Assembly: GCA_051011415.1 (NCBI GenBank)
Contig: JBPCTY010000060.1
Location: 10,781-74,780 of the forward strand
Length of the DNA: 64,000 bases
Direction: 5' to 3'
Source: Acidimicrobiia bacterium
Lineage (GTDB): Bacteria > Actinomycetota > Acidimicrobiia > Spongiisociales > UBA5794
Shown here: in pieces, positions 1 to 64,000 of the stretch
How positions within the stretch are numbered: the first letter of the stretch is position 1
Layout of the letters: the number at the start of each line of letters is the position of its first letter
The notes under the pieces: generated by a model
Seen by the model: only the letters and a program-made list of their open reading frames with translations
What the model was told of the DNA's origin: nothing
The model's database searches: none
Made by a program: the position numbers and the translations under genes

Positions 1-1426
1 CGGTCGGAGGAAGCCCATATTCGAGTGCCAGGATGTAGTCATCGTCCACAGGATGCGCTTCATCGTCTCCTGCTTGCCTCGATGCAGCCTGGTCCTCGAA
101 CCTCGATCGCTGGTCAAACGGATCATTGAGCTCAGAAAAGGCGTTCGCATACTCATCGCCTGCGATGAACAGCTCGAACCGCTCGGTCACATGTGGCTTG
201 GAACGATGCGCACGTGACAAAGGAGAGATTTCGATCGGGTGTTCGGTCACGAAGATCGGATCCCACAACGTTGGCTCCACGACCTCGTCGAACAGCGCCT
301 CAATGAGTTTGCCGCTCCCCCAATGATCCTCGGGTTCCACGCCGTGCGAACGTGCGAGCGCTCGAAGATCGTCGACATCCGTGTCGTAGTCAATATCGGC
401 GGCGACCTCCTGCTGCACGAGCGAAAGCATCGACGCCCGCCGGTACGGACCGGCGAGGGACAGCGAACGGTCCATGTAGTTGATCGTCGTATCCCCGGTC
501 ACGGCGATTGCACAAGCGGCCGCCACCTCCTCGACGAGCAACATGATGTCCTCGTAGTCAGCAAACGCCTCGTACGACTCCAACATTGTGAACTCTGGAT
601 TGTGCGAGGAATCAATTCCTTCGTTGCGGAAGATCCGTCCGATCTCAAAAACACGTTCCAGACCGCCTACGACCAGTCGCTTCAGGTAGAGCTCGGTAGC
701 GATCCGAAGATACATGTCCTGATCAAGGGTGTTGTGATGCGTTCTGAACGGGCGTGCGGTCGCCCCCGTTGCTTGAGGGAGCAGCACCGGTGTCTCGACC
801 TCAATGTATCCCCGACCCTCGAACTGGCGGCGAAGCTCAGAGATCACGGTGGCTCTCGCAATCGCCGTCGCCCTCGCGTCTTCGTTCGCCATCAGATCGA
901 CGTACCGTCGCCTGCTGCGAGCCTCAACATCCTTGAGCCCGTGCCACTTGTCAGGGAGCGGGCGCAGACTCTTCTGGAGAAGCTCAAACGACGAGATGCG
1001 GACGCTCAGCTCTCCTCGCTTCGTGGCGATGACTTCTCCGGTCGCACCGACCCAGTCGCCGCTGTCCAGCTCGGAGAAGCGTCCGAAGCCGTCGTCGCCG
1101 AGCGTTCGCTTATCGACGAAGAGCTGGATCGTGCCCGAGACGTCGGAAAGTACGGCAAAGATCAGCTTCCCCATATTGCGGGTGTTCATCAGACGGCCAG
1201 CGACCGTCACCGCGTCCCCGGTTTCGGCTCCGGGGGCGAGATCGGTGTAGGTGTCTATCAGGTCGGCTGCGGTGTGCGTTCGGGCGAACGAATACGGGAA
1301 GCCTCCGTCCTCCATGACCTCGCGGTACTTGTCGACACGGGCACGGGTGAGTGGATGGTCCTCGAGTGGGTCGCTGTCGTCGATGACCTGCGGGTCGTCC
1401 TGTGTGTCGGCCGGTGTATCCGTCAT
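1..1426 (-). CDS. lysS: Lysyl-tRNA synthetase, class II. Partial: the C-terminus runs off the window start.
   Basis: Manual minus-strand translation from the ATG at 1424-1426 gives MTDTPADTQDD...GRLMNTRNMGKLIFAVLSDVSGTIQLFV (OB anticodon-binding domain) and ...GRIFRNEGIDSSHNPEFTMLE (class II motif 2). The ATG overlaps the coaX stop (ATGA). It is not in the ORF track because there is no in-window stop. It is antisense to the listed + ORF 239..1450. Confidence 0.85.
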   Translation of the reverse strand, partial: MTDTPADTQDDPQVIDDSDPLEDHPLTRARVDKYREVMEDGGFPYSFARTHTAADLIDTYTDLAPGAETGDAVTVAGRLMNTRNMGKLIFAVLSDVSGTIQLFVDKRTLGDDGFGRFSELDSGDWVGATGEVIATKRGELSVRISSFELLQKSLRPLPDKWHGLKDVEARSRRRYVDLMANEDARATAIARATVISELRRQFEGRGYIEVETPVLLPQATGATARPFRTHHNTLDQDMYLRIATELYLKRLVVGGLERVFEIGRIFRNEGIDSSHNPEFTMLESYEAFADYEDIMLLVEEVAAACAIAVTGDTTINYMDRSLSLAGPYRRASMLSLVQQEVAADIDYDTDVDDLRALARSHGVEPEDHWGSGKLIEALFDEVVEPTLWDPIFVTEHPIEISPLSRAHRSKPHVTERFELFIAGDEYANAFSELNDPFDQRSRFEDQAASRQAGDDEAHPVDDDYILALEYGLPPT

Positions 1427-2196
1427 GCAGAGTCCTGGTTGAGTTCGTGAATCAGTCGCAGACCTTCGAGCGTGAGATACGGGTCGATGGTGTCAACGCT
1501 GGTGCAGTGCGGCACGATGGTAGAGGCAAGTCCCCCCGTGGCCACCCTTGTGACGTCGCCACCGAGGTCTGCAGCGATTCGCTCCATGATCCCATCGACG
1601 AGGCCCGCATGGCCGTAGATCGCCCCGGACTGAATCGCCTCGACGGTTCCCTTTCCGATCACCGAGCGTGGCGGTGAGAACTCGACCCGTCGGAGTGCCG
1701 CGGTTCCGGACACAAGCGCGTTCGTTGCAATTTCGAGGCCAGGGGCAATTGCTCCACCGAGGTATGCACCGTTCGGGCCTACAACGTCGAAGTTGGTTGA
1801 GGTTCCGAAATCGACCACAACTACCGGCGTGTCGTACTTCGCCTTGGCGGCCACTGAGTTGACGATTCGATCCGCACCGACCTCCCGTGGATTGTCAATC
1901 TCGATTGAGAGCCCGGTGCGCACGCCGGGTTCTACCACCACAGCGCTTCCGGAAACGACGTGTGGTGCCACGTCGCGGACAGTGGTGGTCATGGCCGGGA
2001 CCACGCTCGAGACACAGAGACCCTTGATGTCCGACTGTCCGAAGCCATCGGCGGCAAGGATGCCGGACACTTGAAGGCGGAGTTCATCCGATGTCGCCGT
2101 CGGGTCTGTGGAGATCCGCCAATGGCCGATGAGCTCTCGACCGTCGAACATACCGAGTGCGACCTGGGTGTTTCCGATGTCAATGGTCAGCAGCAT
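1423..2196 (-). CDS. coaX: Type III pantothenate kinase
   Basis: N-terminus MLLTIDIGNTQVALG, an ASKHA/ROK-like fold, 257 aa. Sits in the conserved lysS-coaX-panC neighbourhood. Confidence 0.9.
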   Translation of the reverse strand: MLLTIDIGNTQVALGMFDGRELIGHWRISTDPTATSDELRLQVSGILAADGFGQSDIKGLCVSSVVPAMTTTVRDVAPHVVSGSAVVVEPGVRTGLSIEIDNPREVGADRIVNSVAAKAKYDTPVVVVDFGTSTNFDVVGPNGAYLGGAIAPGLEIATNALVSGTAALRRVEFSPPRSVIGKGTVEAIQSGAIYGHAGLVDGIMERIAADLGGDVTRVATGGLASTIVPHCTSVDTIDPYLTLEGLRLIHELNQDSA

Positions 2197-3092
2197 TACG
2201 AACCTCCGTAGAGAATGCTTGTACCGGCGAGCCGTACCCCGCGATCAACGGTGCCGGATTGCGTGTCTGTCTCGAACGTCATGTTGTCGATGAGCCTGAC
2301 GCCCCCTACCCGAGCAGCGATTGCCAGGAACTGTCGTCCGGAAAAGGCCATCGCTGGGCGTGCGGTCTCTGCATCGGCGAGTTCCACGTACTCGAGATCT
2401 ACTCCGGGAACCGTCGAGACAGCCGAGGCGACCTGTTCTCTGATGCTTTGCACGGAGCGATCGCCGTCAACGAACCGATCCGCTGCGGTTGACAGCGAAG
2501 CAAAGAGGTTGTCGGCAGCCACCCTGGAGTCTGCATCGAGATGGACGTTCCGGCTCGAGAGAGCGAGCCCGCTGTGTTCCCGCACAATCGGCATGCCCTT
2601 CACCGTCACGGGCAGCGAGAGGTCCGTCCCGAGCGATGACACCACAGCTAGTTGCTGGGCGTCCTTCCTTCCGAAGTAGGCGGTATCCGGCTGAACCCCG
2701 GCAAGGAGCTTCGTCACGACTGTTGCCACTCCATCGAAATGCCCTGGCCGGTGCATGCCCTCCATTGCATCGGCAACGCCACCGACGGAAACGACAGTCC
2801 TGTTCCCGGCCGGATACATGTAGTCGACAGAGGGAGCAAACAGGCACGTTGCGCCTGCCTCCGTGGCAAGAGCCACATCGCGCTCGAAGTCGGTCGGATA
2901 TGCGTCGAGATCCGATGGATCGCCGAACTGTGTCGGGTTGACGAACACGGACACCACCACCGAGTCATTCTCAGCTGCGGCGGCTTCGACCAAGCTGAGG
3001 TGCCCTTCATGCAGGAAGCCCATCGTGGGTACAAGTCCGACCTTCCCGCTGACTGAGGATCTGACCTGCTCGAACGTGTCGAGTACCGTCAC
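2196..3092 (-). CDS. panC: Pantoate--beta-alanine ligase
   Basis: MGFLHEGHLSLV (the HxGH nucleotidyltransferase motif), 298 aa. Overlaps coaX by 1 nt. Confidence 0.92.
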   Translation of the reverse strand: MTVLDTFEQVRSSVSGKVGLVPTMGFLHEGHLSLVEAAAAENDSVVVSVFVNPTQFGDPSDLDAYPTDFERDVALATEAGATCLFAPSVDYMYPAGNRTVVSVGGVADAMEGMHRPGHFDGVATVVTKLLAGVQPDTAYFGRKDAQQLAVVSSLGTDLSLPVTVKGMPIVREHSGLALSSRNVHLDADSRVAADNLFASLSTAADRFVDGDRSVQSIREQVASAVSTVPGVDLEYVELADAETARPAMAFSGRQFLAIAARVGGVRLIDNMTFETDTQSGTVDRGVRLAGTSILYGGS

Positions 3093-3868
3093 TGATCCTG
3101 CTCCTGCGACATCGAGGACAGCGTTATTGCGGCCTCAGTCATCGACCGAAAGGCGATGAACTCTGCCACTCCCACACGGTCGACTGCCTCCATCTGCCTG
3201 TTCACCGTCTCACGATCACCTCGTGCGATGGGGCCCGTACGTGCATTCATCGGACCAAGCGCATATGCGTTTGCGATAGCTGCCTCAACCAGGGGCCTCG
3301 TCGATTCGAATGGGACGTCTGCGGCCGTCATGAGCCTGTATGCAAGTTCGAGAGCCGCGTTGGTGTAGTTCGACGCAGCCGAGGCCGCTGCGTGATACAG
3401 CACCTTGTCCTCGTCGGCCAGCCGGAATGGTCTGCATCCAAGAGATTCTGCGAACTCGTCCAGGGTTGACGCCAACGGTTCGGTTGCGGTCACTGCCATC
3501 CATGCGCCAGCGAGATTCGCTGCACCGGTTTCGGCATCCGGCAGTGTCTGAAGCGGGTGCAGGGAGCCAACCGGAATGCCGATAGTGGCAAGCGGGTCAA
3601 GCGAATGGATCGACACAGACCCAGAGAGATGCACAGTTGGTATCGGATCGGCGGACACGAGTTGCTCGGCGAGAACGGGAATGGCTCCGTCGCTGACTGC
3701 AACAAGCCGCAGATCGGGATGACCTTCGGTAGACCCGACCAATGCCGCAATCCGTGTGACAGCCTCATCACTCCGGCCCCTGACCCCGGTGATCGTGTGA
3801 CCGGATCGGTGGGAAGCGAGGGCCAGCGCGCCTGCAGCACGCCCGGTTCCGACAATCTCAATGTGCAT
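3089..3868 (-). CDS. Rossmann-like/DUF2520-type protein. The probable true start is the internal Met (MHIEIVGTGRAAG).
   Basis: A GxGxxG-like N-terminus (IVGTGRAAGALALA). Ala/Leu-rich. Position between panC and folK is as in mycobacterial synteny. The 5' extension of the listed ORF is Arg/Cys-rich and looks non-coding. Confidence 0.6.
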   Translation of the reverse strand: MHIEIVGTGRAAGALALASHRSGHTITGVRGRSDEAVTRIAALVGSTEGHPDLRLVAVSDGAIPVLAEQLVSADPIPTVHLSGSVSIHSLDPLATIGIPVGSLHPLQTLPDAETGAANLAGAWMAVTATEPLASTLDEFAESLGCRPFRLADEDKVLYHAAASAASNYTNAALELAYRLMTAADVPFESTRPLVEAAIANAYALGPMNARTGPIARGDRETVNRQMEAVDRVGVAEFIAFRSMTEAAITLSSMSQEQDQ

Positions 3869-3912
3869 ATTGGCTCCGATCCGTATGGGTATCGGTCCTT
3901 CGGATGGGGAGG

Positions 3913-5253
3913 CTAGGACACAGCCGGTCTCTGCGAAACAGGAATGGCGAGGTTGAGTGAGTGACCGACAGCGGCATACGACCCGCTCTGTCCCCAGACC
4001 CTGATGGTTCCGGCGACCGTCCGGCCGGCAAAGTGATCGATCGACGCCTCTGCCAAGTACCAAGGCTCATCTACGACCGATGCAAACCGAGCAGAAATTT
4101 CAATGGTGGGCGTGGTCAGCGGGGTGGAATCGGGCAGATACCCCATCGCCTGCAACGTGGCTGGCCAGATGAGTGCGTCGATCGGCATGAAGATCGATGC
4201 GGCCGTCAGATATGGGTCCTTCCATCCCCGAGTCACATTGGGTGTCCAGGCACGCAGCACAGGCTCTGAAGCATCGACGAGATCTGGGACGTCCCAACGC
4301 TCGAATGCGGTCCATGATCGCGCCGAGTTGCCTGGCTTCCCACCGGCGCGGATCGCAAGCTGGTCTCCGGCGTGCGCTTGTGACCGGGGCATCACCTCCG
4401 CAGCTGGGGGACCGGTCACCGGGTTCTTCGGCCGTGCAAGGAGCCCCAGGTTGCAGTCGCCTGCAATCCGTCCGTCGTGATGGAGCGTGACTTTCAGGTC
4501 TATCGAGGATCGAGATCGACGATCCTCATGAACCCGTACCTCGATTGTTTCACCTGCTGGAACTGGCTCGATGTAGCGGTAGTTGAGCTGGGACACCTCC
4601 CCACCCGGCATCGACCGACCGGCTGCACGAAGAGCTATGCCAGCAAGTAAGGCGCCAAATGCATCGCCATTTGAATTCGACCAATCCTTCGAGAGCGTGA
4701 TCTCGTAAGGGCCATCACCTTGCAGCGTTGTGGCATCGGCAAGTCCCTCCAACCACCGCAACTCGTCGACAAGGACGGGCCCAGTCACTCTCTTCAGCCC
4801 GTCGTCGTCCAAGCCCGCCAGCGCATCGGCATAGGTGCCGTCCGCGTCAGAGACGCCTGGGTCGATGTCGGTGAGCGGAACAAGCACGAAGGCTCGATTG
4901 CGCATCTCGGGATGCGGGATGGTTAGCCCGGGCTCATCGACGGTCTCGCCGTCGTACCAAAGGATGTCGCAATCAAGCGTTCGAGGACCCCAACGTGTAT
5001 CCCGTGTTCGACCACGTTCCGCCTCGATGGCAATGAGCGACTTGAGCAGCTCTGATGGGTGCAGCGAGGTTTCAAGAGCGACCACAGCATTCAGGTAGGG
5101 GTGTTGGCCGTCCGGGCCACCAACCGGATTGGTCTCGTATATCGGGGAGCCGTCAACGACTGACCCAAGCTCTCCGATGGCTATCAGCGCTTGGTCAAGA
5201 TGGGCGCGGCGATCGCCGACGTTCGAGCCGAGAGCAACGAATGCCTTCGACAC
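3913..5253 (-). CDS. folK: HPPK (FolK) fused to a C-terminal acyl-CoA thioesterase II-like (TesB-like double hotdog) domain
   Basis: The N-terminal ~160 aa (ALGSNVGDR...PYLNAVVALET...RWGPRTLDCDIL...NRAFVLVPL) are classic HPPK. The C-terminal ~280 aa have two hotdog-like halves resembling TesB (GALLAGIALRAA...ETIEVRV...DGR; TIEISARFAS...). Confidence 0.8.
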   Translation of the reverse strand: MSKAFVALGSNVGDRRAHLDQALIAIGELGSVVDGSPIYETNPVGGPDGQHPYLNAVVALETSLHPSELLKSLIAIEAERGRTRDTRWGPRTLDCDILWYDGETVDEPGLTIPHPEMRNRAFVLVPLTDIDPGVSDADGTYADALAGLDDDGLKRVTGPVLVDELRWLEGLADATTLQGDGPYEITLSKDWSNSNGDAFGALLAGIALRAAGRSMPGGEVSQLNYRYIEPVPAGETIEVRVHEDRRSRSSIDLKVTLHHDGRIAGDCNLGLLARPKNPVTGPPAAEVMPRSQAHAGDQLAIRAGGKPGNSARSWTAFERWDVPDLVDASEPVLRAWTPNVTRGWKDPYLTAASIFMPIDALIWPATLQAMGYLPDSTPLTTPTIEISARFASVVDEPWYLAEASIDHFAGRTVAGTIRVWGQSGSYAAVGHSLNLAIPVSQRPAVS

Positions 5254-5255
5254 GT

Positions 5256-5738
5256 CTAGATCTCGGGAATCAGGCGACGGCCCTCTGGTCCGATCGCTCT
5301 CCCAAGGATGCGTTGGACAACGTCGGTTGCGACGATCGGGTCGTCGAGCATTTCCGAATGGATCAGATACCCCGCGAGCAGGCCGCCAAGCGTGTCGTCG
5401 ATCGTGTCCCGGTGAACAAGGACCACTGCTTCCGGGTCTTCGAGAGCTTCGGAGAGCACTTCGAAAACGGGAAGCGCATCTTCAGGCTCCAGCTCCGTGT
5501 CCACCTCGCACGAATAGAACTCAAAGCCCGCAGCCTCGTACGCAACCGAATTCTGGTTGGTACCGAGGAACGAGACTATTGAGTTGACGCCCTGATCCTG
5601 TAGCCAGATCAGCTCTTCTTCGCGTCGAACCTTGCGATGTTGAAAGCCATAGCCACCGATGCGTTCGGCCACAGCCAAGCGGCTCGTGATCACCCATCGG
5701 AAGCCGCGAGGCTCAAGTCCTGTTGATTTTTTCGGCAT
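5256..5738 (-). CDS. Hypothetical protein with possible dual-specificity-phosphatase-like topology that lacks the CX5R catalytic loop
   Basis: 160 aa. ...VLVHRDTIDDTLGGLLAGYLIH sits where a DUSP P-loop would be, but without Cys or Arg. It occupies the slot where folB normally lies between folK and folP. Confidence 0.45.
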   Translation of the reverse strand: MPKKSTGLEPRGFRWVITSRLAVAERIGGYGFQHRKVRREEELIWLQDQGVNSIVSFLGTNQNSVAYEAAGFEFYSCEVDTELEPEDALPVFEVLSEALEDPEAVVLVHRDTIDDTLGGLLAGYLIHSEMLDDPIVATDVVQRILGRAIGPEGRRLIPEI

Positions 5739-6594
5739 CGTGCTCCTCGGGCACCATAGCCTTGGCCGACACCGCTACATCAACTGCGAGCCGAACATTG
5801 TGAACCCGCAAGATCTTGGCCCCTTTGAGCACCGCAGCAGCCATGGTCGCCGCTGTTGCACCGTCTCGCTCTGACGGTTCCGTATGGCCACGAACCGGCT
5901 CGAGGAGGCTGCCAAGAAAGCCCTTCCGACTGGTCCCTACGACCACCGGATAGCCGAGGTGGGTGAATGCGCCCAGCTCTCGCAAAAGGGTCAGGTTGTG
6001 GTCAAGCGTCTTTCCGAACCCAATGCCCGGATCGATGGCGACCGACTCCACCCGAATGCCGGCCTCTATCGCATCGAGTGACCTCCTGGCGAGGTACTTC
6101 CCGATCTCGACGACGACATCGTCATAGGTCGGGTCGATCTGCATCGTTTCCGGTGTCCCTTGCATATGCATGACCACTACACCAGCGCCCGAGTCTGCAC
6201 ACACTGATCGCATGTCCGGGTTGGTGAGCCCTGTGACGTCATTGACGATCTTTGCACCCGCCGCGAGGGCTTCCTCAGCGATCGCTGGCTTCGACGTATC
6301 GACCGATACGACGATTCCCTCAGATGCCAATGCCGCGACAACCGGCATTACTCGGTCATGCTCGGTTCTCACGTCGATGGGCTCGGCACCCGGCCGTGTG
6401 GACTCTCCACCAATGTCAACGATCGCAGCACCATCAGACACCATCGCACGTGCATGTTCCACGGCGTTGTTGATGTTGACGTAGTCTCCGCCATCGCTGA
6501 ACGAGTCGGGCGTTACGTTCAGAATCCCCATCACAAGTGGATCGCACAGGGGAAGAGAGAGGTCAGCTACCCGCCATACCGATGTGTCATCCAC
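5713..6594 (-). CDS. folP: Dihydropteroate synthase
   Basis: Pterin-binding domain: GILNVTPDSFSDGG, DIGGESTRPGA, VSVDT. Confidence 0.9.
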   Translation of the reverse strand: MDDTSVWRVADLSLPLCDPLVMGILNVTPDSFSDGGDYVNINNAVEHARAMVSDGAAIVDIGGESTRPGAEPIDVRTEHDRVMPVVAALASEGIVVSVDTSKPAIAEEALAAGAKIVNDVTGLTNPDMRSVCADSGAGVVVMHMQGTPETMQIDPTYDDVVVEIGKYLARRSLDAIEAGIRVESVAIDPGIGFGKTLDHNLTLLRELGAFTHLGYPVVVGTSRKGFLGSLLEPVRGHTEPSERDGATAATMAAAVLKGAKILRVHNVRLAVDVAVSAKAMVPEEHDAEKINRT

Positions 6595-6597
6595 CGG

Positions 6598-8511
6598 CTA
6601 GGTGATGCCTTCGGCCCTCGCAGCCGTGATGCCGGCCTCGACAGGGGGCAGCGCCTCGGGAGCCTTGAGCCGAATGGAACCATCCGCAGCGTGCTCCCAC
6701 TTGGGTACATCGTGGAGAACCTCGATGACCTCGTCTGCGCCAAGCGTTTCTCGATCCATCAGCGCATCGGCGATGCGATGGAGGGCCTCTTCATGTGTCG
6801 CAAGAATGGTGCGAGCCTCGTCGTGAGCCTGCGTGATGAGGAAGCGGACCTCCTCATCGATAGAGGCAGCGACTTCGTTGGATAGATCCTGGCCCTTCGA
6901 GTAGTCGCGTCCGAGGAAGACTTCACCCTCGGGCGTTCCGTATCGCAGTGGACCGAGCTTCTCGGACATGCCGTATTCCATGACCATCTTGCGAGCGATG
7001 CTTGTCGCTTTCTCAATGTCGTTAGAAGCTCCGGTGGTTGGGTCGACGAAGATCAGCTCCTCAGCGGTCCGGCCTCCGAGCAACATCGCAAGCTGATCGA
7101 TCATCTCCGACCTGCGTGCGTAGTACTTGTCCTCAAGCGGAAGCGCCATCGTGTAGCCGCCTGCGCGCCCTCGCGGAATGATCGTGACCTTGTGAATTGG
7201 GTCTGCGTTCGGAAGGGCATAACCGACCAATGCGTGCCCACCTTCGTGGTACGCCGTGATCTTCCTCTCCTGTTCGGACATGACCCTGCTCTTGCGTTCT
7301 GGGCCCGCGATAACTCTTTCGATTGCCTCTTCAAGAGTCGGCATCGTGATCTTGTCGTCGTCGCGCCGGGCTGCAAGAAGCGCTGCCTCGTTGATCAGGT
7401 TTGCGAGATCGGCACCGGTGAACCCTGGCGTCTGACGTGCGAGAATGGACAGCTCAATGTCTCCGGCGAGCGGCTTGCCCTTTGCGTGGACTTCGAGAAT
7501 CTTCTCCCGACCGACGAGGTCTGGTCGGTCGACCACGATCTGCCTGTCGAAACGGCCTGGCCGCAATAGGGCGGGATCGAGAATGTCGGGACGGTTGGTC
7601 GATGCGATGACGATCACGCCGGACTTCACGTCGAAGCCATCGAGCTCGACGAGTAGCTGGTTGAGCGTCTGCTCGCGCTCATCGTGGCCACCACCAAGAC
7701 CGGCACCACGATGTCGGCCCACTGCGTCAATCTCATCTATGAAGACGATGGAAGGCGCATTCTGTTTTGCCTGATCAAACAGATCACGCACCCGGGATGC
7801 ACCGACGCCCACAAACATTTCGACGAAGTCGGAGCCGGAGATGGAGTAGAACGGAACGTTCGCCTCACCAGCCACCGCACGGGCAAGCAAGGTCTTTCCT
7901 GTTCCAGGGGGGCCGTACAGCAGGACGCCCTTGGGGATCTTCGCTCCCATGGCGCGGAACTTCTGAGGATGTGCGAGGAATTCTTTGATCTCTTCAAGCT
8001 CCTCGACGGCTTCGTCGGCTCCCGCCACGTCGGAGAACAGAACTTTCGGAGCGTCCTTTGAGACCTGCTTCGCCTTCGACTTGCCGAACTGCATGACGCG
8101 GTTTCCGCCACCCTGCATCTGCATGATGATGAAGATGAACAGACCAAAGATGAGCAGGTACGGCAGGATCGAGGTCAGGAACCACTCAAAGAGCGTCGGG
8201 TTCTCGGCATCAACAGTGAAAGTGACATCCGCCTCTTGCAGCTTCTCTGTGAGCGTTGCTGCGTAGTCAGCTGGATACCTAACGAGGATGTCGACCTCTT
8301 CGCCGTCGACGATTGCGGTGCCGGTGAGTTCGTTCGACCTGTCCTTCATAAGAAGGTCCTGGTTCACATCACCGGTGGCGAGATACGCCTCGAAGTCACT
8401 GAGGGACAATTCGGTCGGCTGTGTCGCCTGATTGAAGACGAGCTGGAAGCCCATCACCACGAGGAATATCACGGCGAGGTACACGAGGATTGTTCTCGCG
8501 GTCCTGTTCAC
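6598..8511 (-). CDS. ftsH: ATP-dependent zinc metalloprotease FtsH
   Basis: N-terminal TM helices, Walker [19 protein letters not shown], the SRH region, and the HEGGHALVG zinc site. 637 aa. Confidence 0.95.
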
Positions 8512-8611
8512 GTTGCTCCTATGGATTGCGACTACATACTTCGTCAGCCTTGGGCTGTCGAAACGTGTTGCAATGGTACGCCGAACCTACGTCAAGTTCG
8601 CGAGTTGGCGG

Positions 8612-9136
8612 TTACTCAACACCCTCTACTTCGGCAACGTATGGAAGGTTCCTGAACTTCCCATCGAAGTCGAGGCCGTAGCCAACGACAAACTTCGGCG
8701 GGATGTGGAATCCTTCGTACTTGACCTCGAGCGGAGGCCGTTCAATGCCATCCTTGATGAGGAGTGCAGCAAGCGACAGGCTCGCTGGCTTTCGCACTCG
8801 AAGGTTCTTGAGCAGATAGTGGAGGGTCAGACCGGTGTCAACGATGTCTTCGACGATGAGAACGTCCCTACCGGCGATCTCTTGATCGAGGTCCTTCAGG
8901 ATCCGAACGACACCCGAACTCTTCGTGGCTGAGCCATACGACGAGACCGCCATGAAGTCGAACTCGACCGGAAGGTCGATGTGTCTGGCGAGGTCAGCCA
9001 TGACGACGAATGCACCTTTGAGGATGCCGACCAGAAGAAGATCACGCCCTTCGTAGTCCTTCGTGATCTGTGCGCCCATCTCCGCCAGCTTGGCGTCGAT
9101 TTCTTCGGCTGAAATCACAACGTTCCCGATGTTCAC
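8612..9136 (-). CDS. hpt: Hypoxanthine-guanine phosphoribosyltransferase. The probable GTG start overlaps the tilS stop (GTGA).
   Basis: PRPP-binding motif VLIVEDIVDTGLTL. The N-terminus ...VISAEEIDAKL matches Hpt. The upstream part of the listed ORF overlaps tilS by 61 nt and is unlikely to be coding. Confidence 0.85.
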   Translation of the reverse strand: MNIGNVVISAEEIDAKLAEMGAQITKDYEGRDLLLVGILKGAFVVMADLARHIDLPVEFDFMAVSSYGSATKSSGVVRILKDLDQEIAGRDVLIVEDIVDTGLTLHYLLKNLRVRKPASLSLAALLIKDGIERPPLEVKYEGFHIPPKFVVGYGLDFDGKFRNLPYVAEVEGVE

Positions 9137-10437
9137 TGGTGCACTTCCCGCTCGATAATGACTGCTTGTTCGCCGTGCGCTGGGACGGCCCAAGCCGCCG
9201 TTCGCACTCCGGCAATGGCTGCGATTCTGCCACCAACTGTGAGCACGAGCGAAACGGGCCGTTGAGAGCGATGTACGCCGGAGACTCGGAGGAGCTCTTT
9301 CACTGGAGTATGCCCGGCTCCAATATCGATACGATCCCCCGGTTCAGGGCCTCGTGCGACGAGCTCGTCCGCGATGTCCAAACGCAGAAGGGTCTTCCGA
9401 CCACCGCCCAAGACCGGGCCAGGGATCGCAGTCCGCACGCCGTACGACTGGCCGCACCACTGGAACGACCCAGGCGTCTGAACCCTGACGGGAGTTTCTG
9501 CTGAGGCCGTCGGTCCGATGACCACGAGCGGTCCGGTATTGGTGGCGGTGATGGCCGCGGAAAGCTGAGCCGTCTTGCCGTCATCGGCACAGGCAATCAC
9601 CGCTCGCACGTCGCTGGACGTCCAGCGAAAACCATCGAGCATGCCAAACGATCTCAGTACTGCCCGCGACGCAATCGGTTCCGGGGCGGTGGAGATCGCT
9701 GCTGCCGACAACCACACACGGTCGCCTTCCAGCCGAACCGGGATCATCGCTGCAACCTCGTCCAGCACTGCACTGTCTACAGCAATCAGCGTTGCGCTCC
9801 GGGCAACACCGCTCGTGGCATCAGGAATTGCATCGCCGAGGGCAGGGAGCACGTCAAGGCGCACTCGGACTCTCTCGAAGCGCGATTCCAAGTTGGCCGG
9901 ATCATCGACGTACATCAGACCAAGGCTGTCAGCCAGTTGGCGAAGATCCGCCCGCCCGAAGGAAAGGAGCGGTCGGTGCCAGCCGTCACGGCGTGCTGGG
10001 ATGCCCGAGATGCCGAGCGCTCCCGATCCGTGGGCCATTCGCATGAGCACGGTTTCCGCTTGATCATCCTTGGTATGCCCGAGCAGGCCAGCATCGTCAT
10101 CGCCGAGCACGTCGGTGAGCGCTGCGTACCGAGCATCGCGAGCCCGCTCCTCAAGGTTCGGGCCGTCGGCTACCGGCGCATCGAGCACGGTGAGAGGTAC
10201 ACCAAGGGACAGACACAGTTCGGTTGCGCTCTTCTCAAGCATCGTTGAACCAGCCAGCCCGTGAGCCACAAAGACTGCACGTGACCATGCTCCGTCATCA
10301 ATGGCGACACTCGCCGCAAGAAGCACTGCAGAGTCTGCCCCTCCGCCAAGCGCCACGACGCGTGCACTGCCGCCTGCCATGCCGGAGACGGCGGTCGATA
10401 CGTGCGGGAGGGTCAGCCCGCCATCCGGTCGAGCCAT
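9133..10437 (-). CDS. tilS: tRNA(Ile)-lysidine synthetase. Start uncertain; probably the Met ~29 aa before the PP-loop.
   Basis: PP-loop VALGGGADSAVLL (the SGGxDS family), followed by a TilS-like substrate domain. Confidence 0.8.
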   Translation of the reverse strand: MARPDGGLTLPHVSTAVSGMAGGSARVVALGGGADSAVLLAASVAIDDGAWSRAVFVAHGLAGSTMLEKSATELCLSLGVPLTVLDAPVADGPNLEERARDARYAALTDVLGDDDAGLLGHTKDDQAETVLMRMAHGSGALGISGIPARRDGWHRPLLSFGRADLRQLADSLGLMYVDDPANLESRFERVRVRLDVLPALGDAIPDATSGVARSATLIAVDSAVLDEVAAMIPVRLEGDRVWLSAAAISTAPEPIASRAVLRSFGMLDGFRWTSSDVRAVIACADDGKTAQLSAAITATNTGPLVVIGPTASAETPVRVQTPGSFQWCGQSYGVRTAIPGPVLGGGRKTLLRLDIADELVARGPEPGDRIDIGAGHTPVKELLRVSGVHRSQRPVSLVLTVGGRIAAIAGVRTAAWAVPAHGEQAVIIEREVHQ

Positions 10438-11453
10438 GCGGCGGGATCCTGGATCTCTTCGAGGGTCGGCAACGCTTCCGGGGACTCCCACGCCATGTCG
10501 AGGGATTCCCACGATGCCTTGTGCTCGACTCCACGAATGAAGGCAGCGCCGAGCTCGTACTGTTTCATCTTCATTTCCATGCCGATGAACCGCATCATGG
10601 CTGCGTTCTTCGGATCCTTGCGCCTGGCGGTGAGTACGTGTGACATGCGCCGCACATCGACGATCTCCCTATCGCCGATCCGATCCATAACGACATGGCC
10701 ATGCCCTTCAAGAAGTGACATCAGGGCCTGCACCCGGTCAAGGACGCCGCGCTGATCGTGGCTTGCCAAGAGTCCAAGGATTCCTGCATCACCAATCGGG
10801 TCTTCGTCGTTCTCCATTGCCGTCCGAACATCGGTTGCGATTCGGTTGAGTCGTCCTTGCTCCTTTGCGCCATCGCCGACAAGATCGTCGACCAGACTCA
10901 GGAAGTACTCACGCATCCAAGGCACTCCCTTGAACTGTGCCCTGTGCGCACACTCATGGAGGGCTACCCAGAATCGGAAATGGGATGGGCGAAACTCATG
11001 CTGACGTTCCATCGACAACACATTCGCACCAACGAAGAAGACCGAGTCTCCCACCTCATCTTCTCCCGATGGAAGCACGAGTTCGTATTGTCCGAGGACC
11101 CGCTTGGACAGGAATCCGAGCACAGCACCAAGTTCCGCTCCCATGACCCTTCCGGCGATACCAGGCGAACCTGCCTCGGATGCCTCTTCGTCGATTGCGT
11201 CCCTAAGCGGAGCAAGCAGCTCGGTAAACGCCCTGATGTTGGTGTCGACCCAGTCAGCTCTGCTGACGACTTGGACATCGGGTTCCCCTGGGAGTTCAAG
11301 ACCCGTCTCATCGGCAACCAGATCCGAAGCTCTCGCAACGTAACCGGGTGCGTCAAGAACGAACCGTCGCTCGTGGTAGGTGCCAGCAAGCGGATAGTCG
11401 CCGGCGAATCGGCTCGCAACGGTTGTGGCCGTGTCCCAATGGATCTTGCTCAT
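10413..11453 (-). CDS. Zinc-dependent metalloprotease (HExxH hydrolase, DUF2342/F420-associated-hydrolase-like)
   Basis: HECAH zinc-binding motif (VALHECAHRAQF). Conserved actinobacterial architecture, 346 aa. Confidence 0.7.
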   Translation of the reverse strand: MSKIHWDTATTVASRFAGDYPLAGTYHERRFVLDAPGYVARASDLVADETGLELPGEPDVQVVSRADWVDTNIRAFTELLAPLRDAIDEEASEAGSPGIAGRVMGAELGAVLGFLSKRVLGQYELVLPSGEDEVGDSVFFVGANVLSMERQHEFRPSHFRFWVALHECAHRAQFKGVPWMREYFLSLVDDLVGDGAKEQGRLNRIATDVRTAMENDEDPIGDAGILGLLASHDQRGVLDRVQALMSLLEGHGHVVMDRIGDREIVDVRRMSHVLTARRKDPKNAAMMRFIGMEMKMKQYELGAAFIRGVEHKASWESLDMAWESPEALPTLEEIQDPAAWLDRMAG

Positions 11454-11496
11454 GAAGCGAGCCTACGGGTCTGCCGGGATGGAGAGGACAGGCGCG

Positions 11497-11814
11497 CTAG
11501 TCCGCAACAACCTTGTACCGGTGCCGGATCGACCGGTTGTAGCCGATGATCAGACCGATGATCAGGATGATCGTGCCGATCACGATGGCTGGGTAGATGA
11601 ATCGTGCGGTCCACGGTTGCTCTTCCTCTTCGACCTCGACGGGAGGAATCACGATTGCCGGAGCTTCGCCGTCCGCGAAGGGGTCCGCAATCGTCGTCGT
11701 GGTGACCTGTTCCTCTTCGCCGCCGGTGTCCTCGGTGGCGAGCGCTGGTGCCATCATCGCGAATGTGGCAAGGACGATGGCGGCGAGTAGGCCGAGACGG
11801 TAGAACCGGTTCAT
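11497..11814 (-). CDS. Small secreted/C-terminally anchored protein. Signal peptide, then an acidic segment, then a C-terminal TM.
   Basis: An internal Met gives MNRFYRLGLLAAIVLATFAMMAPALA (signal-like), then an EEEQ-rich stretch, then IYPAIVIGTIILIIGLIIGY (TM). The upstream part of the listed 188-aa ORF is Arg/Pro/Gly-rich. Confidence 0.4.
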   Translation of the reverse strand: MNRFYRLGLLAAIVLATFAMMAPALATEDTGGEEEQVTTTTIADPFADGEAPAIVIPPVEVEEEEQPWTARFIYPAIVIGTIILIIGLIIGYNRSIRHRYKVVAD

Positions 11815-11942
11815 GAACCGTGAGAATAGACGGACGCCGGGACCTTCATGTTTCTCCGGGCCGCCAGGAAGGCCAACGCAGAGAGGCACCGGGTGTCCGG
11901 TGCCTCTGTGCTGTGCGAGATCTGGTTGCTTGGGAGTGGTTT

Positions 11943-12140
11943 CTAGGCCTCTGCCTTGACGATGCGGCCACGGAGACGTGGGTACTTCGTTGGGGCGTGT
12001 GCGTAGCACCATTCGCGCCTGTTGTACTGCGAGAGGGTTGTCGTACAGCCCTTCTGCTCGCATTCGCGCTTCTTCGCGTACGTCTTCGGTGCACGGGTGG
12101 CGCCGGTGAATTTCCGGCCTTTGAGAGCTGTGTCCTGCAT
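11943..12140 (-). CDS. Small basic C2-C-H zinc-ribbon-like protein, last gene of the sigH-rsrA operon
   Basis: 65 aa. Cys/His spacing CX4C...X13...CX2H (KRECEQKGC...WCYAH). Lys/Arg-rich. Lies 38 nt downstream of rsrA on the same strand. Confidence 0.4.
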   Translation of the reverse strand: MQDTALKGRKFTGATRAPKTYAKKRECEQKGCTTTLSQYNRREWCYAHAPTKYPRLRGRIVKAEA

Positions 12141-12178
12141 GGCGACCTCCGGTTATTGGGTGTCAGGGACCCCGGTCG

Positions 12179-12427
12179 TCAGCAGTCAGGGCCCCCGTTT
12201 TTACGTTCTTGTTGTATTAACGCTCGGAGTTGGTCGAAAAGTTCCTCAGGAGGAGCAGATTTTCCAGATTCGGCGATTTTTGTCTTCAGCGAACGCTCGA
12301 ACTCGTATGCATCGACACATCCGCCGCATCTCTTGAGATGCAGCGAAATACGTGCTCGGCGCGTCACAGTGAGCTCCTGATCGATGTACTGATATACGTA
12401 CTCGACTGCGTTTTCGCATCCGCTCAT
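12179..12427 (-). CDS. rsrA: Anti-sigma factor RsrA/RshA (zinc-associated anti-sigma, ZAS)
   Basis: H-x3-C-x2-C motif ([12 protein letters not shown]) plus an N-terminal Cys ([10 protein letters not shown]). A start at MSGCE gives an ATGA overlap with the sigH stop. Confidence 0.8.
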
Positions 12428-13020
12428 GGCGTTGGCTCCACTAGTCCGTGTTCGACTGCCAGGTTCCACAACTTCCTTTGGAGCGCTTTTCTTCCCCGAT
12501 GTAGCCGAGACATGACGGTTCCAATGGGAACATCAAGGATTTCGGCGATCTCTTTGTACGAGAATCCTTCGACATCCGCGTAGATCACCGGCAACCTGAA
12601 GTTCTCCGGCAGGCTTTCGATCGCCTCAACAATGTCCTCATCCACGAACATGTCGAGTGCTGTGCGTTCGGCACTCTCGCTTGCGCCAGATTGCTCGCCG
12701 AGCCTCCTGAACAAGTACATGTCCTGGAGCTCACCGAGCTCGACCTCACTCGGTCTTCGCTGCTTTTTGCGGTACTTGTTGATATAGGTGTTGGTGAGGA
12801 TGCGATACAGCCAAGCCTTGAGGTTCGTCCCGGCTTCGAACGAGTCGTAGGCCCGATAGGCCTTGAGGTAGGTCTCCTGAACGACATCCTCGGCGTCTGC
12901 AGGGTTGCGAGTCATGCGCAACGCAGCCGAGTACAGCTGCGGTGCGAATTCCATCGCATCTGCCTCAAAGGTTGCCTGGTCCGCCATGTCGCTGAGGGTA
13001 ACGACAGCACGGTGGTTCAC
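12424..13020 (-). CDS. sigH: ECF sigma factor SigH/SigR (thiol-oxidative stress)
   Basis: Near-identical to mycobacterial SigH blocks: [74 protein letters not shown]. Confidence 0.9.
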
Positions 13021-13099
13021 CGTTCGGTGTTTTTGGGACCGGAGTTCGGCGCACCTTCGCTGTTGGGTGCGGACAGCTCGATGTGTTCGACCGTTGGGG

Positions 13100-14029
13100 T
13101 CAGCCCTCGTAATTGCTCACGAAGTTGAACGTACGAATCGTTCCGAAGGCATCCTTTGCCTTGACCTTGAACGTCTGACCCTTTGGCGCCGACGGGAACT
13201 CAACCCGCACCCACCAATTGCCTTCGCCGTCCGCAGTCGTTGAGCCACTCCCGAAGTCGGACGTGATCTTCACGGTGGTTCCCGGCTTTGCGTAGCCGGA
13301 GAACTCGTCATACGGAACCGGTTCTTCGCACGAGCCATACTTCTGATGTGCGGTGAAATCCCAGGCGGCGGCCTTAGTCGTTGTCGTTTCTTTCGGCTCC
13401 GGCTTGTCGTAGTAGACGGTCATACGAACCTCAGCAACGTTGCCTGCAGCGTCCGTCGAGGCAAACACCACGCCGTTCGCCCCGCCCGCAAGAACGAGGT
13501 CGACAGACCATGCTCCGTCTGCGTTGACCTGCGCAGGGAACTTCCCGCTTGCCATGACACTTGCGCCGGCCTCGGTCTCACCCGTAAACGTGACGGTGCT
13601 GGCTTCGAGGTGTTCGCCATTCTGCGGCGAAAGCACAACCAAATGCGGTGGGGTCACGTCAATGGGAGGGGCCTCTTCTGACGGCTCGTCCCCAACGACC
13701 GCTGCTGGCGTCTCTGTCGGGGGCTCAGTCGGTGTGGTTTCAACGACGGTCGTCGTGACCTGATCGTCGGCCGGTGTTGTCGTCGTGACTGCGGTCGTTG
13801 GCGGCTGAGTGGTGTCGGCAGGAACGTCATCCTCTGGCGAAGGGGCAAGCACCAGCACCGCAACGACGGCAATACCTGCAGTCGCACCGGCGACCGCATA
13901 GCGAAGCATCCTCCAAGTTGCGGCCGCGCCAGCGGCTGCACCAACCGTTCCAACAGGGACGGGAAGGTCCGAAACCGACTCATGGACAGCTTCGGCGGCA
14001 GAACGTGCGAGTGTGTCGAGCGAGTTCAT
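13100..14029 (-). CDS. Membrane protein in the anti-sigma position: short cytoplasmic N-terminus, one TM, a Thr/Pro-rich linker, then an extracytoplasmic Ig-like domain plus a Cys-containing C-terminal domain
   Basis: Start [11 protein letters not shown] overlaps the ECF sigma stop (ATGA). TM is [25 protein letters not shown]. The extracellular part is paralogous to CDS 14761..15663 ([15 protein letters not shown]..., TVYYDKP). Confidence 0.6.
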
Positions 14030-14595
14030 CGGTCTTCTCCCAGTACGGCGCCCAAGCGTTCCGCCAGGGTCTGGCGTCCCTTGTGGAGGTGGACTTTCAC
14101 GGTGTTTGGTGAGCATTCGAGGATGTCGGCGATATCGGAGATCGAACGATCCTCCAGGTAGTGGAGGGCAACGGCCTGCGACTGACGCGTTGGCAGCCTC
14201 CGTACTGCATCCCAGAAGACCTCTGCCTCTGCGGGAAGTGATGGCAAGACAGTTGCCTCTCTTCGCATCCCCCCGAGCTTGGCTAGGGCCTTTGTCTCCG
14301 ACACTCGCCGTCGGAAACGCGACACCGACAGGTTCGACACGATCCGGCGAACCCATGCCTCAGGTTTGTCGTAGGCGCTGATTCGATCCCAATTGCGGTG
14401 CGCGGTCAGAAAGGCTTCCTGCGCGAGGTCTTCTGCAGCTGCGCTGCTTCCTGAGAGTGCGTATGCCAGGCCGACCACGGATCGGTACTCCCGTTCGTAG
14501 AAACGTTCGAAAGGTTCCCGAGCGCGAACCGCCGCAGCCGAAGACGCCGAGCCTTCGTCTGTGGCCGTCGATCGGTTGCTAGGTCGAACGGTCAT
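14026..14595 (-). CDS. ECF (extracytoplasmic function) sigma-70 family factor
   Basis: Region 2 (FERFYEREYRSVVGLAYALSG...AEDLAQEAFLTAHRNWDRI) and region 4 HTH (LPTRQSQAVALHYLEDRSISDIADILECSPNTVKVHLHKGRQ). Confidence 0.85.
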   Translation of the reverse strand: MTVRPSNRSTATDEGSASSAAAVRAREPFERFYEREYRSVVGLAYALSGSSAAAEDLAQEAFLTAHRNWDRISAYDKPEAWVRRIVSNLSVSRFRRRVSETKALAKLGGMRREATVLPSLPAEAEVFWDAVRRLPTRQSQAVALHYLEDRSISDIADILECSPNTVKVHLHKGRQTLAERLGAVLGEDR

Positions 14596-14760
14596 CTGTC
14601 ACCTGTTACACGCACGGTGCATCAGTCGGGTTTATCCAGATATCGGCACGGGCTCGAAAGAAAAGAAGGATTTCGATAAACCACCTGGTCGCCTCAAGCG
14701 TGTAACGGTTGGGCAGGGAGTCATGAGGGCATCGCATCAACATGCGAGAGGACAAGAACT
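14596..14760. promoter_or_regulatory. Divergent intergenic region with the 9-nt inverted repeat GTTACACGC ... GCGTGTAAC (~85 nt apart)
   Basis: GTTACACGC lies near 14604 and its exact reverse complement GCGTGTAAC near 14697. It is flanked by the ECF sigma gene (minus) and its paralog-encoding gene (plus). An ECF-like GTAAC -35 candidate is present. Confidence 0.3.
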
Positions 14761-15663
14761 ATGAGGGGCAAGCCCTATCTCGTCGCAGTAGCGGCCTTTG
14801 TGATCGTGCTGTTCGGCGGCGCTGCTATTGCTGGCGTCGGTTCGTTCCGCGATCAGTCGAACGATTCAGCCGGGGTAAGCCCTTATGCGGCACCAAGCAC
14901 CGATCTGGATGTTGCAGAGTGGACGCCGACGACCAAGGCCGAAGCACCAGTGGAAACGACCACAACCACTCCCCAGAAGGAGAAGGAAGCGGTCGAGACA
15001 AAGACGGAGTCCGGCAAGGACCACGGCACCAAGTCCGATGAGAATTCTGATGAGGACACGTCGGATGAGAAGGAAAAGGACCACAAAGAAGAAGCCAAGG
15101 AGACCAAGGCCGGCGACCTGTTCTCCTTGACGTTCCCCAAGGACGGCTCACACGTCACCAAGAAGGTTGTCGCTTTTGGCGGCGAGGCTGCAGAAGGCGT
15201 CATCGTCCACCGTGGCAAGTATTCGGCACAGCCCAAGAATGGCGAGTGGGTGATGGAGCTGGTGCTCTCCCCAGGCAAGAACACGGTCGGGTTCAAGGCG
15301 ATCAACGAAGCTGGCGGGATTGATGAAGCTGTCGTCACCGTCTACTACGACGCCCCAGCGGGCGACGAAGAGAAGAAGGAAAAGCCGAAGTCCGAGTTCT
15401 ATGCAAAGCAGAAGTATGGAAGTTGCGGTGAAGAAGTCCCGTACGACGTGTTCTGGGGCAAAGCGATGCCAGGAGCCACGATCACCGCATCCTCGCCATA
15501 CGGTGGCAACTCCGTCACGGCCAATGCAGAGGGCCACTGGGAAATGAAGGTCACCTTCGCCTCGGCGCCCGTGGGCAAGACCTTTGAGGTCGGCATCAAG
15601 GCATCGACCGGTGAGAAGAAAGGCTTCAAGTTCACCAACACCGGAGGCGGTGGAGACCACTAG
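14761..15663 (+). CDS. Secreted/membrane-anchored protein paralogous to the extracytoplasmic domains of CDS 13100..14029, with a Lys/Glu/Thr-rich low-complexity linker
   Basis: N-terminal TM/signal MRGKPYLVAVAAFVIVLFGGAAIAG. An Ig-like block ...TVYYDAP and a C-terminal domain FYAKQKYGSCGEEVPYDVFWGKAMPGATI...APVGKTFEV both align with the 13100..14029 product. Confidence 0.65.
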   Translation: MRGKPYLVAVAAFVIVLFGGAAIAGVGSFRDQSNDSAGVSPYAAPSTDLDVAEWTPTTKAEAPVETTTTTPQKEKEAVETKTESGKDHGTKSDENSDEDTSDEKEKDHKEEAKETKAGDLFSLTFPKDGSHVTKKVVAFGGEAAEGVIVHRGKYSAQPKNGEWVMELVLSPGKNTVGFKAINEAGGIDEAVVTVYYDAPAGDEEKKEKPKSEFYAKQKYGSCGEEVPYDVFWGKAMPGATITASSPYGGNSVTANAEGHWEMKVTFASAPVGKTFEVGIKASTGEKKGFKFTNTGGGGDH

Positions 15664-15800
15664 CACAAGGCCGAAGGGTCGGAAGCTGGCAACAGTTACC
15701 GATCGGCAACAACAAGATCCGGTGGAGAGGGTGTCGCGCAGGCGGCACCTTCTCTGCGTCTGCATCGATCCGTGTCACACCCACCAGGTACGTTGTCCTC

Positions 15801-16025
15801 ATGACTGCACACGAAGTTTTCACCGCACTTCTCTGGCTCGTCCTGTTGGGGTACCTGATCTTTCTCGGCTGGTTTGTGATGTCGTCCGTTGGAGGCTGGC
15901 GAACACGACAGCCCAGACAACGATCACCACTTCACCCCGCCGTCAGGGCACAGCAAATCGACGACGACCTGTTTGAGTGGGGTGCGACGAACCAAGACGC
16001 AGAGGACACCAACCGCGCTGCGTGA
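15801..16025 (+). CDS. Possible small single-TM protein (weak)
   Basis: 74 aa with a hydrophobic helix ALLWLVLLGYLIFLGWFVM. Third-position GC is lower than in neighbouring genes. Ends 2 nt before the tRNA. Confidence 0.2.
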   Translation: MTAHEVFTALLWLVLLGYLIFLGWFVMSSVGGWRTRQPRQRSPLHPAVRAQQIDDDLFEWGATNQDAEDTNRAA

Positions 16026-16027
16026 TC

Positions 16028-16102
16028 TGGAGCCGGAGGCGGGATTTGAACCCGCGGCCTACGCATTACGAGTGCGTTGCTCTACCCCTGAGCTACCCCG
16101 GC
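16028..16102 (-). tRNA. tRNA-Thr (anticodon CGU), CCA encoded
   Basis: Reverse complement GCCGGGGTAGCTCAGGGGTAGAGCAACGCACTCGTAATGCGTAGGCCGCGGGTTCAAATCCCGCCTCCGGCTCCA folds as a cloverleaf. It has a 7-bp acceptor stem, D-arm GCTC/GAGC, anticodon loop CTCGTAA, T-arm GCGGG-TTCAAAT-CCCGC, and a 3' CCA. Confidence 0.85.
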
Positions 16103-16211
16103 ATGGGCTCTCAGAATCTTCTGAGGGGCGATGCGAGGATACAACGGCCACCCTCCAACAACCCACAGATGATCGGGCGCTTCGCTCCTCCGTTGGCTGC
16201 TGAGGCTCGCG

Positions 16212-17099
16212 CTATCCGAACTCCTGCGACAAGGCAGCATCGACCGTCGGCGCCGAGAACTCGAAGCCAGCATCAGCCAGGCAGACTTGTGCGGCACGCA
16301 CCGAGCCGTACCCGAGCGCGCCAGCGAGCTCGCGGCCAAGCCGTATGTCGAGTGCAAACTTGGGAACAGGGATAACTGCCGGCCGCCCGAGCACGGTGCC
16401 GAACGCCTCGGTGAACTCGGCATTGCGAACAGGATTCGGTGCGACCAGGTTGACCGGACCCGAAATCTCGGTGTCGATCAAGAACATCAGCGCCCGGATC
16501 TCGTCCTCGATTCCGATCCAACTCCACCATTGCGACCCATCGCCGAGTTTGCCTCCAACCCCCATCTTGAACAGCGGCGTCATCGGCTTGAGTGCGCCAC
16601 CGTCTCGGGACAGCACAATCCCTGTCCGAGGGTGCACGACGCGAACGCCAGCCTCGGCAGCCGATCCGGCAGCTTCCTCCCACGCGACACAGACTTCGGC
16701 TTGAAAGTCGTCACCGGCCGGTGACGACTCGTCCACCAGCCGATCGCCGGTATCCCCGTAGAAGCCGATCGCCGATGCAGACACAAATGCCTTTGGAGGG
16801 TTCTCCATCGATGCCATCGTCTCAGCAAGAAGCGAGGTTGCATCAACACGAGACTTCAGAATCAGCTTCTTGCGATCATCACTCCAGCGCTTGTCCCCAA
16901 TGCCTACGCCGTTCAGGTTTACGACAGCGTCAGCTCCTGCCAGCAGTTCCGGTTCAAGACGTCGAGAACCAGGATCCCACGTCGAGGAACCCGTCCCTCT
17001 CGTCAGAACGGTGACGTGATCGTCTCGGCCCCGGAGAGCCTCGACCAACTTCGATCCGATCAGCCCAGAGGCCCCGGTGAGAACGATCGACTTACTCAT
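16212..17099 (-). CDS. Epimerase-family protein (TIGR01777/YfcH-like NAD-binding, DUF1731 C-terminus)
   Basis: N-terminus ILTGASGLIGSKLVEAL (Rossmann GxxGxxG), 295 aa, typical YfcH architecture. Confidence 0.8.
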   Translation of the reverse strand: MSKSIVLTGASGLIGSKLVEALRGRDDHVTVLTRGTGSSTWDPGSRRLEPELLAGADAVVNLNGVGIGDKRWSDDRKKLILKSRVDATSLLAETMASMENPPKAFVSASAIGFYGDTGDRLVDESSPAGDDFQAEVCVAWEEAAGSAAEAGVRVVHPRTGIVLSRDGGALKPMTPLFKMGVGGKLGDGSQWWSWIGIEDEIRALMFLIDTEISGPVNLVAPNPVRNAEFTEAFGTVLGRPAVIPVPKFALDIRLGRELAGALGYGSVRAAQVCLADAGFEFSAPTVDAALSQEFG

Positions 17100-17739
17100 G
17101 TGCTGTCTCCCATGGTTCGAGGTGGGTGTTCATTGCGTGGTACCAGTCATCCATCATTGCAGTGAGCGGATCGGTTCGATCGACATAGTCGTACCACCAC
17201 AGCGGTCGCTCGATCCAAATGCGCACGGCAGTTCGCGCCAGACCCTTCTCAGCCGGTCCCAACGTGTGCTCTGTTCCATGTATCGCTACCGGCACAAGAG
17301 GCGCCCCGGTCATCCAGGCAAGCCATGCCGCTCCGTTCTTTGGTGCGTTGATCCCCCATGCTTCGACCCTTCGGCCCTCTGGGAACAGACCGACGGCGTC
17401 TCCTGACTCAAGGTGATCGATGGCAGCGCGCAAGGCGCGCACCGGATACCCATCACGGTCAAGCGGAATCGCACCGAAGAAGTTCAGCGTCGCATCCAAG
17501 GCGATGTGCTGCCCGTACAACTGATCGACCGCCAGGAATCGGATAAAGCGATCCAGATTGGTCCCGATGAGGTACGGATCCAGGTGGGAAAAGTGGTTGG
17601 CAGCAATCACGACCGGCCCGGACGGAACGTGACGCTTCCCTGTGACCTCAAGGTCGAGGATCGCGCTTGCGAGCATATGGTTTGGCAGGCGTAGCACTCG
17701 CTCGATAGAGCGAGCAAGACGCAGTTTGATCTCAGGCAT
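17092..17739 (-). CDS. plsC: 1-acyl-sn-glycerol-3-phosphate acyltransferase (lysophospholipid acyltransferase); starts at the internal Met MPEIKL
   Basis: HX4D motif AANHFSHLDP and FPEGRR motif. Overlaps the holB stop by 8 nt. Confidence 0.75.
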   Translation of the reverse strand: MPEIKLRLARSIERVLRLPNHMLASAILDLEVTGKRHVPSGPVVIAANHFSHLDPYLIGTNLDRFIRFLAVDQLYGQHIALDATLNFFGAIPLDRDGYPVRALRAAIDHLESGDAVGLFPEGRRVEAWGINAPKNGAAWLAWMTGAPLVPVAIHGTEHTLGPAEKGLARTAVRIWIERPLWWYDYVDRTDPLTAMMDDWYHAMNTHLEPWETAHE

Positions 17740-18793
17740 CGGTTCCAAGATCGACGAACAACGCGGCGAGCGCAAGCTGAGGGCGTTGATTGGCTTCCAG
17801 CGACTCGACTGTTTCGAGCACACGCTCTGCGTTGGACACCGCAGTCAGAGGCGTTATGCGGGTAAACGACGAAACAGATACATCGCTGTTCATGACCGAT
17901 GCGCCGAACTGTGCTGCGGCAACATCTCGGTAGAACGTGGCGAGCAGCTCAAGACCTGTGGCGTAGAGAGCATCGGAACTCCGGGCGAGCTCCCGCTGGT
18001 GTCGTTCCGTGACGTGCTTTGGAACCGATTCGCCCTGGTAGGCAAGGTCGACCTCATCCTGCTGGCGACGCTTCACCGCCTCCAACAGCGGCTCGGTAGC
18101 GTCGAGCACTTTCGTCACAAGCCGATAGCTGTCTCCTGGGTGGTCGGTGAGATTCTCTGGAACGTCAACCCACGCCTCTCTGAATGCAGCAACAGCGGGC
18201 TCTGTCGCAAGAGCGATCGCAAGCCCTGGTCTGCCACCTGAAATCCGTGCGGTCATCTCTGCAGCGTCTGCATCGACTCCTCGAGCGACAAGACCATCAG
18301 CGACCTCTGCGTCGGTGACTCTTGAAAAGACGATCGTGCGGCACCGGCTGGCAACAGTCGGAGGCAGATCGTCTTCGGATTCAGCAACGAGGACGAACCT
18401 TGTGGAGTCGATCGGCTCCTCGATTGTCTTGAGCAATGCGTTCGCAGCCTCGTCATTGAGCAAAGAGGCCTCCTCGATCAGGAACACCTTGCGGTCAGCA
18501 TCAAGCGGCGACCGGACGGCGTCGGCCACGATGCCCCTCGCCTGATCAACGGTGATTGAGGCGCGACCTTCAGGAGCGATCACGACGAGATCCGGATGGT
18601 TCCCTCCAACGGCGCGGCGCTCGGCGTCATCGTCTCCCCCCGCAACGACTGCAGAGGCGAACCGTCGTGCGATGGTTGCCTTGCCAACATTGGATGGCCC
18701 GACAAACAGGTACGCCTGAGACGGAACCGCGACTTCCTTCTCCAGAAGCTCGATGACGCTTTCGTGTCCGATCACACCTTCGTACCGGCTCAC
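17732..18793 (-). CDS. holB: DNA polymerase III subunit delta-prime
   Basis: AAA-like N-terminus (AYLFVGPSNVGKATIARRFA) and a tmk-holB-topA neighbourhood as in mycobacteria. Confidence 0.85.
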   Translation of the reverse strand: MSRYEGVIGHESVIELLEKEVAVPSQAYLFVGPSNVGKATIARRFASAVVAGGDDDAERRAVGGNHPDLVVIAPEGRASITVDQARGIVADAVRSPLDADRKVFLIEEASLLNDEAANALLKTIEEPIDSTRFVLVAESEDDLPPTVASRCRTIVFSRVTDAEVADGLVARGVDADAAEMTARISGGRPGLAIALATEPAVAAFREAWVDVPENLTDHPGDSYRLVTKVLDATEPLLEAVKRRQQDEVDLAYQGESVPKHVTERHQRELARSSDALYATGLELLATFYRDVAAAQFGASVMNSDVSVSSFTRITPLTAVSNAERVLETVESLEANQRPQLALAALFVDLGTDA

Positions 18794-19410
18794 GACGGCA
18801 ACCCCAGTAGGCCAATCACCGTCTCGACGACCTGCCTGAGGGGCTTTGCCGCATCCACGATTGTGAACCGGTCAGACTCAGCCTCGGCGAGGGCGTCAAA
18901 CGTCGTTGAAACCGCCCTATGAAAGCCGTCTGGTTCGTCGCCGATGCGATCTCCAACCGATTGTCGGGCGAGACCCTCCTGATGATCGAGCCTGAGAAGC
19001 ACTACTCGCCCCGGCCACAGGCCGCCGATAGCGATGTCATTGAGCGTGCGCACTTCGTCAAGATCGAGACCCCGTCCGCCCGCCTGATACGCAAGGGACG
19101 AGTACACCGATCGGTCGGATACGACCCATGCACCGCCCTCGAGGGCTGGCCGAACAATCTCCGCCACAAGCTCGGCGCGAGCCGCCGCAAACAGGGCAGC
19201 CTCAGCACGCGGGGACGGATGATGGCCGTCGCCGAGCACGATCTCTCTCACGGCTTCGCCGACGGCGGTTCCCCCAGGTTCCCTCACCCTGACCGCGGTT
19301 TCGCCAACCGACGTCAGGTGCGCAACCAGTCTTGAGGCCACCGTCGATTTGCCGGCACCCTCGACACCCTCAAAGGAGATATACCTCGATGCGTCTGGCG
19401 GGTTCGTCAT
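18790..19410 (-). CDS. tmk: Thymidylate kinase
   Basis: P-loop FEGVEGAGKST, LID region and DR(S/Y) motif (VVSDRSVYSSLAYQ). 206 aa. Confidence 0.9.
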   Translation of the reverse strand: MTNPPDASRYISFEGVEGAGKSTVASRLVAHLTSVGETAVRVREPGGTAVGEAVREIVLGDGHHPSPRAEAALFAAARAELVAEIVRPALEGGAWVVSDRSVYSSLAYQAGGRGLDLDEVRTLNDIAIGGLWPGRVVLLRLDHQEGLARQSVGDRIGDEPDGFHRAVSTTFDALAEAESDRFTIVDAAKPLRQVVETVIGLLGLPS

Positions 19411-19470
19411 GACGTCAGTTTGGCAGTCTGGTGCGTCAAGAAACAGGCGACAAGGTGTCCCCCGCCATCG

Positions 19471-22035
19471 TCAGCCCTTCTTCGCCCGCTTCTCTGCAAG
19501 ACGCTCCGCAGCATGGTCGAGCGTTATGTTGTCGAGGTTCTCGGCCACACGGAACGACACGTTGGTTTCCCCATCAGTCATGTACAGACCGAATCGGCCA
19601 TCCTTCACCACGATCTCTTTGCCGGTCGCGGGATCCTTGCCGAGCTCCTTGAGGGGTGGCTTGGCACCGCGGCGCTTTCGTGGCTGCTCCAGCACCACAA
19701 CCGCTTGATCCATTGTGATGGTGAACAACTCTTCCTCGGTTTCGATGCTCCGAGATTCCGATCCCCACTTGATATACGGTCCGTAGCGTCCGTTGAGGGC
19801 CATGACTGGTTCGCCATCGGAGGGATGTGGGCCGACCTCGCGTGGCAGAGTCAACAGCTGCTGCGCTTGCTCGAACGTGACATCGGTGAGCGACATCGAC
19901 TTGAACAGCGATGCCGTAGGCGGCTTCTCCTTCGAATCGGGATCTCGTTCACCAAGCTGCACGTACGGACCGAAGCGGCCGGCCTTTGCGAATATCTCGA
20001 GTCCGGTTTCTGGGTCTATGCCGAGCACCCTGTCATCGCTCGGAGCGTCGAGGAGCGCCTCTGCCGTCTCGATCGTGAGCTCGTCCGGTGCCAGATCCGG
20101 AGGGATCGAAGCCTTGCGCTCACCGTGTTCGAGGTACGGGCCGTACTGCCCAGCTCGGGCAACGATTGGTTCGCCGTCCTCGCCCATTCCGATTGGGAAC
20201 GAGTTGACGGCCTTCGGGTCGATTCGCTCGAGCGCCTGCTCAGAAACCAGTTCGACCAATCCGGGATGGCCATTTCCTTTGTAGAACGCATCAAGGTACG
20301 GGACCATCTCCTGATCTCCACCCGCGATGCGGTCGAGGTCCGCTTCCATCCGTGCGGTGAACTCGTAGTCGACGTAGTCGGAGAAGTACTGCTCAAGAAG
20401 TCCGACGACAGAGAATGCTCGCCACGTTGGAATCAACGCGGAACCTTGCTTCCGTGCGTACTCGCGGTCGAGCACTGTCGCGATGATCGACGCATACGTC
20501 GACGGTCGCCCAATACCGAGTTCTTCAAGCCGCTTGATGAGGGATGCTTCGGTGTAACGAGCCGGTGGCTTGGTGTGATGCTCGGTCGGTTCGAGATCAG
20601 CGAGCCGTACCTGGTCCTTTTCCACCAACTCCGGCAGATGCGTTTCCTGGTCGTCGAGGGCGGCATCGGGATCGTCGCTCCCTTCGACGTATGCACGCAG
20701 AAATCCGGGGAACGTGATCGTTCTCCCCGACGCCTGGAACATGGCAGTGCGCTCATCGAGGGCATCGCCACTGACCTGGACGACAAGGCTCTCACCTTTG
20801 GCGTCCTGCATCTGCGAGGCCACTGTTCGCATCCAAATGAGTTCGTAGACGCGCGTCTCATCGGAAGTCGGTCCGAACTGCGTCGCAGCAGTGTCCATGT
20901 CCTGAAACTGCTCACCCGCCGGACGGATCGCCTCGTGGGCTTCTTGTGCACCCTTGGCTTGCTTTCCATAGAAGCGAGGCTCGTCCGGGAGGAACTTGGA
21001 CCCGTAGCGGTCAGACACAAGCGATCGTGCTGCGCTTAGCGCCGTTCCCGAGAGGTTCGTTGAATCGGTCCTCATGTACGTGATGAACCCAGCCTCGTAG
21101 AGGCGCTGAGCAGCGCTCATCGTTCGGCGTGCACCAAACCGGAGTTTTCTCCCCGCTTCCTGCTGAAGCGTGGATGTCCGGAATGGCGGATACGGCTTGC
21201 GCGTGTATGGCTTGCGTTCGACGCTCGTCACGGAGAACTCTGCACCGCTCAGACCTGTGGCAAGACCCACCGCATCATCTACAGACAGACGGACACGGTC
21301 CTTCTTGGTCAACTCGCCGGCGTCGTTGAAGTCTGAACCCTCAGCTACCCGAACCGCATCCACTTCCTTGAGACTTGCGGGAAAGTCGGTGCCGTCCGAG
21401 GAGAACACAGCCTTGAGTCCCGCATATCCGGCGCTGACATGCGCCATGCGCTCTCGCTCGCGTTCGACGAGAACCCGGGTGGCTGGCGACTGTACCCTTC
21501 CGGCAGACAGCCCTCTCTGCACTCGGCGCCACAGCACAGGGCTCACTTCGTAGCCGAACAATCGGTCCAAGATTCGCCTTGCTTCTTGTGCTTGCACGAG
21601 AGGGATATCCAGATCTCGGGGATTCTGGGCTGCCTCCTGGATGGCCTTTTCGGTGATCTCATGGAACACCATCCGTCTGACGGGGACCTTGGGCTTGAGA
21701 ACTTCGAGCAGATGCCAGGCAATGGCCTCACCCTCGCGGTCTTCATCCGTCGCGAGATAGAGCTCGTCCACTTCTTTGAGCTTCTTCTTGAGCAGCGTGA
21801 CCTGCTTCTTCGATTTGTCCGTGACGATGTAGACGGGTTCGTAGTCGTTGTCGACATCCACGCCGAACCTCGTCGTCTTCCAGAGATCCTTCTTTGCCGC
21901 GGGAAGGTCCGCCGCACGCGAAGGAATGTCGCGGATGTGTCCCACGGACGACTCCACGATGTAGTCACTTCCGAGATACCTGTTGATGGTCTTGGCCTTC
22001 GCAGGTGACTCAACGATGACAAGTTTCTTTGGCAT
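19471..22035 (-). CDS. topA: DNA topoisomerase I
   Basis: TOPRIM N-terminus MPKKLVIVESPAKAKTINRYLG, active-site Tyr region, C-terminal repeats. 854 aa. Confidence 0.95.
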   Translation of the reverse strand: MPKKLVIVESPAKAKTINRYLGSDYIVESSVGHIRDIPSRAADLPAAKKDLWKTTRFGVDVDNDYEPVYIVTDKSKKQVTLLKKKLKEVDELYLATDEDREGEAIAWHLLEVLKPKVPVRRMVFHEITEKAIQEAAQNPRDLDIPLVQAQEARRILDRLFGYEVSPVLWRRVQRGLSAGRVQSPATRVLVERERERMAHVSAGYAGLKAVFSSDGTDFPASLKEVDAVRVAEGSDFNDAGELTKKDRVRLSVDDAVGLATGLSGAEFSVTSVERKPYTRKPYPPFRTSTLQQEAGRKLRFGARRTMSAAQRLYEAGFITYMRTDSTNLSGTALSAARSLVSDRYGSKFLPDEPRFYGKQAKGAQEAHEAIRPAGEQFQDMDTAATQFGPTSDETRVYELIWMRTVASQMQDAKGESLVVQVSGDALDERTAMFQASGRTITFPGFLRAYVEGSDDPDAALDDQETHLPELVEKDQVRLADLEPTEHHTKPPARYTEASLIKRLEELGIGRPSTYASIIATVLDREYARKQGSALIPTWRAFSVVGLLEQYFSDYVDYEFTARMEADLDRIAGGDQEMVPYLDAFYKGNGHPGLVELVSEQALERIDPKAVNSFPIGMGEDGEPIVARAGQYGPYLEHGERKASIPPDLAPDELTIETAEALLDAPSDDRVLGIDPETGLEIFAKAGRFGPYVQLGERDPDSKEKPPTASLFKSMSLTDVTFEQAQQLLTLPREVGPHPSDGEPVMALNGRYGPYIKWGSESRSIETEEELFTITMDQAVVVLEQPRKRRGAKPPLKELGKDPATGKEIVVKDGRFGLYMTDGETNVSFRVAENLDNITLDHAAERLAEKRAKKG

Positions 22036-22127
22036 GAATTCCGATCATTCGGCGTCGACTCGTGTCAACGGCGTACAGGAATACGGCAACCTCAACGCAA
22101 TGTCAAGGGATCTAGCGGTGCAGGAAC

Positions 22128-23192
22128 CTAACGCAGATGTGCGTCGAACTCATCATGGAAGCGTTCAACAACCCGATCCCACGTGAATTCTGACTCTACA
22201 AATCTCCGACCCTCTCGGCCCATCTGGACCCCGAGCGCAGGGTCACCAAGCACAAGCTCAAGGCCCTCGACGATGTCGCCCACTGACGACACAACGTATC
22301 CGGTGACACCAGGCAGAACCGTTTCAGGCGATCCCCCCGAGTCACCTGCGAGGACAGGAAGACCCGATGCGGATGCCTCCAGATACACGAGTCCAAGCCC
22401 TTCGACTTCTAGCCCACCCCACCGCGACGAGGTCGGCATACAGAACACATCCATCTCCTGGTACAAGCCCGGAAGGGAGGACCAAGGAACATCGACCTCG
22501 AACCGAACGTCGAGACCGAGCTTGTCTGCCTGTCTTCTCAGCGCCCCCTCCGTTCTGCCTTTGCCAACCAGGAGCACCTCGACATCACGATCGAGCTCAG
22601 CCACAGCATCGAGCAGTCGCTGTTGCCCTTTGCGCGGCACAAAACGCGACACGCACCCGATGACCGGTCGACCCTTGGCAGATCTGTTCTCGGCGGGCAC
22701 GAACGTCTCCGTCTCAACCCCAGCTCCGAGAAACGCGACGGGCCTTCCCGAGAGACGTTCAACCTTGCTTGCAGTAAATCGGCTCACGGCGAAGCGAATA
22801 TCGGCGGCAGCAAGCATGCGTCCGGGCGTCTGACGAACCCCAGGCGCTGCACTGGGAAGCGTGACCTCGGCACCATGGCTCAGGACCGCAAAGGGGGCAC
22901 CCAGTGCTTCTCGCAGCGCGGGCCCCATCTTTGGCAGGGGGTGGGGGGCGCCGAAGAGGATCGCATCTGGCTGAAAACTCTGTGCGGCCGCGATCACATC
23001 TGCGGCGGTGTCCTTGGTGGGAAGCATGTATCCCCTGCTCCCCCTGACGACGCCTTCTTCAACGCCAGCGTCGTCGTTGTCCGGCCCATAGACCAGCACC
23101 TCGCCGTCAAACGCATCAACGAAGTTCTTCAGATACATCTGAATGCCACCGGGGGTTGGTGGATAGTCGTTTGTGACGAGGAGAAGCCGCAT
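22128..23192 (-). CDS. GT4-family glycosyltransferase (PimA/PimB/MgtA-like)
   Basis: N-terminal GT-B domain MRLLLVTNDYPPTPGGIQ. C-terminal nucleotide-sugar domain with EASASGLPVLAGDSGG and the E-x7-E region. The start is 3 nt from the upstream phosphatase stop. Confidence 0.8.
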   Translation of the reverse strand: MRLLLVTNDYPPTPGGIQMYLKNFVDAFDGEVLVYGPDNDDAGVEEGVVRGSRGYMLPTKDTAADVIAAAQSFQPDAILFGAPHPLPKMGPALREALGAPFAVLSHGAEVTLPSAAPGVRQTPGRMLAAADIRFAVSRFTASKVERLSGRPVAFLGAGVETETFVPAENRSAKGRPVIGCVSRFVPRKGQQRLLDAVAELDRDVEVLLVGKGRTEGALRRQADKLGLDVRFEVDVPWSSLPGLYQEMDVFCMPTSSRWGGLEVEGLGLVYLEASASGLPVLAGDSGGSPETVLPGVTGYVVSSVGDIVEGLELVLGDPALGVQMGREGRRFVESEFTWDRVVERFHDEFDAHLR

Positions 23193-23194
23193 TG

Positions 23195-24424
23195 TCAGTC
23201 GAGGTGGGGCGCAACGTTGTACGCCGCAACGACAGGTGCATGGTCGGTGAGCACGATCCTGCTCATCGACGTGTTCCGGGGAACAGGCAGCTTGTTCCTC
23301 TCTGGGAACTCGAGCCCAAGGACGGACGTGACATACGCCCTGATCACGGCTCCATGCGAGATGGCGCCTATCTCGTCACCGTTGCCATTCGAACCGATGT
23401 CGGCAACAGCAGCCCGCATACGAATGCCGGCTTCGGTGAACGACTCGCCCGTTGTCCCCCGGGGCACATCGACACCCTCGACGTACACCTTGTGGAACAA
23501 GCCTGGATCCCTCAGCTTCGCCTCATCGATTGTGAGGTCTTCCCATTCCCCGAACGACATCTCCACGAGTCCTTCATGGGCCACCGGATCCGGATTGCCG
23601 TTCCCACCGGTGAGAATCCGTGCTGTCTCCGTCGTTCTCCCAAGCGGCGACGTGAACACCGTGTCGAATGCCGGCATCTGTCCGGCTGCAGCCTCGGCTT
23701 GGGATCGACCGAGCTCTGTGAGATCGCTGTCGGACCGGCCCTGCCAGCGACCAAGCACGTTGCCTTCCGTTTGGCCATGCCGAACGAGAGTGACCCGAGG
23801 GCCCTCCGGCCCATAGTGGTCTGGCGCATCATCGAGATGCGACGCATCGTTGAAGGTCGAAAGCTGGAAGCCACCGGCATCATCGATTCGAAGCTTCGTG
23901 AGCGACGTGTTGAAGGGTGCAACGGCTGGCGCCATCGGACCATCTCGGTCAAGCACTCGATTGAGCGCACTCCAGATCACGCCACCGTGCGTGACAACGA
24001 TTGTCGTATCGCCGTCATCCATCGCATCGACTGTCGAATCCAATGTTTCGGCAATGCGACGGTTGAAGTCCGACAGCCGATCTCCTCCGCCGAGCAGAAT
24101 GTCCTCTCCCTTGAACAGCCCTTCGAGTTGTCCGGGAAACTTCGCTTCGATCTCCTCATGGGTGAGGCCGTCCCATCCGCCGACATTGAACTCGCGCCAC
24201 GACGTGTTTAGCTCTGGCTCCCCGACCGCAGCAGCGGTTCGAGCGGCGCGGTCGAGATCGCTCGAGATCAGCCTGGTGTGCCGAGAACCAGCAAAGCGCT
24301 TCCCGAGCCTGGCGACCTGGTCGATACCGACATCGGAGAGACCCGAGTCGAGGGTGCCTTGCCAACGACGTTCAGCATTGGCGTTGGATTCGCCATGGCG
24401 TATCAGTATGAGGGTGCGAGACAT
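23195..24424 (-). CDS. Tandem (duplicated) histidine phosphatase / phosphoglycerate-mutase-family protein
   Basis: Two complete PGM-like domains, each with a catalytic RHG motif (LIRHGESNAN at the N-terminus, LVRHGQTEGN at ~residue 215) and downstream His motifs (VVTHGGV and ISHGAV). Confidence 0.8.
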   Translation of the reverse strand: MSRTLILIRHGESNANAERRWQGTLDSGLSDVGIDQVARLGKRFAGSRHTRLISSDLDRAARTAAAVGEPELNTSWREFNVGGWDGLTHEEIEAKFPGQLEGLFKGEDILLGGGDRLSDFNRRIAETLDSTVDAMDDGDTTIVVTHGGVIWSALNRVLDRDGPMAPAVAPFNTSLTKLRIDDAGGFQLSTFNDASHLDDAPDHYGPEGPRVTLVRHGQTEGNVLGRWQGRSDSDLTELGRSQAEAAAGQMPAFDTVFTSPLGRTTETARILTGGNGNPDPVAHEGLVEMSFGEWEDLTIDEAKLRDPGLFHKVYVEGVDVPRGTTGESFTEAGIRMRAAVADIGSNGNGDEIGAISHGAVIRAYVTSVLGLEFPERNKLPVPRNTSMSRIVLTDHAPVVAAYNVAPHLD

Positions 24425-24458
24425 CGACTCTCCGAAGCGGTGTCCGTAGGCTAGGAGA

Positions 24459-24746
24459 ATGATCCTCCTTCAGATCGTCGCCCAGGAAACGAACCTGCCA
24501 ACCGGTGGAACTGGCCAAATCATCTTCTGGCTCATCGGGGCCGGGACAATCGCCGGTTTGTACTTCCTCATCGCACGAACGAGGAAGAAGTCGTACAACG
24601 AGTATTGGGACCGCCGCCGCACTGCAGAGCAGCAGAAACGCAACGATCCTGACATGGCGCACGAGTCAGCAGACGATGAACCCGACGAAGATCAGTCGAC
24701 TGACTCAAGTTCTCTCGATGGCGACATCGGCGATCCCGACATTTGA
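24459..24746 (+). CDS. Possible small membrane protein with an acidic C-terminal tail
   Basis: TM helix IIFWLIGAGTIAGLYFLIA followed by RTRKK (positive-inside), then a D/E-rich tail. High GC3. Sits in an otherwise empty intergenic gap between minus-strand genes. Confidence 0.35.
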   Translation: MILLQIVAQETNLPTGGTGQIIFWLIGAGTIAGLYFLIARTRKKSYNEYWDRRRTAEQQKRNDPDMAHESADDEPDEDQSTDSSSLDGDIGDPDI

Positions 24747-24771
24747 GGTCAGGTCATCGTCCGGCAGTTGG

Positions 24772-26223
24772 TCACTTCCGCCAGACTTCGCGGTTCATGA
24801 GGATCAGGATCGGAAGAATCTCAAGGCGACCGACGATCATGAGGAAGCCAAGCAGCAATTTGCCTGCCCATGGCACTCCGAGATAGTTCCCAGTCGGACC
24901 GACCTCACCGAGACCGGGACCAACGTTGCCGAGCGAAGATGCAACTGCTGACACCGTCGTCACCATGTCGAGATCCTGTCCGCTGAAGAACCCGATCAGC
25001 CCGAGCAGGAAGGTCCCCGTCATGAAGGCAAACATGTACAACAGGAAGAACGTCTGCACTGTCTCGACGACAAGATCCGGGACCGGCGTCTTCCCAATCC
25101 GGGTCACGAACACGCCCCTTGGATGGATAAGGCGCCGTACGTCCATCCGCGACGCTTCGTAGAGAATGTGCAAGCGGTCGGTCTTGATGGCGCCGGACGT
25201 GGAACCGGCCATTGCACCAACGAACATGAGCCCAACGATCATGATCTCAAGCGCTGGTATCCAGACCGCATAGTCGACCGTGCCGAATCCTGTGGTTGTG
25301 ATGATCGTGAGAGAGGTGAACAGTGCGTCTCTGATGGCATTCGCAACGCCTCCGCCCCATGTCCCCCACAGCATCAACAGGGCTGCCACAACAACGATCC
25401 CTGCATAGACACGCAGTTCGGCAGACTTGAAGTAGACGAGCCTGTCCCTGCGGACGAACTTGTAATGGAGTGCGAATGATGTTCCGGCAAGTGCCATGAA
25501 CACGATCACCACCCACTGCGAGTACGACGAGTAGGCACCGAGAGACCCAGCGTTTGTCGAGAAGCCACCGGTCGACATTGTTGTCAGCGAGTGGTTCACG
25601 GCCTCGAAGAACGACATGTCGCCGAACGCCAAGAAGATGACCTCTATCCCTGTGAGGATGAGATATGCATACCACAGCCGCTTTGCGGTCTCCCTGAACC
25701 GAGGGGTCAGCCGATCTGGCATCGGCCCGGGAGACTCGGCACGAGCGAGCTGCACCGCACCCATTCCCAACAACGGCAGAATCGCGACGGACAGCACGAT
25801 GATTCCCATGCCACCAATCCACTGCGTCAGCGACCTCCAGAACACAACACCTTGACTGAGTTGTCCTGGATCTGGTACCACTGAAGCGCCGGTCGTAGTA
25901 ATCCCTGCCGTCGCTTCGAAGATTGCGTCGACGACGTTGGTTATCGAACCGGTGAAGAGATAGGGCAATGCACTGAACAGCGAGATACCGATCCATGCCA
26001 GACCGACAGTTGCGAAACCTTCCCTCGTGCTCAGCTCCCCGGGTCGGTCGTAGATCCTCCAGAGGAGAAAGCCGATGATCGACGTCGTGGCGGCCGCAAG
26101 GAGCAGACCGGGTAGATCTGACCACTCCTGGTAGATGAGGCTGACGAGAACCGGGGCGAACATCGACAGCCCGATGGCCCCAATAACGGCTCCGACAACG
26201 TGGAGGAGGTGTCTCCAGGACAT
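24772..26223 (-). CDS. trkH: Trk/Ktr/HKT-family potassium transporter membrane subunit
   Basis: Repeated pore-loop signatures (TTTGAS, STGGFST, TTTGFGTVD), ~10 TM. 483 aa. Confidence 0.85.
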   Translation of the reverse strand: MSWRHLLHVVGAVIGAIGLSMFAPVLVSLIYQEWSDLPGLLLAAATTSIIGFLLWRIYDRPGELSTREGFATVGLAWIGISLFSALPYLFTGSITNVVDAIFEATAGITTTGASVVPDPGQLSQGVVFWRSLTQWIGGMGIIVLSVAILPLLGMGAVQLARAESPGPMPDRLTPRFRETAKRLWYAYLILTGIEVIFLAFGDMSFFEAVNHSLTTMSTGGFSTNAGSLGAYSSYSQWVVIVFMALAGTSFALHYKFVRRDRLVYFKSAELRVYAGIVVVAALLMLWGTWGGGVANAIRDALFTSLTIITTTGFGTVDYAVWIPALEIMIVGLMFVGAMAGSTSGAIKTDRLHILYEASRMDVRRLIHPRGVFVTRIGKTPVPDLVVETVQTFFLLYMFAFMTGTFLLGLIGFFSGQDLDMVTTVSAVASSLGNVGPGLGEVGPTGNYLGVPWAGKLLLGFLMIVGRLEILPILILMNREVWRK

Positions 26224-26227
26224 CGCG

Positions 26228-27556
26228 TCAGCCGGAGAGCTTCTCTGCGGTGGCGATGGCTTCGGGAAGCGCGATCACGATGAGATGATCGCCAGCCTCG
26301 ATGGTGGTGTTCCCACGTGGGACAAACGAGTCCGACCCTCGTTGCACCCCTCCAATGATGAGCGAGTGAGGCAATCTCAAGTCGGCGAGCGTCTTCCCGA
26401 TCGCCGGGCTCTTCTTCCCGACCTCAAGCTCAATCGCCTCAGCATCGGAGTCGGAGAAGGTGACGACAGAGTGGATGGTTCCGCGGCGCACGAACCGCAA
26501 TATCTCGTTTGCTGCCGACAACCGAGCACTGACGGTTGCATCGATACCGATGCCTGACAGCAGCCCGACCAGATCGGTGTTGGTGAATCTGGCGATGACC
26601 TCGCGTGCACCGAGCGACTTGGCCGCCAGGGCGCTCAATACGTTCTCACTGTCCCACCCCGTGAGCGACATCACCGTGTCTGCTGAGTCAACTCCTTCGG
26701 ACTTCAGGACCTTCACATCGGACGGCTCCCCACACACGGTGATCACCGACGGAAGGGTCTCCGCGATATAGCGGCATCTGTCCATATCGCTATCGATCAG
26801 CGTCGTGTGGATGCCTCGTTCGGAAAGCAGTCGGGCGGTGAGCTTTGCAAGCCTTGTACCTCCAAGCACGATGACCTTCTCTGCTGGTTCGCTCGAGAGC
26901 CCAAGCCACTGGTAGGCGTCCTCCGTGCTGTCTCGCTTGGCCATCATGAGGACATGGTCGCCCGGTTCGAGTGCGGTTGAACCTCTTGCGATGATGGTCT
27001 CGCCGTGGCGGATGACGGCAACAACAAGCCAATCCCAGCCAACAACTGTTTGCCGTAGGTCCATCAGTGTCTTTCCGACGAACGGGGCATTCTGCTCGAC
27101 ATGAGCACCGAGAAGCACGAGCTCGCCGTCTGCGAATTCGATCTTTTCCGAAATGTCGCCGCTCGAAGCGAGCTGGTACAGCTCTCTCGCTGCTGCCTCG
27201 CCCGGATCGATCACAAGATCGACACCAAGCGCCTCGACTTCTGCCTTGAGCTGGTCGTCTTCTACGCGTGCAACCTTCCGAGGGATCTTGAGCTTGTTGC
27301 CAGCAGAGCACGCAAGCACATTCACCGCATCTGATGAGCTGACCGCAATGAGAAGATCGGAGCCAGCAAGGCCCGCCTTCTTCAGTGTTTCAGCCGATGC
27401 ACCGTTGCCATTGATGACGAGGCAGTCGATCTCTGTTTGGGCAACCGCGGCGCGCACCGGATCGGACTCGATGACCACCACGTCCTGACCTTCGTACGAC
27501 AGCTTCTCCGCAAGATACGAGCCCACTGCACCTGCGCCGATGATGACGATTCGCAT
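26228..27556 (-). CDS. trkA: Trk system potassium uptake protein TrkA (tandem RCK/NAD-binding domains)
   Basis: Two Rossmann GxGxxG motifs (IVIIGAGAVGSYLA and VIVLGGTRLAKLTA), each followed by an RCK_C domain. Confidence 0.9.
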   Translation of the reverse strand: MRIVIIGAGAVGSYLAEKLSYEGQDVVVIESDPVRAAVAQTEIDCLVINGNGASAETLKKAGLAGSDLLIAVSSSDAVNVLACSAGNKLKIPRKVARVEDDQLKAEVEALGVDLVIDPGEAAARELYQLASSGDISEKIEFADGELVLLGAHVEQNAPFVGKTLMDLRQTVVGWDWLVVAVIRHGETIIARGSTALEPGDHVLMMAKRDSTEDAYQWLGLSSEPAEKVIVLGGTRLAKLTARLLSERGIHTTLIDSDMDRCRYIAETLPSVITVCGEPSDVKVLKSEGVDSADTVMSLTGWDSENVLSALAAKSLGAREVIARFTNTDLVGLLSGIGIDATVSARLSAANEILRFVRRGTIHSVVTFSDSDAEAIELEVGKKSPAIGKTLADLRLPHSLIIGGVQRGSDSFVPRGNTTIEAGDHLIVIALPEAIATAEKLSG

Positions 27557-27600
27557 ATGAACGCGAGGTTAGACCGGCCCGCAGCAAGAAAGCCGTCAGT

Positions 27601-27642
27601 CGCCCACAACGCAACACAGCCGCCGGCTCTCGCCGACGGCTG
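27601..27642 (-). terminator. Candidate intrinsic terminator downstream of hppA
   Basis: Interrupted GC-rich hairpin CAGCCGCCGGC-TCTC-GCCGACGGCTG at ~27617-27642, with a U/G-rich tail on the minus strand. Located between the hppA stop and the trkA start. Confidence 0.3.
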
Positions 27643-27671
27643 CGTGTGGTATTCCTTCGAGGTTGCTGTGC

Positions 27672-29753
27672 CTAGAGCAGGCCACCAAAGCTTGCGAACG
27701 CCGACGCAAAGATCAGCGACACAATCGTCATGACCTTGATCACGATGTTCATCGCCGGACCAGACGTGTCCTTGAATGGGTCACCGATGGTGTCACCCAC
27801 GACAGCGGCTTTGTGTGCATCCGAGCCCTTGCCACCGAAGGCACCGGACTCAATGAACTTCTTGGCGTTGTCCCATGCTCCACCTGCATTTGCCATGTAG
27901 ATGGCGAGGAGGAAGCCGGAGACCAGCGCACCAGCAAGCAGCCCGCCAAGCATGTCGACGGAGATGAATCCGACGATAAGCGGTAGGGCGACAGCCATCG
28001 CACCCGGAATGATCATCTCCCGCAGCGACGCCTTGGTCGAGATATCGACACACTTTGCATATTCCGGTACCACGCCCGGTTTACCCTCACGCAACCCTGG
28101 GATTTCTCTGAACTGGCGCCTGACTTCTTCGATCATCTGGAACGCTGCTCGCCCAACCGCCTGAATGGTCATGGCAGCGAACAGGTAGGGGAACATGCCT
28201 CCGAGGAACAGACCAACCGACACCTTGATGTCGAGAATGCCGAATCCGCTCACGCCTACCGCTTGCGCAAAGGTGAAGAACAAGGCCAGCGCAGTCACTG
28301 CAGCGGATGCAATTGCAAAGCCCTTTGCCACAGCGGCTGTGGTGTTGCCGAGTGCATCGAGCTGGTCTGTTGCTTCTCTCACCTCTGGGGGAAGCTCCGC
28401 CATCTCTGCGATGCCACCGGCGTTGTCAGCAATCGGACCATACGCGTCGACAGATACGGTGATACCTAGTGTTGCGAGAACACCGATTGCCGCAATCGCA
28501 ACACCGTAGATACCGCCGTCGTCCACGGCCAGGTCACCAGCCCAGTACGCAGCGCCCATGCCGAGTGCAACGACGATGACCGAATAGGCAGCCGAACGCT
28601 TGCCCTCTGCGATACCAGCGAGGGTCACCGTCGCAGGACCGGTTTCCGCCTGACGCGCGATCTCCTTGACGGTCTTGTAGTGATCAGAGGTGTACCACTC
28701 GGAAATCTTGCCAACGATGAGGCCGATCGAAAGACCAACGATCACCGCAATGAAGAATCCCCACGAGTTCTTCACGCCGGCAACGTCGTTGAACATCACC
28801 GGCGTCAGAATCGCCACGCCGACAACGGTCAACCCGGCTGCCGCCCACGTACCAGTGTGGAGCGCTGCCGCGAGGTTGTCGCCCCGTGGCCGAACGAGGA
28901 ACGAGCCAATGATCGATGCGAGCATGCCGATCGAGGCGATCATGAGCGGGTAGAAGATGGTCTGTGGAAGGAAGTCGTTGCCGCTGAACACAATCGCTGC
29001 AAAAGCGATCGGTGCGATCAGCGAACCGACGTAGGACTCGAAGAGGTCTGCACCCATTCCTGCGACGTCACCGACGTTGTCACCAACGTTGTCAGCGATC
29101 GTGGCCGGGTTGCGGGGATCGTCTTCTGGGATACCCGCCTCGACCTTGCCGACCAGATCAGCGCCGACGTCCGCGGCCTTGGTGTAGATACCACCACCGA
29201 CACGTGCGAAGAGGGCGATCGACGATCCACCGAGACCGATCGCGGTGACAATCTGAACCCAGTTGTCATCTTCGAGCACCTCGCCAAAGAAGTACACACC
29301 GAGCGCAAAACCGAGAAGACCGAGGCCTGCAACGGTGAAGCCCATGACTGCACCGCCGCGGAACGCAACGGGAAGCGCCTTTGCCGTTCCACCCTGACGT
29401 GCGGCTTCCGCCGTTCGTGCGTTTGCGGCTGTCGCAATCCGCATGCCGATAAAGCCGGCGGACGCGGACAGAATCGCACCGAATACGTATGCAACTGCGC
29501 CCCACGGTCGACCCCAATCGAGGAAGACAAGGATGAGCACTGCCATGATCGCGACGAATCCGGCGATCGCCAGATACTCGCGACGCATGAAGGCCATTGA
29601 CCCTTCGCGGATGGCGGACATGAGTTCGACCATCCGGTCGTTTCCGGGCGATGCTGCAACAACCTGTCTGCCGTAGAAGGCAGCGAGGATGAGCGCAGCG
29701 ATACCCATGACAATGGCTACGTAGAGCCACACATCGGCGTTCACTAAGACCAC
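27672..29753 (-). CDS. hppA: Membrane-bound proton-translocating pyrophosphatase (H+-PPase)
   Basis: Signature GDNVGDNVGDVAGMGADLFESYVGSLIA and multiple TM helices. 693 aa. Confidence 0.92.
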   Translation of the reverse strand: MVLVNADVWLYVAIVMGIAALILAAFYGRQVVAASPGNDRMVELMSAIREGSMAFMRREYLAIAGFVAIMAVLILVFLDWGRPWGAVAYVFGAILSASAGFIGMRIATAANARTAEAARQGGTAKALPVAFRGGAVMGFTVAGLGLLGFALGVYFFGEVLEDDNWVQIVTAIGLGGSSIALFARVGGGIYTKAADVGADLVGKVEAGIPEDDPRNPATIADNVGDNVGDVAGMGADLFESYVGSLIAPIAFAAIVFSGNDFLPQTIFYPLMIASIGMLASIIGSFLVRPRGDNLAAALHTGTWAAAGLTVVGVAILTPVMFNDVAGVKNSWGFFIAVIVGLSIGLIVGKISEWYTSDHYKTVKEIARQAETGPATVTLAGIAEGKRSAAYSVIVVALGMGAAYWAGDLAVDDGGIYGVAIAAIGVLATLGITVSVDAYGPIADNAGGIAEMAELPPEVREATDQLDALGNTTAAVAKGFAIASAAVTALALFFTFAQAVGVSGFGILDIKVSVGLFLGGMFPYLFAAMTIQAVGRAAFQMIEEVRRQFREIPGLREGKPGVVPEYAKCVDISTKASLREMIIPGAMAVALPLIVGFISVDMLGGLLAGALVSGFLLAIYMANAGGAWDNAKKFIESGAFGGKGSDAHKAAVVGDTIGDPFKDTSGPAMNIVIKVMTIVSLIFASAFASFGGLL

Positions 29754-29850
29754 TCCTGGTGTTCGGGGGGAGGTTTGAAACCGGCGGCATTATAGGGAAT
29801 GTGCGTGATCCGGCGCCTCTCGGATCCGACGCGACGGGTCACTGCGTAGA

Positions 29851-30861
29851 GTGCCGTCCATGCCATGGACACAAAGCCTTCCAAACGGATACGTCGGCTC
29901 GGTCGGCGCACCGACCGACCTCAGCGAGCTTCAAGCCCTCGTCGCGACCGTCGACACGATGCTCGAGGGAACCAGCACAATGACAGTGGACACGCTGGAA
30001 ACCTCCTTCGGAGAGCCCGACTTCGATCGCACGCGACATGTCGCGTTGGTCCACAGCAACGATGGAAAGCTCGTCGGCGCAGCTTGGTTCAACCTCATCC
30101 AACCATTTGTCGCATCGTTCGCCCCCGGATATGTGCACCCTGACTATGAGGGCCTTGGGATCGGTGGCTCACTCACCGAATGGCTAATCGCCGCAGCGCA
30201 CGCAAACGAGAGCAAGGCACCAGACGACACACGCGTGACGCTGGCTGTTGGGATCCATGACTCGAACGAGCGGGCCAAGCGGCTCTTCAGCGCACGAGGG
30301 TTTGAGGTCGAGCGCTACTTCCTCGAGATGGAGATCGCACTCGGTCAGCCCATCTCCATCCCGCCGCTTGCGGAAGGTCTCACCCTTCGAACGATGTCGC
30401 CAGATGAAGATGTCGACGCTCTCTCCGCAGCAGTGACCGGGTCCTTCAAGGACCACTACGGGTTCACCGAGCGGCCGCCAGAGGTGAGTAACGCCAGGTG
30501 GCGTCAGTGGCGAACAAGCGAGGTCTGGGATGACGATCTGGTGTGGCTGGCTATGGCAGACGACCGAATCGTTGGAGTCAATGTATGCCTTCGCACCCAC
30601 GGTGCCCGTGAGGACCAGGGCTACGTTGCATCGCTTGGCGTTTTGCCCGATTGGCGGGGCAAAGGACTGGCCAGGCACTTGTTGACGACGAGTTTCGCCG
30701 AGTATCAATCAAGGGGAATGGACTCTGTGGCGCTTCATGTCGACGCCGACAGCCTCACCGGGGCGACCCGTCTCTATGAGGGAGTTGGAATGCATGAGAC
30801 TCAGCGCACGGTCGACTTTCAGCTCGAGATCCGGGCAGGTCGCGACATCACCGTTCGATGA
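29851..30861 (+). CDS. Tandem-GNAT N-acetyltransferase, MshD-like (possible mycothiol synthase)
   Basis: Two GNAT domains with acetyl-CoA (R/Q)xxGxG/A motifs (YEGLGIGGSL and WRGKGLARHL). Overall ~320-aa two-domain architecture like MshD. The 3' end overlaps the downstream aminotransferase by 4 nt. Confidence 0.6.
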   Translation: MPSMPWTQSLPNGYVGSVGAPTDLSELQALVATVDTMLEGTSTMTVDTLETSFGEPDFDRTRHVALVHSNDGKLVGAAWFNLIQPFVASFAPGYVHPDYEGLGIGGSLTEWLIAAAHANESKAPDDTRVTLAVGIHDSNERAKRLFSARGFEVERYFLEMEIALGQPISIPPLAEGLTLRTMSPDEDVDALSAAVTGSFKDHYGFTERPPEVSNARWRQWRTSEVWDDDLVWLAMADDRIVGVNVCLRTHGAREDQGYVASLGVLPDWRGKGLARHLLTTSFAEYQSRGMDSVALHVDADSLTGATRLYEGVGMHETQRTVDFQLEIRAGRDITVR

Positions 30862-32099
30862 CCGACAGGAGTCAACTGAGCAGCTTCGGCGAGGCCCTCG
30901 CAGCAGACAGCTCGCTGCCGTTCTATCTCCTCGCACATCTCGAGAAGGCATCTGAAGCAACAGATAGTTCGGCAGGGAATCAGCCGTATACATGTCTGTC
31001 TGTCTCCGAGAACAAGCTGATGTGGGATCTCCTTTCCGAGAAGGTGAACACCAACCGCGATGTCCCCATGTCTGCGATGGGATACGGACCAAAGCCTGGT
31101 TCGCCGGAGTTTCGCACCGCGATATCTGACTTCGGATCCGAATTCGTGTGGGGAGTCAATGTTCCTGCAGACGAAATCGTGTCAATCGCGGGGGCCGGCG
31201 CTGCGGTCGAGGCAATCGCAGCAACCCTGTGTGAGCCAGGCGAGGCGATCCTGATACCGACACCAACGTATGCGGTGTATTGGGTCGACATTGAGTCGCG
31301 TTTTGGCGTGAAAGCCGTCGGCGCACCGATGGCCGTCGATGACGACTTCCTTCTATCGGTCGAGCATCTGGAGGCGGCCTATGCCGCCTCTGCCTACCCG
31401 GTCAAGGTTCTCTTGCTCACGACACCGAGCAACCCCCTTGGACGTATCACCGAACCTGAGCGAATCAAGAAGGCTGTCGCATGGGCGCGATCCAAGAATC
31501 TCCATGTGATCATCAATGAGCTGTACGCCCTGTCGACATTCGGTCCAACTGAGTGGGCGTCGGCTGCGTTATACCTCGACCGACTTGCAGACGATGTGCA
31601 CTTGATGTGGGGCTTCAGCAAGGACTTCTCGGTCAGCGGCCTGCGAGCCGGCGTCGTGCACTCCAAGAACCCCGATGTACTCGCAGCACTCGCCCACCAT
31701 GCGATATTCAGCGCGGTCTCTGGCGATACGCAACACCTCCTCACGAACATGCTCACCGACCGCAGCTGGTCAGACAGGTACCTCGCTTCAATGCGATCCA
31801 GACTCTCGGATGCCAGAGCCGGGGTGGAGTCCGCGCTTTCTGCGCACGGCCTACGAGCGGTGGATGGCGACGCAGCGTTGTTTCTCGTCGCAGACCTGCG
31901 GCCTCTGCTTATCGGCAACAGCTGGGAAGGCGAACGAAATCTCTGGCAGCAGATGCTTGACCACGAGAACGTGAACATCACTCCTGGCTCTTCCTGCCGA
32001 ATGCCCGAACCAGGCTTCATGCGCATTTGCTTTGCAACTGCGCCCACACCGGTGGTTGTCGACGCCGTCGACAGAGCGCTCACTTCAGCTGCTCGCTGA
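30858..32099 (+). CDS. PLP-dependent class I/II aminotransferase, ACC-synthase-like subfamily
   Basis: PLP-Lys motif GFSKDFSVSGLRAGVV (compare ACC synthase SLSKDxGxPGFRVG). 413 aa. Confidence 0.8.
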   Translation: MTDRSQLSSFGEALAADSSLPFYLLAHLEKASEATDSSAGNQPYTCLSVSENKLMWDLLSEKVNTNRDVPMSAMGYGPKPGSPEFRTAISDFGSEFVWGVNVPADEIVSIAGAGAAVEAIAATLCEPGEAILIPTPTYAVYWVDIESRFGVKAVGAPMAVDDDFLLSVEHLEAAYAASAYPVKVLLLTTPSNPLGRITEPERIKKAVAWARSKNLHVIINELYALSTFGPTEWASAALYLDRLADDVHLMWGFSKDFSVSGLRAGVVHSKNPDVLAALAHHAIFSAVSGDTQHLLTNMLTDRSWSDRYLASMRSRLSDARAGVESALSAHGLRAVDGDAALFLVADLRPLLIGNSWEGERNLWQQMLDHENVNITPGSSCRMPEPGFMRICFATAPTPVVVDAVDRALTSAAR

Positions 32100-32141
32100 G
32101 GTACCGCTCGGTTAAGGGACTCGGACCTACACTCCGCGCCG

Positions 32142-33401
32142 ATGGCCAGATTTCGTCGATTCACTGCTCTGTGCGGCGCGCTCGCGATCGTGGTGAGTGC
32201 GTGTTCGACCGCTTCGACTCCCGAATCCACAACTGCAACCTCCTCGACGTCGACGACGCTCCAGGCAGCTGCTGTCGCGTCGACGAGCACGACAACACCT
32301 GCGACAACAACCACCGAACAGCCGATCGATCCGGTCTCCGTTACTGGCGATCTCGACGCGGCCATCGCCGCTGTGCTCAGCAACGCCCTCACGGCGCTCA
32401 ACGACCCCAGAGCTGAATCTGACCTCCCGGAAGTCATGGGTGAACATCACGCAACCGATGTCGGCACCTTCGCATCAACCTACGGCGCTGTAGCCACGAT
32501 CGCAGAGCTGGCGGACGGCACACAGGTGGGCGTTGTGCGCCTTGATTCCGATGACGTCGTGCTGATCGCCGACGAAGGCGATGGGTGGCAGGTGGTCGGG
32601 ACACACATGACGTCACTTGATGCTGCGCCCTTCTACGGCGAATCTCCCCGCCGGGTCCTGGTACTCGGAAGCGATGCACGACCCGGGCAGAATCCCCCGG
32701 TCTTCCGCATGGACTCGATACATGTGCTCACCGCTGTTCCGTCCGAAAACACCGGGGCCATCCTCGGCTACCCGCGGGATAGTTGGGTCGATACCGAATA
32801 CGGTTCGATGCGAGTCAATGCCTTGACATCAAGCGGCAGGGGGCCCGATGCGTTGTACTCGTTCTTCACGAACGAGTGGGAAACTCCAGTCGAGGGCTAC
32901 ATCCTTACTGGCTTCTCCGGGTTCGAGCGCCTGGTCGACGCAACCCTTGGAAGACTCGAGATCCGTATTCCGATCCCGATCCCGACCCAAGAGTGGTTCG
33001 ATGGGTTCTCGGCAGGTGAACAGCGGCTGAGCGGTCTGCGTACGCTCGACTTCGCTCGCACTCGCAAGCTGATCCCTGGCGGAGACTTCACGCGCTCGTT
33101 CCACCAGGGGATCGTCATGCTTGCGGTGCTCACCATGCTTCAGCGCGGAGAAGTGGAAACGGTGCCGATGTTGCTCGCTGAGCTCTCCAAGTACACAGAA
33201 ACCAACCTTTCCGCATCGGATCTGATCCAGCTCGGTGCAGCGGCGATGGATATGGACATCGGGACCATCACGAACGAGGTTCTCCCTGGTTCGCTCGGGC
33301 GCACAAGCGGAGGTGCATCTGTGGTCTTCCTTGACGGCGGTTGGCAGACCATCGTGCAGGACGTCGTCGACGACGGTATTCGAAACGAATCGAGCGGCTA
33401 G
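32142..33401 (+). CDS. LCP-family (LytR-CpsA-Psr) cell-envelope phosphotransferase, probable lipoprotein
   Basis: Lipobox-like LAIVVSAC, a Thr/Ser-rich linker, and an LCP core (VLVLGSDARPG...RMDSIHVLT). Confidence 0.8.
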   Translation: MARFRRFTALCGALAIVVSACSTASTPESTTATSSTSTTLQAAAVASTSTTTPATTTTEQPIDPVSVTGDLDAAIAAVLSNALTALNDPRAESDLPEVMGEHHATDVGTFASTYGAVATIAELADGTQVGVVRLDSDDVVLIADEGDGWQVVGTHMTSLDAAPFYGESPRRVLVLGSDARPGQNPPVFRMDSIHVLTAVPSENTGAILGYPRDSWVDTEYGSMRVNALTSSGRGPDALYSFFTNEWETPVEGYILTGFSGFERLVDATLGRLEIRIPIPIPTQEWFDGFSAGEQRLSGLRTLDFARTRKLIPGGDFTRSFHQGIVMLAVLTMLQRGEVETVPMLLAELSKYTETNLSASDLIQLGAAAMDMDIGTITNEVLPGSLGRTSGGASVVFLDGGWQTIVQDVVDDGIRNESSG

Positions 33402-34744
33402 ACGACCTCGTAGATATCCCAGTCGCCTGGGACACCCTTGAGTTGGTACGTCCCGAGCAAGTCGTAGGTGATCGACGATCCAACCGTGAGATCCTTCACC
33501 GTGGATGACACCGCAATCCTGCCGTCGGGTGCTCTGTCGATCACACGCGATGCGATGTGCACTCCGATGCCCGCGATGTTATCGCCGGTCAAGGTGATCT
33601 CGCCGGTGTGGATTCCCGCACGAAGCTGGACGTCAAGCGCCCCAACCTCAAAGAGAATCTGCCGGGCTGCATCAATCGCTCTCGCCGGAACGTCAAAGGT
33701 TGCGAGGTGACCATCTCCGGTTGTGAACACCGTCTGCCCGCCAAATCGGCGGACCTGCTGCGCACTGATCTCATTGATCTCGGCGAGCAGATCTGTCCAA
33801 CGCTCATCGCCAAGCTGCGCCGCGGTTTCAGTCGATGCCACGATGTCGGTGAAAAGCACCGTGGCAAGCTTCCTGTCCGACGCAGAGTTCGATGTCTCGC
33901 CCGTGACGAACTCCTCCACGTGGTCAAGCACCGCGTTGAAGTCCCCTGTGTGAAACGGCAGGGTGTCTGCGCCAGGAAGAACGACGAACCGGGCATTGGG
34001 AATGTTGTCTGCCAGCCACTTGCCGCCAGCAATCCGGTGATAGAACGCGTCCTCCCGGTGGATCACCAGGGTCGGAAGGTCCAACGCCTTGGCCTCTTCT
34101 CGTACATCCTGCCTGAGCACCCAGTCGAGACCGCGGCCCACCGTGCCTGGAGGCATCGTCGATCGCTGGAACTTGAGCCACCACCGCACAAAGCGTGCAT
34201 CGTTCGCAACCGATGGGGCAGTGCGTACCAAGAGGATTCCGTCCTGACCGTACGTTGAAACAAAGACGTCCCAGGTCCGCTCCACGATGTCTGGCGGCAT
34301 ACCCTCGGGATAGTCGTCTGCGCGCATCGCCCTTGCCTGTGAGTTTGCGAGGACAAGCGACGTCACCCTTTCGGGATGTGCCGCGGCATAGGCGATGCAC
34401 ATCAACCCACCTTCGGCGTCCCCGAACAGCACAGCTTCCTCAACACCAACCTCATCAAGAACGCAAGTGATGTCCTCTCGCCATACGTCCATGGTCGGAA
34501 GCTCTGGCGAGGCAATCGGGTCGGAAACGCCGGTCCCTCGCTTGTCCAAGAGAATGACTCTTGAGAAGCTGGCGAGGCGATCGAGATAGCGGGCAGCCGA
34601 TGGCTCATCCCAGAATGTGTCGATATTCGTCGACCATTGCGTGACGAACACCAGATCGGGTGGCCCTTCACCGAAGACCTGATACGCAACAGCTCCCTCT
34701 GGGCCGCGAGCGAACTTCGTCTCAGGTGGCACGGTGGCCTTCAT
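33398..34744 (-). CDS. Alpha/beta-hydrolase fused to a class III adenylate/guanylate cyclase domain (LipJ-like)
   Basis: N-terminal hydrolase fold (FGDAEGGLMCIAYAAAHPERV; the nucleophile-elbow Ser is replaced by Glu). C-terminal cyclase (LATVLFTDIVASTETAAQLGD...VFTTGDGHLATF). 448 aa. Confidence 0.8.
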   Translation of the reverse strand: MKATVPPETKFARGPEGAVAYQVFGEGPPDLVFVTQWSTNIDTFWDEPSAARYLDRLASFSRVILLDKRGTGVSDPIASPELPTMDVWREDITCVLDEVGVEEAVLFGDAEGGLMCIAYAAAHPERVTSLVLANSQARAMRADDYPEGMPPDIVERTWDVFVSTYGQDGILLVRTAPSVANDARFVRWWLKFQRSTMPPGTVGRGLDWVLRQDVREEAKALDLPTLVIHREDAFYHRIAGGKWLADNIPNARFVVLPGADTLPFHTGDFNAVLDHVEEFVTGETSNSASDRKLATVLFTDIVASTETAAQLGDERWTDLLAEINEISAQQVRRFGGQTVFTTGDGHLATFDVPARAIDAARQILFEVGALDVQLRAGIHTGEITLTGDNIAGIGVHIASRVIDRAPDGRIAVSSTVKDLTVGSSITYDLLGTYQLKGVPGDWDIYEVV

Positions 34745-34778
34745 GACGCTGAAGCATCACGCGACCCTACTCGCCATC

Positions 34779-35240
34779 TCAATCGTCGTCGGCACCAGCT
34801 TGCAGCATCGCCAGCGGTTCGAAGGTCGCCCTGCTCTCAGCCTCGACAGTGACCAATCCGACGACGGGGAAGCGCAGTCTCTTCACCACGTACACCGTCA
34901 CGGTCCTCGGGTCCCACGAACGATCGACTGGGCAGGTGCACGTTCGGAGCTGTGCGCCGTTGATTGAAGCAAACTTCGCGGCCTCGCCTGCCGGTGAGCC
35001 GGATGCGCCAAAGGGTCGAAAGGTCACCGGAGCGGCGGCAAGAGCGGCAGCGTCGGCAGCGTTTGCGGCAGCCGTGTGTGCGGCGACGATCATTCCAGCC
35101 GATCCAACTCCCAGCGCAAGCAGTACGACAACGATCGACAGCGCGAAGCCGATAACAATCGAGCCGCTCTCATCGCTCCGTTCGCATCGACGTGGTCGCG
35201 CGAAGATCAACGGTGAACCCACCGAGAAGCGGAGCCGCAA
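34779..35240 (-). CDS. TadE/TadG-like pseudopilin-family protein (start uncertain)
   Basis: TadE-like N-terminal motif ERSDESGSIVIGFALSIVVVLLALGV. Last gene of the Tad cluster. Confidence 0.5.
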   Translation of the reverse strand: MRLRFSVGSPLIFARPRRCERSDESGSIVIGFALSIVVVLLALGVGSAGMIVAAHTAAANAADAAALAAAPVTFRPFGASGSPAGEAAKFASINGAQLRTCTCPVDRSWDPRTVTVYVVKRLRFPVVGLVTVEAESRATFEPLAMLQAGADDD

Positions 35241-35532
35241 CGGTGTGGCGCAGCGAAACTGCCACCGTTGCGGGCTGGCCGACGGCTGCTGGCCTGCTCA
35301 CCGACACGCTCGCCCTGCTGCCGGAGCTCCCGAGCGCTGCCCTCGCTGCCGCTGCTGCCCGTCGGGTGTCTGGAGAAGTCGCAGCCTGACGTGCACCTTC
35401 CCTGGAAGCGTGAAGAAGCTGGACTTCGGTCTTGGCGACCAGCGCTACCTCGACAATTCCAAACAGCAGAACGAGAACGACAGGCACGACGAGGGCGAAT
35501 TCGACGACTGCGCTCCCCCGCTCCAGATTCAC
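35170..35532 (-). CDS. tadE: TadE-like protein. GTG start overlaps the flp stop (GTGA).
   Basis: Canonical TadE N-terminus ERGSAVVEFALVVPVVLVLLFGIVE. Confidence 0.6.
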   Translation of the reverse strand: MNLERGSAVVEFALVVPVVLVLLFGIVEVALVAKTEVQLLHASREGARQAATSPDTRRAAAAARAALGSSGSRASVSVSRPAAVGQPATVAVSLRHTVAAPLLGGFTVDLRATTSMRTER

Positions 35533-35699
35533 ACACTGTCCGCGATCGAGATCACTCTCGCAAGAACCGTGTTGAAGAACGACGGGAGCATGTCCGATGT
35601 TGATGCCCACGTGATGAGCGCAAGCGCGACGATCGCCGCGGCGACAAGCACCAGGGCGTACTCCGCGGTCGCCTGCCCATTCTGTTTCTCGAGACGCAT
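35529..35699 (-). CDS. flp: Flp-family type IVb prepilin
   Basis: 57 aa from the internal Met: MRLEKQNGQATAEYALVLVAAAIVALALI. It has the Flp processing motif G/QATAEY and a hydrophobic helix. The listed 91-aa ORF has a spurious 5' extension. Confidence 0.7.
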   Translation of the reverse strand: MRLEKQNGQATAEYALVLVAAAIVALALITWASTSDMLPSFFNTVLARVISIADSV

Positions 35700-35760
35700 T
35701 CGTCTCCTCCTTACACCGTGGCTTCCGGCCACTTCGGTGGGAAGCTGGAACAGCCAGACA

Positions 35761-36363
35761 TCACAACGAGATGCGCGAGAGACCACCCACCACAGCCGGG
35801 CCAACGGTCAGAAGCACAAAGCCGGGGAGAGTCAGAAACGCAAGAGGGAAGAGAAGCTTCACTGGCAGCCGGTTGAGTCGTTCTTGTGCTGCCGCAGCCC
35901 TGTCCGCCCTCATCGTCATCGCAAGTGCCGACAGACCTGGCCCCAACGGACCGCCGGTGGTAGAGGACTTCTCAGCCTCGACAAAGATCTTCCTGATGGC
36001 CTCGGAATTGGGCTCAGCCCGCAGACCCGAACCAGTTCGCCGGAGCGCTTGTGCGATGTCAATGGCTACAGCTCCGCCAGCTTCACGCCCAGCGAGGGAA
36101 ACCGCGGAAATGAACGGCAAACCCGAGGCCGAAGCGAGCGACGTCACATCAACGGCCAACAACTCGGACTCCGCATCGATCCCGGTGCGAGCCTTCTTTG
36201 CGAGAGCCTTCCTCCAAGCAACAATGATCACGATCGCACCACTCGCGGCGAGCGTGAGCAGCGGACCGGCCACGATGACCGAAAGCGCAATGCCAAGGGC
36301 CAACGCAATCCAGTGCTTGCCGAGAAACGTCGCAATTGCTGTAGCCACTGCGACAGCTACCAC
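35761..36363 (-). CDS. tadC: Tad pilus assembly inner-membrane protein TadC (GspF-like)
   Basis: Multi-TM, T2SSF-like, directly downstream of tadB. Confidence 0.65.
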   Translation of the reverse strand: MVAVAVATAIATFLGKHWIALALGIALSVIVAGPLLTLAASGAIVIIVAWRKALAKKARTGIDAESELLAVDVTSLASASGLPFISAVSLAGREAGGAVAIDIAQALRRTGSGLRAEPNSEAIRKIFVEAEKSSTTGGPLGPGLSALAMTMRADRAAAAQERLNRLPVKLLFPLAFLTLPGFVLLTVGPAVVGGLSRISL

Positions 36364-37031
36364 CTCGACACTCGCTTGGTGACCGCAAGCACCACCGTCG
36401 CACCGACGACCATCATCAACGACCCGAGCAACATCGGCACCACAACCGGGGCACCTCCGGGTTCTGGCACTCCCCGGAGCAACACGATTGCAACGCCTAT
36501 CGCGAGTGGGAGTACACCCACGACGATCGCCGAGAACTTCGCCTGAGCAAGCGCAACGCCCGCATCCCTGCGCTGCTGTCGTTGGTCGCTCGCCTGGTGG
36601 GCAAGCATCAGCAGCGCTGGCCCGATTGAAGACCCTGCTTCCTCTGAAACAGATGCGACCGCAATGAACTCCCTACCCGTCGTTCGAAGATGAGGCATCA
36701 GCGATGCAGCGACATCTCGCATTGGTGCCCCCAACTCACACAACCGCCGGGTCGATCTGTCGACCAGGGTCGATGGCGAACTCGCAACCGCAGTCCTGAG
36801 GTCTGCTCCTGCCCGCACACCCGCCGAGAGATCACGGAGAAGCCGTTGAACCGCGTCTTCGTCGTGCGATCTCCTGCGGCTTTGAACCACACGGCTCGTG
36901 ATGACCACACCGAGGGCAGCGAAGGCGACCAGCGGCGACAGCACAAACGCAGCCGCAACCAAGACCGCACCAACCGGTGCGCGAAGAGCAAGAAGCGTTG
37001 CTGCGACGACAGCCGGAACGAGACGAATCAT
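36357..37031 (-). CDS. tadB: Tad pilus assembly inner-membrane protein TadB (GspF-like)
   Basis: Multi-TM, T2SSF-like. Start overlaps the tadA stop (ATGA). Confidence 0.65.
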   Translation of the reverse strand: MIRLVPAVVAATLLALRAPVGAVLVAAAFVLSPLVAFAALGVVITSRVVQSRRRSHDEDAVQRLLRDLSAGVRAGADLRTAVASSPSTLVDRSTRRLCELGAPMRDVAASLMPHLRTTGREFIAVASVSEEAGSSIGPALLMLAHQASDQRQQRRDAGVALAQAKFSAIVVGVLPLAIGVAIVLLRGVPEPGGAPVVVPMLLGSLMMVVGATVVLAVTKRVSRW

Positions 37032-38074
37032 TGGCGAGGAACCTCAGCGATGGGCGTCACCGAAGAGACTCGCCGACCGCCTGGGTGCCGCTCCACCATC
37101 ACCACCTGATCGATGGCCGTTCTTACGAGAGCACCGAGCGCACCGTGCGGCACATCCTCGGGAGCCATCGCGGCCAAGGTCTCGATGCGTGCAAGCGCTT
37201 GATCTGGTGATCGCGCATGCACTGTCGACATCGACCCGCTGTGCCCGGTTGCAAGGGCCTGCACCATGTCGAGTGCCTCGGCTCCCCTGACTTCGCCTAC
37301 GACGATCCTGTCTGGTCTCAACCGCAGGGCGTGTCGAACGAGCTGGCGCATCGTCACGTCACCAACTCCGTCCACGTTCGCTCTTCGGCTCTCAAGGCGC
37401 ACGACGTGGCCGCCAACCCGTAGTTCTGCGGCATCTTCGATCGTGACAATCCGCTCTCCGTCTTTCACCATCGAACACAGCACATTGAGCAGGGTTGTCT
37501 TGCCCGCACCTGTACCTCCCGCAACCACGAGGTTGGCTCTCGTATCTATGGCGACCCGAAGCTGTTCGGCGATCTCTGCGGTGAGGCAATCGCCCTCAAT
37601 CAGGTCATCAAGGGTGCGAACCGTGGGGTGAAACCTTCGTATCGCGACCACGGGCCCATCGACCGACGCAGGCGGTATCGCCGCATGCAATCTGGACCCG
37701 TCCGCAAGCCGTGCATCGACCGCTGGCTCGGACCGATCGATCCGGAGACCCAGAGGCGCAATCACCCTCCGCACCATCGCCAACACATCGTCGGCGTTCC
37801 GGAATCCGACATCAACGCGAACGAGCTCGCCCGACCGCTCCACCCAGACGTCGTCGTGGCCGTTGACCAGCACGTCGGTGATGCGTGCGTCACCAAGGAG
37901 AGACTCAAGCGGTCCGAGTCCAACCATCGCGTCGACCGCACGAACGACCGACTCGTTGCCTGCAAGCGGCGCTATCTCGGGCTGCAACCGAGCGCCCTCC
38001 GCAAGAAGGGCTTCTCGGTCCACGGGAGTGTCGGATGCAACAAGCGATGCGACCAGCCGGTCAACCTCACTCAC
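37028..38074 (-). CDS. tadA: Tad/Flp pilus assembly ATPase TadA/CpaF
   Basis: Walker A VVAGGTGAGKTTLLN, Asp box, Walker B and His box (ALATGHSGSMSTVHA). 348 aa. Confidence 0.9.
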   Translation of the reverse strand: MSEVDRLVASLVASDTPVDREALLAEGARLQPEIAPLAGNESVVRAVDAMVGLGPLESLLGDARITDVLVNGHDDVWVERSGELVRVDVGFRNADDVLAMVRRVIAPLGLRIDRSEPAVDARLADGSRLHAAIPPASVDGPVVAIRRFHPTVRTLDDLIEGDCLTAEIAEQLRVAIDTRANLVVAGGTGAGKTTLLNVLCSMVKDGERIVTIEDAAELRVGGHVVRLESRRANVDGVGDVTMRQLVRHALRLRPDRIVVGEVRGAEALDMVQALATGHSGSMSTVHARSPDQALARIETLAAMAPEDVPHGALGALVRTAIDQVVMVERHPGGRRVSSVTPIAEVPRQ

Positions 38075-38606
38075 GAAGCCACATCCTTCCGAGGGCCGAA
38101 AGCCACCGATCTCGTCCAGACGGCTGAGCTCCTTTCATCAACGCGGAAACCGTTCCTCTTCGTGGGATAGGAAGAACCACGGAGTCGGCACGACCGGAAG
38201 GCGACAGCGCCGACCGCTGGTAAACGCAAGGATCCGGTGAAGTCGGTGTGAAGGGGCTCGGGAGCAGCGGGAGGAATGCGACTGCTCCCTCAGGCCTCGG
38301 ACCAGCTGCTGGGCACTTGAGAACCACCCGTGGCCAGCGCTCCACGAATGCTTCGATGACATTGGAGGCCGCTGCCACGTCGACTCCGCCGTTTGACAGA
38401 TACCCCCTTCGACCGCTGGTGAAGCGAAGCTGTTCGGCAGTAGGTCCATCGTTCACCAGTTGTGCAAGTGTGGGGCCTGGGCCCACTGCAGGCCCAGCCC
38501 GATCAAGATCAATCACCAGACCACCCGTTGGCGTCGACACCAGTCCGAGCGGAATGAGGACATTGAGTGCGGCGTCCACAGGGATCCATGAGGCGAGTAC
38601 GGGCAT
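38067..38606 (-). CDS. Hypothetical Pro-rich protein in the tadZ/cpaE position, without a recognisable ParA/MinD ATPase domain
   Basis: In-frame ORF overlapping the tadA start by 8 nt. No Walker A. Low-complexity Pro/Gly-rich C-terminus. Confidence 0.35.
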   Translation of the reverse strand: MPVLASWIPVDAALNVLIPLGLVSTPTGGLVIDLDRAGPAVGPGPTLAQLVNDGPTAEQLRFTSGRRGYLSNGGVDVAAASNVIEAFVERWPRVVLKCPAAGPRPEGAVAFLPLLPSPFTPTSPDPCVYQRSALSPSGRADSVVLPIPRRGTVSALMKGAQPSGRDRWLSALGRMWLRE

Positions 38607-38730
38607 CAGATGTTCCTCCGGGCGTCGGAGGGGAAGCAGTCCGAACGTATCGAGACGGCCATTGCGATGCAATACCCCTGTGTGATGTTCCCTCATGAGG
38701 CGACGTCATGGTGTCGATACACTTCCCACG

Positions 38731-39513
38731 ATGCAGGAAGCAGCCTTCTTCGATCTCGACAAGACGATCATCGCTGGGTCGTCGACCCTTGCGTTTGGTC
38801 GTCCGCTGTACCGCGCCGGCTTCCTTCATCGACGCACGCTGCTTCGGCTTGGCATCGCCTCGGTCTCATACATGCTCTTTGGCGCAGATGAGGACAGCCT
38901 TGAACGAGCAAGAGACGAAATGCTTGACCTGGTATCCGGATGGGACCGTGCAGAGATCGACTCGATCGTCGAAGAGACCCTCTCCGAGGTCATCGACCCA
39001 CTCGTATTCGCCGAGGCGCTCTTCTTGATCGATGAGCACAAGCGATCCGGTCGCGAGGTGTATGTGGTCTCAGCGAGCCCGGAGGAGTTCGTTGCACCGA
39101 TTGCGCGAATGGTCGGCATCGACAAGGTGGTCGCGACGCAGATTCGGACGGATGCGATGGGTCGCTATGTGCCCGAGCTTGAGCGGTATGTGATGGGGCC
39201 AGGGAAGGCCAAGGCGATGCAGGACGTCGCCGAACGCGACGGCATCGACCTCGACAAGTCATTTGCATATACAGACAGCTTCACCGACATGCCAATGCTC
39301 GATGCAGTCGGCAACCCTGTGGCAGTGAATCCTGAAAAGGAGCTTCGGGAGGCCGCCGAAGAGAACGACTGGCCGATCCTTGAATTCCAGCGCCCTGTTT
39401 CCCTCGGTCCCAGGGTTCCTGCTCCACCGCCAAAGGTGTGGGTTGGCGTGGCAGCTGGAGCCCTTGCGGCTGCAGCCATTGTTGCGGTGTCAAAGCGCCG
39501 GAGTCACGCCTGA
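38731..39513 (+). CDS. HAD-IB family hydrolase (phosphoserine-phosphatase-like)
   Basis: Motif I FFDLDKTII, motif II VVSASP, and motifs III/IV K...DSFTDMPML. C-terminal hydrophobic anchor. Divergent from the tad locus, as with the mycobacterial Rv3661-type gene. Confidence 0.75.
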   Translation: MQEAAFFDLDKTIIAGSSTLAFGRPLYRAGFLHRRTLLRLGIASVSYMLFGADEDSLERARDEMLDLVSGWDRAEIDSIVEETLSEVIDPLVFAEALFLIDEHKRSGREVYVVSASPEEFVAPIARMVGIDKVVATQIRTDAMGRYVPELERYVMGPGKAKAMQDVAERDGIDLDKSFAYTDSFTDMPMLDAVGNPVAVNPEKELREAAEENDWPILEFQRPVSLGPRVPAPPPKVWVGVAAGALAAAAIVAVSKRRSHA

Positions 39514-39521
39514 GTCAGGCG
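39507..39521. terminator. Weak GC-rich hairpin between convergent genes
   Basis: CGCCTG-AGT-CAGGCG overlapping the HAD gene stop. No U-tract. Confidence 0.2.
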
Positions 39522-39576
39522 CCGATCCTGGTGCCCCGACACCGTGATCGATGTCGAACACCAGGCCGGAGGCAAG

Positions 39577-41001
39577 CTACTGACCCTCGCTTGGTGAATC
39601 CTCTTCAGAGGCCTCTGCGGCTGCAGCTGTCGCTGCTTCCTTCGCTGCAACGCCCTCTTCACGGGCCGACTCGATCTTTTCCGTTGTCAGCTTCGGAGCT
39701 GCCCAGAAGAACAGGAGAAGGAGCGCTGCTGCGGCTACGAAGTAGGGCATCCGAAGCGCCATCACCCGGTCGAGGCCCGCTGCTTCGGAGCCCGCCACGA
39801 TCAAGCCACCGAAGGCGAGACCAATCGGCATCATGCCCCACGCAAAGAATCGATAGACGGAATTGACCCGGCCAAGCAGGTGATCGGGAATGATCGTTTG
39901 GCGAAGCGACACGGTGATCACGTTCCACAGCACGGCCGTGGCGGAGAAGAAGAGGAACATGATCCAGGCGATGATCCAGTGTGTGGCAAGGCCAATGACA
40001 AGGGTTGCAACGATTTGCCCAACCAAGGTGATGTACAGCGACGTGCCACTCCCAAGCTTCTTGGAGACGCGGGGTGCCACGATCGACCCGATGACGCCGC
40101 CGACCGCACCCGCCATCATGAGAATCGCAAAAATGGTGGCGGTCGTGCCGAGCACCTCCTGCGCAAAGAGCACAATCGTCGCAAAGATCATCGAGAACAG
40201 CGCGTTCATGATCCCGAGGATGATCGCCATGGGTCGAAGCAGGGGGTGTGCCCACAGCCATGTCACACCCTCCTTGATCTCGGCCCAGAATCCTTGGTTT
40301 TCAGACTCGGGAGACGCCATCGATCGATCGACGGTGAACACGCCACTCAATGCAAAGATCAAGGCCGCTGCAATGGCGAACGTCCCTGCGTCGAAGAAGA
40401 ACGGGACTGCGAAAGCGATAGCAATCAGAAAGCTTCCGAGCGGCGGGCCGACGAACTGATTCATCACCATTTCAGCGCCCCACAGCCGGCTGTTCGCCTT
40501 CTCGAGACCCTCTGGCTCCACAATCGCCGGAAGGATCGTCTGGGCTGCGTTGTCGTAGAGGACCTCTGCAACCCCGAAGAGCAGGGCGGAGATCAGAAGC
40601 GTCAGATACACCGTCGTGTTCGACACGACCTCGTCGCCGGTAGCAATAACGTCGGATGACGGCAGGAGATCCTGGTTCAGCAAGACGATGATCGCCACGG
40701 TCAGGGTCAGTGCGAATCGGAAGACCGACATCGCAGCCATGATCTTTCGCCGATCAACCCTGTCGGTGATGACACCCGCAGGGAGGGTGAACACAAGCCA
40801 CGGAATGCGCTGGGCGATGGCAATCAAGGCAATCGCCATTGGATCCCTGGTAACTGCCGAGGCAAGCCATGGGTAGGCAATCCCAGCGACGCCGTCGCCG
40901 AGATTTGAGACAACGCTTGCGGTCCAGAGCTTCCAATAGTTCGCACCGAGCTTGATCTTGTCCTTCACCGGTGTGCCCTTATCGGCTGCAACGTCAGTCA
41001 T
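39577..41001 (-). CDS. MFS transporter
   Basis: 12-14 TM with the MFS D-R-x-x-R-like loop (GVITDRVDRRK). Start at MTDVAADKG. Overlaps the upstream ArsR-family gene by 8 nt. Confidence 0.8.
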   Translation of the reverse strand: MTDVAADKGTPVKDKIKLGANYWKLWTASVVSNLGDGVAGIAYPWLASAVTRDPMAIALIAIAQRIPWLVFTLPAGVITDRVDRRKIMAAMSVFRFALTLTVAIIVLLNQDLLPSSDVIATGDEVVSNTTVYLTLLISALLFGVAEVLYDNAAQTILPAIVEPEGLEKANSRLWGAEMVMNQFVGPPLGSFLIAIAFAVPFFFDAGTFAIAAALIFALSGVFTVDRSMASPESENQGFWAEIKEGVTWLWAHPLLRPMAIILGIMNALFSMIFATIVLFAQEVLGTTATIFAILMMAGAVGGVIGSIVAPRVSKKLGSGTSLYITLVGQIVATLVIGLATHWIIAWIMFLFFSATAVLWNVITVSLRQTIIPDHLLGRVNSVYRFFAWGMMPIGLAFGGLIVAGSEAAGLDRVMALRMPYFVAAAALLLLFFWAAPKLTTEKIESAREEGVAAKEAATAAAAEASEEDSPSEGQ

Positions 41002-41584
41002 CGCGACCCTCCGCATCTTCAAACGCAGGATGATCGGTGGGGAACACACCGGCGAGGAGTCCGTAGACAGTGTCGCCACTTCGCGGCAGCTCGATGAACT
41101 CGTCGGCGATCTCCGCAATGCGATCGAAGAACTCGACCGCTCGTTCGGCGGGAATCCTTGCCATCCGAGAGGTGAACATCGGGGTCGGATCTTCCTCGGT
41201 TCTTGTCATGCCTCGGAGGGCATCGGTGACAAACCACATTGGATCGTCCGTCGTTGGCGAGACCATGAAGTGAATAGTTCGTCCCGTTCGGCCGTAGTAC
41301 TTCTCGGTCATCGCCCTGACCTTGGCCGTGCGCACGACCCGCACAAGTCCGGCATCCTCAAGCACCTTCACGTGATACCCGACGGTCCCCTTCGGCTTGT
41401 CGAGCGCATCCGCCAACTGCGATTGGGTGGCGGCCCGCTCGAGCAAGAGGTTGAGAATGTTCATGCGCGTGTCGTCCGCAACGGCCTTCATCTGCGAGTG
41501 ATCGCTCACCGCAACCATCTCATCAAGCTCGTAGTCGAGCGTGTGGGTCGATTCGGAAGGCGGTGCTGGGTCTGGTTCGGCCAT
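40994..41584 (-). CDS. ArsR/SmtB-family HTH transcriptional regulator
   Basis: wHTH: DDTRMNILNLLLERAATQSQLADALDKPKGTVGYHVKVLEDAGLV. Confidence 0.7.
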   Translation of the reverse strand: MAEPDPAPPSESTHTLDYELDEMVAVSDHSQMKAVADDTRMNILNLLLERAATQSQLADALDKPKGTVGYHVKVLEDAGLVRVVRTAKVRAMTEKYYGRTGRTIHFMVSPTTDDPMWFVTDALRGMTRTEEDPTPMFTSRMARIPAERAVEFFDRIAEIADEFIELPRSGDTVYGLLAGVFPTDHPAFEDAEGRDD

Positions 41585-41652
41585 GTGTCCGTATTGTCGA
41601 AGAAACACGAATGTTCGACTATTCCCGACCGTTTGTCAAATGTCGGGACACG

Positions 41653-42156
41653 TCAGGTGCTGGACGGTCCCTCCGGTGCAGCGTCATCCTCACGATTCGG
41701 CATGAATGCCCACCAGGCAAGTGCGCCCAAGGCAGCGAGTGCAAGCCCTGCACCGATGATGAGCCACACGGTGGTTGACGAGATCGAAGACGCCGGCGGT
41801 GGACTCGGATCGCCATCGAGCACGACAGGATCCACCCCAAGTTCCAAGAGATTGGTGGTCTCGGACCTCGTTGTTTCGCCCTCCGGCGGAATCGCTTCAA
41901 ACACGATCGACCAGTTCTCAGCAGACGGAACGACAACCCGTGCGCCCCACACGCCGTTTCCCCTATCGATCATGGCGGTTGGCCCGAGTTCCTCGTACGA
42001 GCTGAACGGTCGAACAATCACTGCCTCGAAGCTTGCGTCCATCTCAACGGTGACCTCCAGCTCCAGTCCTTCCTCATCAGACAGGGCAGTCGCCGCGGCT
42101 TCGCCGAAGGGAGACGAAAGAAGGACTGACGCGATGATTGCGGCAACAACGAGCAT
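41653..42156 (-). CDS. Hypothetical secreted protein with a C-terminal TM anchor
   Basis: N-terminal signal-like MLVVAAIIASVLLSSPFGEA, an acidic stretch, and a C-terminal TM VWLIIGAGLALAALGALAWWAF. Confidence 0.4.
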   Translation of the reverse strand: MLVVAAIIASVLLSSPFGEAAATALSDEEGLELEVTVEMDASFEAVIVRPFSSYEELGPTAMIDRGNGVWGARVVVPSAENWSIVFEAIPPEGETTRSETTNLLELGVDPVVLDGDPSPPPASSISSTTVWLIIGAGLALAALGALAWWAFMPNREDDAAPEGPSST

Positions 42157-42248
42157 CTGAGGATCGTATATCGCTCGACGACTGACCCGTGGCTTGCTGT
42201 GGACCTCGCATGGTTACCCTCCCCGCACTCGCAAGATTCAGCTGACAC

Positions 42249-43676
42249 TTGGATGTCATGACCACAGCACCCACAGCACCCACAACACTGTTCGACAAGG
42301 TGTGGAACCAGCACGTTGTTCATCATGAGCCCGGAAAGCCTGATCTGCTCTACATCGATCTGCACCTTGTTCATGAGGTCACATCACCGCAGGCATTCGA
42401 ATCTCTCTCCCTCAGCGGACGGCCAGTACGTCGGCCTGAGCTCACCCTTGCAACGATTGATCACGCGGTACCGACAACCTCACGTGCCGACGGGATCAAG
42501 GATCCGCTTTCAGCGACGCAGATCGCAACTCTGCGCCGCAACGCAGACACCAACGACATCCTCCTTCTCGACATCCATGACGAACGACAAGGGATCGTCC
42601 ACGTGGTTGGCCCGGAGCAGGGAGCGACGCAACCCGGTGCGACAATCGTGTGCGGGGACTCGCACACCGCAACGCATGGTGCATTTGGTGCCCTCGCCTT
42701 CGGAATCGGCACCTCCGAGGTAGAGCATGTGCTCGCCACACAGACGCTCCAGCAACAACGTCCAAAGTCCATGGCGGTCACCGTCGACGGCGAGCTTCCT
42801 GCCGGTGTCACTGCCAAGGACATCATCCTTGCAGTCATCGCGCAAATAGGGACTGCTGGCGCCTCGGGCCATGTGATCGAGTACCGCGGCTCAACAATCC
42901 GTGCCCTCGGCATGGAGGGCCGCATGACCGTCTGCAACATGTCGATCGAGGCTGGTGCGCGGGCTGGAATGATCGCACCCGACGAAACGACCTTCGATTA
43001 TCTCGCAGGAAGACCAATGGCGCCACGGGGGGCTGATTGGGACGACGCTGTAAACGAGTGGCGCAAGTTGGTCACCGATGACGGAGCCGTCTTCGACAAG
43101 GAGATCACGATCGACGCCTCGACCCTCGAGCCATACGTCTCATGGGGCACCAACCCTGGCCAAACACTTCCGATCAGCGCCTCCGTACCTTCACCTTCGG
43201 ACTTCGATGACCCAGTTGATATCGACTCGACTGAACGAGCCCTCGCCTACATGGATCTTGAGCCGGGGACGCCACTGCGTGAGGTCTCAATCGATTTCGT
43301 TTTCATCGGATCGTGTACGAACGGCAGGATCGAGGATCTGCGGGCGGCGGCGAGCGTCCTCGAAGGCAAACACATCGCAGATTCTGTCACTGGCATCGTC
43401 GTTCCGGGGTCAGGGCTCGTGAAACACCAGGCCGAAGCCGAAGGGCTCGATGCCGTCTTCCTGAGTGCCGGCCTTGAATGGAGAGAGCCGGGCTGTTCGA
43501 TGTGTCTCGCGATGAATCCCGACGTCCTTGCCCCTGGCGTACGTTGCGCCTCGACATCGAACCGGAACTTCGAGGGACGACAGGGACGAGGCGGCCGCAC
43601 ACATCTCGTTTCGCCAGAGATGGCAGCCGCCGCCGCGGTCGCAGGACACCTCACCGATGTCAGGGAGGTACTCTGA
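42249..43676 (+). CDS. leuC: 3-isopropylmalate dehydratase large subunit
   Basis: Aconitase-family motifs and Cys ligands ([15 protein letters not shown]). 475 aa. Confidence 0.92.
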
Positions 43677-44278
43677 TGGAACCAGTGAGCACCGTCGTGG
43701 GAACTGCAGTCCCCCTGCCTTTGGCAAACGTGGATACCGATCAGATTGTCCCAAAGCAGTTCCTGAAGCGCGTCGAACGAAGCGGTTTCGGAGAGTTCCT
43801 CTTCTACGACTGGGCTCGTGACGCCGAAGGTGAACTTGAGCCATCGTTCGTTCTGAACGACCCCGCGTATGCCGATGGCAAGATCCTCGTTGCGGGACCC
43901 AACTTCGGATCGGGTTCCTCGAGAGAGCATGCCCCTTGGGCGCTTGAGGACTGGGGCTTCAAGGCGGTAATCGCCCAATCCTTCGCCGACATCTTCTCCA
44001 ACAACTGCACGAAGATCGGCGTGCTGCCGATCGTGCTGTCACCGCTCGAGGTTGATGCACTCATGGAGCTCGCTTCACGGACACCGAACACGGTCACCGT
44101 CGACCTCAATGACCAGACAGTGACAGCGGAAGGCTTCGCTGCATCGTTCGATATCGACCCTCACACCAAGCATTGCCTACTTCACGGCCTCGACGACATA
44201 GCGCTGACTCTTGAACAGAACCAAGAGATCGGCGGGTTCGAGGAGGAGCGACCAGCGTTCAAGACGGTTGTTCGCTGA
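43676..44278 (+). CDS. leuD: 3-isopropylmalate dehydratase small subunit
   Basis: Start [30 protein letters not shown] overlaps the leuC stop (TGATG). Aconitase swivel domain. Confidence 0.9.
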   Translation: MEPVSTVVGTAVPLPLANVDTDQIVPKQFLKRVERSGFGEFLFYDWARDAEGELEPSFVLNDPAYADGKILVAGPNFGSGSSREHAPWALEDWGFKAVIAQSFADIFSNNCTKIGVLPIVLSPLEVDALMELASRTPNTVTVDLNDQTVTAEGFAASFDIDPHTKHCLLHGLDDIALTLEQNQEIGGFEEERPAFKTVVR

Positions 44279-44323
44279 GTCCATGGTCGCAGTCCGACCA
44301 CGATGTGAGCCTCGAGATCCTGC

Positions 44324-44731
44324 TTGCAGATGGCACCTGGCTTACGCCCCCAAGATCGATTCGGACGTGTGATGTTCACACGACAGGAGCAGGCGCAGGC
44401 CATTATCGAGCGGCGAGCACGACGCGTTGCAAGCCAGATGCTCGGTCGTCAGGCAACCACGGGAGATGACTTCCGAGCGGCGCTCACCGTCGAACGGCTC
44501 GATCTCGTCGCCGAGATCCCTGACCGAGAATCACTTCTCGCACTCGGTCGCAATGTTGCAGGGCCAAAGAATGGCCTCTACATCATCGAGAAGGACACCG
44601 GGTACACCGTGTACCACCAGCACAACGGAGTCCCCTACGAAGAATTCTCAGACCTTTCGTTCGACGCAGCACGCGACGCCGCAATCGATTCACTCGTGAT
44701 GCTCAACGGAATCCCGTACGAGATCGGCTAG
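44324..44731 (+). CDS. Hypothetical protein
   Basis: In-frame ORF downstream of leuD. No recognisable motif. The true start may be the internal MFTRQEQ. Confidence 0.35.
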
Positions 44732-44748
44732 CGCGAACAGCAGGCCCG

Positions 44749-45132
44749 CTATGCGCCCTCGTCGAGTATCAATCGCTCGGCAGTCAGTGACGACCCCTGC
44801 GCCGATCCGGTGTTCACGACATTCGATGGTTCAAGAAGCAGCGCCTTGGTGAGCTCATCAGCCCTCGGTCGATGCGCTTCGCCTGCAGGGACAACGAATA
44901 TCTCGCCCGGTCCAAGTTCGACTGCGTCACCCTGTTCGAGATCGATTGTCAACCTTCCCTCGGTGACCAGGAAAAGTTCGTCCGTGTCCTCATGGTGATG
45001 CCAGACAAACTCGCCCTGGACCTTCACGACCCGAACGTCGTAGTCGTTCATGGTGGCGACTGTTCGAGGAGCCCACAGTTCATCGAAGGCCGCAAAGCAC
45101 GAGTCGAGGTCGACCACCTTGCGGTCGCTCAT
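44749..45132 (-). CDS. Cupin-domain protein
   Basis: Cupin motifs HHHEDTDELFLVTEG and PAGEAH. 127 aa. Confidence 0.6.
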   Translation of the reverse strand: MSDRKVVDLDSCFAAFDELWAPRTVATMNDYDVRVVKVQGEFVWHHHEDTDELFLVTEGRLTIDLEQGDAVELGPGEIFVVPAGEAHRPRADELTKALLLEPSNVVNTGSAQGSSLTAERLILDEGA

Positions 45133-45713
45133 GCGCCGAGATACACACGGTCGCCGACGATCAGTTCAACGGCGGTTGGTGAATGGTCAGCGGCGACGAT
45201 GAATCCACGTCTCCCGTCATGCAAATCCGCAAGCGGTGCCTCGATCTCTGCGAGTGGCGCAACTTCCTCCAGCCCAAGCATGAAGCTTGTGAACTCGACG
45301 CATGGCGCAGCGACTCGAGGACGTTCGAGAGGGACAATGTCACCCGCTGTCGTTTCAACCACCAAACCCTCGCCGAGCTCATCGAGAGACATGGCCGGAC
45401 CTTCTACGACGATGTTCTCGCCGGCGACGCCGAGCGGTGCCGATCCGAAACGTGTCTCCATCTCGGCATAGTGTCCGGTGAAGCCGACGCTGAGCGGGCG
45501 ACGACCACCGCCTCGCCGTGACGGGTGTGCCTTGTGGTGTGCATCGACCACCCACTTCTCCCCGTCCCAGCCCAACATGCCCCATGCATCTATTGCAGCC
45601 CTGTCGACTACCAGAATCTGTTCTGGGAGATATCCCTCTCCCTTGACCTTGATTGGCACTTGCTGAATCTGGAGTCTGACGATCTTCCCTACTTCGTCAC
45701 CCTTGCTGAGCAT
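45129..45713 (-). CDS. Possible MOSC-like beta-barrel domain protein (uncertain)
   Basis: 194 aa. Stop overlaps the cupin start. Weak resemblance only. Confidence 0.35.
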   Translation of the reverse strand: MLSKGDEVGKIVRLQIQQVPIKVKGEGYLPEQILVVDRAAIDAWGMLGWDGEKWVVDAHHKAHPSRRGGGRRPLSVGFTGHYAEMETRFGSAPLGVAGENIVVEGPAMSLDELGEGLVVETTAGDIVPLERPRVAAPCVEFTSFMLGLEEVAPLAEIEAPLADLHDGRRGFIVAADHSPTAVELIVGDRVYLGA

Positions 45714-46497
45714 CTCGTTCCTCCACTACGTTGTTCAATAGATCTGGTCGGTCCGTGATGATGCCATCAACCCCCATGTCGAGCAGGGAATGCATCTGGT
45801 CTGGTTCATCGATTGTCCATGTGTGAATCTGCGCACCAGCGCGATGCACCGCATCGACAAGTTTCTTGTCCACGGCTGCACCTTTTATCTTTGCCGGGAG
45901 CTGATATGCATCCGGCGCTCGGTTGACCGTACGACCGACCCGCGATGCTGCGTACATCGACATTGCGGCCTGGGGACCTGCGGAGGTAGCAACTGCACCT
46001 TTCATGATTCTCCTGAACCTTGCGATCCTGCGATCGGAAAACGAGCCAATCAGCACCGTGTCATGCCGCCGCATCCGTGTAATCACCTCCGCAGTCGCCC
46101 ACTCGGACCCCTTCGCCTTCAGATCGATGTTGAACCGAGTGTCGGGGTAGCGGTCGAGCGTCGCATCGAGGGCGGAGATGCGAACACCTGATCCTCGAAG
46201 TGGGAAGCTCTCGGCGTCAGGACTGAAGCGGTATGCGGCGTCGAGGCTCACAAGATCCTCAAACAGCCAGTCCCGCACTGCACCAACACCGTTTGTTGTG
46301 CGTTCCAACGTGTCGTCATGGAATACCACCACGACTCCATCCTTGGTCACCTGCACGTCTGTCTCGATGTAGCGATAGCCGAGACCCTCGACCGCCTGAT
46401 CGAAACCATGCCACGTGTTCTCAGGCCAGAGCTCGCGACTTCCTCTGTGCGCAAGGCGAAGAGGGTCCTCTGCATCGAAGTACGGAACCACGCTCAT
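45697..46497 (-). CDS. Glycerophosphodiester phosphodiesterase family protein
   Basis: GDPD motifs LAHRGS, YIETDVQVTKDGVVVVFHDDTLERTTNG. Confidence 0.8.
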   Translation of the reverse strand: MSVVPYFDAEDPLRLAHRGSRELWPENTWHGFDQAVEGLGYRYIETDVQVTKDGVVVVFHDDTLERTTNGVGAVRDWLFEDLVSLDAAYRFSPDAESFPLRGSGVRISALDATLDRYPDTRFNIDLKAKGSEWATAEVITRMRRHDTVLIGSFSDRRIARFRRIMKGAVATSAGPQAAMSMYAASRVGRTVNRAPDAYQLPAKIKGAAVDKKLVDAVHRAGAQIHTWTIDEPDQMHSLLDMGVDGIITDRPDLLNNVVEERDAQQG

Positions 46498-46529
46498 GAG
46501 TGAACGGTAGGCCTCGGTGCGGCCCTGAC

Positions 46530-47774
46530 CTATCGGATATCCCCGTAGGGCTGCCCGGATTTCACGACCAGATCGACAAGATCACCGTCGGGCCGATACG
46601 CAAGATGCTCGTGGCTCGGCGCACCGATCGCAACCAGATCTCCAACCATTCCGGGTACAACAGCGCCACGATCATCAAGGAGGAGCGACCGAGCACCCCC
46701 GGCCGTGGCAGCCCACACCGCCTCGCCCGCAGTGAGATTTGACTCCACAACGGCGAGACTTATCACGAACTGCATGGTCTCGATGTATGAGGTCCCGGGA
46801 TTGCAGTCAGTTGCGATCGCAACCTCAACTCCGGAATCCCAGAATCGACGCCCATCGGGCGCAGGTTCGCGCATCGCATACGACACGCCTGGAAGAAGCA
46901 CCGCAACGGTGCCAGCGTCTGCGAGCGCCTCAAGATCATTGTCGGTCGCGTGATCCAAATGGTCAGCTGATGCCGCACCGAGCTCGGCAGCAAGCGCTGC
47001 GCCACCCGTTCGGCTCAGCTGGTCGGCGTGCAGACGAATGGGAAGGCCTTTCGCTGCAGCCGCACTAGCGATGGTGCGGGTCTCCTCAATTCCGAACGCT
47101 GCCCCGTCACAGAACACATCAACGAATGAGACCTCGCCAGCAAGAGAATCGAGCATTGGGCCAGCAACAAGGTCGACATACGCCCCTCGATCGCCCGAGA
47201 ATTCTGGTGCGACGACATGGCCTCCGAGCAGTGTCGAAATCACATCAATGGGAAGCGCCATATCGAGCGCTCGTCCAGCAGCAACCATCTTCGTCTCGGA
47301 CTCGACATCGAGGCCGTAGCCCGTCTTCACCTCGACCGTCGTGGTTCCGGCGCCGAACATGCGTTGAAGGCGGGGCATCGACTCGCCGATCAAATCGACA
47401 AACGACGCTTCTCTCGTGGCCCCAACGGTCGAATAGATGCCGCCACCGGCAGCCAGCAGCTCGGCGTAGCCGGCGCCAGCCATCCGCTTCGAGAACTCGT
47501 TTGCCCGGTCACCGGCAAATACCGTGTGCGTGTGTGCATCAACGAAGCCTGGAAGCACTGCCCTCCCCTCAAGATCCAGACTCCGGACTCCCGAATACGC
47601 GGCGGGGAGATCAGTGGATGCACCAACCCACTCAATCCGACCATCGACGACTGCCACGGCTGCATCGTGTACGAGGCCTAGTAGTCCGCTCCGTTCAGGG
47701 TCGTTCGTTACCAACTCTCCGATGCCCGAAAGTACGAGGGAGTTGGTTGACCCTGAGGCATCGGCGTCGGTCAT
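46530..47774 (-). CDS. hutI: Imidazolonepropionase
   Basis: Amidohydrolase fold, [14 protein letters not shown]. Confidence 0.9.
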
Positions 47775-49711
47775 TTGGTGTTCGTCTCGAATCCAGCATC
47801 CTGATCCTGCATCGGAATCACAACGCCTCGGTCGCGTGCGACCGCAACTGCTTTCTCATATCCCGCATCTGCGTGGCGAATGACCCCCATCCCTGGGTCG
47901 TTCGTCAATACCCGCGTGAGCCTGCGGTCGGCTTCCCGCGTCCCGTCTGCGACGACCTGCGCACCAGCATGGATCGACTTGCCGATCCCAACTCCCCCTC
48001 CGTGGTGGACGGCTACCCATGCCGCACCTGACGCCGTGTTGAGAAGTGCGTTCAGGATGGGCCAGTCGGCAACGGCGTCTGATCCGTCAGCCATGCCCTC
48101 GGTCTCTCGGTAAGGAGACGCAACCGATCCAGAATCGAGGTGGTCTCTGCCAATGACGACCGGGGCGGAAACCCTTCCGGATCGTACGAGTTCATTGAAC
48201 GCCAGACCCGCCAAGTGGCGCTCGCCGTAGCCAAGCCAGCAGATCCGGGCTGGAAGGCCCTGAAACTCGACCTGATCCTCAGCCATATCGAGCCACCGGA
48301 GCAACGGTTCGTTGTCAGGAAAGAGCTCACGGAGCACATCATCGGTCGCCTTGATGTCATCGGGGTCACCCGACAGTGCCACCCAGCGGAACGGGCCGAG
48401 GCCCTCACAGAACAGGTCTCGGATGTATGCGGGGACAAATCCTGGGTACGAGAACGCATCTTGGTACCCGCCCTCGATCGCCTCGCCCCGAAGGTTGTTT
48501 CCATAGTCAAAGACGACCGCACCAGCTTCCTGCCAGCCCACCATTGCCTCGCAGTGCATGGCCATTGCAGCTCGTGACTTCTCGATGTACTGGTCAGGAT
48601 CTTCGACGCGCAACGCATCCGCCTCCGTAAGCGTCATCCCGTTGGGTACATAGCCGTGGAGCGGATCGTGCGCTGAGGTCTGATCCGTGACGATGTCGAC
48701 CGATACTCCTCGCTTGAGGAGTGCAGGAAATACGTCTGCAGCGTTCCCGACGACAGCGATCGACACAGCTTCCTTTGCATCTCTTGCTTCGAGCGCCCTG
48801 TCAATCGCAGCCTCGACGCTTGGGGCAAGCTCATCCACGTACTTGGTGTCGAGCCGCTTCTGGATACGTTCCTCGTCGACATCAACGGCGAGGCATACGC
48901 CTCCGTTCATGGTGACAGCAAGGGGTTGGGCGCCGCCCATTCCCCCGAGCCCAGCGGTCAACGTGAGCGTTCCCGCAAGCGTTCCACCAAATGACTTGTC
49001 TGCAACGGCAACGAACGTCTGATAGGTGCCCTGGAGGATCCCTTGCGTGCCTATGTAGATCCACGAGCCAGCGGTCATCTGTCCGTACATCATGAGACCC
49101 GCATCCTCAAGGTCCCAGAAGTTCTGCCATGTGGCCCAGTCAGGAACGAGGTTCGAGTTCGCAATCAGAACCCGAGGCGCCATTGAGTGCGTTTGGAATC
49201 GCCCGACGGGTTTGCCTGACTGGATCAGAAGTGTCTCATCACTCTCAAGCTCGGTCAGCGAGCGCACGATCGCATCAAACGAGTCCCAGTCTCGTGCTGC
49301 CTTCCCTTTTCCCCCGTACACGACGAGATCGAGAGGCATCTCGGCGACCTCAGGATCAAGGTTGTTCAGAAGGCACCTCAACACTGCCTCTTGGAGCCAC
49401 CCCTTCGTATTGAGACCGCTACCCGTTGGTGCACCCAGCGTGCGTGGCCCAGATCCGTAGGCAAAGGCCGAGTTGGATGGATCCGCCGGAGGAGCAGCTG
49501 TGGACCGCTCCTGATAGCTTCTCGACGCTTCATCGACGCCCTCGTCCAGTGCTTCTGCTGCCTTGGCAGCGGCGACCTTCGTCGACTCCCATGCATCCGA
49601 CCTGGTGTCTGATGTCTTCTCCCAGGCGTCCGTCGCCGCCTGGGCGGCCTTGTCGACGGACTCTGACATCTTGTCGAGCCAGTCCTTTTTGTCCTCTGCC
49701 ATGCGGTCCAC
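47771..49711 (-). CDS. hutU: Urocanate hydratase
   Basis: 646 aa with typical urocanase blocks ([13 protein letters not shown]-binding core). Confidence 0.95.
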
Positions 49712-49714
49712 CCT

Positions 49715-51217
49715 TCAGTCCGAGAATGCTCCGGTTTCGATCAGTTCGGCGATTCTTTCGATGTCTGGGCCAGGGGGTCGGTCTTCGACCAGTGGATCAC
49801 ACACCGACCGAACAAGATCCAGTACATGCTTGGTACCGGCGGCGGGAGATGCCTCTCGCTGCTCGAGTCCTTGCGCTGCACACATCAGCTCCACCGCGAT
49901 CACCTTCGCTGTGTTGTCGAGCACGGTTTCGAGCTTTCTCGCAGCTCCGAAACCCATTGACACGTGGTCCTCCTGCAAGCCGGAGGTCGGGATTGACTCG
50001 ACGCTTGCCGGATGCGCCAGAACCTTGTTCTCGGCAACGATTGCAGCTGCGGTGTACTGGGTCAGCATGTACCCGCTCGACACTCCCGCTTCTGTCGCGA
50101 GAAATGGCGTGAGACCGGACGACCTGTCGGGGTCGAGAAGCCTATCCGTTCGTCTTTCAGAGATAGAGCCGAGCTCTGTGGTCGCGATCGCGAGGTAGTC
50201 GAGCGCAAATGCAAGGGGTTGACCGTGGAAGTTCCCAGCGGACAAAACCTCGCCATCGTCTGCGAAGACAATGGGGTTATCGACCACAGCCCCGAGCTCT
50301 CTCGAAAACACTGCTGCAGCGAAGGCGATCGTGTCCCTGACCGCACCGTGCACCTGTGGGGCGCATCGAAGGCTGTAGGCATCCTGCACCTTGTGCGCAA
50401 AGTCGTCGTGGTGCGACGCATCGATCTCGGAGCCCTCGAGGAGGTGTGCGATCCGAGCGGCGGAGGTTGCTTGCCCAGGATGCGGTCGTAGCGCATGAAT
50501 CCGCTGCTCAAAGGGTCGTGACGACCCCATCAACGCCTCAACGGACAATGCACATGCGGCATCAACAGCATCGACCAGCTGTCCTGCGCGGTGGACAGCA
50601 AGGCAACCGTGCGCAAGCATGCCCTCCGTTCCGTTGAGCAGGCTCAAACCCTCTTTGGGCTCCAGGACGAGCGGCTCGATACCCGCCCTGGCGAGCGCAA
50701 CCGAAGCGGCCTCCGTTCCGCCGTCCGCAAGAACTTTGCCCTCGCCAACGAGGGGCAGCGCCAGATGTGCAAACGGTGCGAGATCGCCCGACGCACCAAC
50801 CGAACCCTGTGCGGGGACCGCTGGAACGATCCCTGCATCGAGCAACGCAACGATCTGCAACACAACTTCCGGGCGCACACCTGAGTAGCCCTGGGCCAAG
50901 GTCCGAGCCCGACACACCTGCATGGCCCGCACCACGGATGCGTCAAGCAGCGGGCCCACACCGGCTGCGTGGCTTCGGATCAGGTCGTACTGGAGATCTA
51001 CGGTTCGCTCCGTTGGTATCCGGGTGCTTGCCAGTGCGCCGAACCCTGTCGTTATTCCGTAGACGACTTCGTCGTTGTCGATCACCCGTTGCACAAGCTC
51101 GCGCGCCGGGGCCATCCGATCGGTGACCGTGTCATCCACCACGACGTTCGCATCACCGTTTGCGACTGCCACCACGTCAGCGATGGTCAGTGGCGATCCG
51201 TCGACAACGACCTGCAC
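49715..51217 (-). CDS. hutH: Histidine ammonia-lyase
   Basis: MIO-forming ASG triad within GSVGASGDLAPF. 500 aa. Confidence 0.95.
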   Translation of the reverse strand: MQVVVDGSPLTIADVVAVANGDANVVVDDTVTDRMAPARELVQRVIDNDEVVYGITTGFGALASTRIPTERTVDLQYDLIRSHAAGVGPLLDASVVRAMQVCRARTLAQGYSGVRPEVVLQIVALLDAGIVPAVPAQGSVGASGDLAPFAHLALPLVGEGKVLADGGTEAASVALARAGIEPLVLEPKEGLSLLNGTEGMLAHGCLAVHRAGQLVDAVDAACALSVEALMGSSRPFEQRIHALRPHPGQATSAARIAHLLEGSEIDASHHDDFAHKVQDAYSLRCAPQVHGAVRDTIAFAAAVFSRELGAVVDNPIVFADDGEVLSAGNFHGQPLAFALDYLAIATTELGSISERRTDRLLDPDRSSGLTPFLATEAGVSSGYMLTQYTAAAIVAENKVLAHPASVESIPTSGLQEDHVSMGFGAARKLETVLDNTAKVIAVELMCAAQGLEQREASPAAGTKHVLDLVRSVCDPLVEDRPPGPDIERIAELIETGAFSD

Positions 51218-51281
51218 TGTCTACTCCGATCGGTAGCGGCGTCGATTGAGCGCCAGCGTAGGAACACTCAGCATCGGATGC

Positions 51282-53789
51282 CTAGCGAAGCGCCTCGCCG
51301 ATGCGACGGGATTCACGGTCTCGCAGCTGTACACGAACCTCCAGCTGCTCAAGCCTCTGGCTCACCGACTTCTCGGCACCAGGCAGCGGCTGCTCTCTGA
51401 GGAAGGCTGCAATGCGGTCTGCGACTTCGGGTTCCGAACGGACCCATACGAAGTCCAACATGCGGTACACGTTGTTGGGTGGCATGACAGCGGTGACCTC
51501 GTCCCAACGACTCGTGATGGCCTCCCACGCACGAGCTCCGTTGTCTCTTTGGGCGATAAGCAGAGCGAACACCCAGAATGAGTCCTGGGATCGGATTTCG
51601 CCGTTGATAACCATCTCAACCATCCGTGCGGGCACCTGTGGATCCGGGACCGAGGCAGCGGCCCGAAGGTACTTCACGGTGAGCTGGGGTGTCGACGCTC
51701 CGGCTGACATTCGAAGGAATCTCTCGAAGTCTCCTATGTCTCCGTGCGATGCGGTGACCGAAAGGGCCGCATCGGCCACCTCTGCATCGACCTCGGCGTC
51801 GGCTGACATCTCGATTGAACGAGCCTGTGCGATTGTCTCACGATCGTCGCCGAGGTTGCCAAGCGCCTTCAGCAAGTGGCCACGAAGCGCACGCGTGCGG
51901 TCTGTGTCTTCAGCACCGACGTCCCATCCCAGCCGATCGGTCTGAGTGCCAACGAGATCCCGGGTGAATGACTGAAGCTTGCTGCGGTCATCGGACGACA
52001 CAACGCGGTCGAGCTCTCCAAGTCCGGCGAGGGCGATGGACCAAACATCCTTCTCGTCTTCGTCCTTCAACATCGAAATGAGCGAAAGGAATGCTGCTGA
52101 GGTCGTTGTTCCCGCAAGCAGGTTCGCATATGCATCCGACACCACAGACAAGCGCTCCAGCGGCGCAAGCTCGGGGAGTGACGCTTCGACCGACGCATAG
52201 AGCTCATTGTCATACGCAACCCGGAAGAACCCCTCTCCCCCGGTGTTGACCAACACGTTCGCACCAACATCCACAGTGACTGGTTCATCCTCGATGAGCA
52301 CCGATTGGGTGCCTTCGTCCGACGAGTAGATGACCGGGACCTTCCACGTCGATTCACCTTCGCCGAGATATCGGAACTGTCGCTGGGACATCGTCATCGT
52401 GTCGTCCCCCGAAGTGACGTCGATCACGGGGAACCCACCTTGAAAGATCCATGAGTTCATGATCTCTCCGACAGGCTCGTTAGACACGGCTTCAAGCGAC
52501 GCCCACAGATCTTCGTTGTCGGTGTTGGAAAACGAGTGTGTCTTCAGATAGTGAGATACGCCGGCACGGAACGTGTCCTCACCGAGGTACTGCTCGAGCA
52601 TCCGAAGGACTGACGAGCCCTTCTCATATGTGAGCACGTCAAACATCGCATCCGCCTCTGCAGGCGAAGCCACCGTGAACTCGATCGGCCGCGTTGCCTT
52701 GAGTGCATCGGTCTCCTGGCTGCGGGCCCTGTCAGTCGCGAAGAGCAGCCAGATATCCCATTCAGGACGCCACGCCTCGGTTGCCTTGTTCTCGGCAAAG
52801 GTGGCAAACGCCTCGTTCAGCCAGACACCGTTCCACCACTTCATCGTGACAAGATCGCCAAACCACATGTGGGCGATCTCGTGGGCGATGACGGTACCCA
52901 CACGAACCATTTCGCTCTGGGTAGCTGTTGCTTTGTCGATCAACAATGCTGTCTCGCGATACGTGATGCACCCGAGGTTCTCCATGGCGCCGAACGAGAA
53001 ATCGGGGATGGCGACCATGTCAAGCTTGTCACCCGGGTACGGCACGTCGTAATACTCAGCGAAGTAGCGCAGCGCATGCTCGCCGGCTTCGATGGCGAAG
53101 TCCGCCATATGCAGCTGCCCGGGCGGGGCGACGATGCGCAGCGGAACCCCATCCACATCGACCGGCTCCGTGAACTCGAATTCCCCGACGACGAAGGCAA
53201 CGAGGTAGGTCGACATCTTCATTGTCCTTGCGAAGACGACCTCGTCCTTGCCTCGGCCGACGGGTGTCCGTGAGACTTCAGATGCATTCGAGATAGCGGC
53301 GAGATCCTCCGGAACGACGAGCGTCACCTCGTAGGTTGCCTTGAGATCGGGCTCGTCCCAACAAGGGAAGGCCCTGCGCGCATCGGTTGACTCGAACTGG
53401 GTCGTGGCGATCACATGCTCGGCGCCCTCATCATCTGTGTAGGTCGACCGGTAGAAACCCCTGAGCAAGTCGTTCAGTTCGCCGGTGAATGCAATGTGGA
53501 CCACGGCACGACCAACGGGCAGCAGGTCAGCGGTCGTCAGGTGCAGCCGTTGGGCCGCTTCATCGAGCGACCATGTCGCATCGAAAAGCGCTCCATCGAC
53601 ATCGACAGCAGCTGACACGATCTCCAGATCAACGGCGTTGAGCGAGACCGAGGCTGTCGCCTCCACAACGTCGACGTCGATGGCAACCGACCCGGCAAAA
53701 GCCGCACGGTCCAGATCCGGCTCAAGATGGATCGCATAGTTGCTCGGAATGACGGTTCGCGGCAGTCGATAATCGGCTTCTGTTGGCAT
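51282..53789 (-). CDS. pepN: Aminopeptidase N (M1 family)
   Basis: GAMEN exopeptidase motif (FGAMEN) and zinc HExxH-x18-E (HEIAHMWFGDLVT...WLNEAFA). 835 aa. Confidence 0.95.
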   Translation of the reverse strand: MPTEADYRLPRTVIPSNYAIHLEPDLDRAAFAGSVAIDVDVVEATASVSLNAVDLEIVSAAVDVDGALFDATWSLDEAAQRLHLTTADLLPVGRAVVHIAFTGELNDLLRGFYRSTYTDDEGAEHVIATTQFESTDARRAFPCWDEPDLKATYEVTLVVPEDLAAISNASEVSRTPVGRGKDEVVFARTMKMSTYLVAFVVGEFEFTEPVDVDGVPLRIVAPPGQLHMADFAIEAGEHALRYFAEYYDVPYPGDKLDMVAIPDFSFGAMENLGCITYRETALLIDKATATQSEMVRVGTVIAHEIAHMWFGDLVTMKWWNGVWLNEAFATFAENKATEAWRPEWDIWLLFATDRARSQETDALKATRPIEFTVASPAEADAMFDVLTYEKGSSVLRMLEQYLGEDTFRAGVSHYLKTHSFSNTDNEDLWASLEAVSNEPVGEIMNSWIFQGGFPVIDVTSGDDTMTMSQRQFRYLGEGESTWKVPVIYSSDEGTQSVLIEDEPVTVDVGANVLVNTGGEGFFRVAYDNELYASVEASLPELAPLERLSVVSDAYANLLAGTTTSAAFLSLISMLKDEDEKDVWSIALAGLGELDRVVSSDDRSKLQSFTRDLVGTQTDRLGWDVGAEDTDRTRALRGHLLKALGNLGDDRETIAQARSIEMSADAEVDAEVADAALSVTASHGDIGDFERFLRMSAGASTPQLTVKYLRAAASVPDPQVPARMVEMVINGEIRSQDSFWVFALLIAQRDNGARAWEAITSRWDEVTAVMPPNNVYRMLDFVWVRSEPEVADRIAAFLREQPLPGAEKSVSQRLEQLEVRVQLRDRESRRIGEALR

Positions 53790-53910
53790 TTCGCTCCTGA
53801 CGGTTCGACAGGAAAGGTAGGGAGGATGGCCATACAGACTGCAGTTGCCTCATCGGGGCTATCTACGCATCGCTAGCGTTCCCCGCACAAACGAAAGGAC
53901 CAAGTACCAG

Positions 53911-54120
53911 ATGTGTCGATCGATTCACCGACTACGGGATGGGGCTGTCGTAGACGACCGTGAGGCCATGGAGGAAGCCGCACGCCAGTATGTCCGGAAG
54001 GTCTCTGGATTCGGGAAGCCTGCTGCGCACAATCGAGAGGCCTTCAACCAAGCCGTCGTCGAAATCACGGATGCGACGGAACGGCTGATGGGGAGACTCG
54101 TCGTGCGTGGCGCACGCTGA
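53911..54120 (+). CDS. Small DUF2277-like protein (starts at MCRSIH)
   Basis: The MCR(S/N)I N-terminus and ~70-aa length match my recollection of DUF2277. The upstream part of the listed ORF is probably non-coding. Confidence 0.45.
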   Translation: MCRSIHRLRDGAVVDDREAMEEAARQYVRKVSGFGKPAAHNREAFNQAVVEITDATERLMGRLVVRGAR

Positions 54121-54125
54121 GCTCG

Positions 54126-54758
54126 CTAGCGATTCTCGATTTCGCCAGTCGAAATCTCGCCAATGGTCTCGCCAAGAATGATCTGATCGAGCGTTCGTGA
54201 CAGCAGGGCGTAGCTGACGGGGCCAGACACCTTTCCGACGACAATTCCGCTCCGGTCAACGAAGAAGGTTTCGGGTAGACCGAGCACACCCCACTCGAAA
54301 GCAGTCGCTGACCCTTCATCGAGCGCATACACGGTTGCGTCACTGACACCGAGTTCTGCAAGGAAGCCGTCCGCGTTGGAAGCCGAGTCCTGATAGTTGA
54401 CTGCGATAAAGGTGGTACCGAGTTCCGAGTAATCCTCCGCACCAGCAACGAGTGCCGCATGCTCTTGACGGCAGGCCAAACACCACGACGCCCAGAAGTT
54501 CACCACCACAATGTCACCTGCATGGTCGGCAACACTCACCGTGCCGTCTTCGTATTGCAGCGCCATCTCGCCTGTCGGAGCGGCTTCACCGATGAGCGGC
54601 GACGATGAGAGCGTCGGGTCTGATCCGAAACGGCTGGCAAAGACGATTCCGACGAGGATGAAGATCGCAGCACCTGCGATCGCTACCCAGGCCATCCTTG
54701 CGCCTCTGGCTTGCGGCTCGGCGCCAGGTCCATGCTGCTCGCTGTCCGCTGCCATCAC
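54126..54758 (-). CDS. ccmG: Thiol:disulfide oxidoreductase CcmG/DsbE/ResA-like (membrane-anchored thioredoxin fold)
   Basis: N-terminal TM, then a CxxC thioredoxin motif VVNFWASWCLACRQE. Last gene of the ccm operon, with an ATGA overlap to ccmI. Confidence 0.75.
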   Translation of the reverse strand: MMAADSEQHGPGAEPQARGARMAWVAIAGAAIFILVGIVFASRFGSDPTLSSSPLIGEAAPTGEMALQYEDGTVSVADHAGDIVVVNFWASWCLACRQEHAALVAGAEDYSELGTTFIAVNYQDSASNADGFLAELGVSDATVYALDEGSATAFEWGVLGLPETFFVDRSGIVVGKVSGPVSYALLSRTLDQIILGETIGEISTGEIENR

Positions 54759-55525
54759 TGGCTCTCAATCTGTGCGAGCAGAGCCACCACGCCATCTCGA
54801 ATCTCATCAGGAAGATCCGGTTCTCGTGCGAGAGCAAGGAGCAAGGGGACTGCTTCCGATGGGCGATCGAGAGTTACGAGGACGTTTGCGATGAACCATT
54901 GCGCAGGGAGGTAGTCGGGCTGGCGTTCGAGGGCTCTTTCGAGATAACCGAGCGCTACGTCTGGTCTTCCGGACAGGTAGGTCATCCAACCGACGTTTGC
55001 GAGTGCTTCCGGATGTCGTTCACGATCCGGTATCTCGAAGTAGTGATCGAGCGCCTTGTCGAATTCGCCTTCCTCGAAGTATCGGCGCGCAAGTGCAAGG
55101 CGCATCCCGATGACGTCGGGGTTCTGGGCGACGACCTCTTCCATCTGCTCATTCGAAATCTCAGACAGATCGACATCGCTGCCGTCGTCGAGCGCCTCAC
55201 TCGCCACACCCTCTGCGCCTTGCGTCGTGCCGTCCTCGAGCGAAACAACAGCGAGAACACCGATCGCAACGATGGCTACCCCAACGAGGACTGCACCAAG
55301 CAATGCCCTGGTCGAGATTCTCGTCGAGACAACCAGTGAAGAGGCTGAGTCGGATTCTGGAGGTGTGGCTTCGGTTGATTCAAGGGCTGCCAGCTCGCCC
55401 TCATACCGGCTGCGCAGATTCGCGGCGGTGTCGGAATCGAGATCCCCGGCGTCGACCTGGACCTGAAGATCGGCAAGCTCTTCTTTGAGTAGGGCGATCT
55501 GATCAGCTGCACCGGACGTACTCAT
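54755..55525 (-). CDS. ccmI: CcmI/CycH-like TPR protein of System I cytochrome c maturation
   Basis: One TM followed by TPR-like repeats (ALARRYFEEGEFDKALDHYFEI...ALGYLERALERQPDY). Overlaps the ccmH stop (ATGA). Confidence 0.6.
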   Translation of the reverse strand: MSTSGAADQIALLKEELADLQVQVDAGDLDSDTAANLRSRYEGELAALESTEATPPESDSASSLVVSTRISTRALLGAVLVGVAIVAIGVLAVVSLEDGTTQGAEGVASEALDDGSDVDLSEISNEQMEEVVAQNPDVIGMRLALARRYFEEGEFDKALDHYFEIPDRERHPEALANVGWMTYLSGRPDVALGYLERALERQPDYLPAQWFIANVLVTLDRPSEAVPLLLALAREPDLPDEIRDGVVALLAQIESQ

Positions 55526-55941
55526 GCGTCCGCTCCATCGCGTGTTCGAGAGCTTCGTCGCATCGACCCAAGCACGACAGCGCCGCCGATCAAGACCCCA
55601 ACGGGAACGGCCCACAGAGCTGCGGACCAGCGCAGCCTTCCCGAATCAAGCACGTAGCTCTCTCCGAAGTTCTCTGCGAACTCGTCGAGAATCTCATCGT
55701 CCGTGTAGCCATCGGCAACGAGGTCGGCAATCAGGATCCGGTAGTCGCCCGCGACACCAGAAGCCGAATCAGCAAGCGACTCACCGTTGCAAAATGGGCA
55801 CTTGATCTGACCGGACAGCGAAGCGACCCGTTCTTCAGCAGTGGGCTCTGATCTGTCGCCCGAGGCCAAACCAGCCACGATCACGACAAGCGCGACGGCA
55901 CCGAGGACGATCGCGATGATGTTCTTTGTCTTCTCAGGCAT
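55522..55941 (-). CDS. ccmH: Cytochrome c-type biogenesis protein CcmH (NrfF-like)
   Basis: CxxC-containing motif IKCPFCNGESLADSASGVA (compare CcmH RCPxCQNQSLxES), with TM helices on both sides. Confidence 0.75.
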   Translation of the reverse strand: MPEKTKNIIAIVLGAVALVVIVAGLASGDRSEPTAEERVASLSGQIKCPFCNGESLADSASGVAGDYRILIADLVADGYTDDEILDEFAENFGESYVLDSGRLRWSAALWAVPVGVLIGGAVVLGSMRRSSRTRDGADA

Positions 55942-57967
55942 CAGTATCCGCCGTACCAACGTTGTCCGCTTTGTTCTTTGACGCTGGTGGACCCCTGAGG
56001 GGTTTCCGCAAAGCGGCAAGTACACCACCGGCTACGACGACGAATCCACCGAACCAGAGCAGCCACTGCAGCGGGAAGACAAACACGTTGAGATCGACCT
56101 CTTCAGCGTTCCCCCCTGCGATCCCGATGTACACGTCGTCGATAACACCCGTCCAGACATCCGGCGTTCCAATTGGCTGTGGCACTCCGCGGTAGGTGTG
56201 CAGTCTTGGCTCAAGAACTGCCTTGGTCGAGGAGCATGACTCGTCGAGCACGGCGACCCTCACGCCGACCACCTCACGGTTGGCTTCCGATCGTGAGAAT
56301 GGCTCGACGTATGAAATGCAATGTCCTGCCACGACCGCCGACTCCCCCGGCGCCAATGTGACTACGTCACGGACAGCGAGTCCGTTCGAGGTAGCAAGGC
56401 TGACCGCAACGAGCGCAATTCCGATGTGTGCGAGTTGACCACCCCAATAGCCAGCATCGTTCCGAACGACCTTCGCTGCGGCACGGTCGAACCGCTCCGG
56501 GCGTGCTCCGACGACCGCTGCGAAACGAAACCCAATCGCCGAGACGACGAAGGCCGCAAGAGCGATCGTCAACACAACCGCCCACGACGACACACCGAAC
56601 AGCACGGCAGCAGCGCCGCTACCAAGACCGACGATGACGGGCCATCGCAGTCGCTGCCACATGACGTGTGCAGTGGCAACGCGCCAAGGAGCGACCGATC
56701 CGAGACCTATCAGGAGCAACAGCATCAGCGCAAGCGGAACCGCTGCACGATCGAAGAAGGACCGGCCGACCGACACCTCCGATCCTGACGTTGCCTGCAC
56801 GATGAGGGGATACATCGTGCCAAAGAGCACCGCGATCGTGAACACCGTGAGCACAAGGTTGTTGAACAGGATGTAGCCCTCTCGCGACGACAACGAGTCG
56901 AGGCGGGGAACCTGTGCGATGTCCTTCGCCCGCCACACGAACAGGCCGAGCGAGCCAACGACGACGATCGCAAGGAAGATCAAGAGCGCAGGCCCCACCG
57001 CGGATTGGGTGAAGGCGTGAACCGACGCGATGACGCCAGATCTGGTCAGGAAGGTGCCGAAGATCGTCAGCGAGAATGTGGCGATGACGAGGATGAAGTT
57101 CCATGCCTGAAGCATGCCTCGCTTTCGCTGAACGATTGCTGAGTGGATGAAGGCAGTTGCGGTCAGCCACGGCAGGAAGGCCGCGTTCTCGACTGGATCC
57201 CAGGCCCAGTACCCACCCCACCCGAGGACTTCGTAGCTCCACCAGCCCCCGAGCACGATTCCCGCAGTGAGAAAGATCCACGCGATCAGGGTCCAACGGT
57301 GGGTGCGGTCAAGCCAGGACCGCCCCACATCACCTCGTATGAGCGCTGCGATTGCAAAGGCGAAGGGAACTGTGAGCCCGACGTATCCGAAGTACAGGAG
57401 CGGAGGATGCACCGCCATCAGGATGTGGTTCTGGAGCAGCGGGTTCGGGCCCCTCCCGTCGGAAGGCGAAGATACATCTGCAAGCGGCCACCAGGACGAT
57501 GAGGCACAGGCATTCCCGATCGCCTCGGTACACACCGCAAACGGATTGCCACCGGTTGCCATCAGACCGAACCAGAAGATTGCCACTGCACCCATGACAC
57601 CGAGCGCCGCAGTACCGAGGTGGTCTGTGTCGGCCAGCGTCCTCCACACCAGAAACACGAATACTGCAAGAACGACGCCCCACAGCACGATGGAGCCTTC
57701 GAGGGCTGCCCAGCCTGCGGCCAGCAGAAATATGAACGGTGTGGCTGTCGCAGTGTTGTTGGCAACGTATGCGATCGAGAAGTCATGGCTGAGAATCGCT
57801 ACTTCGAGCAGGAGGAAGGCTGCGACGGCCGAACCGAGAAGGATGAGTACTGGAATCTTGAGAGCGGACTTTGCACCAACGGAGTAGGTACGAACCGCTT
57901 GGATGACGACAGCGAATGATGCTGCAAGAGCGGTAACCACCGCTGCGTTTCCGAGGACGGCGATCAC
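55934..57967 (-). CDS. ccmF: Cytochrome c-type biogenesis protein CcmF (haem lyase component)
   Basis: WWD domain WGGYWAWDPVENAAFLPWL and many TM helices. 677 aa. Confidence 0.9.
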   Translation of the reverse strand: MIAVLGNAAVVTALAASFAVVIQAVRTYSVGAKSALKIPVLILLGSAVAAFLLLEVAILSHDFSIAYVANNTATATPFIFLLAAGWAALEGSIVLWGVVLAVFVFLVWRTLADTDHLGTAALGVMGAVAIFWFGLMATGGNPFAVCTEAIGNACASSSWWPLADVSSPSDGRGPNPLLQNHILMAVHPPLLYFGYVGLTVPFAFAIAALIRGDVGRSWLDRTHRWTLIAWIFLTAGIVLGGWWSYEVLGWGGYWAWDPVENAAFLPWLTATAFIHSAIVQRKRGMLQAWNFILVIATFSLTIFGTFLTRSGVIASVHAFTQSAVGPALLIFLAIVVVGSLGLFVWRAKDIAQVPRLDSLSSREGYILFNNLVLTVFTIAVLFGTMYPLIVQATSGSEVSVGRSFFDRAAVPLALMLLLLIGLGSVAPWRVATAHVMWQRLRWPVIVGLGSGAAAVLFGVSSWAVVLTIALAAFVVSAIGFRFAAVVGARPERFDRAAAKVVRNDAGYWGGQLAHIGIALVAVSLATSNGLAVRDVVTLAPGESAVVAGHCISYVEPFSRSEANREVVGVRVAVLDESCSSTKAVLEPRLHTYRGVPQPIGTPDVWTGVIDDVYIGIAGGNAEEVDLNVFVFPLQWLLWFGGFVVVAGGVLAALRKPLRGPPASKNKADNVGTADTDA

Positions 57968-58374
57968 GCTTCGGGGCAGGCGTGGTCTGTCTCGTCGTAG
58001 TCCTCGTAATCAGTTCGGTACTGCTCGTCGTGCTTCACGAGCATCGTGTCTGAAGAGAAGATGGATCCGTCCCACTCGCCCTCGACGACCACGCCGATGC
58101 CTTCTGCAAACAGCTGCGGGGGTGTGCCTGTATGTGCGACGGCGACAAACGTCTCGCAATCCTCGACATCGAACGTCACGACACCGTCGCCGTCGACGAC
58201 CGATCCGGGAACGACTCGTCCACCGAGCCTGATGCGTTCATCGCTTCCTTCCTCTGCGACAAGCTCAGTCGGCGTATGGAAATAGACAAGCGCGCTACTC
58301 AAGTTGACCATCAGAACGACAAGTGCAACGACGATGACCAGCGCGGGGATCACAAACTTGGCGTACCGTTTCAT
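57964..58374 (-). CDS. ccmE: Cytochrome c-type biogenesis protein CcmE (haem chaperone)
   Basis: N-terminal TM, OB fold, and haem-binding H-x3-Y motif LVKHDEQY. Confidence 0.85.
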   Translation of the reverse strand: MKRYAKFVIPALVIVVALVVLMVNLSSALVYFHTPTELVAEEGSDERIRLGGRVVPGSVVDGDGVVTFDVEDCETFVAVAHTGTPPQLFAEGIGVVVEGEWDGSIFSSDTMLVKHDEQYRTDYEDYDETDHACPEA

Positions 58375-58502
58375 GCGTCCTCTTCAAGCACGCTCTTGGC
58401 ACGGGTGATCCGGATTGCGATTGATGCAACGTACGCAACAAGGACCGTGTAGGTGAAGCCGTAGGCAAGCAGTACCCAGTTCCATTCGGTTGCGGTATCC
58501 AT
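58371..58502 (-). CDS. ccmD: Haem exporter protein CcmD (43 aa; below the ORF-track cut-off)
   Basis: Manual translation gives MDTATEWNWVLLAYGFTYTVLVAYVASIAIRITRAKSVLEEDA: a single TM with a basic C-terminal flank. Its ATG overlaps the ccmC stop and its TGA overlaps the ccmE ATG. Confidence 0.7.
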   Translation of the reverse strand: MDTATEWNWVLLAYGFTYTVLVAYVASIAIRITRAKSVLEEDA

Positions 58503-59236
58503 CAGCCACCCCCTTCAACGTTCGGCGTGGTCACAGCCTCACCAGCCAACGGAGCATCATCGCCGTAGGTGCGTTCGGTGATTGCGTCTTCGAGTCGGCC
58601 GAGTTCGATGCGCTTGAACATCATTGCGACGTACATCGCGGTGAACGCAACAACGGCAATCAACAGAGTGACGACGATCTCGGTATCCATGTCGATCGGT
58701 TCGGGCTTCAGGATTGAAGGTGGTTGATGGAGAGTGCGCCACCATGTCACTGAGAAGTGCACCAGCGGAACCTGGACGACTGCGATGACACCAAGGATCG
58801 CTGAGCGCTTCGCTCGTGATTCGAGATCGTTCGTCGTTCGTCTGAGTGCGAGGTACCCGATATAGACGAAGAACATGATTGCGGTGAGGGTGAGTCGTGC
58901 ATCCCACGTCCACCACACCCCCCACGTCGGTTTCGCCCAGATCATGCCAAGGCCGAGTGCCATCCCGGTGAACACGACGCCAATCTCAGCCGATGCGTGG
59001 GCACGCCTGTCCCATGCGAGGTCCTTCTTCCAGAGGTACATCGCAGAAGCAAGCATCGTGACGATGAACGCCAAGTAGGCCAACCACGCGGCCGGCACAT
59101 GGACGTAGAGAATTCGCGACAACTCACCTTGACGGGCGTCCGGACCGACCGTCATCGAAGCGACGAACGTGACCAGTCCAGCAATTGCCATGACGATCCA
59201 TGGCCAGGTCGTTGTGGAGTGTTCCCGGGATGTCAT
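58502..59236 (-). CDS. ccmC: Haem exporter protein CcmC
   Basis: WWD motif WGVWWTWDARLT, ~6 TM. 244 aa. Confidence 0.9.
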   Translation of the reverse strand: MTSREHSTTTWPWIVMAIAGLVTFVASMTVGPDARQGELSRILYVHVPAAWLAYLAFIVTMLASAMYLWKKDLAWDRRAHASAEIGVVFTGMALGLGMIWAKPTWGVWWTWDARLTLTAIMFFVYIGYLALRRTTNDLESRAKRSAILGVIAVVQVPLVHFSVTWWRTLHQPPSILKPEPIDMDTEIVVTLLIAVVAFTAMYVAMMFKRIELGRLEDAITERTYGDDAPLAGEAVTTPNVEGGG

Positions 59237-59901
59237 CCGGTCTCCTGCAGGGGTCGGGCTGAGAGCACTCCCGCAACCGCCAGTAGTAGCACTGTGACGA
59301 CCATCAGGAGTACCCAGCTAAGGCTACTGCGACCAAGCCGTAAGGCTTCCAGCGCCTGGGTTGCGCCGATCAGGAGAGGGATCGAGAGCGGAGCGACCAA
59401 CAGGGGAACAAGCGCAGCAGCGTTTCCACCAGTTGAAGCGATTCCAGCGGCGAGGGTTCCCAGCAGCGCCAACCCTGCTCCAACGATGACGAAGGTCACA
59501 GGCAACTGCCAAAGTCCAGCGACCTCGACGTCATACAGAAGGACGGCAACAACGCCGAGCACTGCCTGGAACACCAGCAGGTAGAGGAAGCTCGCACCAG
59601 CCCTGCCAACGAACACCGCTGCAGGATCCAACCCGGACAACGCAACCTGATCTCGCTGCGACTGGGTCTCGCTCGATGTCTGACGGATCGCGATGAGCAC
59701 CCCGAAGAGCATGACCACGACCCAGTACAGCCCCGCACCGATGCGTTGGAGCGTCGGGACATCCGTGCCGATCGCGATCGGGATCAAAAGCAGTGCGATG
59801 GCCCCGAAAGGCAGAGTGATCCAGATCACCTCGCCAGCCCGTCGTTCTCGAAGCAGATCGCGACGCATCACCGACGACGCTTGGTGCCAGAAGCCGGTCA
59901 T
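59233..59901 (-). CDS. ccmB: Haem exporter permease CcmB
   Basis: ~6 TM, CcmB-like length and N-terminus. Overlaps ccmA and ccmC by 4 nt each. Confidence 0.8.
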   Translation of the reverse strand: MTGFWHQASSVMRRDLLRERRAGEVIWITLPFGAIALLLIPIAIGTDVPTLQRIGAGLYWVVVMLFGVLIAIRQTSSETQSQRDQVALSGLDPAAVFVGRAGASFLYLLVFQAVLGVVAVLLYDVEVAGLWQLPVTFVIVGAGLALLGTLAAGIASTGGNAAALVPLLVAPLSIPLLIGATQALEALRLGRSSLSWVLLMVVTVLLLAVAGVLSARPLQETG

Positions 59902-60539
59902 ACGAGATTCCCTCCGGCGACCTCGAAGGTACGGTCGGCAACGTTGAGCACTCGCTCCTTGTCATGCGAAACCAAGACTGCTGCGCCACCCTGCGATGCT
60001 GTTCGTTGGACGAGAGAGTCGACCAGATCGATGGCATCGGCGTCGAGGGCAGAGTGTGGCTCGTCCAGCAGAAGGAGATCCGGTCTGGTCATCAGGACGC
60101 GGGCAAACTCCGCCCGACGCTGCATGCCGTGACTGCATTGATCTGCAAGCCGCCGCGAGGCTCCTTCAAGACCGACAGCAGCAAGGCTCTTCTCGACGAC
60201 GGCGTCGTCGAGGCCACGAGCTCGGGCCATGAACGACAGGTTTTCGGAGAGGGTTAGTTCGCCGTAGAGCCCGGGGACGTGTCCCACATATCCGATGTTC
60301 TGCCGAACGTCGTATCGCTCTTGGCTCGATAGCTGTGCTCCGAGGACAGACCCTGAGCCGGCGGAGGGCCGAATCAGCGTTGCGAGCAACCTGAGAAGTG
60401 TCGTCTTTCCGGCGCCGTTCGAGCCGAAGACGCCGACGATCTCGCCAGGTTCAACCCGTAGGTCAACGGTGCGGAGAATCTGGAGCGAGCCGGCACGAAC
60501 GGAAACCCCGTCGAGGACTACAAGAGATGGTGTGGACAC
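59898..60539 (-). CDS. ccmA: Haem exporter ATP-binding protein CcmA
   Basis: Walker A GSNGAGKTTLLRLLA, ABC signature LSHGMQRR, Walker B LLLLDEP. 213 aa. Confidence 0.85.
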   Translation of the reverse strand: MSTPSLVVLDGVSVRAGSLQILRTVDLRVEPGEIVGVFGSNGAGKTTLLRLLATLIRPSAGSGSVLGAQLSSQERYDVRQNIGYVGHVPGLYGELTLSENLSFMARARGLDDAVVEKSLAAVGLEGASRRLADQCSHGMQRRAEFARVLMTRPDLLLLDEPHSALDADAIDLVDSLVQRTASQGGAAVLVSHDKERVLNVADRTFEVAGGNLV

Positions 60540-60598
60540 GTTGTGAGTCTACGAGGGCTCACATCTTGGCATGGCCCTTGGAACAGCCGATCAACGCC

Positions 60599-60988
60599 TC
60601 AGACGGCTGGTTGATCTTCTTCCTCTGATGCGATCTCCTTGCGGATCTCATCCATGTCCAAATCCTTGATCTGGCCGATGAGGTCCTCGAGGGCCTCTTC
60701 GGGTAGCGCACCCGGCTGAGAGAAGACTCCGATCTGGTCGCGGAACGCGACGAGGGTGGGAATCGATCGAATCCCAAACCCGGCTGCCAGCTCCTGCTCC
60801 GCCTCGGTATCGACCTTTGCGAACGCGATCTTCAGATCATCGTTCTGATAACGCTCGGACACCTTCTCATAGGTCGGGCCAAACATGCGACAAGGACCGC
60901 ACCATTCCGCCCAGAAATCGATGAGCACGATGTCATTGCTTTCGATTGTCTCGTGCAGGCTCTCCTGCGTGATGTCAATGGTTGCCAT
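60599..60988 (-). CDS. trxA: Thioredoxin
   Basis: WCGPC active site (FWAEWCGPCRMF) on a thioredoxin fold, plus an acidic C-terminal tail. Confidence 0.9.
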   Translation of the reverse strand: MATIDITQESLHETIESNDIVLIDFWAEWCGPCRMFGPTYEKVSERYQNDDLKIAFAKVDTEAEQELAAGFGIRSIPTLVAFRDQIGVFSQPGALPEEALEDLIGQIKDLDMDEIRKEIASEEEDQPAV

Positions 60989-61017
60989 TGTGAAACTCCG
61001 TGGTGTGTGTCAGGGAT

Positions 61018-61043
61018 TCAACCCGTTGACAACAACGGTATTC
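61018..61043 (-). promoter_or_regulatory. Candidate SigH/SigR-type promoter (GGAAT-N17-GTTG) upstream of trxA and the ccm operon
   Basis: The minus-strand sequence reads cgtgacGGAATaccgttgttgtcaacggGTTGaatccc. The GTT lies ~34 nt upstream of the trxA ATG. It matches the actinobacterial SigR/SigH consensus GGAAT-N17-18-GTT. Confidence 0.45.
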
Positions 61044-61066
61044 CGTCACGAGGCTATCGCCATCCC

Positions 61067-61291
61067 TTACTGATCTGAGCCCAGCTCCTTCATAAACCCG
61101 GCGAGTTCGGTTTGCGCCGCCTCAAGATTGTCCCGGTCAACCATCACCGACACGCGATATGCGCCCATGATTCCTGGGTCGGTTACGACCGAGGAAGGAA
61201 TCCCTGCCTCCATCAGCAGTCCCCACGCCTCATCTGCATGGTCACGAGTGGTGAACACCGCAGCAGCCGCCATTTCACCAAGGGCACCCAT
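61067..61291 (-). CDS. Small DUF2007-like protein (starts at MGALGEMAAAA)
   Basis: ~74 aa with a beta-alpha-beta pattern (AVFTTRDHADEAWGLLMEAGIPS...). Stop is adjacent to the pmbA start. Confidence 0.45.
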   Translation of the reverse strand: MGALGEMAAAAVFTTRDHADEAWGLLMEAGIPSSVVTDPGIMGAYRVSVMVDRDNLEAAQTELAGFMKELGSDQ

Positions 61292-62622
61292 CAGCCGTCG
61301 ACACCTCCGGTGAACTTCCACGATCCGAGCCGCATCGATGGTGCATGGATGAAGGTCGGCCCGAACTCCGAGTCCGCAAAACGATCATCGTTCCCGATGT
61401 CGAGCACATTTCCTGCGCCGAGGGCGTCCACAAACGACTGGGTGAACCGCAGGTTCGAAACTGCATCGGTGATGCGACCGTTCTCGATCATGAAGGTGCC
61501 ATTTCTCGTCAGGCCGGTCACGACGAGTGACTTTGGGTCGAGCACCCTGCAGTAGTTGAACGTTGACACATAGATGCCTCGGTCGACTGAGGCGATCAAG
61601 TCATCCGCAGCCGTGTCTCCACCACCAACAAACATGTTCCACGCAAACGGGCCAAAAGCTTCGGCTCCCTGCGCAGCGTGTCCTGTCGACGCAACCCCAG
61701 CCTTTGCCGCAGTTCGCCGGTTGTGCACGAGGCTGCGCGTCACTCCGGATGACACGAGATCGACCTTGCGCTTTGGTGTCCCCTCAACGTCGAAAGGAGC
61801 AAACAGGGCTCTTGGGTCCGTCGCATCGTCCCAAATGTTGACCTGGTCATCGAACTGGGACTCGCCGAGTTCCACGAAGGACATACCTTCTTCGTGAACC
61901 TTTGCGTTGAAGCCATATGCATCGAGGAACACTGCGATCGTCGCAACGCACTCGGGTGAGAGCACTACCTCGTATTCGCCTGGTTTTGCATCGAATGGGT
62001 TCATCGAATCTGTTGCTCGGGTCGCAGCCAATGATCCAACGGCGTGCGCATCAATGGCGTCAAGCGAGACTCCAGCAGCATGGCCAGAGCCTGCGGACTG
62101 CCCGGTCTGGTGGATGCCATCGAGGATGGCGGTGGTGTATCGCCCGGATACGGTGCGCCCCTCGGTATTCCCATATGCATGAGCACGCCCCTCGGTTTGG
62201 CAATACCCGGCTGCAGACAGCCCTCCACCTGCATCGACAAACTGCTTGACCTTCTCTGCCCTTGCGACCGGGTCTGCTGTCGCGGTGGCCTCGTCAAAGT
62301 GCTCGACCGTTGGCGGGTCGACAACTCCACCCAGACCGGGCCAATTGTCGTCCACCGGCTGATCTGCCGCGAGTTCGATCGTTGAATCGACCAATCGCTC
62401 GAGCGCATCGGTCGTGACAACGGTCCCCGTGGCACTTGCGATCCGGCCATCCCTCGCGACACGCACGGATACCTGAGATGCGTCTTCGGACACGTTCTGG
62501 TGGATGAAGGAATTCGCAAATCGGGTGAGGGATGACTCCCCAACGTCGGCATACACCTCAGCGTCTGCCCGATCTCCGACCATCTCCAGGGCTGCGTCCA
62601 CGAGTTGGCGTTCGTTGCTCAT
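61291..62622 (-). CDS. pmbA: TldE/PmbA-family metalloprotease-like protein (start at MSNERQLVD)
   Basis: TldD/PmbA fold; pairs with tldD upstream (overlap ATGA). The listed 517-aa ORF has an Arg-rich 5' extension that is unlikely to be coding. Confidence 0.75.
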   Translation of the reverse strand: MSNERQLVDAALEMVGDRADAEVYADVGESSLTRFANSFIHQNVSEDASQVSVRVARDGRIASATGTVVTTDALERLVDSTIELAADQPVDDNWPGLGGVVDPPTVEHFDEATATADPVARAEKVKQFVDAGGGLSAAGYCQTEGRAHAYGNTEGRTVSGRYTTAILDGIHQTGQSAGSGHAAGVSLDAIDAHAVGSLAATRATDSMNPFDAKPGEYEVVLSPECVATIAVFLDAYGFNAKVHEEGMSFVELGESQFDDQVNIWDDATDPRALFAPFDVEGTPKRKVDLVSSGVTRSLVHNRRTAAKAGVASTGHAAQGAEAFGPFAWNMFVGGGDTAADDLIASVDRGIYVSTFNYCRVLDPKSLVVTGLTRNGTFMIENGRITDAVSNLRFTQSFVDALGAGNVLDIGNDDRFADSEFGPTFIHAPSMRLGSWKFTGGVDG

Positions 62623-64000
62623 CCCTTCACCCCCACTCTGACGTTCGCAAACCGTCCCGGCGATGCGCTGTGACCGGTGTGTGCAACCTGCATCGGCTGC
62701 CCCTTTCCACAGTTTGGTGTGCCCCAGTGGACCCACTCCGACTCGCCTGCCAGCCGATCGAGCGACCCCCAGAACTGAGGTGTGATCCCGGTGTAGGTCG
62801 GGTTCTTCAGCATCCGGCCAAGTTCTCCGTTCTTGATCTCCCAAGCAATCTCGGTTCCGAACTGGAAGTTGAGGCGTCTGTCGTCAATCGACCAGGAACG
62901 ATTCGTGGACATATACACACCGTCGTCGGTGTCAGCGATGATGTCGTCAAGGGTTCCAGAGCCCGGGAGAAGACCAACGTTGGTCATCCGAACCATCGGC
63001 AATCGGTCGTAGCCATCGCCTCTAACCATTCCACCGGGTGGGAGTCCGGCAATCGCGGCAGAGTCCCTCCCGGACAGGACCCCAACCCAGATCCCGTCCT
63101 TCACAATGTCGACGCGCTGGGCAGGGGTCCCCTCATCGTCATAGCCAAAGGTGCCGAGTGCACCGGGCAGCGTTGCATCAGCCGTGATGTTCATCAGCTC
63201 TGACCCGTACCGATGACTGTGCAGTTTCGGCAGCTCGAGATGGCTTGTCCCGGCAAACGCGGCTTCCCACCCGAGAATCCGGTCGAGTTCGATTGCGTGC
63301 CCAACACTCTCGTGAATCTGGAGAGCAAGCTGCGAGCCTTCCAGGATCAGATTGGTCTCCCGCTCCTCCAACTCGTCTGCGGTGAGCAGCGCAACGGCCT
63401 CCTCGCCGATCCGTTGAGCATTGTCTCGGTAGTTCCACGCTTGAACTGTCTCAAACCCACCTGTCTCGTATTGTCCGAACGATTGTGGATACGACCGTCG
63501 CTGTGTCTCGTGTTCGCCGATCGCTGTGGCGTCATAGCCGCCCCCCGACTCGACGAGATGCTGATGGATTCGATGGCCTTGCGATGACACAAACCACTTG
63601 TTGGTATCCCAGAAGGTCAGCGTCCCCGTTGCGATCGACACACCGTCAACGCCTCGCATCGTGCCTGTGACATCGACCAAGAGATCGACCTTGTCAGACA
63701 TTGCGATGTCGAGCGGATTGATCTCATAGGGCGTCTCCCACGCTGTTTGATGGACAGGTACGTCCGCAAACTCCATTGGAGGCCCGGGTACAAGCGCCGA
63801 CGCCTTTGCGATGGCAGCAGCCCGTTCGCCCGCAGCGCGGATCGCTTCAGACGTGAGGTCAGCAGTTGCAGCAAATCCCCACGACGAGCCAATCAACGCA
63901 CGAACGCCAACACCTAGATGCTCGGAGCGGTCATATCGCTCAAGACTCTGATTCTGCACATTGATGGTTTCCGTAGTCACGTGGACCACTCTGGCGTCGG
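62619..64000 (-). CDS. tldD: TldD-family metalloprotease. Partial: the N-terminus lies beyond the window end.
   Basis: HESVGH metal-binding motif, GVGVRALIGSSWGFAAT and the Gly-rich C-terminal blocks of TldD. The ~60 N-terminal residues expected for TldD are missing, so the gene probably continues past 64000. Confidence 0.85.
   Translation of the reverse strand, partial: DARVVHVTTETINVQNQSLERYDRSEHLGVGVRALIGSSWGFAATADLTSEAIRAAGERAAAIAKASALVPGPPMEFADVPVHQTAWETPYEINPLDIAMSDKVDLLVDVTGTMRGVDGVSIATGTLTFWDTNKWFVSSQGHRIHQHLVESGGGYDATAIGEHETQRRSYPQSFGQYETGGFETVQAWNYRDNAQRIGEEAVALLTADELEERETNLILEGSQLALQIHESVGHAIELDRILGWEAAFAGTSHLELPKLHSHRYGSELMNITADATLPGALGTFGYDDEGTPAQRVDIVKDGIWVGVLSGRDSAAIAGLPPGGMVRGDGYDRLPMVRMTNVGLLPGSGTLDDIIADTDDGVYMSTNRSWSIDDRRLNFQFGTEIAWEIKNGELGRMLKNPTYTGITPQFWGSLDRLAGESEWVHWGTPNCGKGQPMQVAHTGHSASPGRFANVRVGVKG

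Follow-up and report, generated by a model that had tools for sequence, protein, structure and literature searches.

In Escherichia coli, c-type cytochromes are matured by System I, encoded by the tightly packed, overlapping genes ccmABCDEFGH (NC_000913, b2201-b2194), which we take as our comparison operon. System II (ResB/CcsB with ResC/CcsA, CcdA, and ResA), as found in Mycobacterium, Corynebacterium, and Bacillus, likewise ligates haem to CxxCH outside the membrane and, like the system described here, relies on a WWD-domain protein together with a thioredoxin-fold reductase of the ResA kind, but it lacks the CcmE chaperone, CcmAB, and the C-terminal domain of CcmF. The CcmC and CcmF described below match its model TIGR03144 weakly. 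The textbook distribution of the two systems is summarised in PMC9145763. Two further relatives are informative for the present locus. Among solved proteins, the closest to its haem lyase is CcmF of Thermus thermophilus (PDB 6ZMQ), from another phylum (Deinococcota), which aligns nearly end to end (E = 8e-109) with long identical stretches. An operon of identical architecture occurs in the class Actinomycetes, on the mobilizable Pseudonocardia alni plasmid pPaSha1 (NZ_CP052772.1) and on chromosomes of Pseudonocardia, Haloechinothrix, Klenkia, and Tersicoccus: ABC ATPase, CcmB, CcmC, a 40-aa 'hypothetical' ORF, CcmE, CcmF, CcmH, a TPR protein, and a redoxin, all in overlapping genes.

The DNA analysed here is a 64-kb stretch, hereafter the window, from a member of the Acidimicrobiia. 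It is 100% identical to a MAG deposited in GenBank as 'Acidimicrobiia bacterium'; the preliminary description, which had guessed at an Acidimicrobiia-like lineage from the letters alone, was thus correct on this point. On the minus strand, between 54126 and 60539, lie nine intact genes with all catalytic motifs preserved, whose starts and overlaps agree with the GenBank proteins in an exact look-up and most of which are already named there:

59898-60539, minus strand: ccmA, GTG start, 213 aa, ABC ATPase of the haem-release complex (MGI9666328.1)
59233-59901, minus strand: ccmB, 222 aa, ABC membrane subunit, overlaps ccmA by 4 nt (MGI9666327.1, 'heme exporter protein CcmB')
58502-59236, minus strand: ccmC, 244 aa, WWD-domain haem-handling protein, overlaps ccmB by 4 nt
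58371-58502, minus strand: 43-aa single-helix ORF, probable CcmD, overlaps ccmC by 1 nt (TGATG; MGI9666325.1, 'hypothetical protein')
57964-58374, minus strand: ccmE, 136 aa, membrane-anchored haem chaperone of the His type (HxxxY), overlaps the 43-aa ORF by 4 nt
55934-57967, minus strand: ccmF, 677 aa, haem lyase, overlaps ccmE by 4 nt
55522-55941, minus strand: ccmH, 139 aa, CPFC, thiol-redox partner of CcmF, overlaps ccmF by 8 nt (MGI9666322.1)
54755-55525, minus strand: TPR protein in the CcmI position, 256 aa, membrane-anchored, overlaps ccmH by 4 nt
54126-54755, minus strand: ccmG, 209 aa, DsbE-type thiol:disulfide oxidoreductase, WCLAC, overlaps the TPR gene by 1 nt (MGI9666320.1, 'TlpA family protein disulfide reductase')

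We read this locus, with a probability of about 0.88, as the native, vertically inherited System I of the bacterium, predicted from its genes to function like the canonical pathway. The eight overlaps suggest a single translationally coupled unit. They span 1-8 nt; the earlier count of nine consecutive minus-strand genes stands, while its overlap range of 4-8 nt does not, as two junctions (ccmC with the 43-aa ORF, and the TPR gene with ccmG) share a single nucleotide.

That the system is complete, as first proposed, is borne out by family matches and catalytic residues, and the motifs quoted at that stage align with functional residues of the solved E. coli and Thermus proteins. Seven of the products are reciprocal best matches of E. 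coli proteins, whose WWD, His, HxxxY, and CxxC motifs they share. On the haem-delivery side, CcmA (43% identity, E = 5e-30) exceeds the NCBIfam cutoff (TIGR01189, 153.2 bits against 131.6), CcmB (31%) matches Pfam PF03379 (E = 3e-22), and CcmC (37%, E = 2e-29 to chain 7F02_C) matches PF01578 (E = 8e-34) and TIGR01191 (E = 1e-51) and conserves HVPAA, WGVWWTWDARLT, and HFSVTWW. CcmE (36%; PF03100, E = 2e-23) places KHDEQY opposite KHDENY of E. coli CcmE (8CE8_E), and HxxxY is found in 72 of 72 orthologues examined. On the ligation side, CcmF (32%; PF16327, E = 5e-56, together with PF01578) has a WWD motif and His187, His275, His317, and His514 that are invariant across the alignment; these histidines we take to be the equivalents of the haem-ligand histidines of E. 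coli CcmF. CcmH (PF03918, E = 9e-21) corresponds to the N-terminal domain of its E. coli counterpart (29%, E = 5e-15), with CPxC kept in nearly all orthologues, and CcmG (34%, E = 3e-20) scores 91 bits against a 123-bit cutoff with the DsbE model TIGR00385 (E = 6e-26), but lies above the cutoffs of Redoxin and AhpC-TSA. Several equivalog-level NCBIfam scores for CcmB, CcmC, CcmF, and CcmG likewise fall under cutoff, which makes these four divergent members of their families.

Unlike its E. coli counterpart, the operon does not adjoin nap genes. The order of its genes, A-B-C-D-E-F-H-TPR-G, differs from ccmABCDEFGH, and CcmH, fused in E. coli, is split here into a short CcmH and a separate TPR protein. 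The latter matches TPR_19 (E = 2e-12) and further TPR families; its matches include no CcmI model, and the C-terminal domain of the E. coli protein gives no significant BLAST match. A large majority of loci have a homologue after ccmH, and the TPR domains, the membrane anchor, and this conserved position are the basis on which it may be called CcmI. The 43-aa ORF shows no BLAST similarity to the 69-aa E. coli CcmD, and its match to the Pfam CcmD family (PF04995, E = 0.1) lies under the family threshold; yet 11 of 35 orthologues do match PF04995, their top family (best E = 2e-4). Its identification as CcmD is probable, the main support being that about 60 loci have a conserved small ORF of 33-47 aa in the same position, after ccmC and before ccmE, with the pattern W-x-W-V-x3-Y-x3-Y followed by an R/K-rich tail. 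The preliminary description had presented an unlisted ccmD; the gene was in fact listed in GenBank, and what is new is its likely name.

By analogy with the described pathway, we expect that CcmC and the small CcmD would present haem on the external side of the membrane to anchored CcmE, which would bind it covalently via the HxxxY histidine; the CcmAB ATPase would release holo-CcmE. CcmF, CcmH, and the TPR protein would then take the haem and ligate it to the CxxCH cysteines of the apocytochrome, kept reduced by CcmG and CcmH with reducing power drawn from thioredoxin in the cytoplasm and carried across by a CcdA- or DsbD-type transporter whose gene lies beyond the window. The pathway is incomplete within the 64 kb, since CxxCH occurs in none of the chosen window ORFs, leaving no c-type cytochrome substrate there, and the ORFs scanned include neither a CcdA nor a DsbD gene. 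We infer the biochemical activity of the products from their genes, as we must whether the operon is the sole maturation system of the genome.

Upstream of the operon, three elements bear on its expression:

61020-61044, minus strand: SigH/ECF-type promoter motif GGAAT-N17-GTT upstream of trxA, read from the sequence
60599-60988, minus strand: trxA, 129-aa thioredoxin, running in the same direction as ccmA and separated from it by 59 nt (MGI9666329.1, 'thioredoxin')
60546-60551, minus strand: -10-like hexamer TAGACT, 6 nt before the ccmA GTG, putative leaderless ccm promoter

TrxA scores above its family cutoff (TIGR01068, 102 bits), and the promoter motif noticed before it is both present and conserved, as GGAATA-N16-18-(C/G)GTT, in 15 of 16 related loci. 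From this promoter it had been argued that cytochrome maturation belongs to the thiol-stress regulon, with SigH-driven transcription running on into ccm. The arrangement in the window allows for this: trxA and its motif face ccmA across 59 nt, a pattern scan finds no terminator-like site in the gap, and the window holds a sigH/rshA-like pair (an ECF sigma gene at 12424-13020, then a downstream ORF for an HxxxCxxC anti-sigma factor), in keeping with the sigH-rshA synteny first noted. We nevertheless consider the proposal unlikely, because the orientation of trxA in the window is the reverse of that in 16 related loci, where it lies on the opposite strand and diverges from ccmA, so that any coupling would be specific to this genome, and because ccmA retains a conserved promoter-like box of its own. 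Of the 55 regions upstream of ccmA, 30 have TANNNT-N5-9-start, where shuffled sequences give 1.4 +/- 1.2, and TTGA-N~18-TGAGACT precedes ccmA in 12 further loci. This box, 6 nt before the start codon, suggests a leaderless mRNA, and transcription of ccm most likely begins there.

A System I operon in this setting had been thought taxonomically unusual and perhaps horizontally acquired, and both views give way once relatives are considered. Recent acquisition by a System II actinobacterium, with Proteobacteria or Deinococcota as the Gram-negative source, would fit the textbook distribution (PMC9145763), and vehicles exist, as pPaSha1 (MOBF type) carries a ccm operon and an Iamia plasmid carries ccmF. 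The composition of the operon is nevertheless native (GC 0.592 against 0.600 +/- 0.017, and GC3 0.663 against 0.665 +/- 0.032, for other window genes), which argues against recent transfer; its codon usage follows that of the remaining window slightly less closely than control gene sets do (correlation r = 0.915, controls 0.949 +/- 0.015), which we tentatively attribute to membrane-protein amino acid composition. The nearest 17 or so loci share the operon and most flanks (tldD/pmbA, orf84, trxA, DUF2277, pepN), with identities declining in step with the flanking genes, and no mobile-element genes adjoin the operon. The closest relatives of CcmF are hundreds of Acidimicrobiia sequences, and its identity to the E. 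coli protein is only 32%. In a neighbour-joining tree, built without support values and with only two outside references, the window CcmF lies deep inside an Acidimicrobiia clade and far from E. coli, while Thermus CcmF groups with Gemmatimonadota and a second Acidimicrobiales clade. The Actinomycetes copies have CcmF at 45-49% identity and different neighbours: on pPaSha1 a divergent ccdA adjoins the operon, followed on the downstream side by ctaD and a gene for a P-type ATPase, and none of these is in the window. Recent transfer is thus largely refuted and, in our estimate, very remote.

Less improbable, though still unlikely, is that the operon is a second, specialised system, for instance an NrfEFG-like one for multihaem or atypical-site cytochromes, working beside a System II (ResB/CcsA with CcdA) devoted to respiratory cytochromes. 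The NrfE and NrfF models are matched by CcmF and CcmH as well, and at several Acidimicrobiia loci ccmF-H-I-G adjoins ORFs in which CxxCH occurs 4-12 times. Cultured Actinomycetes with ccm belong to orders that use System II by classical description. Against this, the operon has the entire ccmABCDE haem-delivery module, which is conserved class-wide and stable in chromosomal position; the window has neither nrfA nor a multihaem gene near the operon; and the window ORFs scanned contain no ResB homologue.

The distribution of the operon is that of a class-wide trait. It recurs with its order kept in dozens of Acidimicrobiia species genomes, with ABC(D)EFHIG in 45 untruncated loci, and a CcmF relative is found in at least 596 GTDB species genomes; among the best 80 of these, 48 are labelled Acidimicrobiia and 20 other Actinomycetota, and every named sequence among the best 120 CcmF relatives comes from an Acidimicrobiia or Actinomycetota MAG. 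The wider synteny first described also holds (coaX, panC, folK, folP, ftsH, hpt, tilS, holB, tmk, topA, and tad-like genes). CcmF is annotated, too, in many cultured Actinomycetes (for example Pseudonocardia, including its plasmids, Amycolatopsis, Saccharomonospora, and Blastococcus). With System I the norm across Acidimicrobiia and CcmF annotated in cultured Actinomycetes, it is too general a premise that Actinobacteria rely on System II rather than System I. The operon is ordinary for its class, and only the probable CcmD name for its smallest gene is new.

The window's ORF list holds nine minus-strand reading frames in succession (54126-60539), and an exact-sequence look-up returns GenBank proteins, with accessions running from MGI9666320 to MGI9666329, that match the chosen ORF lengths exactly. 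On both counts the nine-gene minus-strand ccm run proposed in the preliminary description is real. Its claim that successive genes overlap by 4-8 nt holds at nearly all junctions, but at two of them (the 43-aa ORF and ccmG) the overlap is only 1 nt. The starts of ccmH, the TPR gene and ccmG were taken from the gene junctions because the longest ORFs of these three genes overrun the real starts.

Genes of the ccm operon in the order of transcription, with the overlap of each with the preceding gene
59898-60539, minus strand, ccmA, GTG start, no overlap
59233-59901, minus strand, ccmB, 4-nt overlap
58502-59236, minus strand, ccmC, 4-nt overlap
58371-58502, minus strand, 43-aa ORF (probable ccmD), 1-nt overlap
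57964-58374, minus strand, ccmE, 4-nt overlap
55934-57967, minus strand, ccmF, 4-nt overlap
55522-55941, minus strand, ccmH, 8-nt overlap
54755-55525, minus strand, TPR gene, 4-nt overlap
54126-54755, minus strand, ccmG, 1-nt overlap

GenBank already calls all nine genes and gives System I names to five of the products (CcmA, CcmB, CcmE, CcmF and CcmH); CcmC appears there as CcsA, and the remaining three as TPR protein, TlpA-family reductase and hypothetical protein. The last of these is the 43-aa gene that had been described as unlisted, which is public as MGI9666325.1. The locus is thus an ordinary, already annotated operon whose gene content was read correctly from the start, and mechanistically it is canonical System I.

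Pfam and NCBIfam models back CcmA, CcmB, CcmC, CcmE, CcmF, CcmH and a redoxin of the DsbE/CcmG type, at E-values between 1e-20 and 1e-107, and for each of these proteins the E. coli namesake is the best match, at 29-43% identity. CcmA, an ABC subunit like CcmB, scores 153.2 bits against TIGR01189 (cutoff 131.6), and CcmH, with the motif CPFC (CPxC in its orthologues), scores 74.1 bits against PF03918 (cutoff 25). CcmB exceeds the cutoff of PF03379 (79.5 bits, cutoff 24.9) and falls below that of TIGR01190 (46.5 bits); CcmC reaches 117.5 bits with PF01578 and 175.5 bits with TIGR01191, slightly under the cutoff of 186; CcmF reaches 190.8 bits with the C-terminal-domain model PF16327, 111.6 bits with PF01578 and 360.8 bits with TIGR00353, under the cutoff of 569; and CcmG, 34% identical to its E. 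coli counterpart, passes the Redoxin and AhpC-TSA cutoffs and scores 91 bits (E = 6e-26) against TIGR00385, under the cutoff of 123. Since CcmB, CcmC, CcmF and CcmG lie under these strict equivalog cutoffs, they are, as judged from sequence, divergent members of their families.

The catalytic motifs are in place, and nothing in the Ccm sequences suggests a loss of function. CcmC shows the WWD motif WGVWWTWDARLT and, on either side of it, the external histidines expected of System I, in YVHVPAA and LVHFSVTWW; all three line up with E. coli CcmC (7F02_C). CcmF aligns over nearly its full length to the Thermus thermophilus protein (PDB 6ZMQ, E = 8e-109), and its WWD motif together with His187, His275, His317 and His514 is invariant among the 12 relatives in an alignment of CcmF sequences. 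CcmE (83.4 bits against PF03100) places KHDEQY opposite KHDENY of E. coli in an alignment to the solved structure, and the HxxxY motif, whose His binds haem covalently in CcmE, is of the His type in 72 of 72 orthologues. In CcmG, WCLAC is followed by GLPETFF, which we read as the motif conserved in CcmG proteins after the active site, and the CxxC motif persists across orthologues. The C-terminus of CcmE (57964-57990) also carries a His-x-Cys motif (DHACPEA) beyond HxxxY, which is common to the closest clade of related ccm loci (L001-L008 and L020) as HACS, HSCS or HTCT and is missing from more distant orthologues.

Two genes carry looser assignments. The 43-aa ORF scores 13.1 bits (E = 0.1) against the Pfam CcmD model PF04995, below the cutoff of 25.6; 11 of 35 orthologues match this model (best E = 2e-4), and no other family is matched nearly as often. 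In about 60 related loci, ccmC and ccmE are separated by an ORF of 33-47 aa with one hydrophobic helix, a basic tail and the pattern W-x-W-V-x3-Y-x3-Y; a search of the PDB with a profile of these ORFs returned no CcmD chain. We consider the 43-aa ORF and its counterparts across Actinomycetota to be probably a divergent CcmD. The TPR protein matches generic TPR families only, with no CcmI model among its Pfam and NCBIfam matches, and BLAST finds nothing in common between it and the E. coli CcmH C-terminal domain; TPR folds resemble one another regardless of function. Its membrane anchor, its TPR domain and its conserved place after ccmH fit the role of the apocytochrome chaperone CcmI (CycH), and its assignment as a CcmI-position partner with a putative CcmI role rests on this architecture and position.

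The operon differs from E. coli System I in its gene order, in its very short CcmD and in having a short CcmH split from a separate TPR protein. The same architecture, including a small unnamed ORF that is likewise labelled hypothetical, is found on pPaSha1 of Pseudonocardia alni (NZ_CP052772.1, 66.6-74.0 kb), an actinomycete plasmid of 385 kb that is mobilizable and has ccdA next to the ccm genes, with ctaD and a P-type ATPase close by. A plasmid of Iamia sp. SCSIO 61187, a cultured member of the Acidimicrobiia, bears TlpA-CcmF-TlpA-CcdA beside ArsR and a P-type ATPase.

The preliminary description had called the operon taxonomically unusual, on the premise that Actinobacteria mature c-type cytochromes through System II (the ResB/CcsBA pathway) and not System I. 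The window's CcmF is 100% identical to a protein of a GenBank Acidimicrobiia MAG; the next 119 CcmF relatives listed are 63-77% identical to it, and all named ones come from Acidimicrobiia or Actinomycetota MAGs. A scan with one genome per GTDB species found a CcmF relative in at least 596 species genomes; by their labels, the best 80 of these comprise 48 Acidimicrobiia (including Microthrixaceae and Spongiisociaceae), 15 uncultured Actinomycetota, 5 unlabelled genomes, 7 with other phylum names and 5 named Actinomycetes, namely Pseudonocardia (twice), Haloechinothrix, Tersicoccus and Klenkia. With a distant "Acidimicrobiales" CcmF as the query, another 120 clusters were listed, from these same taxa, and the Pseudonocardia CcmF recovered annotated CcmF proteins from many cultured genera, among them Pseudonocardia, Amycolatopsis, Prauserella, Saccharomonospora, Saccharopolyspora, Actinopolyspora, Lentzea, Blastococcus and one Streptomyces. 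Because CcmF is widespread in Acidimicrobiia and annotated in many cultured Actinomycetes, the premise is too broad; System I is the norm in this lineage, a finding that had been named beforehand as one that would overturn the claim. A full-text literature search found no paper on System I in Acidimicrobiia, which is not proof of absence from the literature.

Horizontal acquisition had been offered as one explanation of the operon, and it has to be weighed against vertical descent within the class. Synteny was assessed by tblastn of the window proteins against 80 loci: the order A-B-C-(D)-E-F-H-TPR-G is kept in 45 untruncated loci, with truncated contigs agreeing, and the nearest loci, about 17, retain most of the flanks (tldD/pmbA, an 84-aa ORF, trxA, DUF2277 and pepN) at identities of 52-69% that drop in step with those of the ccm genes. 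GC content is flat over the whole window, and the ccm genes (GC 0.592, GC3 0.663) resemble the other 51 ORFs (0.600 +/- 0.017 and 0.665 +/- 0.032); their codon-usage correlation with the rest of the window is about 2 sd low, which we attribute to the amino acid composition of membrane proteins. A neighbour-joining tree built from 77 CcmF sequences and those of E. coli and Thermus, used solely to exclude recent import because it carries no support values and its outgroup sampling is thin, places the window deep within a large Acidimicrobiia clade, with E. coli far outside and the cultured Actinomycetes grouped in a single subclade of that clade. Closer to Gemmatimonadota and Thermus is a second "Acidimicrobiales" clade, in which the genes run ABCEFGH(I). 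Native composition and a clade placement without sign of import, both recognized at the outset as evidence against transfer, speak against acquisition. Four related contigs (L022, L043, L055 and L070) are labelled Gemmatimonadales, Acidobacteriota or Burkholderiales, and their ccm operons nest among actinobacterial sequences; L022 has most of the window's flanking genes, spaced differently. These are likely mis-binned or mislabelled MAG contigs.

A SigH-type promoter ahead of trxA, the thioredoxin gene upstream of ccmA (60599-60988, minus strand), had been taken to tie the operon to a thiol-stress regulon. The promoter motif is real and conserved: GGAAT-N17-GTT lies at 61044-61020 on the minus strand, 31 nt ahead of the trxA ATG, and GGAATA-N16-18-(C/G)GTT precedes trxA in 15 of 16 relatives. 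The proposed SigH/RshA-type pair is also consistent with what is found at 12179-13020 (minus strand), where an ECF sigma gene is followed by a small ORF with HLKRCGGC, an HxxxCxxC zinc anti-sigma motif. Coupling to ccm is not conserved, however, as trxA lies on the opposite strand, divergent from ccmA, in all 16 relatives and is co-directional only in the window. By the SigH/SigR-type pattern GGAAT-N16-19-GTT, only trxA of these two genes qualifies, and ccmA, which lacks the motif, has a TANNNT -10 box. Transcription may read through from trxA into ccm in this genome, since the scan showed nothing terminator-like in the 59 nt that separate them, but this is not a conserved design.

The segment with trxA and its SigH-type promoter (60599-61044) is inverted relative to 16 related Acidimicrobiia loci, such as L001 (4925-5435), L003 and L007. 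The flanking inverted repeats (60555-60565 and 61072-61082) are 11 nt long with one mismatch and belong to 21 similar pairs, a chance-level occurrence, and we do not treat them as a sign of how the inversion arose.

The ccmA upstream region was compared across the window and loci L001-L068, and the -10 box was found by this comparison only; a sigma-70 consensus scan of 53700-61400 found no promoter, and terminator-like sites in the same scan were not above shuffle expectation. A -10-like hexamer, TAGACT, lies at 60551-60546 (minus strand), 6 nt before the ccmA GTG. TANNNT-N5-9-start, mostly as TACACT or TAGACT, precedes ccmA in 30 of 55 loci, where shuffled sequences give 1.4 +/- 1.2, and 12 more loci have TTGA-N~18-TGAGACT at the same place. 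Many transcripts in Actinobacteria are leaderless and, given the conserved -10 box, the ccm operon is probably transcribed from a promoter of its own into an mRNA without a leader; the class-wide position of the box directly before ccmA suggests that leaderless expression of the operon extends to its relatives.

Scanned against Pfam, the window's other 50 long ORFs yielded housekeeping genes, which bears out the housekeeping synteny first described. The ORFs scanned within the 64-kb window include no ResB/CcsB (PF05140), no further CcsA-type protein and, among the long ORFs, no CcdA or DsbD; CxxCH, the mark of a c-type cytochrome substrate, occurs in none of the chosen ORFs there. Genes for the reductant transporter and the cytochrome substrates would therefore have to lie outside the window. 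In several Acidimicrobiia genomes, ORFs with 4-12 CxxCH motifs (multihaem cytochromes) adjoin the ccm genes, at 11 loci (L010, L011, L021, L024, L025, L027, L037, L042, L044, L045 and L048), six of which have only ccmF-H-I-G adjacent, without ccmABCE; such an arrangement may be a second, dedicated lyase set.

As a discovery the operon has little value, being a canonical machine whose nine genes were already called in GenBank. The gain for annotation is the probable identity, as CcmD, of a class-wide "hypothetical" ORF between ccmC and ccmE, and the gain for regulation is the class-wide -10 box before ccmA, with its pointer to leaderless operon expression. What remains of worth is a caution, since "Actinobacteria use System II" and "Gram-positive means System II" are unfit as rules for judging novelty, and the possibility of a System I-only class. 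On a bolder reading, to which we give about one chance in three, the Acidimicrobiia may rely on System I alone, having lost System II; System I would then be ancient in Actinomycetota and not a proteobacterial import, and copies of this architecture carried on plasmids would have given rise to the ccm operons scattered through Pseudonocardiales, Geodermatophilales and Micrococcaceae. If this reading is true, the rule that assigns Gram-positive bacteria to System II would be overturned, and the class would offer a compact monoderm System I for comparative study, with a CcmD of 33-47 aa and a split CcmH and TPR protein.
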